DNA from: Selaginella moellendorffii
Taxonomy: Eukaryota; Plantae; Lycopodiophyta
Direction of reading: 5' to 3'
Assembly (NCBI RefSeq): GCF_000143415.4
Contig: NW_003314312.1
Location: 253,261 to 317,260, forward strand
DNA: 64,000 bases
Below are positions 1 to 64,000 of the stretch, piece by piece. A model generated the notes under the pieces. The model searched no databases. It was given only the letters and a program-made list of their open reading frames with translations, and was not told the DNA's origin. A program made the translations under genes and the position numbers. How positions within the stretch are numbered: position 1 is the first letter of the stretch; every line of letters starts with the position of its first letter.

Positions 1-154
1 TCCACTTTGGCGCTGAGCGCTACCCTCCTCTCTCCTCTCTTTCTCTTTCTTGCAGCTCGATTCTTCTCTTCCAGGTTCGTAGCTCACTCGCATTTCCAAT
101 CGATCGCGCTGCCGCATTGTAATCGATCTCTCTTGTCTAGGTTTTCTTGCGGCG

Positions 155-2250
155 ATGGCCTGCCTGGCCGTGGACAATGCGTGGTGCCATCGGTTCGAGG
201 CCTCCATCCCCGAAGCTCGGAGTGATTTGAGCTCTCGGATTGCGTTTCCAGCGTCGCGGCAGAGGAGATTCCTCAAGGTAAGATCACGAAATTTTAGGCG
301 CGCAAAGAGAGATAGATCCAATCAATCGATTCTAACGCATTGGAAGGATGAATGCAGTGTCGCAGTCGACCACGCCGATCACAGTGGCTTCTCAAGGCCT
401 CCGGGTCGGACGATAAGTCAAATTCCACTCCCAGTGGCACCAAGACTGCTGACAAGGAGGAAGAGAAAGCTTCGGATTCGCAAGAAAAGCAGGAGGAGCA
501 GCCACAGGAGATCAAGCAAGAGATGGATTGGAAACAAGACGAGGATTTCAAGAAGTTCATGGGAAATCCTTCCATCGAGGCAGCGTTGAAGCTGGAGAAG
601 AAGAGAGCCGAGCAAAGACTCAAGGAGCTAAACAACGAGCAGGGTGGCAACGTTTTCACGGGCTTGATACAAAACATATCACGAAGTATCGTCCAAAGAG
701 AAAAGGATAGGCTGGAGCAAGTCGAGCAGAAATTCAAGGCACTGGATCTTGGCAAGGTATGCGTTCCTTTTTTTTTTTCTCTTTTGCTCTTAAATGTGAC
801 TTTGCAGTTGAAAAGCTGCTTTGGATACGATACATTCTATGCGACCGATGTTCGCCGCTTTGGAGACGGTGGAATTTACATTGGAAACTTGAGAAAGCCC
901 ATCGATGAAGTGATCCCAGTATTGAAAGAAAGGCTGGCCAATGCCGCTGGAAGGGAAGTGACGATCTGGTTTATGGAAGAGGAGGATCGGGAAGGCAACG
1001 ACATAAAAAAACAAGTGAGATTTTCCTTTGTATTCGTGGTGTTCTTACTTGTTCGTGCCAAACTCGTGTTTGTGATCCAGGTTTGTGTCGTTCAGCCCAA
1101 GGAGGAAATCGACCTTCAATATGAGCTTTCTTCACTGAACAATGTTGCGGGGTACATCAGCGCTTTGCTCCTCGGAGTCACAACTCTGGGAACAATCTCG
1201 CTGACGAGTGGTTTTTTCTTGACACCAAACGCCACCTTTGACGATTATATCGCTCGAGTTCTACCTCTTTTTGGTGGATTTATCACCATTCTCGGTGTCT
1301 CAGAGGTACGATTTATTTGGGCTATGAACTTGCGTTCCTATAAAACTTTTTTTCTTCTTTTTTTTTCACAGGCTGCTACACGGCTTACTGCGAACAAGTA
1401 TGGCGTTCGTCTCAGCCCATCATTTTTAATCCCTTCGACATGGACTGGATGCCTCGGCGTTGTAAACAACTACGAGTCCATACTTCCCAGCAAGAAAGCA
1501 CTCTTCGACATTGCTGCTGCTAGAATAACCAGTGCCTACGTTACGTCTTTTCTTCTTGCTGCAATTGCGTTTTACCTCGACCAAAGCCTCAACGGTGGTG
1601 ATAACGCTCTGTAAGTTTTCTTTCCTCTGCTCTTTTCTTTCTATCTTCCTCGGTTGATTGGATCTGGTGTACAGGTATATAAGGCCGCAGTTCTTCTTCA
1701 ATAATCCTCTCCTCTCCTTCATCCAGTACGTGACTGGGCCTTACACTGACGAACTTGGAAACGTTCTTCCTCAAGCAGTGCCAGGTCTTGGTGTTCCGGT
1801 CGATCCATTAGCGTTTGCTGGCCTCCTTGGTAAGAATATGAAATCTCTCGTTTATTCTCCAAAACTGAGAGAGAGAAAACACTTACAGGAATCGTGGTGA
1901 CTTCCATGAATCTCCTGCCCTGCGGGAGACTCGAAGGTGGCCGAATCGCCCAAGCTCTCTACGGCAGGAGAGTGGCAAACATTCTCTCTTTCTTCACATC
2001 TCTAGCTCTCGGGGTTGGGGGCGTCACTGGGAGCGTGCTAAGCTTGACGTGGGGTTTCGTGGCTACGTTTTTCCGCGGCGGGGAGGAGCTCCCGGCTGAG
2101 GATGAGATCACACCACTTGGAACGAGCCGCTACATCTGGGGGTACGCTCTTGCAGTCTTTTGTTTGCTCACGCTCTTTCCAAACAGTGCTGGAACTTTTC
2201 CCAGTGTTCTTTACACCCCACCATTCTTTAGGGGCGATGGTGGTTTCTAA
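155..2250 (+). CDS. EGY3: Chloroplast M50/site-2-protease-family protein EGY3 (multi-exon)
   Basis: Exon 1 155-277 (transit-peptide-like) splices in frame to 358. Motifs FMGNPSIEAALKLEKKR, CFGYDTFYATDVRRFGDGGIYIGNLR and NLLPCGRLEGGRIAQA are typical of EGY3. HExxH is absent (SEAATR instead), as known for EGY3. Confidence 0.9.
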
Positions 2251-2387
2251 GCTAAAAAACAAATTTTGATTATTAAAAGCCATAAACCAGCACCATCTGC
2301 TATAGTTTCTCAGATGGATTTGCATATCTCTAGAATTATATCTCTAGGAACATATATACAGTTCACATATGCAGTTTTTCCTCTTCA

Positions 2388-2451
2388 TGGTATTGGAGCA
2401 ATTGTGTTGTGGCTAATGCCTAGGATCAAAGAGCCAATTGCTCTGATACCA
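2388..2451. mobile_element. Head-to-head pair of LTR-retroelement tRNA-iMet primer-binding-site motifs
   Basis: GCTCTGATACCA at 2440-2451 is the exact reverse complement of TGGTATCAGAGC. A degenerate forward copy CA-TGGTATTGGAGC sits at 2388. Together they form a 17-bp inverted repeat. Confidence 0.5.
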
Positions 2452-2596
2452 AGAGTAGGGGAGAGGGATTCACACAAGGAGGAAGAAGTGTGTATCTTAA
2501 GTGTATATGGCAATCATATCATGCTTTCTATCAAGTTATATTGAAGCGCATAATCACGCTATATACATGTCATATAATCACGCTTACCTCAACAGT

Positions 2597-3090
2597 AATG
2601 CATGGCCTCCAGCACTGGTCATGCAGCCCAGAGCCGAGGAGGAGATGGCAGACGGTATGTAGTCTCCAAGATCAATTTTATTTTGGTGTTAAGAAATTGA
2701 ATGAAGCTTGATTTTTCCTCAGAGGGAAGGAGCCACGACACAAAATGGCTCTTTCTTCTCGGGCTGATCCCACAGAAGCTCTGTCTCTTCAGCGAGTTCT
2801 GATCGTGAACTCAAGGGCTTCCAGGGTGTAAGTCCACTTTTGCACTTTATACACATCGTCCTGTAAGTTTGTCTCTTGTGTTCTTTCAACTTTGAGACGA
2901 TCATTCACAACTGAATGCTATTCTTACAGTGGTTTGATCGCCACAAGAAAACTAGAAAGTTACAGAGCTTTGCAGTTTGCAGACCTCGTTGGGCTGTTTC
3001 TTGGAAAGTTTAAAGTTTGGAGCTTTTTTCTTTGAGTTCTTTTTGCCGACCCATTGACTAAAACAAGTCTTTTTGGCAGTCAATGGTCGC
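2597..3090 (+). pseudogene. Deletion-riddled copy of the neighbouring CHCH-domain gene
   Basis: Collinear matches to 3545-4320 (e.g. ttgagacgatc.ttcacaact.aatgct.ttctt.cagtggtttgatcgcca; tgtttcttggaaagtttaaagtttgga) with many internal deletions. Confidence 0.8.
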
Positions 3091-3129
3091 TCCCGCATTC
3101 GAATCCCGTTTGTGTTTCTAAGTTGTTCC

Positions 3130-3255
3130 TGCTTTTCTTGCTCTTAAAATGTGATTTGCAGTTGAAAAGCTGTGAAAAAGCCAATCGATGAAGTGCTTCC
3201 AACATTGAAAGAAAGGCTGGGTGGGCAATGCCGCTGGAAGAAAGGTGACGATTCT
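3130..3255 (+). pseudogene. Fragment of EGY3 intron 2/exon 3
   Basis: Matches 780-965 (tttgcagttgaaaagctg...atcgatgaagtg...ttgaaagaaaggctgg...caatgccgctggaag) with an internal deletion. Confidence 0.8.
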
Positions 3256-3399
3256 AAAAAAGAATCTTCCCTCAGTTCTTTAATAAAAGGCATATTCGCA
3301 ATAGTGCATTTTCTTAAGACCAAAGCAAAAGGGGACTATAAATAGTGCCTGGTATCTTCCAGAAGCTTTCTTAGGGCTTTTTGTGTCATGGAGAAAGCG

Positions 3400-4127
3400 A
3401 TGTCACGTAGCAGAGGCGGAGGCGGTAAGACTCGCACTTTCAAGGCGCCAGCAAAATCGGCGGCCAAGGCGCCCGCTCCAGGTATACAGTAAATCGCAAC
3501 CGGGTTTGATCGCATTTCATCTCGATCTCCTTGAGCAGCTTACCATGCACCGCCTCCAGCACCGGTCCCGCAGCCCAGCGCCGGGGGCATAGGAGGAGGA
3601 ATCGCGGCCACGATGGTAGACGGTACGTATCCCCAGTGATCGATTCTACTTCGGTTTGTGAAGAAGATTGAAAGGAGGCTTGGGCTTTTCGTTTGTTTTA
3701 CCAGGACTTGTGTTTGGAGCCGGCAACGCTGTGGCTCACCGGGCTGCAGACGCGATCATGGGTCCGCGTGTTGTGCAGCACGAAATGACGCCTTCTTCTC
3801 AGGCTGCCAGTACTCCCGCAGAAGCTCTGCCTCAGCCAACAAGCTCTGGTAGTGATCCATGCCTCAAACAATTCAAAGCGTTCCAGGATGTAAGTCTCAC
3901 ACATAATTCATGTTTGCGCTTTCATATTTGTATAAGATCATCATCTTTTTTCTTGTGTTTTCACAGTGCATTGCGGGCAATCCCGATGACATATCGAAGT
4001 GTCAGTTTTACATTGACATGTTGGGAGAATGCCGCAGGACCGCTGGTTCAAGTAAGTTCAGCTCTTGGGTGAATTCCAAAATTGAGACGATCGTTCACAA
4101 CTCAATGCTGTTCTTGCAGTGGTTTGA
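3400..4127 (+). CDS. Mitochondrial twin CX9C (CHCH) protein, CHCHD2/Mix17-like (5 exons)
   Basis: Spliced: MSRSRGGGG...GIAATMVDGLVFGAGNAVAHRAADAIMGPR...C-LKQFKAFQD-C...C-QFYIDMLGE-C. Stop TGA at 4125-4127. An in-frame ATG at 3388 is an alternative start. Confidence 0.85.
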
Positions 4128-4483
4128 TCGCCAGAGGAGGTGCCAAACTAGAAAGTTTCACGAGTTTTGCAGAGCTAGTTGGGACAAGTCGGCATGTTTC
4201 TTGGAAAGTTTAAAGTTTGGAAGTAAAGGAGCTTTTTCTTTGTTCTTTCTACCTTTGACTGCCCTCCATTCATTGACTGAAACTAACCAGGAACACGGTC
4301 TTTTGGCAGTCAACGGTGCTGCTGCCGAGAAGCTTCCTCTTGTTCGTGTTTAGGGCTGGCGTGGCTGGGCCAAACCGTCGTTCCTGTGTCCCCTTCACAC
4401 GCTGTTCGAGGTTGTTGATGAGCTTCCCCTCCCCGTGAGCCTTTCAAAGAGAATTTAGGGTTCTCGGCGCGCTCAATGCAAGC

Positions 4484-6148
4484 ATGGTTCTCTGTCGAGA
4501 AGAAGAAGAAGAAGAAGAAGAAGGGGAAGAGGAGGAGGAGGAGGAGGAGGAGGAAGATTTTGCCGATGAACACACTGGCATTCTCTTCCCCAGAGAGAAA
4601 GAAATCGAAAATGCAACAGCGCCAGTGAATTTGAGTTTGGGATTGGTGGAAAAGGAGAAAATCCAGATTGAAGGAGGAGGAGGAGGAGGAGATGATGCAA
4701 GAAATTCTCTCTTCCAGATTGGAATTCCAGCGATTCGCGCCGAGCTCGCCATGCAATTCCGCCTGGGGTGCCCCATCATGGCCATGAATCTCATCTGGTT
4801 CGCCAAATTCCTAGCCACCACGCTCTTCCTGGGCCGGCTGGGCGGCGTGGAGCTCGCGGGAGGCGCCCTAGCTCTCACCTTCGCCAATGTCACCGGCTAC
4901 TCGATCCTCCTCGGCCTCGCCACTGGAATGGAGCCGATTTGCAGCCAGGCATTCGGCGCCGGGCGGATGGATCTCATGGCCTCAGCGCTCCAAAATGCGA
5001 TCCTCATGTTGCTCCTGGCGTGCATTCCAATCGCCCTCGCCTGGCTCTACAGCGTTGAGAGATTCTTGATCTTCTTGGGCCAAGATCCATCCCTGGCCCG
5101 CGCCTCAGCAAGATTCTTGAAATTTCTCCTCCCGGATCTGTTCCTCCAGGCCGTGATCACTCCCCTGCGGATCTTCCTGCGCTGCCAGAGCGACACACTG
5201 CCAATGACCATCGCCTTCACTGCCGGGATTCTCCTCCACATTGGCCTCGGATTCCTGCTCGCCATGGACCTGCGCGGCGCTGGGATTGCTCTGGCGATGG
5301 GCATTGGCGATCTTTTCACGCTCGCGCTGCTTTTAAGTCTCGTCCTCGCCAAGAGCAGAGCCTCTTCTTCCAAGAACCCTAAAATCGAGAACACGAAGAA
5401 CACGAGGAGGAAGAGATGGAAGCCACTGATCAAACTGGCACTGCCCTCGTGCGCCATGGTCTGTCTTGAGTGGTGGAGCTACGAGGCCATCGTTCTTCTT
5501 GCCGGGCTGCTCCAGGATCCAGAAATCTCCGTCCCAGCTGCCGCGATCGTGCTGAATTTCGACGCAATCCTCTACGCGCTCCAGATCACGCTCGCCTCCT
5601 GCACCGCCACCCGAATCGGCCACGAGCTGGGCGCGAATTCGCCCTCCTCTGCCCGGACCGCGGCAATCGCATCGCTGCTCGCAAGCCTGGCAATGGGATC
5701 GGCGACCTTCGCCTCTCTGGCGGCGTTGCGATCGCTGTGGGGGCGGCTCTTCACGGCCGATCCAGCGATTGTGCGCAGCGTAAGGCGATCGATGCCGGTG
5801 GCGGGTGCGATCGAGCTCGCCAATTTCCCGCTGCTGGTGCTGTGCGGGATCTTGCGTGGGAGCGCGAGGCCAGCGGCGGGCGCGGTGGCGAGCCTGGGAT
5901 CGTTCTACCTCATTGGGCTGCCGTGTGGAGTGGCGCTGGGATTTGGGGCGGGGCTGGGCCTGGTGGGGCTGTGGCTGGGATTGCTAGCGGCGGTGGTGGC
6001 GTGTGTGGCGCTCACGGGGATGGTTGTTCTTGGCACGGACTGGAAGGAGATGGCCATGGCTTCCCAGCTGCAAATCCGATCTTGGGACACTCCTAGCGAA
6101 GTGTGGCATTCTAACGATCCTGATGGAAAAGAAATGGATGAAATTTAA
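4484..6148 (+). CDS. MATE/DTX efflux transporter, intronless clade
   Basis: 554-aa ORF with LGRLGGVELAGG, GMEPICSQAFGA, CLEWWSYE, TRIGHELGAN and FYLIGLP motifs, multiple TM segments and an N-terminal poly-Glu tract. Confidence 0.95.
   Translation: MVLCREEEEEEEEGEEEEEEEEEEDFADEHTGILFPREKEIENATAPVNLSLGLVEKEKIQIEGGGGGGDDARNSLFQIGIPAIRAELAMQFRLGCPIMAMNLIWFAKFLATTLFLGRLGGVELAGGALALTFANVTGYSILLGLATGMEPICSQAFGAGRMDLMASALQNAILMLLLACIPIALAWLYSVERFLIFLGQDPSLARASARFLKFLLPDLFLQAVITPLRIFLRCQSDTLPMTIAFTAGILLHIGLGFLLAMDLRGAGIALAMGIGDLFTLALLLSLVLAKSRASSSKNPKIENTKNTRRKRWKPLIKLALPSCAMVCLEWWSYEAIVLLAGLLQDPEISVPAAAIVLNFDAILYALQITLASCTATRIGHELGANSPSSARTAAIASLLASLAMGSATFASLAALRSLWGRLFTADPAIVRSVRRSMPVAGAIELANFPLLVLCGILRGSARPAAGAVASLGSFYLIGLPCGVALGFGAGLGLVGLWLGLLAAVVACVALTGMVVLGTDWKEMAMASQLQIRSWDTPSEVWHSNDPDGKEMDEI
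4499..4556 (+). repeat. (GAA)n/(GAG)n coding microsatellite (poly-Glu)
   Basis: Directly visible in the sequence. Confidence 0.9.
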
Positions 6149-6242
6149 ATCCTGGAATATTTTATATTCTAAGCTTATTCGCTATGATTAAATTGAATTT
6201 TACCGCCTTTTTGCTACTTACCTTTACCATCACCACTATAAT

Positions 6243-6347
6243 NNNNNNNNNNNNNNNNNNNNNNNNNNNNNNNNNNNNNNNNNNNNNNNNNNNNNNNNNN
6301 NNNNNNNNNNNNNNNNNNNNNNNNNNNNNNNNNNNNNNNNNNNNNNN
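6243..6347. other. Assembly gap (N run)
   Basis: N bases. Confidence 1.
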
Positions 6348-7845
6348 AATCTTTGTGGAGTTTGCAGCCACCTAACAAGGAAGTCCACTCCACCTCGTCA
6401 GGGATAAAGGGCATATTCCAGACTAGATCTTGGGCATCTCGCAAATGCCCGGCTCTACTTAACAAATCCACCATGCAACCATAGTGCTCCTTGAGAGGCC
6501 TCAGCCCGTGATCCCCAGCCATCGATCTAAAGCAGTCCCAGCCGTCCGATACCATGCCGCCGTGGCTGCATCCCAGCAGCACGCAGCACAGGGAGATCTC
6601 GTTGGGCCGGATGCCGTCCAGTACCATCGTACGGAACACATCCAACGCTCCCTGGAAGCGCCCGGCCCTGGCGTACGCTCCAACCAGGCACGTCCACGCC
6701 ACCACGTTCCGTACGCCCATGCCGGCAAAGAAGCGCTGGGCGTCTTCCAGATTCCCGGCCAGCGCATATGCCCCTAGCATCGAGGCCTCGGATGCCGTGT
6801 CGTGATACGGCATCTCGCTGAAGATCCTCCGGCATTCATAGATATTCCTACCGTACGCGTGGGCTGTGAGCAGTGCCGTCCAGGAGAGGATGTCGCGCTC
6901 GGGCATGAGCTGGAAGAGGCGCGCGGTTTTCCGCGCGTCCCCAAGCCGGGAATATCCGCCTAGCATGGTGTTCCACGTGACGAGATTCCTGGCCGGCATC
7001 GCGTGGAAATAACGATTGGCCTCGTCAGCGCTGCTGGCAAAGCACACATCCAGTAAGATCGTCCACGTCACCACGTCGTACAGTGGCATAGCACGGAACA
7101 CCGCCATGGCGTCCTTGAGCCGATGGTGTCCGTACTGTGAATATGCCCCTAGGAGAGTGCTCCATGTGATGAGATTCCTCTCTGGCGTGGCGTGAAAGAG
7201 CGCTATCGCCGAGTTTAAATCGCCGGATCTCATGGAAGAAGAGAGTGCCGCGTTCCAGGCCACCACGCTCCACTGTGGCATTCGATCAAACACAAGCCTG
7301 GCTCGAGCAAAATTTCCTTCTTGGGTATTTGCCGAGAGGAGGATGATCCACGACACAATGTCTCGCTCTGGAATTCGATCGAAGAGATCTTCCAGCTCGC
7401 GGATCCGGCCAAACTGGTCGTAGGCCGCGAGCATCGTGTTCCAGGAGATGACGCTGGGGAATCGAATGCCGTCGAAAATAGACTCCGCGAGATCCAAATC
7501 ACCCGCCCTGGCCGCCGCCGCCACTGCCGCGGTGGAGGAAACCACATCCAATTGGGGCATCCTGGCCAGGATCGAGAGCGCACGAGAGAGATCTCTGCTG
7601 CTGGCGAGCCACGAGAGGAGGATTTGGCGCCAGGAGAAGGGATTCCTGGCGGGCATGGAGTGAAAGAGGGCGAGCGCATCGCGGATGCTGGAGCAGGCGC
7701 CATACATCTGGATGAGGAGATTGGAGAGAAAGATGCCGTCGGTGGACATGAATCGTGATTGCAGCACCTGGGAGTGGACATTGCGAGCATCGGCAATGTG
7801 GCGCACGGATCTGATCAGCCGGACGCACTCATCCACACACCGCAT
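6348..7845 (-). CDS. PLS-class PPR protein with E domain, 3' end lost in the gap
   Basis: Repeated MP.RN/DxxSW motifs, HYGCMVDLLSRAG and MPFIPDEVEWTSLLGGC. The ORF runs into the Ns. Confidence 0.9.
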
Positions 7846-8002
7846 CCAAGAACCCTAAAAACAGAGTAACATTTTGGCGGGATCTCTTAACAATATACTT
7901 CTAGATGCTAAAATCATATTAAAACTTGGGGGTATAGACAGACTCCAAGAGAGATGGACGAAGATATATCATAGTGATTGAGAGCAAAAAGGGGATTTTT
8001 TT

Positions 8003-8441
8003 TCACGGGCATTTGGGCTCTCCCTCGTCGTTGCGGATGGCATCGTAGCACGGGCACTCTTTCTTGCTCGCTTTTGGGCCATTTGGAACGCAAAAGCACT
8101 TGCTGCAGCAGATGTTACACATCTTATTGCACATCTTGGGCTTCCACGAGTTAGAGCATCGGTACTTGCACTTTCCTCCACAATCTGCGAGAGAGAAACA
8201 AAGAGCCAGTCACTCTACTCGATCCAACCGACAAAAACTGGAAGCTAGAAACTAAAAGCAGTGAAGGATGCCTCACCGTATCCAGTCAACTCTCTGCTGC
8301 CAAGAACCACATTGCCATTCTGCAACGAAACAAGAGATTGTCAAAACACGAACTCAATCAGGCAATGCAGGTGGAGCTCACCTCGGCAATCACAAACATG
8401 AGCAGGACGAGAAATGCTAGCCACTTCAAAGCCAGAGCCAT
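8003..8441 (-). CDS. GASA/Snakin cysteine-rich peptide (3 exons: 8441-8382, 8319-8277, 8184-8003)
   Basis: Spliced: MALALKWLAFLVLLMFVIAE-NGNVVLGSRELTGY-DCGGKCKYRCSNSWKPKMCNKMCNICCSKCFCVPNGPKASKKECPCYDAIRNDEGEPKCP*. Signal peptide plus the 12-Cys GASA pattern ending KCP. Missed by the ORF track. Confidence 0.92.
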
Positions 8442-8975
8442 TTTGCTCGAACTCCTCCTTTCTCTCGCGAAGAAACACACCTGAGGACTCTGCGAGAAGA
8501 AACAATGAATGCTCTAAGTGGAAGAGAAGAGTGGCATTTTATAGTCAGGAATTTACCTCCCTGTGGAAGAATCGCGGCAGCTCAGGTCCCCCACCGTGTG
8601 AAGCTAGCTGTATAGTCAGCGTAGAATTAAATCTAAAGATTGTCTGTCTGCCATGCCATTGCCAGCCGGCTTTGCGATGGAAGGCTGCTCCATTTAGATA
8701 TCTTTGTACCATATATCTATCTCGTATAGGCGCCTCTTTGTCTGCCAGATCCTGTAAAGGAAACAACTATGATCAAACTCTTTTATCTTTCGTCTCTTCG
8801 TTTGGGTTAACTCTATCAGACTAAGAAATGTCGGTTTACCTCGCAAGACGAATCACGTGTTGATGTCACGCCAAACGAGCGCTTGCCAGCACGAAGATAT
8901 AGGTGCTTCCATCGCGACGAGCTTATCGGCGATTCATTGTTCTCTCCTATATGATACAGACATGCTGTGAGCTCG

Positions 8976-9771
8976 ATGAAAATGGCAGCGAAAGATCCTT
9001 ACAGAAGCCACATTCATGGAGATGCCGAGAAGACCACCTACTGGAGACATGGAGAACCTCCGTGTTATGACAACAGAGCCTTTGAGGAAGGTAGGAGAAA
9101 GGTAAGTCAGTCGCTAGATTGTGAGAGACGAGGTATCGCTCACCTTGCTCGAGTTCAATTGGATTGATGCAGGTATGGCCGAGTGGATCACTGGAAGAGA
9201 TCGTTCAAAACCTCGTCAAGACGTGGGAGATGGAGATGAGCCACAAATGCCATGTCGAGGACGTCAAAACAGTCGATCATCAGCTCTTCACACTCGCGGT
9301 GAATGGTAGGCAAGAATTTCACAGCATCATCTTCTTCTGAGTTTCTTCTATGTAGGAAGAACATCAAAGCCAGTCGACGAAGTTGTGAGAACCGGAACAT
9401 ATAACATCTTACTTCAATCCGAAGCTCCCTGTGCATACTATGACTCCTCCAAAGAAAACTTTGAATCCTCACACCATACCTTCCACCACGCCTTCAACAA
9501 TAAGTTTCCATGGGAAGTTCTTCAAGTGTACTCCGGACCTCCTGTTGTTGTCTTCAAGTGGAGGCACTGGGGAAGAATGAAAGGAGAATTTCGAGGTCAT
9601 GCTGCTACAGGGGAATTAGTCGAGATCATCGGAGTTGCTGTTGCTACTGTGAATAGCGAGCTCAAGCTCACGAGTGTTGAAGTTTACTTCGATCAGGAGC
9701 AGTTCCTTAAGAAGCTGTGCAAAGGAAAGAAATCTTCGTTAGAAGATGTAAACGCAAATGCCGTCACTTAA
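8976..9771 (+). CDS. Pathogen-related protein (SnoaL/NTF2-like PRP family, 3 exons)
   Basis: WRHGEPPCYD, GSLEEIVQNLVKTWEME, GTYNILL, FPWEVLQVYSGPPVVVFKWRHWG. Confidence 0.88.
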
Positions 9772-9880
9772 GTGAAAGCATCCTTGGAAATCTTCTGTAA
9801 ATTTGAACAGCTCATCGAAAGAAGCCATGAGACTTTTACCTGTATCTGATTTCTCTGCCTTTTGGAAGGCTGTGAACATA

Positions 9881-11538
9881 TCAATGCTCAAAAAGTCCCT
9901 TTTTCGTCCAGCTCGGGGTGCGTAGTAGCCTTCCTTTCGCGATTACATACTTAACGTCCAGACTGCTTTGATCCAGCACTAGAACGTCTCCGTCGCTTCC
10001 AGGACTTAAATGACCTGCCAAAAACGTTTGCATATATACATATATATACAAACATGGAAGCTAGATGAATCAATAGTACCTTTGTGAGAAAGTGAAAGAA
10101 ACTTGGCTGGATTCTTTGTGCTTAACGAGATGGCATTTTCAACTTTCCACTCGGCTTCTCGAATTAGCCTCCTGATTGTGTTTAGATTTGCAAGAGGCGA
10201 GGCAACCGCATACTTGACAAGGTTGCCTTTGCTGTCAAAGACTGGAAGAGAACCAAATGCGTCAGAAGAAATGGAAACAGCAGTGGTAGGCACATCTCTG
10301 TCCGCCCAGTCTTTAAGAGCGTCATAAGATGCAGTCTCGCCTTCTTGATCGGAGGTAAAGTCGACAAGGCCTCCAGCTTTTACCCACACTTCCGCAGCCT
10401 ATAAAAAGGTTTGAGAACGTAAAAGCTACAAGAAAAGTATACCTTCACTAGTTCTGGTCCCCGATGAGAAACATGAGTTGGGATCATCTGCGTGAGAGGT
10501 ATAGCTTCTCTACTCGCGTTGAAAACAGACCAAAGAGGGTCGAGCAGCGAAGAAGCACTGCCAACGTGAAAGTGAACAATTCCAGCTTTTCCCGAGAGCA
10601 TCCCTCCAACTCTTGCGTCAGAAACAAGGTGTAAAAGTTCCTGCGTGAAACCACGTCAGAAAAGATAAGAAAAATTGTAGCTAATTTTACCTCGGTGCTC
10701 GGCCAGCTGCCACGATGATCGCTGATGGCAATTTCTCCGGCGCCAATTACTTCGTTGATAAGCTGAAGATCTCTTACTAAGTTGCCTGATAGATGTTTTG
10801 GTCGTATCTAAGCTGTACAAGAGAAAAAAGAATGGACAAACCTGTCAAAGTTGGAGATGGTACTCTATAGCAGCCACTCCACATATACGCTGTTATTCCT
10901 TCCTCTTGCAAGGCTTTGGCCTTTGTTCTTAAGTTCTCAAGGCTACAAGGAGCAAAAGAGTTATAATCCAGAAGACAAAGGAAAAAAAAAAATTGAAAAG
11001 AAAGGAGCATTTGCTCGAGAAAGAAAAAAAACGGAGAAGAGATGAGCGACTCATACCTTCTCGACACACAATCGGTGCCTAGGACTCCCACAAGCGTAGT
11101 GATGCCGGCTTCTAGAATCTCTGCTAGCCCAGCTTCCGGAGTTCTACTGGAAGGTCCCATCTCTCCACCACCACCAGTGATATGGACGTGCATATCAATC
11201 AAACCTGGCACGACAATGTCGCCCTCCACATCGATCACCTCGAGAAGAGGAATCCCTGTGAGGTTGATCCATGGAAACTGCTGCTCCGAGAACACAGCTA
11301 GAACGGATCCTCCACCTAGCAGAATGTGAGCCTTTCCAATCGGCTCTGGCGTGTACACCAATCCATTCTTGACCAGAATCATCGTGGCTTCTCGTTCCTC
11401 GCCGCCGATCTGGCCCGCTACCGCGAAATCCCACTCCACAATCCCCGGATCGAGAGACTTACACGATGTCCCAGATGACATAAGCGGCAAGAATGCCGCC
11501 AGCAGCGCTAGCTCCAAGAAAATCAGAGGTCCAGCCAT
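9881..11538 (-). CDS. iadA: Isoaspartyl dipeptidase (beta-aspartyl peptidase, IadA-type amidohydrolase) with N-terminal hydrophobic signal
   Basis: PGLIDMHVHITGGGGEMGPSSRTPE, GITTLVGVLGTD, GCYRVP, GAGEIAISDHR, HFHVG, PTHV, SSDAFGSLPVF and C-terminal KGLFEH* (stop at 9881). Several spliceosomal introns. Confidence 0.9.
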
Positions 11539-13199
11539 TGTCCCGAGAACCCTAGCGCATGGAAGTGGGGCATCTTAAAAATGCAAGATATCTCATATAC
11601 AAATTGCCACCCTCAAAGTTCACAAAAACAAGCAATGTTTGGAAGGGTGCTTGAATAAACACTATAGCTTAGATCCAGTCGTTCATTTTATTTGTTAGCA
11701 TTTACCGCTACCTTTTTTTTTTGACTTCGAACTCGATCGTAATTGTACGGTCTTTTTAGTATCTTCTTAAGAATATTAATCTGATTATAAGATACGGCCG
11801 CTTGTACCTATTGGATAGCTTTTTCACGTGGGAGGGACATCATAATAAATATTGAGTACTTACTTACTGGCAAAGTGGAACATTAGCTTCAATGTGTTGA
11901 AATACCCTACTAGAGGGAATTTTACAATATGCATCTCTATATATTGGATGGGCAAGAAGCATAGTGTTAGCTGGGAAATTCCAAATTTGCTAAATGGAGT
12001 ATAGTGTCTTAGTCTCTAGGATTTTGTATTAATTTAGAGGACTTTACTAGATTTTTTATTCTTTCACTTCACTTGTAAATTCTTTTTCCCACTTACTACA
12101 TTTTCTTTTATTCCACAAGAGTTGCATACTTACACAAATAGTGAGAAACCATTGAAAAGATATGGATAAAAATTATTACATATATGTAGTGGAAGCTATT
12201 AAATAGAATGACGTTATTGATGAATAAAATATTAATTATATCTTAGAAAAAGAATCTGAGGTGGAGATGATGAAATATTATTTGTTTAGTATTTAGTTTT
12301 AATAATGTATTATAAATTTAAATTACTTAAATTTTTACTTTAAAATATTTATTATCTATCATTTGCCTCAATGATGAGTTATCAATTTATTCATTATATT
12401 TGTACCTAATTAAGTTACATAAAAAAAGTCTAAAAAGAATATTATACATGAATAGATGTCAATAGCGGAGAATATGTATCATGTCAATGCTACATTCTTG
12501 ATCAAAAACTAAATTCAAAATAATATCAATACTAAACTTTTAAATTTTTTTTTGACAACAAAGTGAAATATTTTTATCTTAATATGCAAAAAAATGTAAC
12601 TTTTTAGATAAATAAAATAAAATAATTAAAATGATATATTAAATAACATGTTAAAAGTTATAAAATATAGGTGGATAAACTAATTTAAATAGTTTTAAAT
12701 TTTAAAATTAAAAAATATTGAATAAATTATTTTTATTGTTATGAATTTAAAATAATAAAATTATTATATTAATTTGATATATCTAATGAAGAACCAAATC
12801 TTATGCATATATTTTAGATAAGAAAGTGTACCACAACTCCTTGAGTGTTAATTTTAAGTTCTGTAAAAGTGTTTTTAATATAAAATTTATCATTAAAATG
12901 TCAAAGTAAATTACATGCAATAAGTGGTGTGGCCTTGGTAGTGGAGTTGAGAATGCTAGTGAAGTTTGGTGTACTATAGCAAAGAGTCATGCACTTATTA
13001 AAGCATTTGAGGATCTCATATTACATTTTTAGTGATGCATTATAGCATTGCATTTTAGCATTCTGGAGAGTCGACAGCTTCTAATTTCAGGTATTGGAAG
13101 AATTAATTCCAGGGATTGTTGAGTTCTAGTTCCAAGCATATTAGTTTTCTAGCCATATCTGAGATTCAAGTAAGCTCTTAAATAGGAGCTTGGCACTCA

Positions 13200-14110
13200 A
13201 GATGAGACTCAAGAGGAAGGGAGAACATTAGAGAGCTAGCAGAATCAGTTTCAAGGAAGAAACTGAAGAATAAACATGCTCCTAATTGGACAAGAGGAGA
13301 AGCCATAGCTTTGATTGAGCTCAAAGCATGCAGAGTGGACAGTTATGATTCATGGAAAGTTGCCTTTGAATGCTTGCTAACAGCAGTTTGTAGATAAGAT
13401 ACTGTTGAGAATCTAGCCACAAAGCTCACTTGGCAAGCCTCCAATGAGCTGGTTCCTGCTCAAGTCCGTGAAGACGAGATGGCTGCTGTTGTTCTTGATG
13501 CCAAGGTTTCAACTTAACCTGTTTCCAGAGACATCAAGCATGACCAGTGTTGAGAACAAACTTGGTGGAACAGAGCTTGAGAGCATGTCATTTTCTATGG
13601 AGCAAGTTTGGGAACTTAACAAACTTAGCAAGAGGTTCCAGCGAACTTTGACAGAGTGCTCAAAGATTGGAGCTTTTTTCGTCCCTCTCATATCCTTTCT
13701 CTACAGCCTGGAAGAGAATCCACTTTCTCATGCTCACTGAAAGGCTGCCATGAAATCAGTTATTATAGAGGTCAAGGGCCAGCAAACTTGGAGTGAACAA
13801 GCTACCTGGAATTGTTCCTTCAAGCTTGTTGCCAGGCATGCATAAGACTTCCACTCCTATAGATTTGGAGTGTGGAAGAGGAATGCTGTGGAAGAGCTTG
13901 TTTCTATCCACACTAAGAAACTTGAGGCTATAACTTCGACAAAGATTTGTTGGTAGTGAACTGGTGAAAGTGTTTTGTGCTACTCAAAGTTCCTCCAGCC
14001 CAGAGTGGAGGCCAAACTCTTGAGGAATCTCACTGCCAATACTGTTCTCAAAGAGCAAAAGCTGCCAGTTCCACATGGATCTCACTGCTCAGAGTGGAAG
14101 TGATGTAGAA
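13200..14110 (+). pseudogene. Degenerate coding relic with Myb/SANT-like start, possibly a PIF/Harbinger accessory ORF
   Basis: KKLKNKHAPNWTRGEAIALIELK resembles Myb/SANT-like N-termini. It has stops and frameshifts, appears CpG-depleted and sits in AT-rich DNA. Confidence 0.35.
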
Positions 14111-14388
14111 CACACTCTAGTGTCATCCCTTTTAGTATTTGAAAGAGATTTTTGATCCAGATTTGTGCAAATAGAATTTAATATATTTTTGTTTTGATGT
14201 TAGTGGATATACCTAAAATATATTTGAATATTCTGGGATATTTTACAATCTAATGGTTATTATTCAATTAGATTAATTTTGTATTTATAATATATAAACT
14301 TCCCTAAAAACTTTCTAGCATATTCTATTTTATTCTATCATCTAATGGTTGATATGCAATAAGATTGATCTTATGTTTATAATTATAA

Positions 14389-14751
14389 ACTTCCATATGA
14401 TCAATTGGATTAATAAATAAGAACAACACTACTATTAAACAAACTAAATGTTGCTGTATGAAACGTGTAGTAAATTATTCTTATTCTTACATAAAATATT
14501 TATGTTTTAACTGTCTCTCCATAAGATATGCAAGTGTGAATAAAATCACACATAAACTATATGAATTAGGAGAAATTTATGTGTTATACTTAAAAACATA
14601 TTTAACTTTTTCTAAACCTAGCATGTGGGCGCATTAACTTAAATATAGGTGAGTAAATTGAAATATTTTGATACAGTGAGAATTGGCTTTCTTAATAGTA
14701 CTGTTGTTCCTTTTTAGTATTATTTATTAATCCAATTGATCAAATGGAAGT
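14389..14751. mobile_element. MITE-like element with ~50-60 bp inverted arms
   Basis: acttccatatgatcaattggattaataaataa...gaacaacactactattaa (14389-14438) versus its reverse complement at 14692-14751. Confidence 0.55.
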
Positions 14752-15465
14752 ATATTAGCTGAATAACTTGGCATAAGTACAAATGAAATCATAAACATGA
14801 TAATAATCTATAAACACAAAATTAAATTGCATCAGATAGTAAGTTCAGAATATGTGTGAACTTCAGAGGATTGAACAATATCACATATCGTAATCATTTC
14901 CCAACTCCCATTTATGGATGAGAAGCTAGAAGAGCTAAATATAATAGGAAGTGTTTAGAAAATTTTATAAATTGTAATTATATATAAAAATTATAATAAC
15001 AACCATTATATCCAAATATAATTTAGGGTATATTCTGTTAATCTGTGACAAGTTACCAATGATTCTACAATACTGTATCTCAAGGAAATAGAGCCAGGTT
15101 ATAAAAGAATAAAAAGAAGACGTTGTTTGGTTTGAAGGGTGAAAGAGAAAGAGAAGGGCTGAAAGTATGTGACGGGCCATCAAGCACGTCACCAGATTCT
15201 TTGAGCGCCGAGGGTTGAGGAAGGGCAGAGGCGCGCTTTTCTCCCACCGATCCGCCCTAGACAAATCTTTTAGCTCCAGCTGCGCGGTGCGCAGGCGATG
15301 CTCGTCCCCTGCCGATCCAGGCGCCCTCGCGACCTCTTCGAGGATTGGAAGAAGCAATCGATCGTTCCAGCGGAGAAGCTGTGAGTGTTTTAGGTCTGTG
15401 GGCTTCTTTTCCCCTCATGCAAGCTCCTGGGTTTAACAAAGCTCGTATTGGGAAAAGCTCTAGAA

Positions 15466-16571
15466 ATGTCGATGGTCGCGGCGATAGATAGGTTGATCCA
15501 AGATCGCAACATGGACAAAGATCCGGTCATCGCAGCGCCGCCGCCACGCTCGCCGCCTTACGGGCTGGTCAAAGAGAGAAGGTTCTACCAGGATGATATG
15601 GTCGGAAAGACGCTGAATGACAAGCAAGCTCTGGTGGCCGAAGGAAAATCGCCTTCTACTCCCGCTGCTGCTACTCCTCGCAAGCTTGGTACTCCTTCCG
15701 GCTATGGCGAAGATTTCTTCTTCGATGCTCCAGAGTCTCCATTCGCAGGTAAGTCTTTACTTCTTTGCTTTACTACTTGTTCTATCTCTACTCGTTTGAG
15801 ATTTTCGTTCTCTCTTTTTGTTCTTCTACTTGGTGTTGGTTTGAGATTTTTTCCTTCGATTTTTCGCACTAGTGCTTATGCGATTTTTCTCACAGGCAGT
15901 GAGACGTCATCCCAGTGTGACTACTCCGGAGTGGAGAACTCCACGGCTCTGGCAGAGGCTACCGCGGACTCGGCGAAGCATCAGCAAGAGATGGAAGAGC
16001 TCGAGCGATACAAGAAGGCGGAGGAAACGCTAGAGATTGTTCTCCAGAAGCTAGCAGACGGTGGTTTGGCGGTGCCACCGACGCTACTCGAGAGGAATGG
16101 AGGAGCGCTAGAAGTGGAGGACTTGGACATAGTCGGGCAGCTCCAGATAAAGAAGATGGTGGAGGCGGCGGTGGCGAGAGGGGCTGCCAAGGCCGAGTGC
16201 GAGGAGCAGCTCCAGGCGGAGCTGGAGAGCAAGAACACGGAGATCGAGACCAAGAACCGCGAGGTGACGAGGCTGCGGGACAAAGTTCGATACAACGAGC
16301 TCCTCAACCGGGAGATTTCGCAGAGAAACCAGGAAGCCATCGGTAAGTTCGTTGTGTTAGATGGATCTCATATGCAAACTTTCGTTCTTTCTCTTCTTTT
16401 TTTTCGCTAGAAATGGCTCGAAGCAAGCGTAGAGCCAGGAAGAGGATGATCCGGTGGGCCGTGGGCTCAGCCTCGGCGGCCATCGTGGGTGGCATCGGTG
16501 TAGCACTTGTGTACAAGTACTCGTCGTGGGAATTTTTGAGAGCTAGCAAGCCTGAGGCGACGTCTGAGTAA
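15466..16571 (+). CDS. Uncharacterised plant coiled-coil protein with FFAT-like motif and C-terminal TM anchor (3 exons)
   Basis: EDFFFDAPE; coiled coil ...EVTRLRDKVRYNELLNREISQRNQEAIEMARSKRR; hydrophobic tail WAVGSASAAIVGGIGVALVY. Stop at 16569-16571. Confidence 0.8.
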
Positions 16572-16953
16572 GAAGACAAAGAGAAAAAAAAAACTAAACA
16601 ATGGATAATAAGTCTTTGTTACGATGTCTCGTGTTTTTTTTTCCTGGATTTGTTGAAAGCTACAAAACCATGTAAATTCAAGCAATATGTCTTTACATAT
16701 GCCAAGCTTCAATAACTTCTTTAAGTTAAATAACAGAAAAAGTATATTAAACCAACCTCCCGTTTAGGGTTGCATGGTCTACACTGCTTCCTCCAACGCC
16801 CTAATTTGAGATTCTATGGAAAATTAGCGTTGTTACTTACCTTTGTCGACGTAACCAGTATCTAACCCTACTTGGAAAGGATGTGTTAACGACAAAAACC
16901 ATGTATACATGATATGTTACACTGGTGCCAAGCCTCAAAGTTTTTTTTGGCTT

Positions 16954-18926
16954 TCACTTGGTTGCGTCCGTGATCATAGCTCTCGTCCACTGCTCGATGT
17001 CCTCGGCCTGTGATGGCGGTGGCAACAACGGAGTCTCGACCACGTCCCACTCGTCCCCTCCACTGTCAGAGAATTTTCTCGCTTCTCCGCCGATGCAAAA
17101 GAAGTCGCTCATTTCCATCCGGCTTTGGTTCCGCAATGCCTGGAGTTTGAGCTTTTGGAGAATTCAAACACATTACGAAGCTTTCAAACAAAGAAACTAA
17201 ACAGTACCTTACCTCGTGAGAAGAGACGTAGCTCTGGAGAAGCGAGCCGTCGGCTCTGGTGTTGCTGTTCATCAGCGCTGGCCTCGTGTTGCTCGGTCTG
17301 AAAACTCAATCCATGTCAGTTCAAGTTCTTGAATTAATGGAACGCGAGTGGTAGAGCCATTATACCTTGTTTTGGATTCCTTCGACGAGAGCAAAGCGAG
17401 GAGCTCCATAAAGGTCTCGAATGTGGGCAGGGTGGATGGCATTGGCACTCCTAGCATTGCGTAGCCGTAGACACAGATGCACGACACGCTCCGCTTCAAG
17501 AGCTTGACAGCTTGCCTCACGTCTCGATCGCTGTCGCTTTGAGTAGACTCGCTGCTGCCAAGCTTGAGAAATCTCGGCTTTTCGAGTGACAGAAAGCTCG
17601 ATCCGCTGCTACTGGCATGACTGTCTGACTTCCCAGACTTGTCCGCCTTTCCATCTGAAGATAGCTTTACCCGCTCTCCCTTTCGTGGGAGAAACAATGG
17701 ATACTCCTCACTAGAAGTTTAAACACGACTGGTAAGTAAAATGGAGGATTTCTATAAACGATTACCTGCGGGAAACCGGAGAAGCGTCCCAGTATGATGT
17801 TCGTTCCCAGATTCTAGACGAAGAGGCCTAAGTAAAAATGAACTTGTGTCATCCGAAGAGAAGAGTTTCTCTTTACCGCAAATGCAGCGTTATGGAGCAT
17901 TGGAGTCATCAAGTAACGTCCTGTTTGGTAGACAAGCTGCACCATATACCCCAGAGAGGCAGAGAGATCTTCTGTGCTCACAGAATGAGGATCGTCTCTG
18001 ACTGGCAAACATGCTCCACAGACACGAAGAAGTTGCCTCTCCTTGGATCCCCGAGGCTTGTCTGAATCCCCCTATATCCGTCCATTAGGCTCCACATAAA
18101 GCTTGAAAGTGTTTATACGAGAATAAAAACGACTCACTTGCAAGTAATGCAGAGGGAAAACTTTCGTCAGGTGCCGGAACACATGCCTTCGAGCTAGATT
18201 CACTTCTGTCAATAGAGATGTCTGAGAAGAAAATGAAAGAAAATGTAAGAAAATAAGAAGAGAAAATCGCTGAGATCATACCAGTTTCGCAATATGTGCA
18301 CGCATAAGATCAGGATAGAAGACTTCAAACAGCTCCTGTTGTATTCTGTTCAACTAGAAAACCGTGAAGAACAAAGTTAGCCACATTTCTGACTCTTTCA
18401 GGGAGAAAATGCACCTGGCTAGAAACAGTGTCCAAATATTTCCTGCGTGCTTCGTATTCACTTTTTCTTTTCTCAGCTTTCAGCTTGCCTGGAAAAGCAC
18501 GAGTCAGAAAAGAAACACCGAAAAAACTTTATTGATTTCTTACTCTGGACTAAGAGTTTCTCATTCTTGTGACTGGAACTCTGCAGCTTAGTTTTTAATT
18601 CCAAGCGTTCGATGCTCAGATGCCGCTGAGCATCGGCCTCTCTCTAGAAAAAATTTCAAACGCTTGGAACACGGAAAAGAAGAAAAAATTGCCAGCAAAA
18701 GAGAACCTTGGCTCTCAGCTCCGCATCCATGCGATTGCGAAGAGCATCGCGTTCGTGGGTCAATCTCCTCACAATCTTATATTTCTCGGCGAGCCTGTCC
18801 AGAGAATAAGAAAGAAAATCACGCGACGCGTCGAGCAAGCACTCACCGGAGATTGACGCAAGAGACGCACACCGCCGGCTGATTCGCGGCCTCACACACG
18901 CCGCAGGAGCAGCCGCGTCGCGCCAT
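16954..18926 (-). CDS. ATG14: Autophagy PI3K complex I subunit ATG14 (multi-exon)
   Basis: N-terminus MARRGCSCGVCEAANQPAVCVSCVNLR (CxxC..CxxC), a coiled coil, SASLGYMVQLV and C-terminal EWDVVETPLLPPPSQAEDIEQWTRAM. Confidence 0.85.
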
Positions 18927-18947
18927 CGCCCACAGCTCGAATGCATC

Positions 18948-18956
18948 AAACCCTAA
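18948..18956 (+). promoter_or_regulatory. Telo-box AAACCCTAA just upstream of the ATG14 start
   Basis: Motif ~20 bp from the start codon. Confidence 0.45.
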
Positions 18957-19042
18957 GACCCTGTTTTAGGGCTCCCACTTTTAGGGCAAAAGCGAATAGT
19001 TGGGTATATTCTACCAGATTTGAAAACCATAGGCGGGACGAT

Positions 19043-22000
19043 TTATTTCTTAGCAAGGTAGTAGAGCTCTACATAGTCAAGCGCGGGCCTATTCCATGAC
19101 CAATCTTGCTCCATTACCTTCTGGCACAACGAATGAAACCAATCTCGCGCGTCATACCAAGCGGACAATGCCCTGTGGAGAAAAATCATCAAAGCCAATT
19201 CACCTCTTCGAATTTTTCTTGCTTGCACGTACCTGTTCAATGCATAGTCCACTCCTGCTGCGTCCGTGCCTTCGAAGCTAAAGCCATTTGGTTCCAGCCC
19301 TTGCGACTGTGCTCGATCTTTGTCATGGTCGACATCAAACACCGTGTCGTTCAATCCTGGCAAAGAATATCGAAACGCTTCTTCTGGAGAGATCGCGATT
19401 CATACCTCCGGTCTTTCGAACAACGGGAATGGCACCGTATCGCATTGCCGTTAGTTGAGTCAAGCCGCAAGGCTCAAAGATGGATGGAACTAAGATGAAG
19501 TCTGCACCGGCATATATCTGCAAAACGTCCAGTTTAGCTACTCGGAGCTTTGATCAGATTGCGCCTTACCAAGTGAGATAATGGTTCATCGTATGTGAGA
19601 CACAACCGTGCCATGTCGTTGTGAGAGTTCTTAAGCTGATGCGAGAGATTCACAAAGTCGTTTTGTACTCGAGGATCCGGAGCAGATCCCAGAAGGACCA
19701 CCTACGAGAAAAACGATATTCATATATCACGGCTGGAATCAACAAACCTGTCCACCGCGCTCCAGAGTTCGCCATATCGCATGCTTGATAAGGTGAATTC
19801 CTTTTTGCGCTGTTAGCCGGGTGATGATGCCGACTAAAGGTTTATCCACTTGCTGCAAACCAAGCCTGTGCTGGAGCTCACTTTTAGCAGCTCTTTTGCC
19901 TTCCACAACTTGCTCTGCTGTGTAAGAAACCTGTAAAGTAGTGTTAAACACGCAGCTCAAACCGTCACTTGAAAAGAAAATCATACGGGAATGTAAGGAT
20001 CGTCAAACGGGTCCCAAATATCCAAGTCGATTCCGTTCCTGATGCCATGAAACTTTCCACGATGAGGGGCAATTGCTGGACTCCCAGAAACTTCTTGTGC
20101 ATAGCTATGTGAGACCTGCAAATTTGTTACGTTCATTCAAAGGCTTTTATGAACTCAGTAAGCTTACCGTGGTTGCCATGTTTGCATTTGCCATTGCCTT
20201 TCCCACCTGGGCAATTCCAAACTCTAAATTATGTATGGTAAACACAATTCGCGCGTTGGACAAAGCATAGTGCTTGTAGCTTTCTTGAAACAGCCAGGCT
20301 ACCGGCGCAGTCGACCAATCGTGACAATGAATAACATCCTGGGAAGCAGAGCTTATAAAGATTATAAAAAAAGAACGGCTTAGAAACTTACAGGACGTCT
20401 TCCACTTCGCAAAAGAAACTCCAGTGCTGCATTGCAGAAAAAACCAAAGCGATGTCCATCATCTCTGCGACCATATATACAGCCAGCCCAAAAGAAGCTG
20501 CAAAAAGAAAATACTACGTGAGTGGAACGTCTAAAGCTGTAATACTAAGCATACCCGTTCTGCGGTTCAATGAAGTGTACGTTTAGGCCTTCTACTTTCC
20601 CATTCCAAACGCGAATGGTGGTTCCTCCCCAGCCAAACGACTCTTTCTCTTGAAGTTCCTCGACCTGCCATTTGTTACGTGGTTAGATCCGACAGATATA
20701 CTACTCGCAACAAAACCGTTGTTTACGTGATTGTATTTCAGGCAGTCATACTTCGGAAGGATAATCTCCACGTTATGGCCCAGTTCTTGTACAGCACGTG
20801 AAAGACTCGTGACAACATCACCTAGACCACCCACCTGTAAAAGATGGCTCCTTAGGACCATCCCGAGAACAGGCATGAGGTAAGACAAATTGTTAACGGG
20901 ACAAGAGAAATACCTTTGCAATAGGAGCCATTTCGACGGAAATATGAACAATGCTCATAGGTGGCTCCTTGCCAATCCCGCCATGAACTGGGATGTGATA
21001 GTCAAAACCACCGCGATTGTCATAAGTTCCTCCATTGTCATCCCCTCTTTCAGAAAACACGCAGTCCATTATGTAAGCATCGACTGGGACTTCAACTGCA
21101 CAGAACAACGAATTAGATATACACGATAATAGAGAAGATGAGAGACTATACCAGTTGCCTTGAGGTGGGTAGTGCTTGGAACCTCTTTCATTCTTACCGG
21201 TGGGAAAGGGCTTAGTTGATGTGTCCAGCGGTTGAAAGAATGCCTCAACCATACCTCAGGCTTCCCGCTTAGAACAGTGTTCTGTGGATTATAAAGCACT
21301 GAAACAGGTTCTCCGGCGTTCACTTCCATTGGATCCGTGTAATAAACGTGAGACTGCGACTGCAAAAATGTTTGTTTCGTCTTTTGTTTCATCTCCTCTT
21401 TCTTCTGTGCTTTGTACAGTTTCTACATAACACACACAAGTTATAAAAGTTATGGAACAAACATACAGCAATACCAACCTTTTTACGTGCAGCCTCTTCT
21501 CTTTCCTGCCGCTGCTTTCGGATCTCAGAATACACCTGCTCTTCAACATCTGCCCAATACAACTCCTCAGCAACGGGTTCGGGAACAGCCATGTGGAAAT
21601 CCTGGTAGTCATTGTTGTCATAAGTTGATGCTTTCTCCGGTGGCCCGTCTGCAAACACCCAATTGAGCATGAACGCTGCCTTGGGAACAGAAACTGCAAA
21701 GAAAAAGAAAGAAAACTTCGTCAATCGTCGATGTAAAAATAATTACTAGACTCGCACCTTCAACTGAACACCAGTCTCCGCTCCTCGACGAAGAGGGCAC
21801 AAGCTTTTCGACCACAGAGACAGCGTCTTGCCAATTGTTGTAGCCTCCGTGTATCCAGAGTTCTGTGCTTCGGGCAAGTGATCGAGAGGAACGATTGTAG
21901 AAGAGCTTCACTGTCTCCCCTGCTTTGAAACTCGTAGGCTCTGCGTCCCAAAGTCCCGGCACACTGGGCAATGCTTTTTGTAATACCATCCTGGCTCGTT

Positions 22001-23539
22001 CTCTCCGTTCAGCAACGATCCTTTTGGCCTCGTCTCTATCCGCTTCCTCCGCAGCTCGTTGCTCTGCCAGCTTACGAGCCTCTGCGGCAGCTCGGTCTTT
22101 TTCTGCTTGTTCTTGCGCAAGCCTTTCAGCTTCTTTCCTCTTCTCCAGCACCAAGAAGTTCTCAAACTCGCGTTGATCCATGCTGCCGTCGTCCACGAGA
22201 ACGAAGAAGTCCTTTGTGTCGTTGTTCTCGTAGACATTTCCGTTGAAGAACACGAAGTCCATTCGATATGCTTCTTTGGGAACGTCCACTTTACAGGCCC
22301 ACCAATCTCCACCAAGTTCACTTTTTTCCAACTTTAATGTGAATGGTTGCCATCGCCAGCCATTAAACGACCCCATAATCTGCACACTGTCCTCGCTTGC
22401 TAGCACCGTTATGCTCCGGTTGAAGTAGATTTCGACCTCAGCACCAGCCTCAACTTTCTGCGGGTAGTAAAATATTTTGCTCATCGTAAAAGCACTGGCA
22501 TCAGCTAGTTTGGCTATCTCCCGCTTCCTGGCTGCTTCTTTCGCAATCCTTTCCCTCTCCTTGGCTAGAGCGAGCTCAATTTCCCTTTTCTTAGCCTCCT
22601 GTTCGAGCTTCTTTTTTTTCTCTGCCTGTTGTTTGGCTAGAATCTGTTCCAGCTCCCATCGTCTAGCAGCAGTGGCTTCTTGGTCTGCTCTTTTCCTACT
22701 CTCCGCCTCAGCTATCTCCTCCTCTGTTCTCCTTCTTTTCTCTGTTTCCTTTTTGATCTCCTTGATCTTCAACGCATAGTCGCTTGCATTAGCCTCCGTG
22801 ACATCGTCCTTGTCTTTCACCTCCGAAACTTTGACAGTAGAGTTATCACCACCAGAGTCGTCCTCCTGCCGATCAGCAGCTTCCGTTTTTCCTTTCAGCC
22901 GACCCGAACCAAACCTTTCAACCTCTTCTTCTATCCTCTGCTTTGCAACCACGTAATCAACTTCCTGGTGCGCCGAGATGGAGGCCGATTGAGAGCGCAT
23001 CTTCTCTAGAACCTGGTCCTGCTCTCCATTCTCTGCCACAGTTGGTTCTACCACTACTTTCTCCGTCCCAGCCGTCTCTGTTTCCTCGTCATTGCTGGTT
23101 TCTCGACCAGCCTTGGCCGTCTTTACCTCGAAACTAGTAGCTTCAGAGACATCGTCCGGTTTGGACGTCTTCTTCTCTTTGAGCTTTTGCTGGAAGCCTT
23201 TCTGTCGTTCACCTGTGCCAAAAGAAAAAAAAAAAAACAGAAGAAAGAACATCACAATGTAGTAAAGTAATGTATCGTACCTGCGCATACAATTGTCTTG
23301 AAATTCCTGCGCGACGATCTTCTTTCCAGTCGACACTGGAAGAATACCAGACAATATGTCAAGCAGTAGATCGATCAGGAGCATTTCTATCGAAATTCAT
23401 CCCAAAACTAGCTAGAATTGTCCAGATCCATGACACTCACCCAGATTAAGAAGCGCTCATTGCTAGATCCAAGCCCTCCCGCCGATGAAACCTTCCACGC
23501 CGCGGCCGACGCCGCCACGAGCGACGCCGCGGTTGCCAT
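19043..23539 (-). CDS. SS3: Soluble starch synthase III (three CBM53-type starch-binding repeats + GT5)
   Basis: Three N-terminal CBM repeats (FNGWRW, GGYNNW, HSFNRW), [40 protein letters not shown] and [11 protein letters not shown]. Start inferred at 23539 ([11 protein letters not shown]...). Confidence 0.95.
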
Positions 23540-23869
23540 GGCTCACCGCAGCTCCACCGCGAAGAAAACCTAGCAATAATCACACTGGCTTCTTCCTCTC
23601 CATAGCTCCGCGCCGTACCACGTGTTTCGTGGTGGCCACACAAAAATGTGGCTACTACATTTTAGGGCTATCCGTCAAAACTGTACGGCATATATAGTTA
23701 ATCTAGCAAAAACTTTACATTGTTCTTCCGGATGTATCCTATCGAGGAGAAAGAACGTCTTCGTAAAACTTACATTTCATGACAATCCATCCGCTTCCAG
23801 ATTCGCGATTCTTTCCATCATTTTCTTGACGAGTCCATTCCTCAAAGGCCCGGTGCATGACAAATCACG

Positions 23870-24230
23870 TTAACTAGGTGTTCGAGGGACTATCTTGGTC
23901 GCTGCAAATGCCGAAGTTTGGGTATCTGACCGCTTCAAGTTGCCAGGTGGAATGCCACAATGCGACATCAAGGTGACGCTGCAGGTTCTGGTTTGCAGGA
24001 TCGCGAAATAATGTGTGTTCAGCATCTATCAGAAGATCTCCAGCTAGTCCCAAGGACGCCTCTCGTGTCCTGCAACTCGCAACTGCCAAAAGAAGCTCTT
24101 TCAGGCTGTGCTCTAATGTGGCCTGTGCTCGAGCAGGAAAGTTGCATGAGGCCAAACGGTTGCTTGATGAGATGCAACCAGATCTATTTGCTTATAATGT
24201 GAACATATGCTGAAGTCTATGGTTGATGGG
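23870..24230 (+). pseudogene. PPR gene fragment (left arm of inverted duplication)
   Basis: CARAGKLHEAKRLLDEMQPDLFAYN. Reverse-complement match to 38100-38310. Confidence 0.65.
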
Positions 24231-24544
24231 AAGCTCAAGAATGGGCTTCTAGATATGGTCAGAATGGAAGGGTCACCTCTAGAACAAGTTGTACCTTACA
24301 TATGGTGTGGAAAACGTGTTCATCTTTGTCACATGCACGCCTGATCTTATCACCGTACTGCTTCTGCTGGCATGTCACTCTCAGGTCCAGCTCCAGCTCT
24401 GGAGAAAAATACAATCAGTCACAGGTCGTAGCATTTCATGCTTATGACATAGGAATAGGACATGAATAATCTATTATCCTGAACACTGTTCCTTTTGTCC
24501 TCGAATGCAAGGCGTAGCTTTGGAACTATCGGGCCTCATAACCT

Positions 24545-25230
24545 AATGTTTGTATCCATCTAGTGCGTGGAAAACGTGCTCAAGATCGGTATTAGAATAA
24601 ATAGAGCTGGCATTTGCTAAGGAAATTAGACGTCCCATCTGAGTCGAGCCGCTTAACTTAGCATTCGCACCTATGGGTTTCATTAGTAGTGCTGCTTATG
24701 CTGGCAGTAAGTATAGGAAGGAGCTAAGCACTATTTCATACTAAGCTTCACCTTTATCTTCATTTCATTTGGTTACACTGTTTTGGTGTGCTGGGGAAAA
24801 GTCTCCACTTTCTACCATCTATTCAGGTGCTATAGTGGATGCCATTCAGGTCCAGAGCGTTGAGGGCCTGCGGTCTTTCCATGGGACAAATAGCTGCAAT
24901 GGATGTTCTCCCATCGATCCGCCTCATAAACTTGGAGGAACTTGCTATCCAACTTTGTTGAGTTTTTGCTGACACTCTATTGTTCTAGCAGATCAATCTT
25001 CGCTAAAGATATCTGGATACGCTGGATGGAGCTCGGCGACCAATCCTTGGCTACATCTATATAAAGAATACTGCCGACGGCAAGACCACAACTTACGGAC
25101 CATTTGGCTATACAGAAACGGAAGAGTATTTTTGCTCAAAGGACGGCTTTTGGGCACTAGTACATATATGAGAGGCAATGGAGTCTGCTTCCAGGACCCA
25201 TTACCATCACCACCACTTTCTCTTCCGTGC
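24545..25230 (+). pseudogene. Degenerate jacalin-lectin gene copy
   Basis: Matches 25820-26640 with multiple deletions (GEKSPL~STIYSGAIVDAIQV). Confidence 0.85.
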
Positions 25231-25234
25231 CTCC

Positions 25235-25620
25235 GGAGGACTTCGTGCGATCGGATTCAAAGGCTACGCGGCTGGAATGCGTCCGGCTCCAGTGACCAAG
25301 AAACTGGACAACAGAGTTCGCCAGTTCATGCGGCACAGGCAAAAACTAATCTTGCTCTTCCAGTGAAGGAGCTAGCTTTTCGCGATCGTCGCGAGACAAT
25401 GTCATTTCAAAGGCTGCTACAGGGTTTATTGAGAACAAGTATGGAATTCGTCAGTCTATCATTTTTAATCCCTTCAACATGGACTGGGAGATAATCTCGA
25501 TCTCCCAGTGACAATGGTAGAGAAACGAATTCATTCTCCACGGAAGAGCAAATGTAAATTCTTTGCTTGTGTTTATCCAGATCAATTATATCTGCCATAC
25601 AGTTTTAAATAAAATGTATA
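25235..25620 (+). pseudogene. MSRA5 last-exon and 3' flank fragment
   Basis: [36 protein letters not shown] matches the MSRA5 C-terminus. Confidence 0.8.
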
Positions 25621-25935
25621 TTTTTGCAGTACAGCATTGAAGAGTAAAAAGGAAGTCAGGGTTTCATTCATTACATGGTATACAAGAAGCATGAGACCCT
25701 TGGGACGTAAATAGAATATGAATAAATATGAAATAAGTTGCCCAGATGATTGTCTAACTGTTAAGTAAATAAGAGAATATTCCAAGAATATTTTAGTCAA
25801 CCTTAATAACTACGGATCTTGTATCCATCTAGTGCGTGGAAAACGTGCTCAAGATCGAAGTTGAGCCAGGAACTCGAATAAATAGAGCTGGCATTTGCAA
25901 AGGAACATCCCATTTGTGCAGCAAGTCGAGCGAGC

Positions 25936-26833
25936 ATGTGCACCTTATGGGTTTCCTTCATAGTGCTGCTTATGCTGACAGTGAGTATAGGAAGCAGCAT
26001 TGACATACTAAGCTTCAACTTTTATTTTCTTGAGATTCAATTCTTTGGTTGCACTGTTTTATAGGTGTGGTGTGCTGGGGAAAAGTCTCCACTCTATGGT
26101 GGGACTAGATGGGCAGAAAAGTTTGATGATGGTCCATCTTCAGGCATTCTGAGCCTTACCATCTATTCAGCTGCTGTAGTGGATGCCATTCAGGTGCAGA
26201 CCGTTGAGGGCCTGCGGCCTTTCCATGGGACAAATACCTGCAAGGGATGTTCTCCCATCCATCCGCCTCATAAACTTGGGGGAACTCGCTATAAGGTACA
26301 CACAACTTCGTTGATTTTTTGCTAATGTCACTCTATTGTTGAAACAGATCAATCTTCGCTACCCAGATGAGTATATATACAAGATCTCTGGATACGCTGG
26401 ATGGAGCTCGGTGAGCAAAACTTGGGGTCTCAGCCAATTTTACATCTACATAAAGAATAGTGTCCACGGCAAGACTACAACTTATGGACCATTTGGCTAT
26501 ACAGCAGCACGAGAGAATTTTAGCTCAAAGGAGGGCAAGATTGTGGGCTTTTGGGGCTACGCCTCTACTACTACATATATGAGAGGCATTGGCGTCTACA
26601 TCCAGGACCCATTACCACCACCATCTCCTCCGCCACCATCACCACCACCATCTCCTCCGCCACCATCACCACCGCCTCCATCAGCAAGCTGCATTCCCTA
26701 TGAGCTAAATTGTGTTTGTTGCTACGAGACTCCGTCAGCCAAGTGTTGCCCAGAAGATTACAAATGCGAGAGTTACAAAGGTGAATGGAAATATCTCTCG
26801 AAATGCGTGCAAAAATACTCCTTTGATGCCTGA
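25936..26833 (+). CDS. Secreted chimeric lectin: signal peptide + one jacalin domain + SPPPP extensin-like linker + 8-Cys knottin-like domain (exons 25936-25980, 26065-26295, 26348-26833)
   Basis: MCTLWVSFIVLLMLTVWCA signal; jacalin motifs SPLYGG, FDDG, VVDAIQV, EYIYKISG, TYGPFG, KIVGFWG, RGIGVY; (SPPPP)n; C-x6-C-x-CC-x7-CC-x5-C-x12-C. Confidence 0.88.
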
Positions 26834-27029
26834 AATTATCAGCTGATTTAAAATGATATAAATTTAATAGAAAAACACTATTAAAACACATGTAAGTATG
26901 TTTGATCCAATTAAGCGTTTCGCTTCCATTTTGAGCGAGGCGCTTGAGGCAACGGCTACCTGTCGCGCTGGAGCAGGTAAGCACGTCAATCGAATTCCAC
27001 CAGGCACGCAGATAGTGGCAATCTTTCGG

Positions 27030-27860
27030 ATATTCTATCGCCACGTGGACATCGTTGGCTGCTGCTGATCGCTCTCTCGGCGCTGGCCCTGCGCCCCGGT
27101 AGCTCGATCCGTGTGGACGATCCTCCGGCGATGGATCCCAAGATTGCAGTGTTCGCGGTGGGGAGCTCCTGGAGTGGCGAGGCGGCGTTTGGATGCATGA
27201 GGACGAGAGTAGGGTATTGCGGCGGGAGCAAGCAGAGCCCCGAGTATCGAAATATCGGCGATCACGCGGAATCCGTGGAGGTATGCCTTGCGCTTTTTCC
27301 TTCCCGATGGATCGATTGACCTAGGGGCAATGTAGGCTGCTGCTGATCGAAATCTTTGTCCAGATCGGCTCTCGTGCGCTACGAGCAGCTGCTAGACGCG
27401 TTCCGACGCAAGTTTTTGGACAAGGACCTGATGTGGGCGAGCAATACAGGTATGTCATCTGTGAAGTTTGCCCTTTTCCTTCGTGATGTCATTCTTTTTT
27501 CACTCTCCATCATTTTTACGGCGACAGTGAGCAAAGAAAGAGAGCAAGCAAAGAGACCATACACAATGGTTGCTACAGAGATCGAGCCTCTCGAAACGTT
27601 CTATCCCGCGGAGCTAGAACACCAGGTACTAGAAGCTGGAATCATCTCTTGGGACGATCTTTGCTCCATTTGTTGACGACCACTTCTCTTGCAGCTCTTT
27701 GGCGAGCTCGCGGAAGAGGACTTTGTGCGATCGAGTGCCGCGGCGCGATTCAATGGCTACGCGGCTGGAATGTGTCCGGCTCCAGTGATCAAGGAACTGG
27801 ATAGCAAAGTTAGCCAGTTCATGCAGCACAGGCAAAAACTAAGCTTGCTCTTCCAGTGAA
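27030..27860 (+). pseudogene. MSRA5 pseudogene
   Basis: Start region deleted, GSFW changed to GSSW, and several internal deletions relative to the intact copy at 36363-37282. Confidence 0.85.
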
Positions 27861-27934
27861 GGAGCTAGCTTTTCGCGATTGTCGCTGTGGGAGACAATCT
27901 CGATCTCCCAGTGACAATGGCGGACATATCTGCC

Positions 27935-28440
27935 GTACACTGTTTTGGTGTGCTGGGGAAAAGTCTCCACTTTCTACCATCTATTCAGGTGCTATAGTGG
28001 ATGCCATTCAGGTCCAGAGCGTTGAGGGCCTGCGGTCTTTCCACGGGACAAATAGCTGCAATGGATGTTCTCCCATCGATCCGCCTCATAAACTTGGAGG
28101 AACTTGCTATCCAACTTTGTTGAGTTTTTGCTGATGTCACTCTATTGTTCCAGCAGATCAATCTTCGCTAAAGATATCTGGATACGCTGGATGGAGCTCG
28201 GCGACCAATCTTTGGCTACATCTATATAAAGAATACTGTCCACGGCAAGACCACAACTTACGGACCATTTGGCTATACAGCAACGGAAGAGGCGACTGCA
28301 GCGGGATTCAATGGCTACGCGGCTGGAATGTGTCCGGCTCCAGTGACCAAGAAACTGGACAACAAAGTTCGCCAGTTCATGCGGCACAGGCAAAAACTAA
28401 TCTTGCTCTTCCAGTGAAGCAGCTGGCTTTTCGCGATCGT
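27935..28440 (+). pseudogene. Second degenerate jacalin fragment fused to an MSRA5 3' fragment
   Basis: Near-identical to 24775-25390, with the same jacalin deletions. Confidence 0.85.
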
Positions 28441-28801
28441 CGCGAGACAATGTCATTCCAAAGGCTGCTACAGGGTTTATTGAGAACAAGTATGGAATTC
28501 GTCAGCCTATCATTTTTAATCCCTTCAACATGGACTGGGAGATAATCTCGATCTCCCAGTGACAATGGTAGAGAAACGAATTCATTCTCCACGGAAGAAG
28601 AAGAGAGAGCAAATGTAAATTCTTTGCTTGTGTTTATCCAGATCAATTATATCTGCCATACAATTCTAAATAAAATGTACAACAAGCAAAGGACTGAAGA
28701 GTAAAAAGGAAGTCACGGTTTCATTCATTCATATACCGTTTAGATGGTATACAAGAAGCATGAGACCAAGGAATGAATGAGACTTAAATCCCTCGGTCTC
28801 A

Positions 28802-29560
28802 TGCTTCTTGGGCGTGACACATGACCACGTAAATAGAATATGAATAAATATGAAATAAGTTGCCCAGATGATTGTCTAACTGTTTTGTAAATAAGAGAAT
28901 ATTTCCAGAATCTTTTAGTCAACCATAGCTCCCATCTGTTGACTTGGCTCCCCATATATGCGGATTTGTATCCATCCAGTGCGTGGAAAACTCTGTCTCG
29001 TGCTTCTTGGGGGGTGGTACATGACCACGTAAATAGAATATGAATAAATATGAAATAAGTAGATGATTGTCCAACAAATAAGAGAATATTCCACAATATT
29101 TTAGTCAACCTTAATAACTTAATCTGTTGACTTGGCTCCCCATATATGCGGATTTGTATCCATCTAGTGCGTGGAAAACTCTGTCTCGTGCTTCTTGGGG
29201 GGTGGTACATGACCACGTAAATAGAATATGAATAAATATGAAATAAGTAGATGATTGTCCAACAAATAAGAGAATATTCCACAATATTTTAGTCAACCTT
29301 AATAACTTAATCTGTTGACTTGGCTCCCCATATATGCGGATCTTGTATCCATCTAGTGCGTGGAAAACTCTGTCTCATGCTTCTTGGGGGGTGGTCCATG
29401 ACCACGTAAATAGAATATGAATAAATATGAAATAAGTAGATGATTGTCTAAGAAATAAGAGAATATTCCACAATATTTTAGTCAACCTTAATAAGTTAAT
29501 CTGTTGACTTGGCTCTCCATATATGCGGATCTTGTATCCATCTGGTGCGTGCAAAACGTG
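28802..29560 (+). repeat. Tandem repeat, 4 units of ~188-199 bp, upstream of the multi-jacalin gene
   Basis: Units start at about 28802, 29001, 29189 and 29378 (tgcttcttgggg...tgaccacgtaaatagaatatgaataaatatgaaataag...agtcaacc...ttgacttgg...tagtgcgtggaaaac). Confidence 0.92.
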
Positions 29561-29650
29561 TTCAAGATCGAAGTTGAGCCCGGGAGTAGAATAAATAGAG
29601 CTGGCACTTGCAAAGGAAAACATCCAATTTGTGCAGCAAGTCGAGCGAGC

Positions 29651-32318
29651 ATGTACACCTTATGGGTTTCCTTCATAGTGCTGCTTATGCTGACAGTGAG
29701 TATAGGAAGGAGCACTGACATACTAAGCTTCAACTTTTATTTTCTTGAGCTTCATTTTGGTTGCCCTGTTTTGTAGGTGTGGTGTGCTGGGGAAAAGTCT
29801 CCACTTTATGGTGGGACTAGATCGGCAGAAAAGTTTGATGATGGTCCATCTTCAGGCATTCTGAGTCTGACCATCTATTCAGGTAATGTAGTGGATGCCA
29901 TTCAGGTGCAGACCGTTGAGGGCCTGCGGCCTTTCCACGGGAGAAATACCTGCAAGGGATGTTCTCCCATCAATCCACCTCATAAACTTGGAGGACCTCG
30001 CTATCAGGTACACACAACTTCGTTGAGTTTATGTTAATGTCACCCTATTGTTCAAATAGATCAATCTTCGCTACCCAGATGAGTATATATACAAGATATC
30101 TGGACACTCTGGATGGTACGGTCTCAGCCAATTTTACATCTACACAAGGAAAGGTGTCCACGGCAATACCACAACTTATGGACCATTTGGCAAAATAGCA
30201 GGGGAAAAGAAATTTTCCTCAAAGGAGGGCAAGATTGTGGGCTTTTGGGGCTACGCCTCTACTAGTACATCTATGAGAGGCATTGGAGTCTATTTCCAGG
30301 ACCCACCACCAGTAAGTATACCAAAGAGAACTATGTTTTATTTTGAGGTTCATTTCATTTGGTTGCTAACTGTTGCAGGCCACGAAATCTCCACTCTATG
30401 GTGGGAATAGATCGGCAGAAAAGTTTGATGATGGTCCATCTTCAGGCATTCTCAGTCTTACCATCTATTCAGGTGCTATAGTGGATGCCATTCAGGTCCG
30501 GACCGTTGAGGGCCTTCGGCCTTTCCACGGGACAAATAGCTGCAAGGGATGTTCTCCCATCAATCCGCCTCATAAACTTGGAGGAACTCGCTATCAGGTA
30601 CACACAACTTCGTTGAGTTTTTGCTAATGTCACTCTATTGTTCGAACAGATCAATTTTCGCTACCCATATGAGTATATATACAAGATATCTGGATCTGCT
30701 GGATGTTACGGTGGATGGGACGGTCTCAGCCAATTTTACATCTACACAAGGAACAGTGTCCATGGCAATACCACAACTTATGGACCATTTGGCAATAGAG
30801 CAGGAGGGAAAGAGAATTTTCGCTCAAAGGAGGGCAAGATTGTGGGCTTTTGGGGCTATGCCTCTACTAGTACATATATGAGAGGCATTGGAGTCTACTT
30901 CCAGGACCCACCACCACCAGTAAGTCTACCAAAGAGAGTTATATTTTCATTATTTTGAGGTTCATTTCATTTGGTTGCTGACTGTTGCAGGCCACGAAAT
31001 CTCCACTCTATGGTGGGACTAGATCGGCAGAAAAGTTTGATGATGGTCCATCTTCAGGCATTCTGAGTCTTACCATCTATTCAGCTGCTGTAGTGGATGC
31101 CATTCAGGTCCAGACCGTTGAGGGCCTGCGGCCTTTCCACGGGACAAAAAGCTGCAGGGGATGTTCTCCCATCAATCCGCCTCACAAACTTGGAGGAACT
31201 CGCTATCAGGTACACACAACTTCGTTGAGTTTTTGCTAATGTCACTCTATTGTTCGAACAGATCAATCTTCGCTACCCATATGAGTATATATACAAGATA
31301 TCCGGATATGCTGGATGGAGCTCGGTGGCCAAAGTTTGGGGTCTCAGCCAATTTTACATCTATACAAGGAATAGTATCCACGGCAATACCACAACTTATG
31401 GACCATTTGGCAATAGAGCAGGAGGGAAAGAGAATTTTTACTCAAAGGAGGGCAAGATTGTGGGCTTTTGGGGCTACGCCTCTACTAGTACAGATGTGAG
31501 AGGCATTGGAGTCTACATCCAAAACCCACCACCAGTAAGTATACCAAAGAGTTTCATTATTCTCTCTAGGTTCATTTCATTTGGTTGCTGACTGTTGCAG
31601 GCCACGAAATCTCCACTCTATGGTGGGAGGGAATGGGCAATGGAGTTTGATGATGGTCCATCTTCAGGCATTCTGAGTCTTACAATTTATTCAGGTGCTG
31701 TAGTGGATGCCATTCAGGTGCAGACCGTTGAGGGCCTGCGGCCTTTCCATGGGACAAATACCTGCAAGGGATGTTCTCCCATCCATCCGCCTCATAAACT
31801 TGGGGGAACTCGCTATAAGGTACACACAACTTCGTTGACTTTTTGCTAATGTCACTCTATTGTTCGAACAGATCAATCTTCGCTACCCAGATGAGTACAT
31901 ATACAAGATATCTGGATACGCTGGATGGAGCTCGTTGAGCAATATTTGGGGTCTCAGCCAATTTTACATCTACATAAAGAATAGTGTCCACGGCAAGATC
32001 ACAACTTACGGACCATTTGGCTATACACCAGGGAAAGAGAATTTTCGCTCAAAGGAGGGCAAGATTGTGGGCTTTTGGGGCTACGCCTCTGCTAGTACAT
32101 ATATGAGAGGCATTGGAGTCTACATCCAAGACCCATTACCATCACCACGGCCACCGTCACCTCCACCAACAACCTGCATTCCCTATCAGCAAGCTTGTGT
32201 TTGTTGTAACGAGACTCCATCAGCCAAGTGTTGCCCAGAAGGATACGAATGCCAGACCTTCAAGGGTGAATGGAAATATCTCTCGAACTGCCAGCCAAAA
32301 TACGCTCTCTCCCTTTGA
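29651..32318 (+). CDS. Secreted tetra-jacalin chimeric lectin with Pro linker and C-terminal 8-Cys domain (9 exons, ~724 aa)
   Basis: Exons 29651-29695, 29777-30007, 30060-30311, 30379-30597, 30650-30919, 30991-31209, 31262-31534, 31601-31819 and 31872-32318. All lengths are multiples of 3, all introns are GT-AG, and no in-frame stops were seen. Confidence 0.88.
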
Positions 32319-32738
32319 TTTCTGGAATTAAGAGTTTCAATTCGATAATAAAGGAAATCACCTATGATAAACTGTTTATAAGGGTTTCGCTTCTAGTCCA
32401 CTTTTGAGAATGCGCAACTATGAGCAACGAGGCGGACATAGTAGATTTCCGAGAACGAAAGCGGTCCAAGCATCACGATCAAATGGTGCCTCTGGATCAT
32501 GGCTTCAGAAGCCATGACGAGCTCCTCGCCGCTGTAGCAATCGAATTCCACCAGGCACGCGCATAGTCTTTAAGCTCGGCAATCTATAGTTTCTCAGGTG
32601 GAGGATCCGTGTTTCTTGCTGCTTGCGAGTGTTTCGGGAAGCTTAGCTTGAAAATCGAGAGGAGGTGGGAGAAGCTGACGTGTCGGATATTCTATCGCCA
32701 CGTGGACATACCTTTGATCAAATTCTAAAAGCGCAGCG

Positions 32739-33599
32739 ATGTCTCCATGGCTGCTGCTGATCGCTCTCTCGGCGCTGGCGCTGCGCCCCGGCAGCTCGAT
32801 CCGTGTGGACGATCCTCCGGCGATGGATCCCAAGATTGCAGTGTTCGCAGTGGGGAGCTTCTGGAGTGGCGAGGCGGCGTTTGGATGCATCCCCGGAGTG
32901 GCGAGGAGGAGAGTAGGGTCTTGCGGCGGGAGCAAGCAGAGCCCCGAGTATCGAAATATCGGCGATCACGCGGAATCCGGGAGGTATGCCTTGCGCTTTT
33001 TCCTTCCCGATGGATCGAGGCAATGTAGGCTGCTGCTGATCGAAATCTTTGTCCAGATCGGCTCTCGTGCGCTACGAGCAGCTGCTAGACGCGTTCCGAC
33101 GCAAGTTTTTGGACAAGGACCTGATGTGGGCGAGCAATACAGGTATGTCATCTGTGAAGTTTGCCCTTTTCCTTCGTGATTCTTTCGATCTCGTTCTTTT
33201 TTCACTCGCCAGGTCCATCATTTTTACACAGAACGAGGACGAGGCTTTTCTGGCAACAGTGAGCAAAGAAAGAGAGCAAGCAAAGCGACCATACACGATG
33301 GTTGCTACAGAGATCGAGCCTCTCGAAACGTTCTATCCCGCGGAGCTAGAACACCAGGTACTTGAAGCTGGAATCATCTCTAGGGACGAGCTTTGCTCCA
33401 TTTGTTCTTGCAGAAGTTTGAGCTGCGAAGACGACCACTTCTCTTACAGCTCTTTGGTGAGCTCGCGGAAGAGGACTTCGTGCGATCGAGCGCCGCGGCG
33501 CGATTCAATGGAATGTGTCCGGCTCCAGTGACCAAGGAACTGGATAGCAAAGTTAGCCAGTTCATGCGGCACAGGCAAAACCTAAGCTTGCTCTTCTAG
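32739..33599 (+). pseudogene. MSRA5 pseudogene (inverted duplicate of the intact copy)
   Basis: 1-nt loss at the end of exon 1 (tccgggag vs tccgtggag), loss of the EYDP and WAAHD codons, and loss of YAAG in the last exon. Confidence 0.85.
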
Positions 33600-34484
33600 T
33601 GAAGGAGCTAGCTTTTCGCGATTGTTGCTGTGGGAGATAATCTCGTGACAATGGCGGACAGACAATGATTCATTCTATGCTCGTGTTTATCCAGATTAAC
33701 TATATCTGCCGTACAGTTTTAACTAAAATGTAGTAACCACATTTTTGTTATGGACCATGGCCTAAAATGACTACCTTAAACAAAAACCTCAAAACTCAGA
33801 TTTAAGGTAAACACCCCTGCAGTATTTGCACAACCCCTCAATCTTTGAGATTGCTACTTGGCAAGGAGATGATGTGGCAAGGAGTTCAGCTAGCAGGGGT
33901 TATTAAAAAAGAGGGTTTTCGAGGTCAAGGACCATAGTAACCCCTCCCTTTACACTAGATATATAGGCTATCCCTCTTCCTCAAATAACATCATGCAATC
34001 TTTGTGAATCTGACCCTCCTTGCCACAAGTAAAGCATATTTGTTGGTATGTTTGCCTACCTTCACCCTCATCCTCACAGCTGTGTTTATATAATCCATCC
34101 CTTTAGCAATACTTATCACTACTGCTATGGGATTTCTTTTTAGACTAGCTTCTATTTTGGTTATAACTCTCCCTTTTGTTGGCCCCATAAATGTGTTCCT
34201 CACCCTTTAAGCAGGCAAAAGAAATTGACGATAGAAAGCTTGTTTAGACAATCTCTTAGCTTTATCTATATCAATGGTAGACATGGTGTAAAGTTGTTTA
34301 GTATAATTATAGGGCTGTTAAGGACATTTAACTCCATGTATCTCAATATTTGGTATATTTTTTTATGGGTTCTTTTTCCTTTATATTTAAACTTTAATAA
34401 ACCATCTCTCAAGTTGTTCTTTTGATTGCTTACAAAGATTTTTAATGATGAATAGTCCATGAGCTAGCACCACTACCTCATTTG

Positions 34485-36210
34485 AGGTTATATTCTGGTT
34501 TCTAGCACAGACTTCTCAAGCTAATTATTTATCTTCCTCTTGATGAAGTTGCAAATTATTTGAAAGAATTTTTCAAGCCTAAAAGGCTTTTAATGTGATG
34601 CTCATAAATCTTTTGAGATTGTGAGCTAAGATGGGCTAGCATGATAAACTCATGGCTAATAAGCTTATGATATGTTTATAGATCTTTTGAGATTATAAGC
34701 TAAGAATTGTGTAAATTGGGTTAGTATGATAAATTCATAACTAAAAAGCTTGTGATATTATACTCATAGATCTTTTGATATTGTGAGCTAAAAATTGTGT
34801 AAGTTGGCTAGCATAATAAATTCATGACTAAAAAGTTTGTGATGCAATGCTCATAAATCTTTTAAAATTATGAGTTGAGAATTGTGTAAGTTGGGCTAGT
34901 ATAATAAAAATCATGGTTAAAGAACTTGTGATGTGGCACTCATAGATCTTTTAGGATTATAAATTTAGAATTGAGAGAGTTAGATTGGCATAACAAAATT
35001 ATGGCTAGAAAACTTGATGTTCACAAATCTTTTAAGATTATGAGCTGAAAATTGAAAGTGTTGGGCTGGCATGACAAAGTCATGCCCAAAAAACTTGATG
35101 TTCACAAATTTTTGGAGATTATGAATTGTGATATGTGAGTTGATTTGTGTAAACAACCAAAGAGAATAATTTAAGATATGATCCATTGAAGTTGGATTTG
35201 AATATGGCTAAGTGACCTTTTAGAAAGTCTAAACTTCAGAAGTTTACATTTGGTATTAGAATGATTTCAAATTCATGGTTGGTTAAGGAAATCACACCAA
35301 ATGATCTATCGGGGTTTAAATATAAAGGAACAATGCACCCTTTTTTTCTAATTAATTAAGGGTTTTGAGATATTTAGGGTTAAGTGTCATTGGTTTGAAT
35401 AGTACTATACTACCTCTTGGGAAATCTAAAATTCAAGAGCTTACAATTTAGTCTTGAGTAGATAATTATGAATGTGGAAGGATTGTGATGCTATGATTAA
35501 ACAAATTGCATATAGCTAACTATGATATTTAAGTGTACGCAACACTTCATATATGCATAGCTAACTATGAAGTTTAAGTATGCACAACACTCCATATGTG
35601 CATGTGTGATATTAGTGCTAAGAAGGATAATTTGTGCAGTTTTCACTGAAGTATACAAAGAAGAACAAATACCTTTTATTAAAGATTGAGAACCTATTAG
35701 ATAGATTGGAAAAAACAAAATACTTCTTGAGTAAAGAATTGTGAATGTGGAAGGATTGTGATGCTATGATTAAACAAATTGCATATAATTAATTATGATG
35801 TTTAAGTGTGCACAATACTCTATATATGTATATGTGATACTTATGCTAAGAAGGATAATTTGTGTAATTTCTACTGAAGTATACAGAGAAGAACAAATAC
35901 CTTTTATTAAGGATTGAGAATTTGTTTAAAATACTTTTCAAGGATTTACTTAAGGTCAAGATACTACTAGATTAAGGTAGCAAAGAAAGATATTAAAAAA
36001 ATAACCTATTAGACAAAGTAACTATTTAGCCATGAATTTATCATGCTAGTGCACCTTACATAAGTTTCAGATCTATGAACATTAAATCACAAACTTTCTA
36101 GACTTAAAAAATTCTCCTCTCACTGCCTCAAACAATTTATAATTTCTTCAAGAGGAAAGCAAATGGTTAGGATGAAAAATAAGCCTCTAACCTCCACCAA
36201 AATATAGACT
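34485..36210. mobile_element. Non-autonomous DNA-transposon-like element with subterminal tandem and inverted repeats
   Basis: About 7 copies of a ~80-bp unit at 34600-35130, an inverted unit copy at ~36025-36100, 34485-34560 inverted at ~36135-36210, and an internal direct duplication 35465-35690/35740-35920. Confidence 0.5.
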
Positions 36211-36362
36211 ATGGTTATGGATTACATAATTGGATGCAGTTGCTACATTTTAGGGCTATCTGTTAAAACTGTACGGCAGACATAGTTAATCATCTGGAAT
36301 GAATCATTGCCATTGTCACAGGGAGATCGAGATTGTCTCCCACAACAACAATCTCAAAAAGC

Positions 36363-37282
36363 TCACTGGAAGAGCAAGCTTAGTTTTTGCCTGTGCCGCA
36401 TGAACTGGCTAACTTTGCTATCCAGTTCCTTGGTCACTGGAGCCGGACACATTCCAGCTGCGTAGCCATTGAATCGCGCCGCGGCGCTCGATCGCACGAA
36501 GTCCTCTTCCGCGAGCTCGCCAAAGAGCTGCAAGAGAAGTGGTCGTCTTCGCAGCTCAAACTTCTGCAAGAACAAATGGAGCAAAGATCGTCCCTAGAGA
36601 TGATTCCAGCTTCAAGTACCTGGTGTTCTAGCTCCGCGGGATAGAACGTTTCGAGAGGCTCGATCTCTGTAGCAACCATCGTGTATGGTCGCTTTGCTTG
36701 CTCTCTTTCTTTGCTCACTGTTGCCAGAAAAGCCTCGTCCTCGTTCTGTGTAAAAATGATGGACCTGGCGAGTGAAAAAAGAATGAGATCGAAAGAATCA
36801 CGAAGGAAAAGGGCAAACTTCACAGATAACACACCTGTATTGCTCGCCCACATCAGGTCCTTGTCCAAAAACTTGCGTCGGATCGTGAGCCGCCCAGAAG
36901 GCGTCTAGCAGCTGCTCGTAGCGCACGCGAGCCGGATCATACTCGATCTGGACAAAGATTTCGATCAGCAGCAGCCTACATTGCCCCTAGGTCAATCGAT
37001 CCATCGGGAAGGAAAAAGCGCAAGGCATACCTCCACGGATTCCGCGTGATCGCCGATATTTCGATACTCGGGGCTCTGCTTGCTCCCGCCGCAATACCCT
37101 ACTCTCGTCCTCACCACTCCGGGGATGCATCCAAACGCCGCCTCGCCACTCCAGAAGCTCCCCACCGCGAACACTGCGATCTTGGGATCCATCGCCGGAG
37201 GATCGTCCACACGGATCGAGCTGCCGGGGCGCAGGGCCAGCGCCAGCGCCGAGAGAGCGATCAGCAGCAGCCATTGAGACAT
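36363..37282 (-). CDS. MSRA5: Peptide methionine sulfoxide reductase A5-type (signal peptide, Ser at the canonical catalytic Cys), 4 exons
   Basis: [17 protein letters not shown] signal; [71 protein letters not shown]. Reading frame intact. Confidence 0.9.
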
Positions 37283-37699
37283 CGCTGCGCTTTTAGAATT
37301 TGACCTTACAAGATCAAAGGTATGTCCACGTGGCGATAGAATATCCGACACGTCAGCTTCTCTCGAGTTTCAAGCTAAGCTTCCCGAAACACTCGCAAGC
37401 AGCAAGAAACACGGATCATCCACCTGAGAAACTATAGATTGCCGAGCTTAAAGACTATACGCGTGCCTGGTGGAATTCAATTGCTACAGCGGCGAGGAGC
37501 TCGTTAATGCCGCGATCCAGAGGCAACAGGTAGCTGGCCTTACCTTGATCGTGATGCTTTTCGTTCTCGGCAATGTACAAAATCTACTATGTCCACGAAT
37601 CCAGCGCCGCGCTGCTCATAGGCGTGCATTCTCAAAAAGTGGACTACAAGCGAAACCACTGGTTTATCATAGATGATTTGCTTTATTATCGATTTGAAG

Positions 37700-38100
37700 C
37701 TCTTAATTCCAGAAATCAAATGGATATAGAGTATTTTGGCATGCATTTCGAGAGATCTTTCCATTCCTCTTTATAACTCTCCCATTCCTAATCTTCTAGG
37801 CAACACTTGGCTGATGGAGTCTCGTGACAACAAACACACAACTTATAGAGAATAGGCGGTGGTAGGCGGAAGAGAAGATGGTGGTGATGGTAATGGGTCC
37901 TGGAAGTAGACTCCAATGCCTCTCACACCTGTACTAGTGGAGGCGTAGCCAAAAGCTCACAATCTTGCCCTCTTTTGAGCACTGTTGCTGTATACCCAAA
38001 CGGTCCACGTAAGTTGTGGTCTTGCGGTGGACACTATGCTTTGGGTAGATGTAGAATTGGCTGAGACCCCAAAGATTGGTCGCCGAGCTCCATCCAGCGG
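37700..38100 (-). pseudogene. Decayed jacalin/knottin lectin 3' half (right arm of inverted duplication)
   Basis: Reverse complement matches 31920-32340 (YGPFG, GIGVYFQDP, ETPSAKC) with deletions. Confidence 0.8.
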
Positions 38101-38310
38101 CATAGGCCACATTAGAGCACAGCCTGAAAGAGCTTCTTTGTCAGATGCGAATTACAGGACACCAGCAGCTCTTGCAGCGTCACCTTGATGTCGCATTGTG
38201 GGCATTGGCCAGATTCACATACATGTACAGGTTTTTGGCATCTTGGCATACAAATCATACTTCAGCTTACATTGTTCCGCAGAGGAACTATCTCGAACAC
38301 CTAGTTAGCC
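38100..38310 (-). pseudogene. PPR-associated fragment, inverted copy of 23870-24125
   Basis: Reverse-complement matches such as taactaggtgttcgag, cacaatgcgacatcaaggtgacgctgca and agaagctctttcaggctgtgctctaatgtggcct. Confidence 0.7.
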
Positions 38311-38779
38311 TTCCGAAAACGTTACAAACGCAGAAAGATGATGATCAAGTTATAAGATGTACAGTCTCGAAACTGCATCTGGAAAAAGATTTGCTTGGAC
38401 TGTCCAGGTACCCATTCTGGGCAGCCAGCCTCCTTGCAACACCTGGCTTCTCATGCACTCGGCCTTGAGGAATGGCTACGTCAAGAAAATGATGGAAAGA
38501 ATTGCGAATCTGGAAGCGGATGTGGGACTTGAGCGGCGGACTGACTGTGTGCATCAGTTCAGAAATCTCAATGCGATTGTGGACGATGAAATGTAAGTTC
38601 TATGAAGACGTTGTTTGTCCTCGATAGGATACATGACTGAGAAGGAAATGGCGCTGAATGCTTCTAAAACAAAAGGTTCGTGCTGTGCGCTGGCTAAGTA
38701 TTACTTTGATTCGGTTCTTCCTCTTTTTTTTCATTTTTTCATTTTTTTCTTTTTAATTGAAGAACAGGTGTTTGTTGAT

Positions 38780-39150
38780 TTTAACGCATGTCAGAATTGA
38801 CAACACATGATCTAGTGTGGAGCTTGAAATGGTTTTCGAGAGGATGCCATGGCACAGCGTCATCTCTTGGACAATGCTGATGCTCGGCTGTGTGGTGGAG
38901 AATGGGGAGGAAGAGCTGGCATTGGAACTCTTGGAGCTGGACAATCAAGTGTAATTCGTTGCTGCTATCAAGGCCTGTGCTGCTCAAGCCGAGAAAGAAG
39001 CTGGAGTTGACAGTTGCCAAGCTCTCTACCAGTATAAAGCTAAAAAGGTTTAAGGAGATAGGGCTGGAGCTCAAGGCCACTATGACACAGACATGTTTGT
39101 AGGAAAGGATCTTGTGGAACTATATGCGAAGTGTGGAAGCATGCTCTACT
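38780..39150 (+). pseudogene. PPR fragment
   Basis: VFERMPWHSVISWTML...NGEEELALEL, followed by DTDM and YAKCGS-like pieces with frameshifts. Confidence 0.6.
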
Positions 39151-40064
39151 TAGCTCAAAATTAAAACGAATTAAAGAAAAGTTTAAGAAGAAACCTGGAT
39201 ATTTTAGGTATATCCTACCTTCTATAAGTTTTCTGCTTTGATGCAATCTTTATAAACAAATATTGCAAATGGCAGAAATCCCAGCATTTTTTAAAACAAT
39301 AAAAACTAAGAAAAAATATAATTATTTTTAGATTAAAAGAGAAAAAAATAATAACAATCTTGAACATAAGTTGCACCTCACTCACTTCACCATGGAAATA
39401 GATATAATAATAAGCTTACAACAATTGAAACAGTTTCAAACAATCCAAACTATTTACCATAGTTTCACAAAACTAGGAATCGCGTTATTTCAATCAATAA
39501 GAAAAATTAAAACATTATTTTTCAATTTTAGACCATATTAAAATAATTTTAAGTTTTATTTATATAGATAGATAGAGGACATTTTTAAAATCACCACAGC
39601 ACCCGTTAAGCATGGAAATATGCTAATGTTTCCTACTCAATCCTTCTCTCAAGAACATAAAGAATTGCTAGAGCATCCAGATTAATGTTATTTCAATGAA
39701 TAAGCAAAATTTTTAGACCAAATAAAATAATTTCAAGTTTTATTTAAATAAAGGGGCGGGTTAATAATATGAATTAGTTCTAACAGTAAACTGGGCGTTT
39801 AGGGCACCATGCTATTCTGGGCATCTTAATTCTGCGTGGTTATTCTAATCCAAGGCGATAAACGCCGCCGTTTAGTCTTCCTTCCCAAGGGCAAGGGCAC
39901 GACGAAGACGACGAACAAGAGCGCGAGGATTGCAGCAACAGGTTTAGCTTAAACACTCGCGCTTTCCTCTCTCACTCTAGATTCTAGATTCTAGACCTAG
40001 GAAGACGAGCTTTAAAGGACAAATCCTCAAATCCTCCCCGCTTTGCTTTGTTTACCTCCAGGTG

Positions 40065-40820
40065 ATGGACTCGACGCTCAATCCTCCTCTCCACGACCAC
40101 GGCGAAGACGAGAGCAAGCATCGCGGCGGATCACCGGTGCTCTACAAGGAGTGCGTTAGAAACATCAACGCCGAGAATGGAGGAGAGGAAGTTCACGATG
40201 GATGTCAGAAGTTCACGGCCGCCGGAAAGGACGGAAGCCCGGAGGCGCTCAAGTGCGCGGCTTGCGGATGCCACCGGAACTTTCACCAGCAGGAGAGTGA
40301 GACCCCGACAGCGATCAAAGGTTCCGACTTGACGCAATTCGCCGACGATATCCTGGGGGTTGTCAAGAAGACGAAGCGCAAGAACACTCACCGGGCCATC
40401 AATCTGGCCACGCAAGTCCTCGAACACGTCTCCAAGCTGCTCAACATTCTCGCCCAAGTGATCGACGATCCCGACGACACTGGCAAGGTAGCAGCTAGTG
40501 GTCAGAACAGCAAAGCAAAGGCGAAGGAAGAAAAACGAACCTCTTGCGAAGAGGCGCTGGCTGTTGTTGTGGCGTCGTCCAAGGACAAAGCTCAGAGTCC
40601 GGATGATAGCACTCCAAAGGAGAAGCGAAAGAGGACCATCTTCAGCGCCGAGCAGCTCACCAAGCTCGAAGCTCTGGCCGAGAGTGTGCACTGGTCTCTG
40701 GGAAACATACCCAAGGATCAACAGGCGAGTGCTGCCATGGAGATCGGGATAACGGTCGAATCGCTTAAGTACTGGTTCCACAACAGGAAACAGAAGAAGA
40801 AGCCAACCCGGAAGTCGTGA
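40065..40820 (+). CDS. Divergent zinc-finger homeodomain (ZF-HD) protein
   Basis: YKECVRN...DGCQKF...LKCAACGCHRNFH and homeodomain KRKRTIFSAEQ...KYWFHNRKQ. Intronless CDS; probable 5'-UTR intron ending at 40061. Confidence 0.88.
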   Translation: MDSTLNPPLHDHGEDESKHRGGSPVLYKECVRNINAENGGEEVHDGCQKFTAAGKDGSPEALKCAACGCHRNFHQQESETPTAIKGSDLTQFADDILGVVKKTKRKNTHRAINLATQVLEHVSKLLNILAQVIDDPDDTGKVAASGQNSKAKAKEEKRTSCEEALAVVVASSKDKAQSPDDSTPKEKRKRTIFSAEQLTKLEALAESVHWSLGNIPKDQQASAAMEIGITVESLKYWFHNRKQKKKPTRKS

Positions 40821-40977
40821 GCTTCTCTCTCTGTGTATGTATCCTAGATAGAATTCAAAGTCGCTCGAATCGAAATTTGTCTTTTGCTCTCTTTTACGTC
40901 AATACCGCTCCTCCAAAAACTCTGGTGTCAATCAAGCTGGCAGTGATTCGGAAGAAACAATTAATAGAAGCTTACCT

Positions 40978-41944
40978 TCAAAAAATTTCATCATCGGGAA
41001 TTTGAGGCTTCAAAAACTTCATAGGATCCGCTTCCGCATCCTTGATGTCACGCCTTCTCTCGATCTTTTTCTCGGGCATAGCGGGCACAGGAATGATGTT
41101 CTCTTGGTCGATAACACCATCGATCAACCCGTATTCCATAGCTTCCACTGCCGACATGTAACGATCTCTGTCTATGTCCTTCTCGACTTGCTCAAATGGT
41201 TTCCCAGTTATCTCTGCGAGGATCCGGGTAAAGTTGTTCTTGTGGAACATGATCTCCTTGGCCTGGATCTCAACGTCAATAGCTTGTCCGCTAGCTCCAC
41301 CCATAGGCTGATGCACCATGATGCGTGTGTTGGGCATTGCAAAGCGTTTCCCCTTTGTTCCCCCGGCGAGAATGACCGAAGCAGTGGAAGCCGCTAGACC
41401 AAAGGCGATCGTCGACACTTCTGCTCGGCAAAGCTGGATCGCGTCATAAATTCCCATCGCAGCACTGCAACACCGATCAGTCAGGAACCAAAAGCAGGAA
41501 ATTTTGTTTTGAAGAAAACTAGAATTACCTCACAGATCCTCCAGGACAATTGATGAACATCCGGATCTCCTTCTTGGAATCCATCGCGTCCAGCAGGAGA
41601 AGCTGGCTGATGATCGCGTCCGCCACGAAATCATCCAGCTGATGCCCTAGAAAGACCGTTCGCTGCCTGAGCAACAATCCCATGACATCCGCCTCAGCAG
41701 ATTTCTGCCCGGGCGGCGCCGCCGTGCTGGCCACAGCTCCCGATGTGTCGCCATGGACGAAATCCAGTGGAGCCATCGAAATTCCCAATGCACTAGCGCT
41801 CGATCTAGCAGCAGCACGTACCGTGAGCGGCAGCCGAGATCTCCTGCTGATGCTCGTCGCGCGCAATGGCTGATCAAAGCTGTGGATTGGCGAGGAAGCG
41901 CATGCCGCCGCCGAGAGCGCCATGGACGCGGCTCTTGCCGCCAT
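40978..41944 (-). CDS. CLPP4: Chloroplast Clp protease proteolytic subunit, ClpP4-like (2 exons)
   Basis: Transit peptide; DVMGLLLRQRTVFLG...DDFVADAIISQLLLLDA, GLAASTAS (catalytic Ser), MVHQP, DRDRYM. Confidence 0.88.
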
Positions 41945-42054
41945 AGCCTAAAACCCTAGGCCTGTATTCTCTTCTTCCCCCTACATTCCGAGCCAGAATG
42001 GCGAGCGGATATTCCCATTTTGTTTCCGCGATCCTTATTAGGGTTCCAACGGCC

Positions 42055-43844
42055 ATGGAGGAGGAGGGCGCTCGAATGGAGGAGATGCTCCAAATGTTGC
42101 GCTACTACGAGAAGGCGCGATCGGAAGGAATAGCCGCCGAGAATCTGGAGTTAGAGGTGAGATTTCTTCCCGCGATCTGGTATAATCTTCGTTTCTTTCG
42201 TAGGCGCTGCTCTCCGCAATGCGCCAGCATGAATCCAGAGCTACTAGTGATGATATTTCCGGGACAAGGAAGCGAGAGGAGGATGTGGAGCGGCAAGAAA
42301 TTCTTCCCAAGCCTTTCTTCGTTGTGAAGACGCTCAACGGGAAGAAACAGAAGGTTTTCATCAACATTTGTGGATCTGACAAAGTAAGTTTTTTCTATCT
42401 TCTCTTGTGTAGAGAAAACAAAACTTTCTAAGCTAAATCTTCTCGGGGTTTCCTTGTTATTTCTTCACGAATTGGCAGACCAATCGTGCAGATTCCTGGG
42501 CCGGAGGATTGGGAGGAAGGAATTCCTCCATCCGTGGAAGAGGCATTAGCTTCCAATGACGAATCAGTTCACAACATTCGTCTGCCGTTAAGCTGTTCCG
42601 ACCCGCTCATATCTTCCGATCATTGTAAGTTCTCAGCTCTCGAGTTCTTGGCACTGAAGTCTTCTTTTTTTCTAGGTGGAAAACCGTGTCTTGTGCACGA
42701 TGTTGTCTACAACATGTCCGTTGTGGAAGTAGCAATGCGTGACAAAAGGCTGAAGATTTTCATGATCGATACAGCAATGTCATGGATCGGACAGAAGTAC
42801 AGCACTGAGCTGAGCTCTGGTTTGGCCTTTGAGTTTCCTGCCTATGCATAATTCCTAACGACTTTTACGAATTCTAGAGTTTAAGCTGCCAAACATGAAG
42901 TATAAAGGAGATTCAGTTCAAAAGCAGTACATTCGTGCCGGTCCCAAGGGTCCTTTGATCAGTGAAATACCAGGTAAAGTTTCTTCCGTGATTGAGCCTG
43001 TCTTTCGTATAACCTTTTCGCTCGCTACAGATGTTGAGGCCGAATTAGAACCGTCATTTCCTTTGCTGGCAAAAAAAGATCAGCTAAAAGCTGATACCTT
43101 GGGTTCCAAACAGCAAGGAAGCTTTCGACAAGATGATGCACCTTCCAGTAACGTGCAATCGGAGGTGAAAGCAGTGCATTTGGTGACACAGACGATTCAG
43201 AACGAGCGATCGACACTGCCTCGAGTTTTGGAGAACAACGGTGAAACAGATGATCCGGCTACTTTGGCAATGGTGAGCTTTGTCAGTGAAGAAGATATAG
43301 CAAGGACAGCCAGAAAAGTCGCGGAAGAAAACACTGGAGTTAACAGTAGCAGATTAATCACCTCGACGCCAAGTAAGCTGGACGAGCAGCAAACGAAGCC
43401 TGAAGTTTACGAAGAAAGGCCAGTTCCTTCAGCCGATTGTCTCGAAAAGCCTCAGGTTCCAGCCATACAGACCGAGTACCTTGGGCGTCCAGTGGAGTAT
43501 ATATTCCTTCACATCTCGTTTCCTCAAGAGGTAAATTTTGGTTTTTCCTTTGCTGCTAGAGTTTCTCATGAATTTTTGCGCAGGCAAACCTTGAGAACTT
43601 ACAAGTTTGCTCGAGCAACACGGAAGTGTATGTCGAGATACCAAACTACGAAGCAATGCGGGTAAAAATTCGTGATTTATATCCATTGCCTGACCAAAAG
43701 CTCGAAGTTTTTCTCCAGGTCCCTCTCATGTTTCCAGTATCGCCAGAAAACGCTGAAGCAGAGCTATCTCCAGACAATGCCGTGGTAACGCTAAAGCTAC
43801 CATATCTCGGCGTCAAGGGGCTATACTGTTGCGGTAATCGTTAG
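42055..43844 (+). CDS. PIH1-domain protein (R2TP/kintoun-like co-chaperone) with C-terminal CS-like region, multi-exon
   Basis: PKPFFVVKT...KVFINICGSDKIP, RLPLSCS, CLVHDVVYN, FKLPNMKYKG and terminal VVTLKLPY. The 3' end is uncertain. Confidence 0.72.
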
Positions 43845-43859
43845 AGATGGACGGCTGAG

Positions 43860-45437
43860 ATGTCTTCCACGGCTAAGGTACGGATGGCCACGATTTCTTC
43901 TCTTTCATGGTTCTGTTGCCGCCACTTTTTAGGGCTCTTCCATTCCGCTGGTAGCAGCGCTTGGACGCGACGGTAATTCGATGCTATGAGCACGGCAGAC
44001 GCAAGATTCTTGCGGAATTTGCAAAGATGCCTGTCCAAGCGGCTCACGATTTGGAGATTTCCAAGGCAGCGGCTGGGCTCTTGACAATGCAGCACCAGGA
44101 GAAGCAGCACAAGGATCCAGGTTCTTCGTCCCAGATCTCTCCTTCCGTTTCTCTATTCTCGCCATCGCCATACATCATCAACTGCAAGAGGCGCGCTTGC
44201 GGTGGCTGGGACACGATCGCTGGAGCTGCTTGGGAAGGGAAATCCAGGGAGGAAGTCTTCGCTGACGCCGTCCAAGATCAAGAAAGATTCGTCGTCAATC
44301 CGGACCAGCCAGGTACTTGTAGGATCAGCTCTCTCAACGATCAGCTGGTAGAGCTCAAAGACGCGCTGGAAAAATTTATTTCGGAGTGCTCGTCGAGCAG
44401 GCCTCAGATTTCTCGGGAGGAAGAAAGGGGCAGTCTCGATGGTGGAGGTGCCACTGCTGGGGTGGATTTTCAAGCTTTGCGGCGGAGAAACGTCCGGGGA
44501 AAAATTCTGGCAGAGATTCTTTCGTCCAGGAAGCTAACCAGCATGAAGCCAGAGATCGATGAGCTTTCTACTACCACTCCCAAGGCCGAGGATGACTGCC
44601 GGAGCTCTTCCGGATCGCCGTGTGACGAATTTTTCGATGCTCGCGATGCTTCTTCTTCAGAAGGTACGCTGCTAGAATTCTCCATTTTTTTTAGAGATTC
44701 TAAGCGACTATTTTTTCTTGTTGGTGGCGCTAGGCTACTCTTCAAACGAGGACGGATCGACACGAAGACACAGGAAACAAATCTCCAGCTCGCCGATCGA
44801 CCCTGAGCTCGTCCGCCAACTTCACATGGAAGTGAAACGGCGAATGCAAGCGGAAGAGGCATTGCATATCATGGAGCAGTGTCAGGAAAACATTGTCAGC
44901 ATACTCTTGTCGCCGGTTTGTCCGACACCTCCGAGATCCAGCTCTCCCCAGCCAGTGTCATCGGCAGCGACAATCAACAACGGGCTTGCGAGCTTGATTG
45001 AAGAGGACTGGCAGGACGAGAACTCCTTTCGAACAGTCATTGCGACAGTGATCTCGTCGGCTCTCCTTAGAGGCGTGATCCGGCCGGACGAAGCCGAGGC
45101 GCTGGAGAAGCTCCTGGAAACTAAAGACCGTGAGAGTTTTCGACTGCGGAGGAAGCTAAAGTTTTTCGAGCACGTCAACAACGAGTTGTCTCGCAAGAAC
45201 CAGGAAGCCACAGGTAAGTTTTCCGTTTAAGACTCTCTGAAGTGTTTTCAAAGGCCTACCTCAGAACGCGCGCGGAGAATCAGACGGAGCAGACAAAAGT
45301 GGCTAAGCGTCTCGGCGAAATGCCTTGCGGTTGGAGTTGCCATTGGAGTGTCCGGGACTTTGCTCTACTGGTACTTCCCTTGGGACAGGCTCAAGTCTGC
45401 AAAGAAAGAAGTCGAAGCTCCTCCGGCACAGACATGA
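43860..45437 (+). CDS. Second coiled-coil/FFAT/tail-anchored protein, paralogue of 15466-16571
   Basis: DEFFDARD, MEVKRRMQAEEAL, KDRESFRLRRKLKFFEHVNNELSRKNQEATE, TM tail CLAVGVAIGVSGTLLYWYF. Start inferred at 43860; stop at 45435-45437. Confidence 0.75.
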
Positions 45438-45490
45438 CTACTAGGTTTGGGTAAGTTACATAGAACGCCAATGGGTTGAGGCTGGCGGGC

Positions 45491-47731
45491 ATGGGCTTCG
45501 TCACCCCGAGAAGACCGCGCTTGTTAAGTAAGATGGGAGCTCGAGGTGTTGCTACTGTACGCGAGGCAGTGGCTCAGGAAGAGGAGGTAGTGGCAGCAGG
45601 GGACGTCAGGATACCGTTTGGACAGCACCAGGGACAGCCTCTCAAGTCTCTTCCGGAAGGCTACTTGAAGGTCCTTGCGCGCATGGCGAGATCAAAGTGG
45701 GGGTTGCTAGCGGAGGAGGTGCTCAGCGAACGGGGAAGCGTGGATGGGTGCAGGCAGAAGGCGAACGCAATCTTAGAGCAGGAAGCCTTTGCTCGCCTTC
45801 TCAGAAATGCCAGCAGTTTAGAGGCGGTGGAGTTGGTCCGTGCCAGGATCGACGAAAGCGGCGTTCGTCACAACGCCGAGCTGCTCAACGTTTTGATTCG
45901 AGTCTACGGCAAGTATGGATGCCTGGTGGAGGCAAAGCAGGTTCTAGACGGCATGCGCTATCAGAATGGAGAGTCGTGGAACACCATGATCCTCATGTAC
46001 GCTCAGAATGGACGACTGGAGGAGGCCAAGAGGACTTTCGATGCAATGCCAGTTCGAGACGCCGTCTGCTGGATCACGATGCTGAGGGCTTATGCCGCGT
46101 TCGAACTTCCAGGACTCGCCAGGGTAGTGTTTGAAGCCATGCCAATGCACGACTTAGAATCAGCGACAGAGATGATGGAGGTTCTTCTGTCGAAGGAGGA
46201 AAGACATCGAGTGAAGCTGGTCTTTGACGAGATGGTGGAAAAAGATGTCTGCGCTTACAACAGTATGCTTCGTGCATATACCCAGGAAGGGCATTCGAAT
46301 CGGGTGAGAGCCACAGCGGAGAAGATGCCAGAGTGGGACGTGGTGACGGTGAACACCATGCTTCAAGCGTTTGCCAGTGAGGGGTCTCTGGAGAACGCCG
46401 AACGATTGTTTGACGAGTTTCCTGAGCGCAACGAAGAGACCATCAGTATTATGCTGAGAGCATACGCCGCGTCCGGATGCTCTGAAGCAGCCCAGGCAAT
46501 GTTTGATCGGCTTGTACGTCGGAACGAGGAGCTCTGGACATTTCTAGTCATCGCGTACTCCAGAGCCGGGCAAGCAGCGGACGCAAAGTTGGTGTTTGAC
46601 AAAGTTCCTGGCAAGAGCGACCTTTCGTGGGCAGTCCTAACTGAAGAGTACGCCCAGAACTTGCAGCTGGAAGATGCAGAGGCCGTGTTTGACAAGGTTC
46701 CGAAGTGGAGCGTCCGATCGTGGATTGCTATGATATGGGCCTACGCTCAGAGCGGTCACGAGCAAATGGCCCGGATCATTTTTAACAGGTGCTCGACTTA
46801 TGACGCGGGGGTCTGGAACGCATTCATTGCAGGAATGACTGTGCTAGGCCGTGCCAGTGATGCGATTCAACTTCTCAGAGGTATGAATCTGGAAGGTTTC
46901 CCTCCGGATAAGTTTACGTTCCTCAACCTTCTCAATGCTTGCAGTGCTGAGTGCCTGGCCAGGCAAGGTGGTAGTCTTTTCAAGGAGATGGTTGCTGATC
47001 ATGGCATGGCTCCGTGGAAAGATCACTACAGTGCAATGGTCGAGTTGCTGGGCCGGGCCAAGTATTTAAAAATAGGACAAGTTCTCGCCAACAGCATGCC
47101 ATTCGAGCCGGATTATGCAACGTGGAAAGCTCTCTTTCATGCTTGTCGGCACCACCGAGACTTAAAGCTTGGACTGCGAGCTGCAAAGGAGCTTATTCTC
47201 TTGGATAGACACAACGCCCTGCCGTATACTCTGCTAGCAGAATCATATGCAGCAGCTGGCAAGCAGGATAAAGTGGCTGTCATCCAACGCGTGATGGAGA
47301 AAACTGGAATTAAGAGAAACTATGCTGCAAGCTGGATACTTGTCAAGGGCAGGTTCCAAAGCCTCATGATCGGAGATGCTGGACATCCGGAGAACAGCGA
47401 GATTCGTGCTCAGCTCAGGGAGCTGGTTGACAAGATTGAGAAGGAGGGATACAAGCCCGACACAACGCTGGTACTGGATAAGAACATGTCCGAAAAGGAG
47501 AGGGAGGACAGTTTACTTGATCACAGTGAGAAGCTTTCGCTTGCTTTCGGCATGGTCAGCACCAAGCCTCGGTGCCCGCTTCGAATCATCAACAGCTCGA
47601 GAGTATGCTCCGACTGCCACAATGCTCTCAGGTTGGCGTCGCTAGTAACTGGCCGGCTCATCGTTTTAAGGGACGACTCTCGGACTCATCACTTTGAGCG
47701 AGGCAAATGCTCATGCAGGGACATTTGGTAA
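45491..47731 (+). CDS. PLS-E-DYW PPR protein (RNA-editing factor type) with extra N-terminal PFG-x-H-x-G module
   Basis: PLS repeats, E domain and DYW deaminase HSEKL...RVCSDCH...CSCRDIW. Confidence 0.92.
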   Translation: MGFVTPRRPRLLSKMGARGVATVREAVAQEEEVVAAGDVRIPFGQHQGQPLKSLPEGYLKVLARMARSKWGLLAEEVLSERGSVDGCRQKANAILEQEAFARLLRNASSLEAVELVRARIDESGVRHNAELLNVLIRVYGKYGCLVEAKQVLDGMRYQNGESWNTMILMYAQNGRLEEAKRTFDAMPVRDAVCWITMLRAYAAFELPGLARVVFEAMPMHDLESATEMMEVLLSKEERHRVKLVFDEMVEKDVCAYNSMLRAYTQEGHSNRVRATAEKMPEWDVVTVNTMLQAFASEGSLENAERLFDEFPERNEETISIMLRAYAASGCSEAAQAMFDRLVRRNEELWTFLVIAYSRAGQAADAKLVFDKVPGKSDLSWAVLTEEYAQNLQLEDAEAVFDKVPKWSVRSWIAMIWAYAQSGHEQMARIIFNRCSTYDAGVWNAFIAGMTVLGRASDAIQLLRGMNLEGFPPDKFTFLNLLNACSAECLARQGGSLFKEMVADHGMAPWKDHYSAMVELLGRAKYLKIGQVLANSMPFEPDYATWKALFHACRHHRDLKLGLRAAKELILLDRHNALPYTLLAESYAAAGKQDKVAVIQRVMEKTGIKRNYAASWILVKGRFQSLMIGDAGHPENSEIRAQLRELVDKIEKEGYKPDTTLVLDKNMSEKEREDSLLDHSEKLSLAFGMVSTKPRCPLRIINSSRVCSDCHNALRLASLVTGRLIVLRDDSRTHHFERGKCSCRDIW

Positions 47732-48131
47732 GAGCCGATGTTTCTTTTCGTGGTATTAAAAGGGTTTCCTGCAGCACGATGCGGTGAGATGGAAAGTGAC
47801 ACGAATTTTACACCTGAAGGTGCCTTTCACCAGAGGAACAGATCGATATTTACATTTGCAACGTGAGAAAACTGTTCCTCGGGCACGGCGTGGCTGGAAA
47901 AGAAGGGAAAAGTCCTCGTTCTCATTGGAAAGGGATTGGGGTCAGAGGAAGCGGACGAGCTGCGAATCTTGCTAAAGTTTCACGGCATTGGGAGGCAAGA
48001 TTTTTCTTCCATTTTGATGGAACCTTCTGCCAATACATGATTTGAGGAGGAAGGGAGGAAAAGGTCGGCATACGTTCGTACGTATGGTAGTGTAATCGAG
48101 CACTCAACTTGGTTTCGACGGTTACTTCTAG

Positions 48132-49888
48132 CTATACAATTTCGGCACTCCGTTCGTCGCTCGTGTAGTAAGAAACTTCTGATGGTGACAGAATGCGGAT
48201 CCCTCGAACAGAGCTGACGAATTCTCTGCAAGCAAGTAAAGTAAGTATCCTTTTCGTTTCTGTTTTCTTGTCTAATGAATACTAAATGTGACTTACTCCC
48301 AGGGATCATCGCCAACGAGCAACAGATCGTTCTCCTTGTCCACGAAAACGAGCTGCCATCCGTTCCTCTGATCGAGTTGTCCATCCAATCCAAACATTCT
48401 CGACAATTCGGCCCGGAGTTCGACGTAGTTCTTGAAACGAGCCACGTCTACGGCCCTTCCGATCGAGCCAAGCTTGTACACCTGGAAGTCGATTATCACG
48501 AAACAACGATCAAACTCCGAAAGGATAAACTAAGAAGGCAGGAAACGACGGGCGGACCTTTGTGAAAGTTCTTTGACGCTGATGCTGAAGCTGCTGCTGC
48601 TGCTGCGGAGGCTGGTGGATCGGTTTGGGCTGTTTGGAAGAATTATCAGCGACAACACAACTATCTGGTGAAGATGACGAGACAATGTTCTTCAAGTCGG
48701 CAATCACCTGATCGACCACCGCAGGCGACGGGCTCAGAGGCATGTTGTTCTTCACGGCGATGGAACTCGATATGCCTCCCTGGCTCCTAAAATTCCCGGA
48801 GGGTGGCATCATCATATGAGAGCCGTTCGCAACACCGGGACCAATACTGAAACATCCCCCGCCGCTCGTTGTTGCAACTGGAGTCTGGGGATCCTGCTGC
48901 AAGATGACGCTGTTCTCTGAACTCATGAGCTCTTGGTGAAGATGGTGGTGGTGGTGATGAAGCTGCTGCTGCTGTTGGTGGTGGTGATCCAGCGCTGCGG
49001 TGACATTTACGGTGCTGTTGAAGTCACCACCCAGCCAGATTCCTGCTCCGGACCCAGCCAAATTCGCAGCGAGAGCTCCTGGAGGTGGCGGCGACGCAAA
49101 CCACTTTGTGGTGGCGGTGGAAGGACTGGATTTGAGGGACTGCTGCTGCAAGTCCTTGAAATCCGGGACACTAGCAGTGCTCCTCATGGGGCTGGAGGAC
49201 ATGGTGGTCACAGGCTTGCTCACAGGCTTTGGAGGTGGAGTGGAGGGAAGAATCACAGCCGGAGGTGGTGTGGAGGAGGAGGATGGAGGATTGATGAGGG
49301 AAGAGGGGAAAATCACAGGAGGAATGCTCATCATCAGCTGTTGAGAAGGCATCATCATGATCTTGGAGGAAGAACAGGAAGCTAATGGATCCACCAGAGC
49401 TACATCACTGGTTGTGGAGATTGAGGAGGAGAGTGGATGCAAAGATGGGGGATACAAAGATCTGGTGTCAAGCATGGAGAGTGGGCTGTTGGTGGTGAAG
49501 CTGGGATTTTGGTGGGATTGGAAGGATTGTGGTGTGCTTGGAGGATTGTTGGTAGCACCACCACTGCCAGTGGTGATTGTGGTTGTGGTTGCCACTGGTG
49601 GATGATACTTGTGGTGCTGCTGGCCAAGTTTGGAGGTGTCAATACTGCTCCTGATTTCTTGAAGGGCGATTGCTGCCATGGCCCTTTGCTGCAAGCTGAG
49701 AGCAGCCCCTGCTTGAGCTGAAGTTGCTACCACTGGGATCTGATCACTTGAATCTCTTTGCTGCTGTTGTTTTTGGTGCTGCTGGTGTTGATGTTGTAGT
49801 TGTTGCTGCTGCTGCTGCTGCTGATGGTGATGTTGGTGTTGTTGTTGCTGATGTTGTTGTAATCTAAGAAGCATTTGGTGATCTAGAA

Positions 49889-49922
<34 letters not shown>

Positions 49923-50027
49923 CAAATTCATACCTTGGGGATCTTGAATCCACGAGACTCTCGACATTTTCCTCAGCTCCTCGTCGCTCGAGATACTGTT
50001 CTTCCGCTTCCGTGTGGGACAGTCCAT
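48132..50027 (-). CDS. ARF-type PB1-domain protein with Gln-rich middle region and no B3 domain (non-canonical ARF-like), 3 exons
   Basis: [18 protein letters not shown]...[38 protein letters not shown]. Poly-Q/H tracts. In-frame stop 8 codons upstream of the ATG. No Aux/IAA degron GWPP. Confidence 0.8.
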
Positions 50028-50688
50028 GCTGCTGTCGCTGCGGTCTTTTCAGTGCTCATCACTAGGCACTAATGACGATGATAAGCCGTGCTCTCTTGTT
50101 GTGTGTGTGTGTGTTGGAGAGCAATGCGAGCACTTGCCGGATCAAGGCATTTGCTGCCGGATCGCCATTATGGGATGAGCAGTGCCTTGCCTACAAGCAC
50201 GCACGGTTTGGGGATTCTAGACCTCCTCGCAAAGGCTAGAGTCGGGTACACACACACACAGAAGGAGACATACACGCACAAGACAAGCTTATATGATCTT
50301 TCTTTTCATCTATCTTATTTTCTCTCTCTTCAAATCTTGAAACTCCTTTTCTGAAGAATTGCTGAGCTTCTGCGCTGCTGCAGTCAATTCCAATCACAGC
50401 GCTTTACTACTACAAGATATGCCTTAGATGCAAACTCTCTTCGCAATTGGGGTTACATGGAATGCTCTCTTTCACGGGATGGATCACTGTGGATTGGATG
50501 GCTTCCAAAACAGACACGCAATTTCCAAGTTGAGTGTGTGTGCGGGCGTGAATGTGGGGACATTGACACCACATGAATCAAAAAATTGACACCTCCCAGG
50601 AGAGCAACGCTGGCTGCCTGCCAACTTTGAATCGTCCAAACAATGGGGCTTTGATATCATCCATCCGTACCGCGTCGGTGGATGGCCC

Positions 50689-50728
<40 letters not shown>

Positions 50729-53598
50729 TGCGAATTTCCTGGAAGAATTGGGTGAATGTTTTTGCTCTCTCCATTTCATTGGTGAATGTTTTTACTACAT
50801 TTTTATTCTTTGTTATTTGCTCCTTTATTTTGGCTGAAGGGATTGCTACTGGCTCTGATTGTGCCCTACAGCGACACGCACGTCTCTTGTTTCCCTTACA
50901 ACGCAAAATCACCGACTTCTAATCTCTCTCCCGAAATCCTCCTCCACTTACTTGCAAGCACCGGTCCACACAACCTTAGCAAATATCAAAGCTCGTCTGC
51001 TGGCCGGGAAGGCCAACGGGCATTTTGTCTTTATGGTTGCATGTAGCGCACACCAGACTGCGCAGCTGTATGTTGGGACCCCACGAAGGAAAGAAAGTGA
51101 AGACTTTCATAAACATATAAGTTGCTGTATTACAAACTTAACCAATATTAGCCATCGTTGGAAAATGAAAGAAGTTGGGTTGGGAGACTTGTCCTTGTTT
51201 GCTGCTGTTTGTATGTATGTGATTTAATAAGGCTGTCCTGTTTCTTTTGATATACATATATCATTTCTTATTAGTTTTTATCTGGATCCGGCCTGGTCCT
51301 CTTGCTGCTCCTTCTGCTGCTGCTGCGGCTGCTGGAATGCCCTTTCAGGGCAACTTCTGTCCACTGGCTGGTTGATGATGGGTATATCACTGGTGGGTTT
51401 CCAAAAGAAATGCTACGATTGTCGGGCAGAAGTTGCTGCAGTTGCCGCCATTGAATTTTGCTGATTACAACTCAATTACAGAGGGAAAAAGCATGAGCCT
51501 GACAGCATCTTAATCGATTGGCCGTGCACAGTTGCACAGTTACTATTTTGGCACGGGTTCTTGACTTTTGCAGTGGGATTTGAACTGGATGACTAGCTGA
51601 TCACGCATGGGTGAGAAAATTTGCAGCAATCCATCCGTTGACTCTTTCGCAACTTCTCTAGGCGTTGTTTAAGCTAGATTTCTGTGTCGTTTCTCAGGTG
51701 ACAGGAAAACAAAGCACGCAAGCAAGAAAGCGAGAAGAACAAGCAAATGAGGGACAAAAGAACCACACACTGTGGCTTTTGTTTTTATCACACTATTACA
51801 ATATTGGAGAAAGTGTTTTCAAATCGTTAATGATACTTAATTTCGCTTCTGCAAGCCTTCGTGGAAGCACAAAAGCCCCACTCCCTCCAACATGGTTTGG
51901 GATTAGAGGCCGGTTCTTGTCGGAACATCGTTGAACTTACAAGAGACAAAGCTGGAAGTTGGTTGTTTCGTGATCATGATCCCATAAGCATTGCTGCTAT
52001 AAAATTTGTATCCTTTCTGGTTACACAGAAATATAAATTGTATAGGTTGATTCATCATCGCCAGACTTTTGACCAGTTCTCGTGAGACAAAATCAAGTTT
52101 CATAAAAAAAAAAATTCTTAATTTTCATCGTGTTCTTCTTGTTTTGTTGATATGCGTCGTCTTCCACGTACGTAGCGGGACATATCTCATCTAGCTGACG
52201 AAAGAGAGCGAGAGAGGAAGACAGCTTCAAATTTATTTTATATTTTTAATTCTTCGATGCACAACAAGAGCGTTGATGATCTCCCTATCAATTAGCTTGT
52301 CACAGTTTCAAAAGTTACTTACTTGGAGTCAAACTGATGCCAAGTTGGAAAGTCTCCAGAAGTCAACATCATGAAACCCGAGTGGATATGACTGTGCTAG
52401 CTATATAGAATGGCATTCATCTCTCAATCTTCTTGATCTTACATCTCTATCTGGGGGCCACTCTTTGAAATCCCTTGGCTACAAAACCTCCAGCAGTCCC
52501 ATGGACAGCTCAAAGCTCTTGTGGGCTCCAGTGGCTTGTCTCCTTCTGGAATTTTCTGTCATTGTGGTAGGTTAATTTACATTGAGTTATTTTTATTTGA
52601 ATTTTAGATAGAACTGAAGCTGAATTATCAAACTTGAAGAATATGTTTAATTGTAGTTGCCTGGATGGTTATATTCCATAATGTTTTTAAAAGTATCATT
52701 CTACAATCTTACTGTAAAATAGGGTCTCTTACAGTAGAGACATGTCAAAGGCAAAATCCAAGTCATATGCCAATCTTTAAAAGCCTAAGTGGAACTCAAA
52801 ATATAATATAATAATAACAATAATTTATTTTAATAATAATTATTATTACTATTATTATTACTGGTTTTACAATTTCCATCATGTTTAGTAAAAATACACA
52901 TTATTCCATGTTTATAGTAACTGAGGGGGGAGGCATACCTTGGGTAGGGGGCATGGTATTGCAATATATTTCAATTTAAAAAATATGTGTGTTTGAATTG
53001 TTTAAACACACATGTTTGACTCACAAAATAACCTTTTGGTTGCCACTTTTTTTTCAAGACATATATATATTACCATGCACCATATATAGATTCTTAATCC
53101 ATGTAAGTTTATTGCCACATTAGCATCTTCTTTTTTAAATTTAGCAAGAATAGCAAGAATGTGTGGCAAAATGATTAATTTATCAGCCTGATAGGAAGTG
53201 CAACTAAACTATGCATCATAGACACTACCCACAATTGGCAATAAGTCTCCACATATTGGTTAATATCCACTACCATCTGTGCCAATTTAGTAACACCATT
53301 ACCACACTAGAGTGTTCAATTAGGGCTCCTGATATTCTGGGGGCACTAGGCATGCACTCACAATCTTAACAACTACATGCACTTAGGCATCAATCTAAAG
53401 TCTAGCTGATCTCTACAAGAATCGTGAATGTAGCATGTATTGTGAAATGGTGCACAAGCTCTTCACTAAGAACAATTTTAGGAGAATGCTTTATTTCGTT
53501 AAAGTGGAACTTATTCAGTAAACTGGGACATTAATTAGCATGTGTCCACATGCCATTTCCTAGTACTTAATTAATATTTATTAATATTTCTATCAGTG

Positions 53599-53698
53599 NN
53601 NNNNNNNNNNNNNNNNNNNNNNNNNNNNNNNNNNNNNNNNNNNNNNNNNNNNNNNNNNNNNNNNNNNNNNNNNNNNNNNNNNNNNNNNNNNNNNNNNN
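53599..53698. other. Assembly gap (N run)
   Basis: N bases. Confidence 1.
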
Positions 53699-53861
53699 TG
53701 AAAATAGTACAAAGGAAGTACTTATAAACTATACTTGTAGTATTTAAATTATAAAAGAAAATATAAACTTTTCTCAAACGATATATTATATTAGACTACT
53801 TTACATTATTTTTTCCTAATATTTTATACATATATATAGCTACTATATGTATGTATCTATG

Positions 53862-54109
<248 letters not shown>

Positions 54110-55299
54110 TTCAATTACACACAAAATTATTATGTACACAATCATGTTTTGAATGCTATATAGCAATCAAAAGTGATTATGTGCATTATAATATTTGCAT
54201 TAGGGCATGCCACATGTATAGGGGTATGCCATATGTACAAGCATTTTATGCCATATATAGCCATGTCATCTCTTTGTTGACAACAAAATTTAGTGTGCCA
54301 TATCACACCAAAATCTCTATCAATCCATTGATAACTTATTTGCTGCTGCTATAGAATTTTACTCCCTTGGATCAAATGTTTGTTCTTGGTGAAGAGCTTG
54401 AGTGCCTTATCGCAATACATGTGACATTTGTGATTCTTGCATATTCTGAGGGAAATGTTGGCCAACTCTAGATTGATATAGTCATTAAAGACCACAAGTG
54501 CATGCTTAGTGCCCCCACAACATCAAGAGCCTTGATCAAGTGCTCCAATATGGCAATGGTGTTGCCAAATTGGTATAGCCAATATATGAAGGCTCATGGC
54601 TAACACTCTTTTAGCAAGTAAAGTTTACAATGCCTAGTTTAAATGTGCTTCTAATCAAGTTGATAGATCAATCATCTTGCTATGTATTCTTGCCATTCTT
54701 GCCAAGTTTAAAAACAAATAAGATGATGTTGATGTGGCAAATAAACTGACATGGATTAACAATTCATACATATGCCTAGAAATAAAAGTGGCAACCAAAA
54801 AATTATTTTATAAGCCATACATGTTTGTTTAAACAATTCAAATACACATGTGTTTTAAATTGATATATATTGCAGTATAATACAGTTTTTTGCCATGCCC
54901 CCACCTCCTATTAGAAGCTTATCATTAAGAGAAGTGGAGATAATAAATCTACTAAAGTACTAAACAATGAATATTTCTGAGTACAAAATCCTCAAAAGCC
55001 TTACTTACCTTTATAATGGCTTTAGAAACTAACCCTTAAAACCTATTTTAGGTATAAGTCTAGCATAACAAATCTTGAGTTCAAATCCCATGAGCAAAGG
55101 TTTAGGGTTTGATTCCTCTTATGGCCAATAATAGTGAATATACTCTTTAATAAATATAAAAAAATGGTAAATACATAATATACATGACATTATCCCCTCT
55201 AATGAGCATTGAGTGGCAATAAAAGTGGTTTATGACCAGACTTAAATAGATATTACTGATGGAAATTTATAACTAACTCAGAAGCATAATAAGCATGAT

Positions 55300-58200
55300 T
55301 GCTAGGAGAATACTCAAGCTAATCTACCAAATAATAGATTTTTCTCATTAACCTCTAAAAATTGCTAGTGCTAAAACCATGCTTTTCCTTGTTATGTTAA
55401 CTATTAGTGATGTCCATTTCCATTGTCTCATTAGTAGTCCAAAACCACTCATACTACTAACCCATTTTTCCAAAACTAGACATCTTAGCATCTTTAGGAT
55501 GTCTAAAATATAGGGAATACTATCCTCCCATATCTCTTCTTTAAACACCTTTAATTATTAAGCAAGAGGACCATGCTTTTGCATTTCCACAATTAAAGAC
55601 TTTTGGATGATATTTCAAAATAACACAGCCTAATATGAGCATTATAAGTATTCCTTACACCTTTAGCCACCAAAGTGCCCCAACCATATAGTTAAAGCAA
55701 GGTTCTGATAAAGTATATAAAGTATCCAAGTAAATAATGCCACCTATAATTGGATTGGGCTAAAGGAGCTAAAAATGGTTCTTGAACAATTCACCATATT
55801 TGTACCTTGGACTCCTTAGTATTTATATTATTATCAAATCCTGTACATGTATAACTCTAAATATAGTTGATATTTTGAACACTTTGGTTTCTTAGAAGGG
55901 TGAGATGGTTTCGTGGGTTCTAGAACTTTGGTTTTGACACTTACACTTGTTACAACATTTGCCACATATTAATCAATCTTTTATTCCTTTCTAAAAACTC
56001 ACTTATTAATTGCTTTGTGCTTGTTCTTTGAGTGTGTTTTTGGAGTTTCACTCTTGCTCTCGATTTTTATGTTGGAGATTTTTATCTAAATGTATTACAT
56101 TTATTGGACTTCTACTTGCCACATGATCTTGAACTCTATTTTAGTATTTAAGGAATTTTTTATAGACAAAGTTTGATGTCCTCATCAAATGATAACCTAA
56201 CCCTATCATGAATTATCATTTATCTTCAACACATTAATGGTTTCACATATAAAACTCATCATGCCTTATACATCCTTATGCACCCTTTAACTTATAGGTT
56301 TAGCCTCTCACTCATGAGGATTCCCTCTCTCTATAAGTCTAGATCCATTGGAGATACTTTTATTATCTCCATTTCACTATCCATTCCAAAGTAGTTTTAA
56401 ACTATACCACTGTAAGTATCAAGTATATGAGATATTAGCGTGTGATTGAGAAGCTTAATATATGACTCTTAGATTCAATTTTTTAAATGTCATTGACATT
56501 TTCCCATACACACTTTTGTTATATACACTTTATTTCTCCATTTTGGGAAATTTCTTACTTGAAGAACTTTATTGCCTTTTGATGCTTTGTATTTAGTCAT
56601 TCGATCTTTCTACCTTAGGATCTTTAATCCTTTATTTCTTTTTAGGTTTATTAGGGTTACTTATAATCTTATCATTTAGTTACATTATTACTCTATTTTT
56701 TTGGTGGAGTGGGCTTTCCTTCCCTTAGAAATTTATGAATTTTCCCATATATTTGTTAACACCTATCCCTTAGAGGTTTCTCTCCTAGTTTATCATTTAA
56801 ATTCACTCTAATATCATTCTTGGCTACTAGTATTTTACTCCTATTATGTAGTCATTGTAACTAGTAATATAAGATCACCACCTCCAACCTTAGGGACATT
56901 CTTTGTTTCATAACAAAGACTCTATTTTATAAAATTTCATGAAATATTCATTTTAAATTTTGCCATTATTCATAACCCAATTTCATAACCCTTTTATGAG
57001 TCCTTCCCTAGAAACTACTTTTTGGAATTCATAATATCAATAATCATTTGACTTTAAATGTCTTTGCCATTTAGTTAACTTAACCAATTTACACTATCAT
57101 CAATTATTCAAATCACTAGTTTGAACTAAAAATCTTATTTTATAACTTTGTAAGGAGCTTGTAATTGATTAGCCATAAGATCATGTTATAATCCTATATA
57201 GCCACCTCAACATATTCATCTATTAATATTAGATCTTCTTGACCCTTTAGTTATTAACCATGACTTTAGAGGCATCCCTCACACTCCTTCTGGCCAAGGG
57301 TCCATGTCAATTGAGATTGGGTATCTTCACTATATTTTTTACATCACTGACACTAGAGTATTTTGTAAACTTTTGGATTTAGACTAGAGTTTACATTTGA
57401 TATTAGAGTGGTTTTAAACCTGACTCTATTAGTTAGCTAGGGGAATCACATCACATATTAATTAACATTTGGTAGATTTAATTTATTTTGGCTAAGCTCG
57501 ACCTAAGGGGTATGGTGTCAAGAAAGTGGGGTTCTTAGAAAAGCTACAACTCTTAGCTTTCGTTCACAGGGGTGTGAATTTTCAGAAAAGTGTGGTGGGA
57601 AACTAAAGGGAACGATTCAATCTATAAAGTTTAAATATAAAGGGAAAAAGCTCTTTTCCAATCAATTATGGATTTTGGGATATTTGGGGTTAAATGTCCT
57701 TAGGTTTAAATAGTATTAGGCTAGGTGACCTCTCAAGAAATCTAATCTAAGAGCTTACATAGATCTTCTTAGGAAATTTAAATCCAAGAGCTTATATATT
57801 CCAATTAGATATGTTGGATTTTCAAATCAAACACACTAATTGTGGATCACAATTTTGGGGCATCCTTCATTTGACAATATGCCTCCTTACTGAAAATCTA
57901 TAACCACTGAAAACTAAGTACTTTTATATTCTAAACTATCACTATACAATAGTGCCTTCATAGTACTAGAGATTTTGGACTTTAACCCAACTTTTGCATC
58001 TATCACACATAATGTCTAATATGACTCCCCATACAAAATTTATACCTATACTAATTAGCTCATCTTTCATATGAGTGTTATGGGTCATAAATTAAGAATC
58101 TTGTTCATCCCAATTTCTAAGTTATCTCACTTGACAATCTAAGTGATCAAATTATAATCATGTATAGATTCCTTTATATTTGGCCTCATAGGCCTCTCTC

Positions 58201-59300
58201 ATGAAGTAGTAATATGGTTTTATATATAAACATGTAAGTCCTCAAATTAGTTTATTTGAATGTTAATAACTTTCACTCAAAGCCATTCTTTTGAAAATGT
58301 GGGAATTATTTCCTCACCCTTGATATCCTTACCTTTGACAAGCTTGAAAACTATGCTTTTATTGCATTATTCTAATTTTGTGCATGCTTATGAACCATTT
58401 ATACTCAACTTCTTAAGTATCAACTTACTTTAAAGCATCCTTGGAACATTAACCCTTTAATTTGTTAAATATTCTCCTCTCACAAACTTTCTAGCTACCA
58501 ATTGGTTTAACATAGACACTTCTATGTTTTAAATTCTCTATGTTATCATGTTTGTAAGACCTTGAACTCCCATTTGATTTCCCACTCCTAATTTATATAA
58601 CTTTTCTTATATATATCCTTTTATTCTTATGGTTTGATTCTATCACTTTACTATTTGCTCTTAGCTTTATACTATTAGGAAATATTCACTTACTACTCAT
58701 GCCCTAACAAGTATTTTTATACTTAATGACTTAGGGAGGATTAACTTGTAATCCCATATACTAAAATTAATGTTACTATTTATGAAACCCTTGTATACCC
58801 ATTGCTAATAGTGTTGAAATCTATTTGCTGAAAAAAACTTCCTCCAGCTTTAGCTTTCTTTAACCTTAACACCTCTTATCTATTATTCTCTAAGGATTTA
58901 TTCTTTTTATTTGATACCCTTATAATACTAACTATGTTTTATGTGTATATTAAACTTATTTATCCTAATAAAAAGCCTAGGGAAGTTAACTTTCACCATT
59001 TTAATCAGTTTTAATAAACTTACCTTAAAGTTATTATGTTTTTCATTGCTATTTCTTTCACACCTTCATATTTGATCAAAATATTCTATTTTATGCCTTC
59101 TAGCTTAGGCTATGTCATGTGTTAAACACTTTAAATACAATCTTTTAAGCCCTACTTTCATAGGAGCTTTGAAAACTAATATAGTCAAACCTCAACTAAT
59201 TCAGAAACTTAATTTGGGTTTTATGCTAATATAAAATGCCCATTCATATGCAATAAGTCTTGAGTTCAAATCTTATAAATAGAGGTTTGGTTTAATTTCT
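55300..59300 (+). mobile_element. Highly decayed retroelement-like sequence (possibly Ty3/Gypsy)
   Basis: AT-rich, apparently CpG-depleted, no long ORFs. Weak peptide remnants such as GQGSMSIEIG (~57290) resemble gag PMEI motifs. Confidence 0.3.
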
Positions 59301-59932
59301 GTTTTGAGTGAATATAACCCCCCTTCCACCTCACCAACATCTGCATAGGTCACAATACATATCCTTGTTAATCCAAATGATATAAATTCCAACTTACGAG
59401 TTCAAGTTTAATAATTATTTGAAGGTGGTTTTTTTAATCAAAACTCAGGAAAGGCTATTTACTACCATTATAAAAACTCAATTTTAAATGAAATATATTT
59501 TAATTAAGGAGTGCCATAGAATCCTAGGCTTAACTAAATTAGGCTCAGTCCAATCTGAACCATTCAAGATTTTTACCAATCAATCTGAACCATTTAGTAT
59601 TTGTACAAATAATGACCCTGCAGTGATCTTTATAAAGTTATTTTCACTATAACATATTTTTTAGGTCTTTGAACAGATAGTGTTTTATTTGAAACATTTC
59701 CACCCTTAGGGTCAACAGGTGAATGGTTTAGGAGTAACCCCAGTTTGTGTTGCAAAAGCCCAAAAACATGTATTATTATTATACTACTTTGAAATGGAAA
59801 AATTATGTATGATTATTATTCAAGAACTTTCAGATATAAGATAGAATACGCAAAATTTTTGTTTTTAAGAAAATGACCTAAAAGGAACAAAAGCTCCTAT
59901 TTTAGCGCTTTAGGGCTTTGTTCCTTTCAGGT

Positions 59933-60304
59933 ATGGCTCGTAAGAAGAAAACGGCGAAGAGGAACGTTCGAAGGGACAAGGACAAGGAGGGGGCGCGAGA
60001 GGTAAAACCAGAGGCGACGAAGAATCTAGTGGAGGAGGCGACGATCGATCCAGCCGATGCCCCTGGTCGCGAGGAAGAGGAAGAGGACGGGGATGCCGAT
60101 GTGATCTGGGTTCCTCCCCCTCCCTCTCGATCCAGCAAGCGCAGGAAAAGCACCGGCGGCGATCCAGAGGTGGAGTGGGAGCTCGTTTCCTCGCGACCCA
60201 TCAAGAGCTTGGAGGAGATCAAGGCCTCCAAGAGCTTGGAGGAAATCAAAGCCTCCACTCGATCAACGAGGAAACGAACAGTTACAGCGGTCAGTGTGAT
60301 ATGA
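59933..60304 (+). CDS. Small hypothetical basic/acidic protein (possible NLS)
   Basis: GC-rich ORF MARKKKTAKR...EEEEED...SKRRK with a 27-bp tandem duplication (KSLEEIKAS x2). No recognised domain. Confidence 0.5.
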   Translation: MARKKKTAKRNVRRDKDKEGAREVKPEATKNLVEEATIDPADAPGREEEEEDGDADVIWVPPPPSRSSKRRKSTGGDPEVEWELVSSRPIKSLEEIKASKSLEEIKASTRSTRKRTVTAVSVI

Positions 60305-60388
60305 TGCTAAATGATGTATAGAACTTTTCAAGAAAGATTTCCCTTCCTCGTGCTTGATCCTTATTATTTAGAAAATAAACCCAAGCGT

Positions 60389-61662
60389 CTAGCAATGCCT
60401 GGGAACTCTCCATTCGATCTTATACTTGTCTCTTTGTTCTTGGGTCATGAACTTCCAGAGATTCCAATCCTCTGCTACGAGCTGGAGATCTTGGAGCTTG
60501 TTCTCCAGGCCTGCTCCACAGCAATTGGCGTGCATGGTGCACACGAGCCCCAGATCCTTTGGACGCTCGCAAAACCCTCCAAAAAACTCTGTGCTGAGGA
60601 ATCGCAACCTCAGTCCCAGGGCCGAGAACTCCGGGCTGAATTTAATGTCGTTGAGCACGTCCTGGTCGTGGCGGCCAGGGAATCGCAGCCGCGCGTCGTA
60701 CCACAGCGCGTAGAGCGCGATCGTTCTGTTGCCGGACACAGCGTGGACGAATCCCCCGTTTGGAGCGTTGTTCAAATCGTTGTCGATTCCAGTGAAGTGA
60801 TCCGATGCGATCTCGAAGTCCGCCACGGGATGGAATTGAGGGAATGGATCGCGAAACCAGAGGATATCAGCATCCTGACAGAAAACCAAACGAAAAGTTA
60901 GTGACAAAATTTAGGGTTCTTCCGTGATCTTCGGGATAATCACTGTACGAAAGAGAGCTAGGTACGGTACCGTGAACACGAAGCTATAGCCGAGCTGGAG
61001 AACGACGCGGAGGAAGTAGATCCTCCTCCACATCATCTCGAGGTAGTCGGGTGTCATGAAGCGCTTCTGCTCGCCCGCAAAATTGATGCCATCGGTGCGC
61101 AGGAGGAAGCAATGCCGGTGGATTTGGGCGCAGCGCTGGAACGAGGGCGAGTCCAGGGCGATGATCACCAAATGGGGGAGGAACCGCTCGGTCTCGATTC
61201 CCTTGTGGAAGCCATCGAGGAAGAGATCGATCATGGTGTTGTTTTCCGCCCATGCCTGGTTGAGAGTGGTGAGGATCACGGTCTTGTTGTGGAATTGCGC
61301 TCTGTGGAGGATCTTGTTGAGGTTTTGGAGCTCTTTCACGCTCTATATGTACAAATTTGCCAATCAGCCTAGAAGCAAGTCGATCTAAATTGTCAACTCA
61401 CAAAGTTGCTGGTGACCGAGAGGCTCTGGAAATCGAAGTTATCCTTGCTGGGATCATGCCCGCCATCGTCCATGGTGGTGCTCGAGTTTGATGCATGCGC
61501 TGCTAACCATGAATTTTCGGTGACACCAATCTTTTCTTCCAGAATGGCTTGATCGCGGGCTTGATCGCCACTAAATGATAGAACCAAGCATAAGAAAACG
61601 AGTGTGCAAAGGATCCCTGCTGCTGGAAGCATAGCTTGCTGCAATTTTTTGGTTCCCTCCAT
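60389..61662 (-). CDS. Nucleotide-diphospho-sugar transferase (GT77-like), type II membrane protein (3 exons)
   Basis: N-terminal TM; KTVILTTLNQAW, YLEMMWRRIYFL, GYSFVFT-DADILWFRDPF (DxD), HDQDVLN, CTMHANCC. Confidence 0.92.
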
Positions 61663-63266
61663 CTGGAAAAAGCACCAAACATTTGCTAGAAGAAGGAATT
61701 GGAAGCCGCCATGATGGGGAATCTCTTTGCCTTCGTTTGAAATCAATCGAATTTCGATTATGCGAGTCTTATCATTCTTATGATGGGATTGTTCTCTCTA
61801 AGTCTAAGATTCGCATGCAAACGCAATACAAGTTGACCACCGATTTTTAAGAAATGCATTAATGTTTGGTAACAAAAAGTCTTTGATTCTATGAATTTAT
61901 TTAAATATAAAATATACAGAGATAAATAATTTACGTTTTACATATAAATCTGACCAATTCAGCTTCACATTAGCGAGTAGCTTAATTGGTTTGCTGTTTA
62001 ATATGATTTTTCAAACTTCATAAGAAATCAAAGAGGTAATTTGGGGTTCAATTGATGAGGCTTTACCAGCAAATAATCTATTGTCTCGACAATGCAAGAG
62101 TATGTATTATTGGTTAAAAGGAGATTTACATAGATTGCACAAAGACTTTAACCCTTGGAAATTAAGATCCAACTAACATCATAGAGATCTAGGTGGGATG
62201 CCTGACGTTAACCCACACCAAATGAAGGCACATTGTGGTGTGATACCATGTAGTTGGCTCTATGAGTTTATAATTTATAAACTTTTTTAAACTGCCATAA
62301 TCCACATTTCAATTTCAGGTTATAAGATTCAAGTGGAAAAACTTCTTTATCCTTGCAAAGGTATTGATTGTTGGGGATGTTCTAATTTGTGCAAAGTCCG
62401 ATTGCTTTGGCCATTCATCTTTCTTAATCACCTCAATGGTTCAATTTGAGAGACAAGAGCACACGCCTCGAATCCAGGAGAGGAATTAAGCTTTACTAAG
62501 TGACAGACAGAAAGTAGAAGAAAGGAAAGCCTCCATTTTTATTTACAAACGGATTGTTTGAGATAATCTTTGGATATCTCAATTGCACAATTGGACGAAG
62601 TGAACCACATTCTAGGAGTGCTAAACAAGCTAAGTGAGGAGGGCAGCATCAAGAATGATTTGGTGGTATGGGACTGCCTTTGCACAAAACTCATAGTTTT
62701 GGGTTCGGGTTTATTTAAACCCTAAACCCTAAACTTAACCCTTGGGATTTTGAACAAAGTTACTTAGTAATTCCTGATAATAAGCACAGAATAACACTAA
62801 AATAATTCTAGAACATTTAAAATCCTAATGCTAAAAGTAATACACAAAATGTAACCAAATGAACATTGAAGAAAGAGAAAAAATGTTAGTTTTACTTACA
62901 ATACAATATCAAACTCTCCAGCTTTGCGTAAGTTGAATCTCTTTCTATTCCCTGATACCATCATCATTGATAACAAGATACCTCGGTGTCACTGTAAATC
63001 CCAGCCACATTTCAAGCCTGGCAAAACAAATTCCCCCACTCTATGATCCATATACTTCATTGGATGTCCATCTGCAAATTACTGCTCCTAAGTCATATTT
63101 CCAGATGCTGACGTCTCTCTCACTTTAGAGCACACTCAGAAACTGGCAGAGATCTATAAATTGCCTAAGTTTTTTCTGCAAGCAGCTTCGTCGTTCCTTC
63201 ACCCCGAGTCATCTGTTTGAGAATGGTTTAAGTAACAGAACTTTCAAAATAGATTACCTGTTGTGG

Positions 63267-64000
63267 CTAAGAAACTTTAAATGGATCAATGGCAGCCAAG
63301 AAAATGTAGCATCCTCCATCTTGTACTTCTTTTTTCTCTAGAGCCAACTTTGATGCTTGAGCTCCCTCTTTGAAATCGTTCCAGCTCTTGCAAGCTCCTA
63401 AGAAATTCTTCCAGTCGGAGCTATCTGGCACAAAAGGCATGCTTTCCATCAAATCCCGAGCTCCACACAAATTGTTGGAGCGAGCGAGGACATCTGCAAA
63501 GCTCCTGTGATGGTACTTGGATAGCTTGACACCAAAATCCAGGCTTATCGACTGGAAACGAAGCCTTGCATCCGAGATTTCTCCGCCATGGCTGCAAGCG
63601 TAGAGAACAGCGAGCAAAGTAACCTCGTCAAGATCATGAGCGTTCAAGTTCGCTTCTGCAAAAAATGAATTTGCTTCGACAAATTGCCCAGCTTGAGCAA
63701 GTGCAGTTAAAACAATGTTAACGGAAGTAGTGTTCTTTTCAGGCATTTGATTGAACAAATGTTTTAGAAAATCTACATGAGAATTCACGTTTGATCCCAG
63801 AAATAAGTTTGCAGACACTACGTTTTTCACAGGCAGAGAATAATAGAGCAGCTTTGCTTGTTTGAAATGCCCATTTGAAATATACGCTGTAAGCAAGCAA
63901 TTCCAAGAGACAAGATTCCACTCAGGCATTTGTAAGAAAATTTTTACCGCAAAACTCATTTGGTTTTCCTTGGAAAACGCATGAAGAACTGTCGTGTACG
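63267..64000 (-). CDS. PLS-class PPR protein C-terminal part (E domain), 5' end outside the window or disrupted
   Basis: MPEWNLVSWN, AVLYACSHGG, MPFVPDSSDWKNFLGAC. Confidence 0.75.
   Translation of the reverse strand, partial: YTTVLHAFSKENQMSFAVKIFLQMPEWNLVSWNCLLTAYISNGHFKQAKLLYYSLPVKNVVSANLFLGSNVNSHVDFLKHLFNQMPEKNTTSVNIVLTALAQAGQFVEANSFFAEANLNAHDLDEVTLLAVLYACSHGGEISDARLRFQSISLDFGVKLSKYHHRSFADVLARSNNLCGARDLMESMPFVPDSSDWKNFLGACKSWNDFKEGAQASKLALEKKEVQDGGCYIFLAAIDPFKVS

Follow-up and report, generated by a model that had tools for sequence, protein, structure and literature searches.

Results

An IadA-type gene of Selaginella moellendorffii

The window, by which we mean the whole stretch of 64,000 nucleotides analyzed here, lies on a 1.44 Mb plant scaffold of Selaginella moellendorffii. 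On its minus strand, between positions 11538 and 9881, is the coding span of LOC9634176, which is made up of six coding exons and five GT-AG introns and specifies a protein of 442 amino acids (Table 1). The spliced translation agrees letter for letter with the NCBI entry 'uncharacterized protein LOC9634176 [Selaginella moellendorffii]'. All five coding introns were recovered as exact joints in spliced contigs from four public runs belonging to four studies, and they are AT-richer than the coding sequence (30-36% versus 50% GC). One spliced contig extends to position 11557, 19 nt 5' of the ATG, contig ends being no mark of transcript starts, and the gene's stretch is present, whole or in part, in 20 run rows from 9 studies. 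Beyond the intron in its 3' UTR, the next exon of LOC9634176 runs antisense into the adjoining plus-strand gene.

Table 1. Features of LOC9634176, with positions counted from the first letter of the window.
Feature	Position	Strand	Remarks
Whole IadA-type coding span	9881..11538	minus	442 codons plus stop; all joints seen in spliced contigs
Signal-like segment MAGPLIFLELALLAAFLPLMSSG, codons 1-23	11470..11538	minus	Hydrophobic; small residues at -3/-1 (S21, G23)
Linker, codons 24-52	11383..11469	minus	Non-conserved; between signal and catalytic domain; prokaryotic homologues lack it
Exon 1, codons 1-161 (split codon)	11057..11538	minus	Signal-like segment, linker, start of beta-sandwich, HxH (H117 at 11190-11188, H119 at 11184-11182), E126 (11163-11161)
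Intron 1, 114 nt, phase 2, after codon 160	10943..11056	minus	Position and phase common to Marchantia and Sphagnum
Exon 2	10842..10942	minus	C185; Y186 (10869-10867), equivalent of EcIadA Y137
Intron 2, 56 nt, phase 1, codon 195	10786..10841	minus	Selaginella only, of the four genes compared
Exon 3	10691..10785	minus	Metal-bridging E212 (10735-10733) in GAGEIAISDHR
Intron 3, 50 nt, phase 0, before codon 227	10641..10690	minus	Common to Marchantia and Sphagnum
Exon 4	10443..10640	minus	H251 (10568-10566); sequon N267-A-S (10520-10518); H282 (10475-10473); R286
Intron 4, 44 nt, phase 0, before codon 293	10399..10442	minus	Common to Marchantia and Sphagnum
Exon 5	10080..10398	minus	D338 (10263-10261) in SSDAFGS
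Intron 5, 65 nt, phase 1, codon 399	10015..10079	minus	Common to Marchantia, Sphagnum and Klebsormidium
Exon 6, coding part	9881..10014	minus	C-terminal beta-sandwich strands; stop TGA at 9883-9881
Sixth intron, 3' UTR, 125 nt, GT..AG	9715..9839	minus	41 nt past the stop; joint 9714/9840 in three of the four runs

LOC9634176 is an intact, expressed nuclear gene of the plant. The chance that it is instead an artefact, either bacterial DNA contaminating the assembly or a dead gene, is vanishingly small, and we rejected it because the introns are spliceosomal and verified in transcripts, the neighbors on the scaffold are MATE, PPR and SnoaL-like genes, and the frame is open with every catalytic residue kept. 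The 14 variant sites found in the gene include no stop, no frameshift and no change at a catalytic residue.

LOC9634176 encodes a genuine IadA-family protein

Against TIGR01975 (beta-aspartyl-peptidase; MEROPS M38 holotype family), the protein reaches 389.1 bits with an E-value of 2.5e-116, and the match takes in profile positions 2-389 of 389. The score exceeds the equivalog cutoff of 331.25 bits and is far past chance; each of the four exon pieces tested also matches the profile separately. Nine PDB sequences match with E-values up to 1e-10, and all of them are IadAs (E 1e-85 to 4e-71). The AlphaFold model (pLDDT 90.8, pTM 0.87) predicts an amidohydrolase (beta/alpha)8 barrel with a composite beta-sandwich domain that superposes on solved IadAs. 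In a Foldseek search its 28 best matches are IadAs without exception (TMt 0.92-0.96, rmsd 1.7-2.7 Å), headed by the E. coli enzyme (1ONX; TMt 0.94, rmsd 1.9 Å), and about 20 orders of magnitude in E-value lie between the IadA matches and the next protein, NagA. LOC9634176 thus encodes a genuine member of the IadA family (MEROPS M38, TIGR01975). The first-pass annotation had claimed, from the letters of the DNA, a land-plant gene of the IadA family interrupted by spliceosomal introns, and the profile score together with the joints in the spliced contigs bears this out.

The complete set of amidohydrolase metal ligands reported in that annotation was likewise recovered when the ligands were read off alignments with E. 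coli IadA (1ONW) and FiBAP (7CF6), with one clarification. H117, H119, E212, H251, H282 and D338 align to EcIadA H68, H70, Kcx162, H201, H230 and D285, respectively; H117 and H119 form an HVH motif, H282 is the histidine of PTH, and the ligand within HFHVG is the second histidine, H251, not the first. E126, T155 and Y186 match EcIadA E77, T106 and Y137, and R286 is the likely counterpart of R233, the pairwise alignment placing the two one residue apart. Across an alignment of 50 sequences, H117, H119, E126, T155, Y186, H251, H282 and D338 are invariant and R286 is nearly so; the roles assigned to these residues are those described for IadA (PMC10206079). Along its length, the E. coli enzyme (1ONW/1YBQ), the founding Type II member, aligns over residues 10-388 with Selaginella 54-441 at 36-38% identity. 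It differs in its carboxylated Lys162 bridge, in lacking a one-residue GE insertion, and in being cytosolic.

Glutamate in place of lysine at the metal-bridging position had been singled out as a special feature of the gene. This part of the annotation did not survive: glutamate as bridging ligand defines the published "Type I" IadAs (PMC7774594), E159 of the active LmIadA being one example (PMC10206079), and among 167 relatives the column of E212 holds glutamate in 141 and lysine in 25, so that 166 of the 167 have one or the other. We accordingly rejected the bridging glutamate as a novelty. By alignment LOC9634176 is a Type I (Glu-bridged) IadA, and its best PDB sequence match (E 1.1e-85) is the Type I enzyme FiBAP of Fervidobacterium islandicum AW-1 (PDB 7CDH/7CF6). 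The two share the fold (TMt 0.95-0.96) and the motif GxGEIAISDHR, which reads GAGEIAISDHR in Selaginella and GVGEIAISDHR in FiBAP. The Glu-bridged FiBAP has demonstrated beta-aspartyl peptidase activity and complements an E. coli iadA mutant (PMC7774594). Unlike the Selaginella protein, to which it is about 41% identical, FiBAP is bacterial, intronless, cytosolic and without an N-terminal extension; it sits on the bacterial side of the trees described below, and its spacing from the PTH histidine to the conserved arginine is shorter by one residue.

Two features near the active site deserve separate mention. The spacing between H282 and R286 is one residue longer than in E. coli IadA owing to an insertion after H282, which is common to streptophytes, several protists and Sorochytrium and could alter the fit of the substrate. 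In addition, the cysteines C157 and C185, which flank the substrate-contacting residues T155 and Y186, occur together only in streptophytes among the relatives compared (9/9), and a disulfide between them is proposed. The association statistic for this pair is no evidence, because the co-occurrence amounts to a single phylogenetic event. Both the insertion and the streptophyte-specific cysteines, along with a presumed compartment unlike that of the bacterial enzyme, are what might be expected if a eukaryotic secretory branch had turned the IadA scaffold to a substrate other than beta-aspartyl dipeptides. We consider such a change of function improbable, given that none of the published ligand, catalytic or substrate-binding residues has been lost (PMC10206079), that the profile score exceeds the equivalog cutoff, and that the model lies within 1.7-2.7 Å rmsd of solved IadAs.

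A signal-like N-terminus common to the land-plant proteins

The predicted start, M1, is encoded by the first ATG in frame downstream of an in-frame stop (TAA, 11577-11575), stands in an A(-3)/G(+4) context and lies inside an assembled transcript. The segment MAGPLIFLELALLAAFLPLMSSG that starts with it was described in the first-pass annotation as a hydrophobic, secretion-type N-terminus, and it is indeed present and signal-like, with an equivalent in all land-plant orthologues. Its Kyte-Doolittle 12-residue (KD12) maximum is 2.58, at residue 5. The segment is modelled as an isolated helix (residues 6-20) with low pLDDT, pLDDT is below 50 over residues 17-43, and the TIGR01975 match begins only at residue 54. 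A hydrophobic N-terminal segment with an extension is found in 7/7 embryophyte orthologues, the linker or extension ranging from 37 to 178 aa among orthologues. By rule-based scoring, KD12 maxima in these seven reach 2.3-3.0 within the first ~30 residues, whereas in forms without the signal the values are at most 1.9 and fall in the catalytic domain. The combination of hydrophobic N-terminal segment and extension also occurs in Rhodelphis, in three transcripts from protists and in three bdelloid rotifers; among the homologues compared, no such segment or extension was found in trebouxiophytes, Capsaspora or prokaryotes. Some of the orthologous signals are textbook-like, such as MKKIVVVAIFLTVSLNLQVHLARS in Sphagnum and MKFLYSVTIFLLGLLYVPSVAHS in a moss transcript. 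That of Selaginella has S21 and G23 ahead of T24 but is atypical in having E9 inside its h-region and no basic residue in its n-region.

The conserved N-terminal segment supports entry into the secretory pathway. On this reading, the land-plant proteins would carry a cleavable signal peptide followed by a disordered linker, and the mature enzyme of ~390-420 aa would most likely enter the ER and act in a non-cytosolic compartment, vacuole or apoplast. It is also conceivable, if rather unlikely, that the N-terminus is no cleaved secretion signal, being either an uncleaved endomembrane anchor or upstream of a cytosolic product begun at M53, possibly with dual localization. The irregular h- and n-regions of the Selaginella segment would fit this, as would the retention in 6/7 embryophyte orthologues of a methionine, M53, where the catalytic domain starts, the lack of an extension in the trebouxiophyte, Capsaspora and prokaryotic homologues, and the fact that the contigs leave the 5' end of the transcript unmapped. 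Against it stand the position of M1 as the first in-frame AUG, in strong context and within the assembled transcript, and the presence of a hydrophobic segment at the extreme N-terminus of every land-plant orthologue despite its unconserved sequence. The hydrophobic runs, at ~12-18 residues, are moreover short for a transmembrane anchor, and sequons (N-x-S/T) are conserved: the one at N267 is kept in 6/7 embryophytes and the one at N92 is found in Selaginella and mosses. As indirect hints of a location beyond the cytosol, these sequons stand beside the streptophyte-only pair C157/C185.

Retention in non-seed plants and scattered eukaryotes

Orthologues with 58-68% identity to the Selaginella protein are present in Sphagnum, Ceratodon, Calypogeia, Marchantia, Riccia and Klebsormidium. 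The one in Marchantia polymorpha is annotated 'beta-aspartyl-dipeptidase (metallo-type)', and all of the orthologue annotations are automatic only. These true orthologues share with Selaginella the signal-plus-linker layout, the cysteine pair and four intron positions; they differ in linker length and in lacking the one extra intron of Selaginella. The gene is also found in Tetraselmis striata and other algae, and related sequences are scattered across eukaryotes, with further carriers among trebouxiophytes, Rhodelphis, Capsaspora, early fungi/chytrids, bdelloid rotifers and protists. A possible tie between retention and desiccation tolerance was weighed, based on the mosses, liverworts, Klebsormidium, soil trebouxiophytes and bdelloids; because aquatic Tetraselmis, Rhodelphis, Capsaspora and chytrids carry the gene as well, we leave it as speculation.

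Ranked database searches, as distinct from genome-by-genome tblastn, returned no orthologue from seed plants in any search and none from ferns or hornworts, and no angiosperm protein was among the matches of at least 324 bits. MEROPS M38 also counts non-peptidase amidohydrolases (dihydroorotase, allantoinase, dihydropyrimidinase). Arabidopsis has M38 members (PMC8643629), and since the family includes such non-peptidases and no angiosperm protein matched at 324 bits or more, they were set aside as candidate orthologues. The first-pass annotation had offered two origins for the gene, differential retention or old horizontal acquisition. With orthologues in liverworts, mosses, Klebsormidium and Tetraselmis and no seed plant in any search, differential retention is the supported reading, and the gene has apparently been lost in seed plants. 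The land-plant branching also fits the species tree, as detailed next.

An old eukaryotic lineage

Trees were computed with 27 named eukaryotic sequences (streptophytes, chlorophytes, Rhodelphis, Capsaspora, early fungi and bdelloid rotifers). Together with two Heimdallarchaeota MAGs, whose sequences have lysine, not glutamate, at the bridging position, these eukaryotes split from all sampled bacteria. The branch that separates them has support of 100/99 in one tree and 98 in the tree with 27 eukaryotes; the trees are unrooted, and deep branching within the eukaryote/Heimdall group is without resolution. Embryophytes (100/93) and streptophytes (100/99) each form a clade, the streptophytes joining Tetraselmis and then other eukaryotes, and the topology within embryophytes agrees with the species tree. 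The best 80 prokaryote matches among contigs representing one genome per species reach 38-47% identity. When intron positions were mapped by exact spliced matching in the four genes compared, 4/5 Selaginella introns proved to coincide in position and phase with introns of Marchantia and Sphagnum, one of them also with an intron of Klebsormidium.

Taken together, the trees and introns indicate that LOC9634176 is part of an old eukaryotic clade that also contains Heimdallarchaeota, not a recent bacterial import, and that within streptophytes its inheritance is vertical since at least the land-plant ancestor. Several circumstances could nevertheless suggest that a bacterium gave iadA to an early land plant or to the streptophyte ancestor, with the introns and signal peptide gained later. 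The distribution in eukaryotes is patchy, and bdelloid rotifers, which are known for foreign genes, are among the carriers. The family as a whole is overwhelmingly prokaryotic and is called bacterial in the literature (PMC10206079). We nonetheless judge this scenario highly improbable and rejected horizontal transfer into land plants, because eukaryotes and Heimdallarchaeota split from all sampled bacteria, identities to prokaryotes are low and introns are shared. No sampled bacterium joins the streptophytes, whose nearest partners are Tetraselmis and then other eukaryotes. A recent transfer would place the gene within or sister to a bacterial clade and leave it absent from algal relatives; neither is observed with the sequences sampled. 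The claim of horizontal acquisition by land plants was thus the half of the earlier proposal that we abandoned.

Discussion

IadA has been treated as a cytosolic enzyme, and the turnover of isoaspartyl peptides in plants has been ascribed to Ntn-type asparaginases. In the literature IadA figures as a bacterial enzyme (PMC10206079), and literature searches turned up no publication that deals with an IadA from plants or other eukaryotes. LOC9634176 is a new eukaryotic member, known only from sequence, of this known enzyme family. We think it probable that the gene encodes a Type I IadA beta-aspartyl dipeptidase of an old, vertically inherited eukaryotic lineage, signal-bearing and non-cytosolic. 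By analogy with characterized family members, two Zn ions would be held by H117, H119, E212, H251 and H282; D338 and E126 would take part in catalysis, with Y186 stabilizing the intermediate; and T155 and R286 would bind the free alpha-carboxylate and the amino group of the substrate. The presumed reaction, in which both substrate and metal are those of the family, is the hydrolysis of beta-Asp-X dipeptides. Such dipeptides remain after the degradation of proteins with spontaneously formed isoaspartyl links, and beta-Asp-Arg from cyanophycin may be a further substrate.

The same reaction class, beta-aspartyl peptide hydrolysis, is carried out by the plant-type asparaginase/isoaspartyl aminopeptidase (EcAIII/IaaA). 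This Ntn hydrolase differs in fold and mechanism, which are unrelated to those of IadA: it uses an autoprocessed threonine nucleophile and no metal. It has plant and animal homologues (PMC10206079) and, in the passages of that paper that cite Hejazi 2002, is given as the isoaspartyl peptidase characterized in plants (PMC10206079). A broader reading, which we put forward tentatively and hold to be doubtful as a whole, is that eukaryotic IadA is ancient and possibly Asgard-derived, and that its signal-bearing branch (land plants, Rhodelphis, bdelloid rotifers and assorted protists) completes the breakdown of isoaspartyl-damaged proteins or scavenges cyanophycin-type beta-Asp-Arg in vacuole, lysosome or apoplast. 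M53 may add a cytosolic isoform in land plants, and seed plants would have lost the enzyme and rely on the Ntn type.

The understanding of the chemistry of the enzyme family is unchanged by LOC9634176; for work on how eukaryotes arose, the gene's grouping with Heimdallarchaeota offers a minor lead. The gene does provide what looks like a clean case of an old gene lost in seed plants, as opposed to horizontal transfer. The metallo-type enzyme kept by non-seed plants and scattered other eukaryotes is intact and expressed, and its place of action is probably non-cytosolic. In bryophytes and lycophytes it is a candidate for the final step in disposing of isoaspartyl peptides, for which Marchantia would be a tractable knockout system.

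The IadA-type gene and its transcript

Reading of the reverse complement and assembly of exons by script gave an IadA-type gene on the minus strand whose coding region is interrupted by five GT..AG introns of 114, 56, 50, 44 and 65 nt. These introns are AT-richer (30–36% GC) than the coding sequence (50% GC). The 442-residue product is identical to the database protein P0001, whose gene the NCBI record places on a 1.44-Mb scaffold. All or part of the IadA stretch is present in 20 public-run rows (9 studies), and all five predicted introns are skipped exactly in contigs of four runs (4 studies). One transcript contig includes 19 nt of sequence ahead of the ATG (up to 11557), so the N-terminal coding region is transcribed and runs unbroken into exon 1. 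Downstream of an in-frame TAA, the M1 codon is the first ATG in frame, and its context has A at -3 and G at +4. Among the transcript contigs, 14 variant sites were found (7 synonymous, 7 non-synonymous), none of which creates a stop or falls at a catalytic residue.

A sixth intron (125 nt, GT..AG) lies in the 3′ UTR, 41 nt past the stop codon, and the exon beyond it is antisense to the last coding exon of a convergent SnoaL-like gene. Based on this antisense exon and an unspliced contig over 9600-9839 seen in one run, the two genes appear to be a convergent pair with overlapping transcripts. The adjoining genes are ordinary plant genes. An assembly gap that translates as a run of X breaks the PPR gene near its 3′ end, and the window contains 205 N.

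Features of the IadA locus and its neighbours (window coordinates)
Feature	Position	Strand	Remarks
MATE transporter ORF	4484-6148	+	neighbour gene
PPR protein gene	6214-7845	-	neighbour; intronless, ~543 codons
SnoaL-like ORF	9385-9771	+	weak match, 22 bits, below Pfam's gathering score
IadA-type gene	9881-11538	-	
3′ UTR intron	9839-9715	-	
Coding exon 6	10014-9881	-	script-assembled model
Coding exon 5	10398-10080	-	script-assembled model
Coding exon 4	10640-10443	-	script-assembled model
Coding exon 3	10785-10691	-	script-assembled model
Intron 2	10786-10841	-	codon 195, phase 1
Coding exon 2	10942-10842	-	script-assembled model
Coding exon 1	11538-11057	-	script-assembled model
M53 codon	11382-11380	-	
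In-frame TAA	11577-11575	-	

Family membership and active site

P0001 matches TIGR01975 (isoAsp_dipep) across the entire 389-position profile with 389.1 bits (E 2.5e-116; curated equivalog cutoff 331.25), while the second-best family scores 51 bits. The same profile was matched by each of four exon pieces tested independently. Nine PDB sequences match at E up to 1e-10, and every one is an isoaspartyl dipeptidase (E 1e-85 to 4e-71). An AlphaFold model made with a 50-sequence alignment (mean pLDDT 90.8, pTM 0.87) had IadA structures as its best 28 Foldseek matches (TM by target 0.92-0.96, rmsd 1.7-2.7 Å), separated from the next, NagA, by about twenty orders of magnitude in E-value. By every sequence and fold criterion, the protein belongs to Type I of the IadA family.

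Alignment to E. coli IadA (counterparts in brackets) identified the metal ligands H117 and H119 (H68, H70), H251 (H201) and H282 (H230), the bridging ligand E212 (carboxy-K162), the catalytic D338 (D285), and residues for catalysis (E126; E77), substrate binding (T155; T106) and intermediate stabilisation (Y186; Y137). The HxH, PTH and Asp assignments of the first-pass annotation stand, and its ligand in HFHVG can be narrowed to the second His, H251. The substrate-binding R286 (R233) is our own assignment: the pairwise alignment sets R233 one position earlier, and R286 was chosen because it is a conserved Arg shifted by a one-residue insertion. R286 is nearly invariant in the 50-sequence alignment, and the other residues named, E212 aside, are invariant. 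The bridging Glu, previously singled out as a special feature, is present but ordinary, being found in 141 of the 167 full-length relatives collected (Lys in 25). A conserved Glu here defines Type I IadAs, of which FiBAP, from Fervidobacterium islandicum AW-1, has been shown to have beta-aspartyl peptidase activity and to rescue an iadA mutant of E. coli (PMC7774594). In Leucothrix IadA, E159 likewise occupies the place of the carboxylated K162 (PMC10206079).

Distribution and origin

A collection of 5.8 billion proteins, NCBI nr and UniRef included, was searched by word index and returned orthologues at 60-68% identity from Sphagnum, Calypogeia, Marchantia (auto-annotated "beta-aspartyl-dipeptidase (metallo-type)"), Riccia and Ceratodon, and at 58% from Klebsormidium. 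Pooling with a second search seeded with a protist sequence added, at ~43-53% identity, green algae (Tetraselmis, Micractinium, Coccomyxa, Myrmecia and a pedinophyte), Rhodelphis, Tribonema, Capsaspora, three early-diverging fungi and bdelloid rotifers. The rotifers (Adineta, Rotaria; P0276, P0278, P0281, P0282) were the only animals with homologues in the searches run, and their sequences form a tight clade within the eukaryotic group. An exhaustive search with exon 1 gave only five clusters below E 1e-30. The closest prokaryotes, among one-genome-per-species contigs, were 38-47% identical over the best 80 matches.

In a careful unrooted maximum-likelihood tree of 61 labelled sequences, a 100/99 branch separates all 17 eukaryotes and one Heimdallarchaeaceae MAG from a Hadarchaeum sequence and 42 bacteria. 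The tree also supports the streptophytes (100/99, Klebsormidium basal) and the embryophytes (100/93). A quick unrooted 80-sequence tree held 27 eukaryotes and two Heimdallarchaeota together (98) and joined Tetraselmis to the streptophytes (100); neither tree resolves the deep order within this group. The only prokaryotes grouping with eukaryotic IadA, the Heimdallarchaeota MAG proteins P0169 and P0280, are both Lys-type, whereas the eukaryotic sequences mostly have Glu. Because Lys-type sequences are scattered at several separate tree positions, the Glu/Lys switch seems to have occurred more than once.

When the loci of Marchantia, Sphagnum and Klebsormidium were splice-mapped exactly, four of the five introns of Selaginella proved to match Marchantia and Sphagnum in alignment column and phase (codon 161 phase 2, 227 phase 0, 293 phase 0 and 399 phase 1), the last also being present in Klebsormidium. 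Intron 2 occurs in none of the three, and was either gained in the lycophyte lineage or lost in bryophytes. The Klebsormidium nitens model (L086:3001-6262, P0159) is probably truncated or partly mis-called: its annotated protein begins within the catalytic domain, three residues are missing ahead of the GAGE motif, and 7 of its 8 introns lie in phase 0 at sites that land plants do not share. Judged from the sequence comparisons, the land-plant ancestor already had an IadA gene with introns. Of the two origins first proposed, horizontal acquisition by land plants from bacteria is not supported, given the 100/99 branch, the prokaryotic identities of at most 47% and the shared introns. Differential retention is favored by the orthologues in liverworts, mosses and Klebsormidium and by the intron-bearing ancestral gene. 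The word-index matches of at least 324 bits (NCBI nr and UniRef covered) include no proteins from seed plants, ferns or hornworts, and in both trees eukaryotes plus Heimdallarchaeota stand apart from the sampled bacteria.

The N-terminal extension

Residues 1-23 make up a hydrophobic stretch (Kyte-Doolittle 12-residue maximum 2.58), although one with a Glu inside its h-region, that ends in S-S-G and thus places small residues at -3/-1. The AlphaFold model shows a lone helix at residues 6-20 and pLDDT below 50 at residues 17-43; its confident part and the profile match both start at residue 53-54. A hydrophobic segment stands at the extreme N-terminus of each of the seven embryophyte orthologues, and a variable extension of 37-178 residues comes after it; what is conserved is this property, not the sequence. 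In one moss transcript the called ORF lacks the segment, but the in-frame sequence ahead of it reads MKFLYSVTIFLLGLLYVPSVAHS. Similar N-termini occur in Rhodelphis, three rotifers (P0276, P0278, P0282; signal-like) and several protist transcripts, but not in trebouxiophytes, Capsaspora, Paraphysoderma or any prokaryote compared.

Cys157 (exon 1) and Cys185 (exon 2) co-occur in 9/9 streptophyte sequences and 0/158 other relatives. Since they flank the substrate-contacting T155 and Y186, they may form a lineage-specific disulfide. The Cys pair and an N-x-S/T sequon at N267, kept in 6/7 embryophytes, hint at passage through the ER. We infer, with good comparative support, that land-plant IadA enters the secretory pathway. 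Neither an HDEL/KDEL motif nor an obvious vacuolar signal was found in the Selaginella protein, so several final compartments are possible. A Met at the catalytic-domain start (M53 in Selaginella) is present in 6/7 embryophyte orthologues, Riccia having Thr; it was noted in the land-plant proteins P0151, P0152, P0153, P0155 and P0157. This leaves room for a cytosolic isoform: the Met could be an alternative start, or it could be the ancestral start codon retained as a relic.

Discussion

The two most striking claims of the first-pass annotation, an unusual Glu and possible horizontal transfer, do not hold. Selaginella IadA nevertheless differs from the characterised members in its eukaryotic host and introns, its extra N-terminal predicted signal and linker, a one-residue insertion between H282 and R286, and its streptophyte-specific Cys pair. 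Our literature search found no paper on a plant or eukaryotic IadA; the enzyme is called bacterial, and plant isoaspartyl peptidase activity is assigned to Ntn-type asparaginases (PMC10206079). The Selaginella protein is a new, uncharacterised member of the known IadA family with predicted isoaspartyl dipeptidase activity.

Follow-up and report, generated by a model that had tools for sequence, protein, structure and literature searches.

A four-domain jacalin gene on one Selaginella moellendorffii haplotype is probably an internally multiplied member of a secreted lectin family

Results

A four-domain jacalin gene with nine phase-0 exons

The window analysed here comprises 64,000 nucleotides of the Selaginella moellendorffii genome and corresponds to scaffold GL377616.1 of assembly GCA_000143415.2, with which positions 15936-36833 were compared letter for letter and found identical. 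At its center, on the plus strand, lies a four-domain jacalin gene (29651-32318) that encodes a protein of 724 aa, RefSeq XP_024542717.1, an accession that carries no isoform suffix. The gene consists of nine exons and eight introns of 52-81 nt, all of which are GT-AG and in phase 0. Exon 1 (29651-29695, 45 nt) encodes a hydrophobic stretch of 15 aa that resembles a signal peptide as judged from its hydropathy, and is followed by the 81-nt intron 1 (29696-29776, phase 0). Each of the four jacalin repeats is then formed by two exons on the same strand. Repeat 1 (29777-30311) consists of an N-half (exon 2, 29777-30007, 231 nt) and a C-half (exon 3, 30060-30311, 252 nt) separated by a mid-domain intron of 52 nt, and repeat 2 (30379-30919) of exon 4 (N-half, 30379-30597, 219 nt) and exon 5 (C-half, 30650-30919, 270 nt). 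Repeat 3 (30991-31534) is built from exon 6 (N-half, 30991-31209, 219 nt) and exon 7 (C-half, 31262-31534, 273 nt). In repeat 4 (31601-32318, including linker and tail), exon 8 (31601-31819, 219 nt) provides the N-half, while exon 9 (31872-32318, 447 nt) carries the C-half together with a Pro-rich linker and a tail of eight cysteines. All nine exon translations are found exactly and consecutively in XP_024542717.1, and the half-domain, all-phase-0 layout proposed in a first-pass annotation of this DNA thereby agrees with the database record in every exon. The four-domain gene is a real gene that had been annotated before.

The encoded protein starts with the signal-peptide-like N-terminus, continues with four jacalin domains connected by Pro-rich linkers and ends in the 8-Cys tail. 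The Pfam jacalin profile PF01419 matched it in four stretches with 195.9 bits against a curated cut-off of 22. The hydropathy of the protein shows an N-terminal hydrophobic peak of 2.9 and no other segment of membrane length, and the product is thus probably secreted, as far as can be judged from its sequence. The last Pro-rich linker and the 8-Cys tail, which contains two CC pairs, span 32142-32315 and have a counterpart at about 26620-26830 in a neighboring one-domain paralogue. For the tail, a search of Pfam gave a granulin match below threshold only, and a search of the Atlas gave no structural match above a TM score of 0.5.

Predicted gene models from JGI deviate from this structure. The JGI model SELMODRAFT_421303 of the four-domain gene is 16 aa shorter than the RefSeq protein, and in the JGI model EFJ16931.1 an extra in-frame intron at 29843-29890, inside exon 2, drops 16 residues. 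This intron would delete strand β3 and is therefore probably a prediction error. JGI models of 708 and 147 aa were rejected as isoforms, being 'hypothetical' predictions from which core strands are cut out.

The repeat units of ~610 nt each differ from one another by 4-13% in their exons and each unit carries private indels. Since the gene region also contains no N-runs, it is unlikely that the repeats are an assembly artefact, a caveat that had been raised at the outset. Between repeats, protein identity amounts to 84-92% for the N-halves and 76-89% for the C-halves. The introns had been described as near-identical, which applies to the mid-domain introns (88-100% alike) and less so to the linker introns, which are 86-93% alike and contain indels.

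The exon layout follows from an old intron and a duplicated one

To understand the regular exon pattern, we mapped jacalins from the database onto their own genes and compared the intron sites. The mid-domain phase-0 intron sits just before a conserved 'L-x-x-P/D-x-E' stretch, and an intron of the same phase occupies the same site in the four-domain proteins of Cornus (4/4 domains) and Benincasa (4/4), in an Acer protein and in a distant Selaginella jacalin (P0112); every mapped domain of the Cornus, Benincasa and Acer genes is split in this way. Judging from these genes, the mid-domain intron is an ancestral plant jacalin intron. A literature search on the intron phase of jacalins found no paper. 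The gene of Acer protein P0007 contains nine introns, all in phase 0, in which mid-domain and between-domain introns alternate; units one and two of this gene share 96% identity. The complete half-domain layout and recently duplicated units are thus shared with an ordinary angiosperm gene.

The three linker introns of the Selaginella gene resemble intron 1 (z-scores of 5.2-5.9 over shuffled sequences), whereas the mid-domain intron does not (z 0.4), and by this similarity they are copies of intron 1. The duplicated unit would therefore reach from intron 1 through the Pro-rich linker, and its likely source is a one-domain gene resembling the neighbor at 25936-26833. The uniform phase 0 was inherited from the two parental introns. 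A unit duplication of this kind is expected to leave symmetric exons and look-alike introns, which thus provide no evidence of a splicing design. The first-pass annotation had taken the phase-0 half-domain exons for a cassette arrangement, for which the ancestral intron and the duplicated intron 1 are a sufficient explanation.

The gene lies in a block that is present on one haplotype only

In the S. moellendorffii assembly, the sequenced plant is represented by its two haplotypes (PMC3095285). The second haplotype, on scaffold GL377620.1, tracks the window up to position 26880 and resumes at 36182, with a substitution divergence of 1.4-1.9% in the flanks. A block of 9.3 kb (26881-36181) is thus absent from it, and the junction on this haplotype (L001, 10945-10946) shows an overlap of 2 nt. 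In this block lie the four-domain gene, one jacalin fragment and two additional copies of the methionine sulfoxide reductase gene msrA. In total, msrA is found at 27056-27926 and 32748-33660 on the plus strand and at 36309-37273 on the minus strand. The minus-strand copy matches the other haplotype, while the two plus-strand copies each carry several deletions of 6-24 nt; NCBI still predicts products of 200 and 201 aa from them. Divergence of the block msrA copies from the shared copy (2.2-2.9%) and of the repeats from each other exceeds that between the alleles (1.6%), from which the block seems older than the allelic split. These distances would be explained more simply by a loss from the other haplotype.

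Upstream of the four-domain gene, a unit of 188 bp is present in four copies (28792-29557). Its marker sequence occurs once ahead of each allele of the one-domain paralogue, and an amplification of promoter sequence is possible. Inside the block there are furthermore AT-rich arrays, with units of 81-87 bp, and two paired repeats of 110-140 bp (34552-35125 and 35452-35920). Ordinary genes in the neighborhood are a MATE transporter (4484-6148), a PPR gene (6214-7845), a starch-synthase-type gene with CBM53 domains (21618-23384) and a DYW-type PPR gene (45476-47731).

Variation concentrates at the predicted sugar-binding end

The model of the one-domain paralogue (P0001, residues 16-182, pLDDT 86) shows a β-prism I fold, whose nearest structural relative is banana lectin (BanLec) with a Z-score of 20 and an r.m.s.d. 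of 1.6 Å. Profile, fold and intron together assign the four-domain gene to the jacalin family. The loop variants quoted in the first-pass annotation, including GHSGWYG, GSAGCYGGWDG, KIAGEKK / NRAGGKEN / YTPGKEN and SGNVVD / SGAIVD / SAAVVD / SGAVVD, were all found. They correspond to the loops β3-β4, β7-β8 and β9-β10, which are all predicted to lie together at the sugar-binding end, a placement derived from the strand order of the model and the known β-prism topology (PMC6068142) rather than from measured distances.

Across the four repeats and two alleles of the paralogue, 35 of the 60 columns in the six binding-end loops are variable, compared with 17 of 102 elsewhere (p=8e-8), where the p-values are somewhat optimistic as the loop limits were drawn from the model after inspection of the alignment. 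Variation is thus indeed concentrated in a few loops, as had been proposed, while the accompanying description of an almost invariant scaffold is too strong given its 17 variable columns. Replacement and silent changes stand at 36:4 in the binding-end loops and 18:24 elsewhere. A codon model yielded a dN/dS of 1.54 for the binding-face loops versus 0.35 for the remainder (p=7e-9). The loops at the opposite end (0.36) are as constrained as the strands (0.35), and the excess is therefore specific to the binding end. An excess over 1 is not significant: p is 0.075 in the codon model, the loop value falls to 1.0 once the two loops with indels are left out, and the site models M2a versus M1a gave p=0.15 and 0.058. 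The binding end has been released from constraint or diversified.

Two features of these loops deserve mention. The N-half exons (e.g. at about 29940-29995) encode an insertion of ~17 residues with a CxxC motif in the β5-β6 loop at the binding end, which exceeds the length of this loop in the aligned solved relatives and is poorly modelled (pLDDT below 50). Moreover, the β7-β8 loop of repeat 2 (30695-30724) contains an extra cysteine, the only one among the C-halves of repeats 1-3, which may be unpaired or link chains.

A closer inspection of the sugar-binding sites was carried out against 99 homologues. The site-1 aspartate in the β11-β12 loop is present in 76 of them and is an arginine in every repeat here; the second glycine of the site-1 (β1-β2) loop is found in 94/99 and is an alanine in all repeats. 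The RefSeq name 'mannose/glucose-specific' is therefore unsupported. The site-2 aspartate of the β3-β4 loop (67/99 homologues) is retained, while the glycine loop of site 2 (β5-β6) is the one that, in the low-confidence part of the model, appears to carry the long insertion. If sugars are bound, we would thus expect this to occur probably at site 2, as in banana lectin, or at a remodelled site.

Could the gene then be a dispensable duplicate, whose loops are free to vary under relaxed selection and which perhaps no longer binds sugars? Its absence from the other haplotype, a loop dN/dS indistinguishable from 1 and the replaced site-1 residues would fit this explanation. However, a frame of 2.2 kb has stayed intact while neighboring copies decayed, the scaffold is under constraint, the excess is confined to the binding end when opposite-end loops evolve like strands, and every loop indel keeps the frame. 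We therefore regard a dispensable duplicate as unlikely.

Intact copies show signs of exchange, broken neighbors are debris

The one-domain paralogue (25936-26833, plus strand) encodes 253 aa (XP_024542718.1) and has an allele on the other haplotype (XP_024543726.1). Five of the ten differences between these alleles match states present in the repeats, which each difference would do by chance in about 7% of cases (p about 3e-4), although three of the five lie within 12 nt and are not independent. The shared states include an alanine of the β3-β4 loop that is common to repeat 3. A PHI-like test among the intact copies gave p=0.016. Both results are signs of an occasional conversion between intact jacalin copies.

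The first-pass annotation had placed the donors of such exchange among nearby pseudogene fragments. Three broken jacalin copies lie nearby, within 9 kb. The first (psi1, 24672-25213, plus strand) has suffered several deletions, the second (psi2, 27936-28292, plus strand) is 2% from psi1, and the third is an inverted 3' half (psi3, 37729-38099, minus strand) that adjoins the shared msrA copy. If these fragments served as a store of loop sequences for copying into the expressed gene, their proximity would be expected. In addition, psi3 has two bases, close to each other, in common with repeat 3 but with no other repeat, and psi1 agrees with repeats 2 and 3 at a few N-half positions. Yet each fragment diverges by 12-20% from all of the repeats, more than the repeats do among themselves, and a long shared tract is absent. 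Their β7-β8 loop is found in no repeat, they are rich in deletions and accompany msrA pieces, and psi1 and psi3 are also kept on the haplotype that lacks the multi-domain gene. A donor role has hardly any probability in our view; judging from these comparisons, the broken neighbors are debris of duplication and not loop donors.

Constitutive splicing is the most likely mode of expression

As every internal exon is symmetric in phase 0, the reading frame would survive any skip, and the splice sites are near-equal in all repeats. Regulated skipping could thus pair each N-half with C-halves further downstream or drop whole domains, giving rise to a repertoire of lectins. Such hybrids would also alter the binding surface, since the loops that an N-half contributes to the retained site 2 lie beside the most variable C-half loop, β7-β8, which modulates binding in jacalins of the BanLec/AcmJRL type (PMC6068142).

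The layout itself, however, is that of ordinary jacalin genes, and merely 21 of the 128 in-frame exon sets leave the domains whole, with 10 domain types among them. To make any such isoform, two or more exons measuring 219-273 nt would have to be skipped together, a jump of 640-680 nt in total that passes nearer splice sites of the same sequence across introns of 52-71 nt. In S. moellendorffii, two-exon skips account for 59 of 11,030 events and the mean skipped exon measures about 80 nt (PMC5310277); across eukaryotes, exon skipping is favored by short exons with long introns (PMC6142364). N- and C-half exons alternate and all are present in the annotated product, so an array of interchangeable exons is not found.

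Consistently, RefSeq lists a single product of the gene, and its cluster consists of two models that both belong to the same locus. For the database searches, exons were queried one at a time and the whole-domain and whole-protein steps were taken via the database records P0001 and P0231. Hybrid or shortened forms were not found in these protein-database searches, which covered 53-817 aa; this blank depends entirely on the RefSeq annotation, as not even the full-length form is represented there by a transcript-assembly entry. A search for transcript fragments across an N/C junction returned only a JGI model of the one-domain paralogue. Among the rows listed in file 6 of PMC5310277, neither the gene ids nor any of twelve splice coordinates had a match; we attach little weight to this result, as correspondence of the coordinates was assumed.

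Taken together, constitutive splicing that yields a single product of 724 aa is most likely for this gene, as far as its sequence and annotation indicate. That regulated two-exon skipping yields hybrid and shortened lectins, in which the retained site-2 half is paired with differing β7-β8 loops, is in our estimate very unlikely. If true, it would add a small recognition repertoire built by splicing, in a land plant, to the germline exchange between copies, and a demonstration of regulated combinatorial splicing would give the locus far greater importance than the gene has as it stands. We know of no plant that builds recognition repertoires by combinatorial splicing.

Discussion

Our analysis suggests, with good probability, that the locus contains an ordinary tandem-domain jacalin-related lectin of the secreted-jacalin family of Selaginella, which was duplicated locally, multiplied internally and diversified in the germline. 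A one-domain gene composed of a signal exon, a jacalin domain with a phase-0 intron, a Pro-rich linker and a Cys tail would have been duplicated locally together with its msrA neighbor. Within one copy, the unit of intron 1, N-half exon, intron and C-half up to the Pro-rich linker would then have been multiplied to four. Diversity would have arisen in the germline: selection on the binding-face loops was relaxed or diversifying, intact copies now and then exchanged short tracts, and haplotypes came to differ in whether they carry the gene. The product may act outside the cell as a multivalent binder, its four domains being unlike one another at the binding end, and by analogy to its family it likely serves the recognition of glycans from microbes, herbivores or cell walls.

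Repeated exons, variable loops on a conserved scaffold and broken copies nearby are hallmarks of Dscam1-type arrays and pseudogene-donor systems, and repeated exons with variable loops and broken copies nearby are found at this locus as well. Unlike in Dscam1, constitutive exons do not flank a set of alternative ones and at most 21 whole-domain forms could be made; unlike in donor-based conversion systems, donor-derived tracts are absent. The locus thus represents no new kind of system, and its interest is for specialists in lectins and lycophytes. It offers a compact case of a plant recognition protein that gains valency and variety: an internal duplication reuses existing phase-0 introns, the binding end changes faster, copies exchange sequence and only a single haplotype carries the gene.

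Multi-domain jacalins were common in our database searches. Tandem β-prism I domains are shared with those of Parkia (PDB 1ZGR, a three-domain seed lectin), Cornus (XP_059666850.1), Benincasa (XP_038898646.1) and Acer (TXG52223.1), in comparison to which the Selaginella protein is set apart by its signal-peptide-like N-terminus, Pro-rich linkers and 8-Cys tail as well as by the CxxC insertion in β5-β6 and the change of the site-1 aspartate to arginine. Jacalins with a signal peptide are rare in angiosperms, with three in Arabidopsis, one in rice and none in soybean and cucumber (PMC5485960), and the jacalins of Selaginella are known to have expanded (PMC6362431). The best structural matches, BanLec and pineapple AcmJRL, are two-site mannose binders with which the site-2 aspartate is shared, whereas site 1 is non-canonical here and the site-2 glycine loop differs by its long, low-confidence insertion.

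The closest likeness is found within the species. XP_024542718.1, XP_024543726.1 and EFJ22014.1/XP_024537545.1 share the signal-peptide-like start, the mid-domain phase-0 intron, the site-1 arginine, the Pro-rich linker and the Cys tail; these jacalin-Pro-Cys proteins contain one domain each, compared with four in the present gene, which exists on one haplotype only. A distant secreted jacalin of Selaginella forms a head-to-head pair with a gene of the papain family (L003, 491-1472 and 3001-8298), and the last intron of 4.2 kb that RefSeq assigns to this jacalin looks doubtful.
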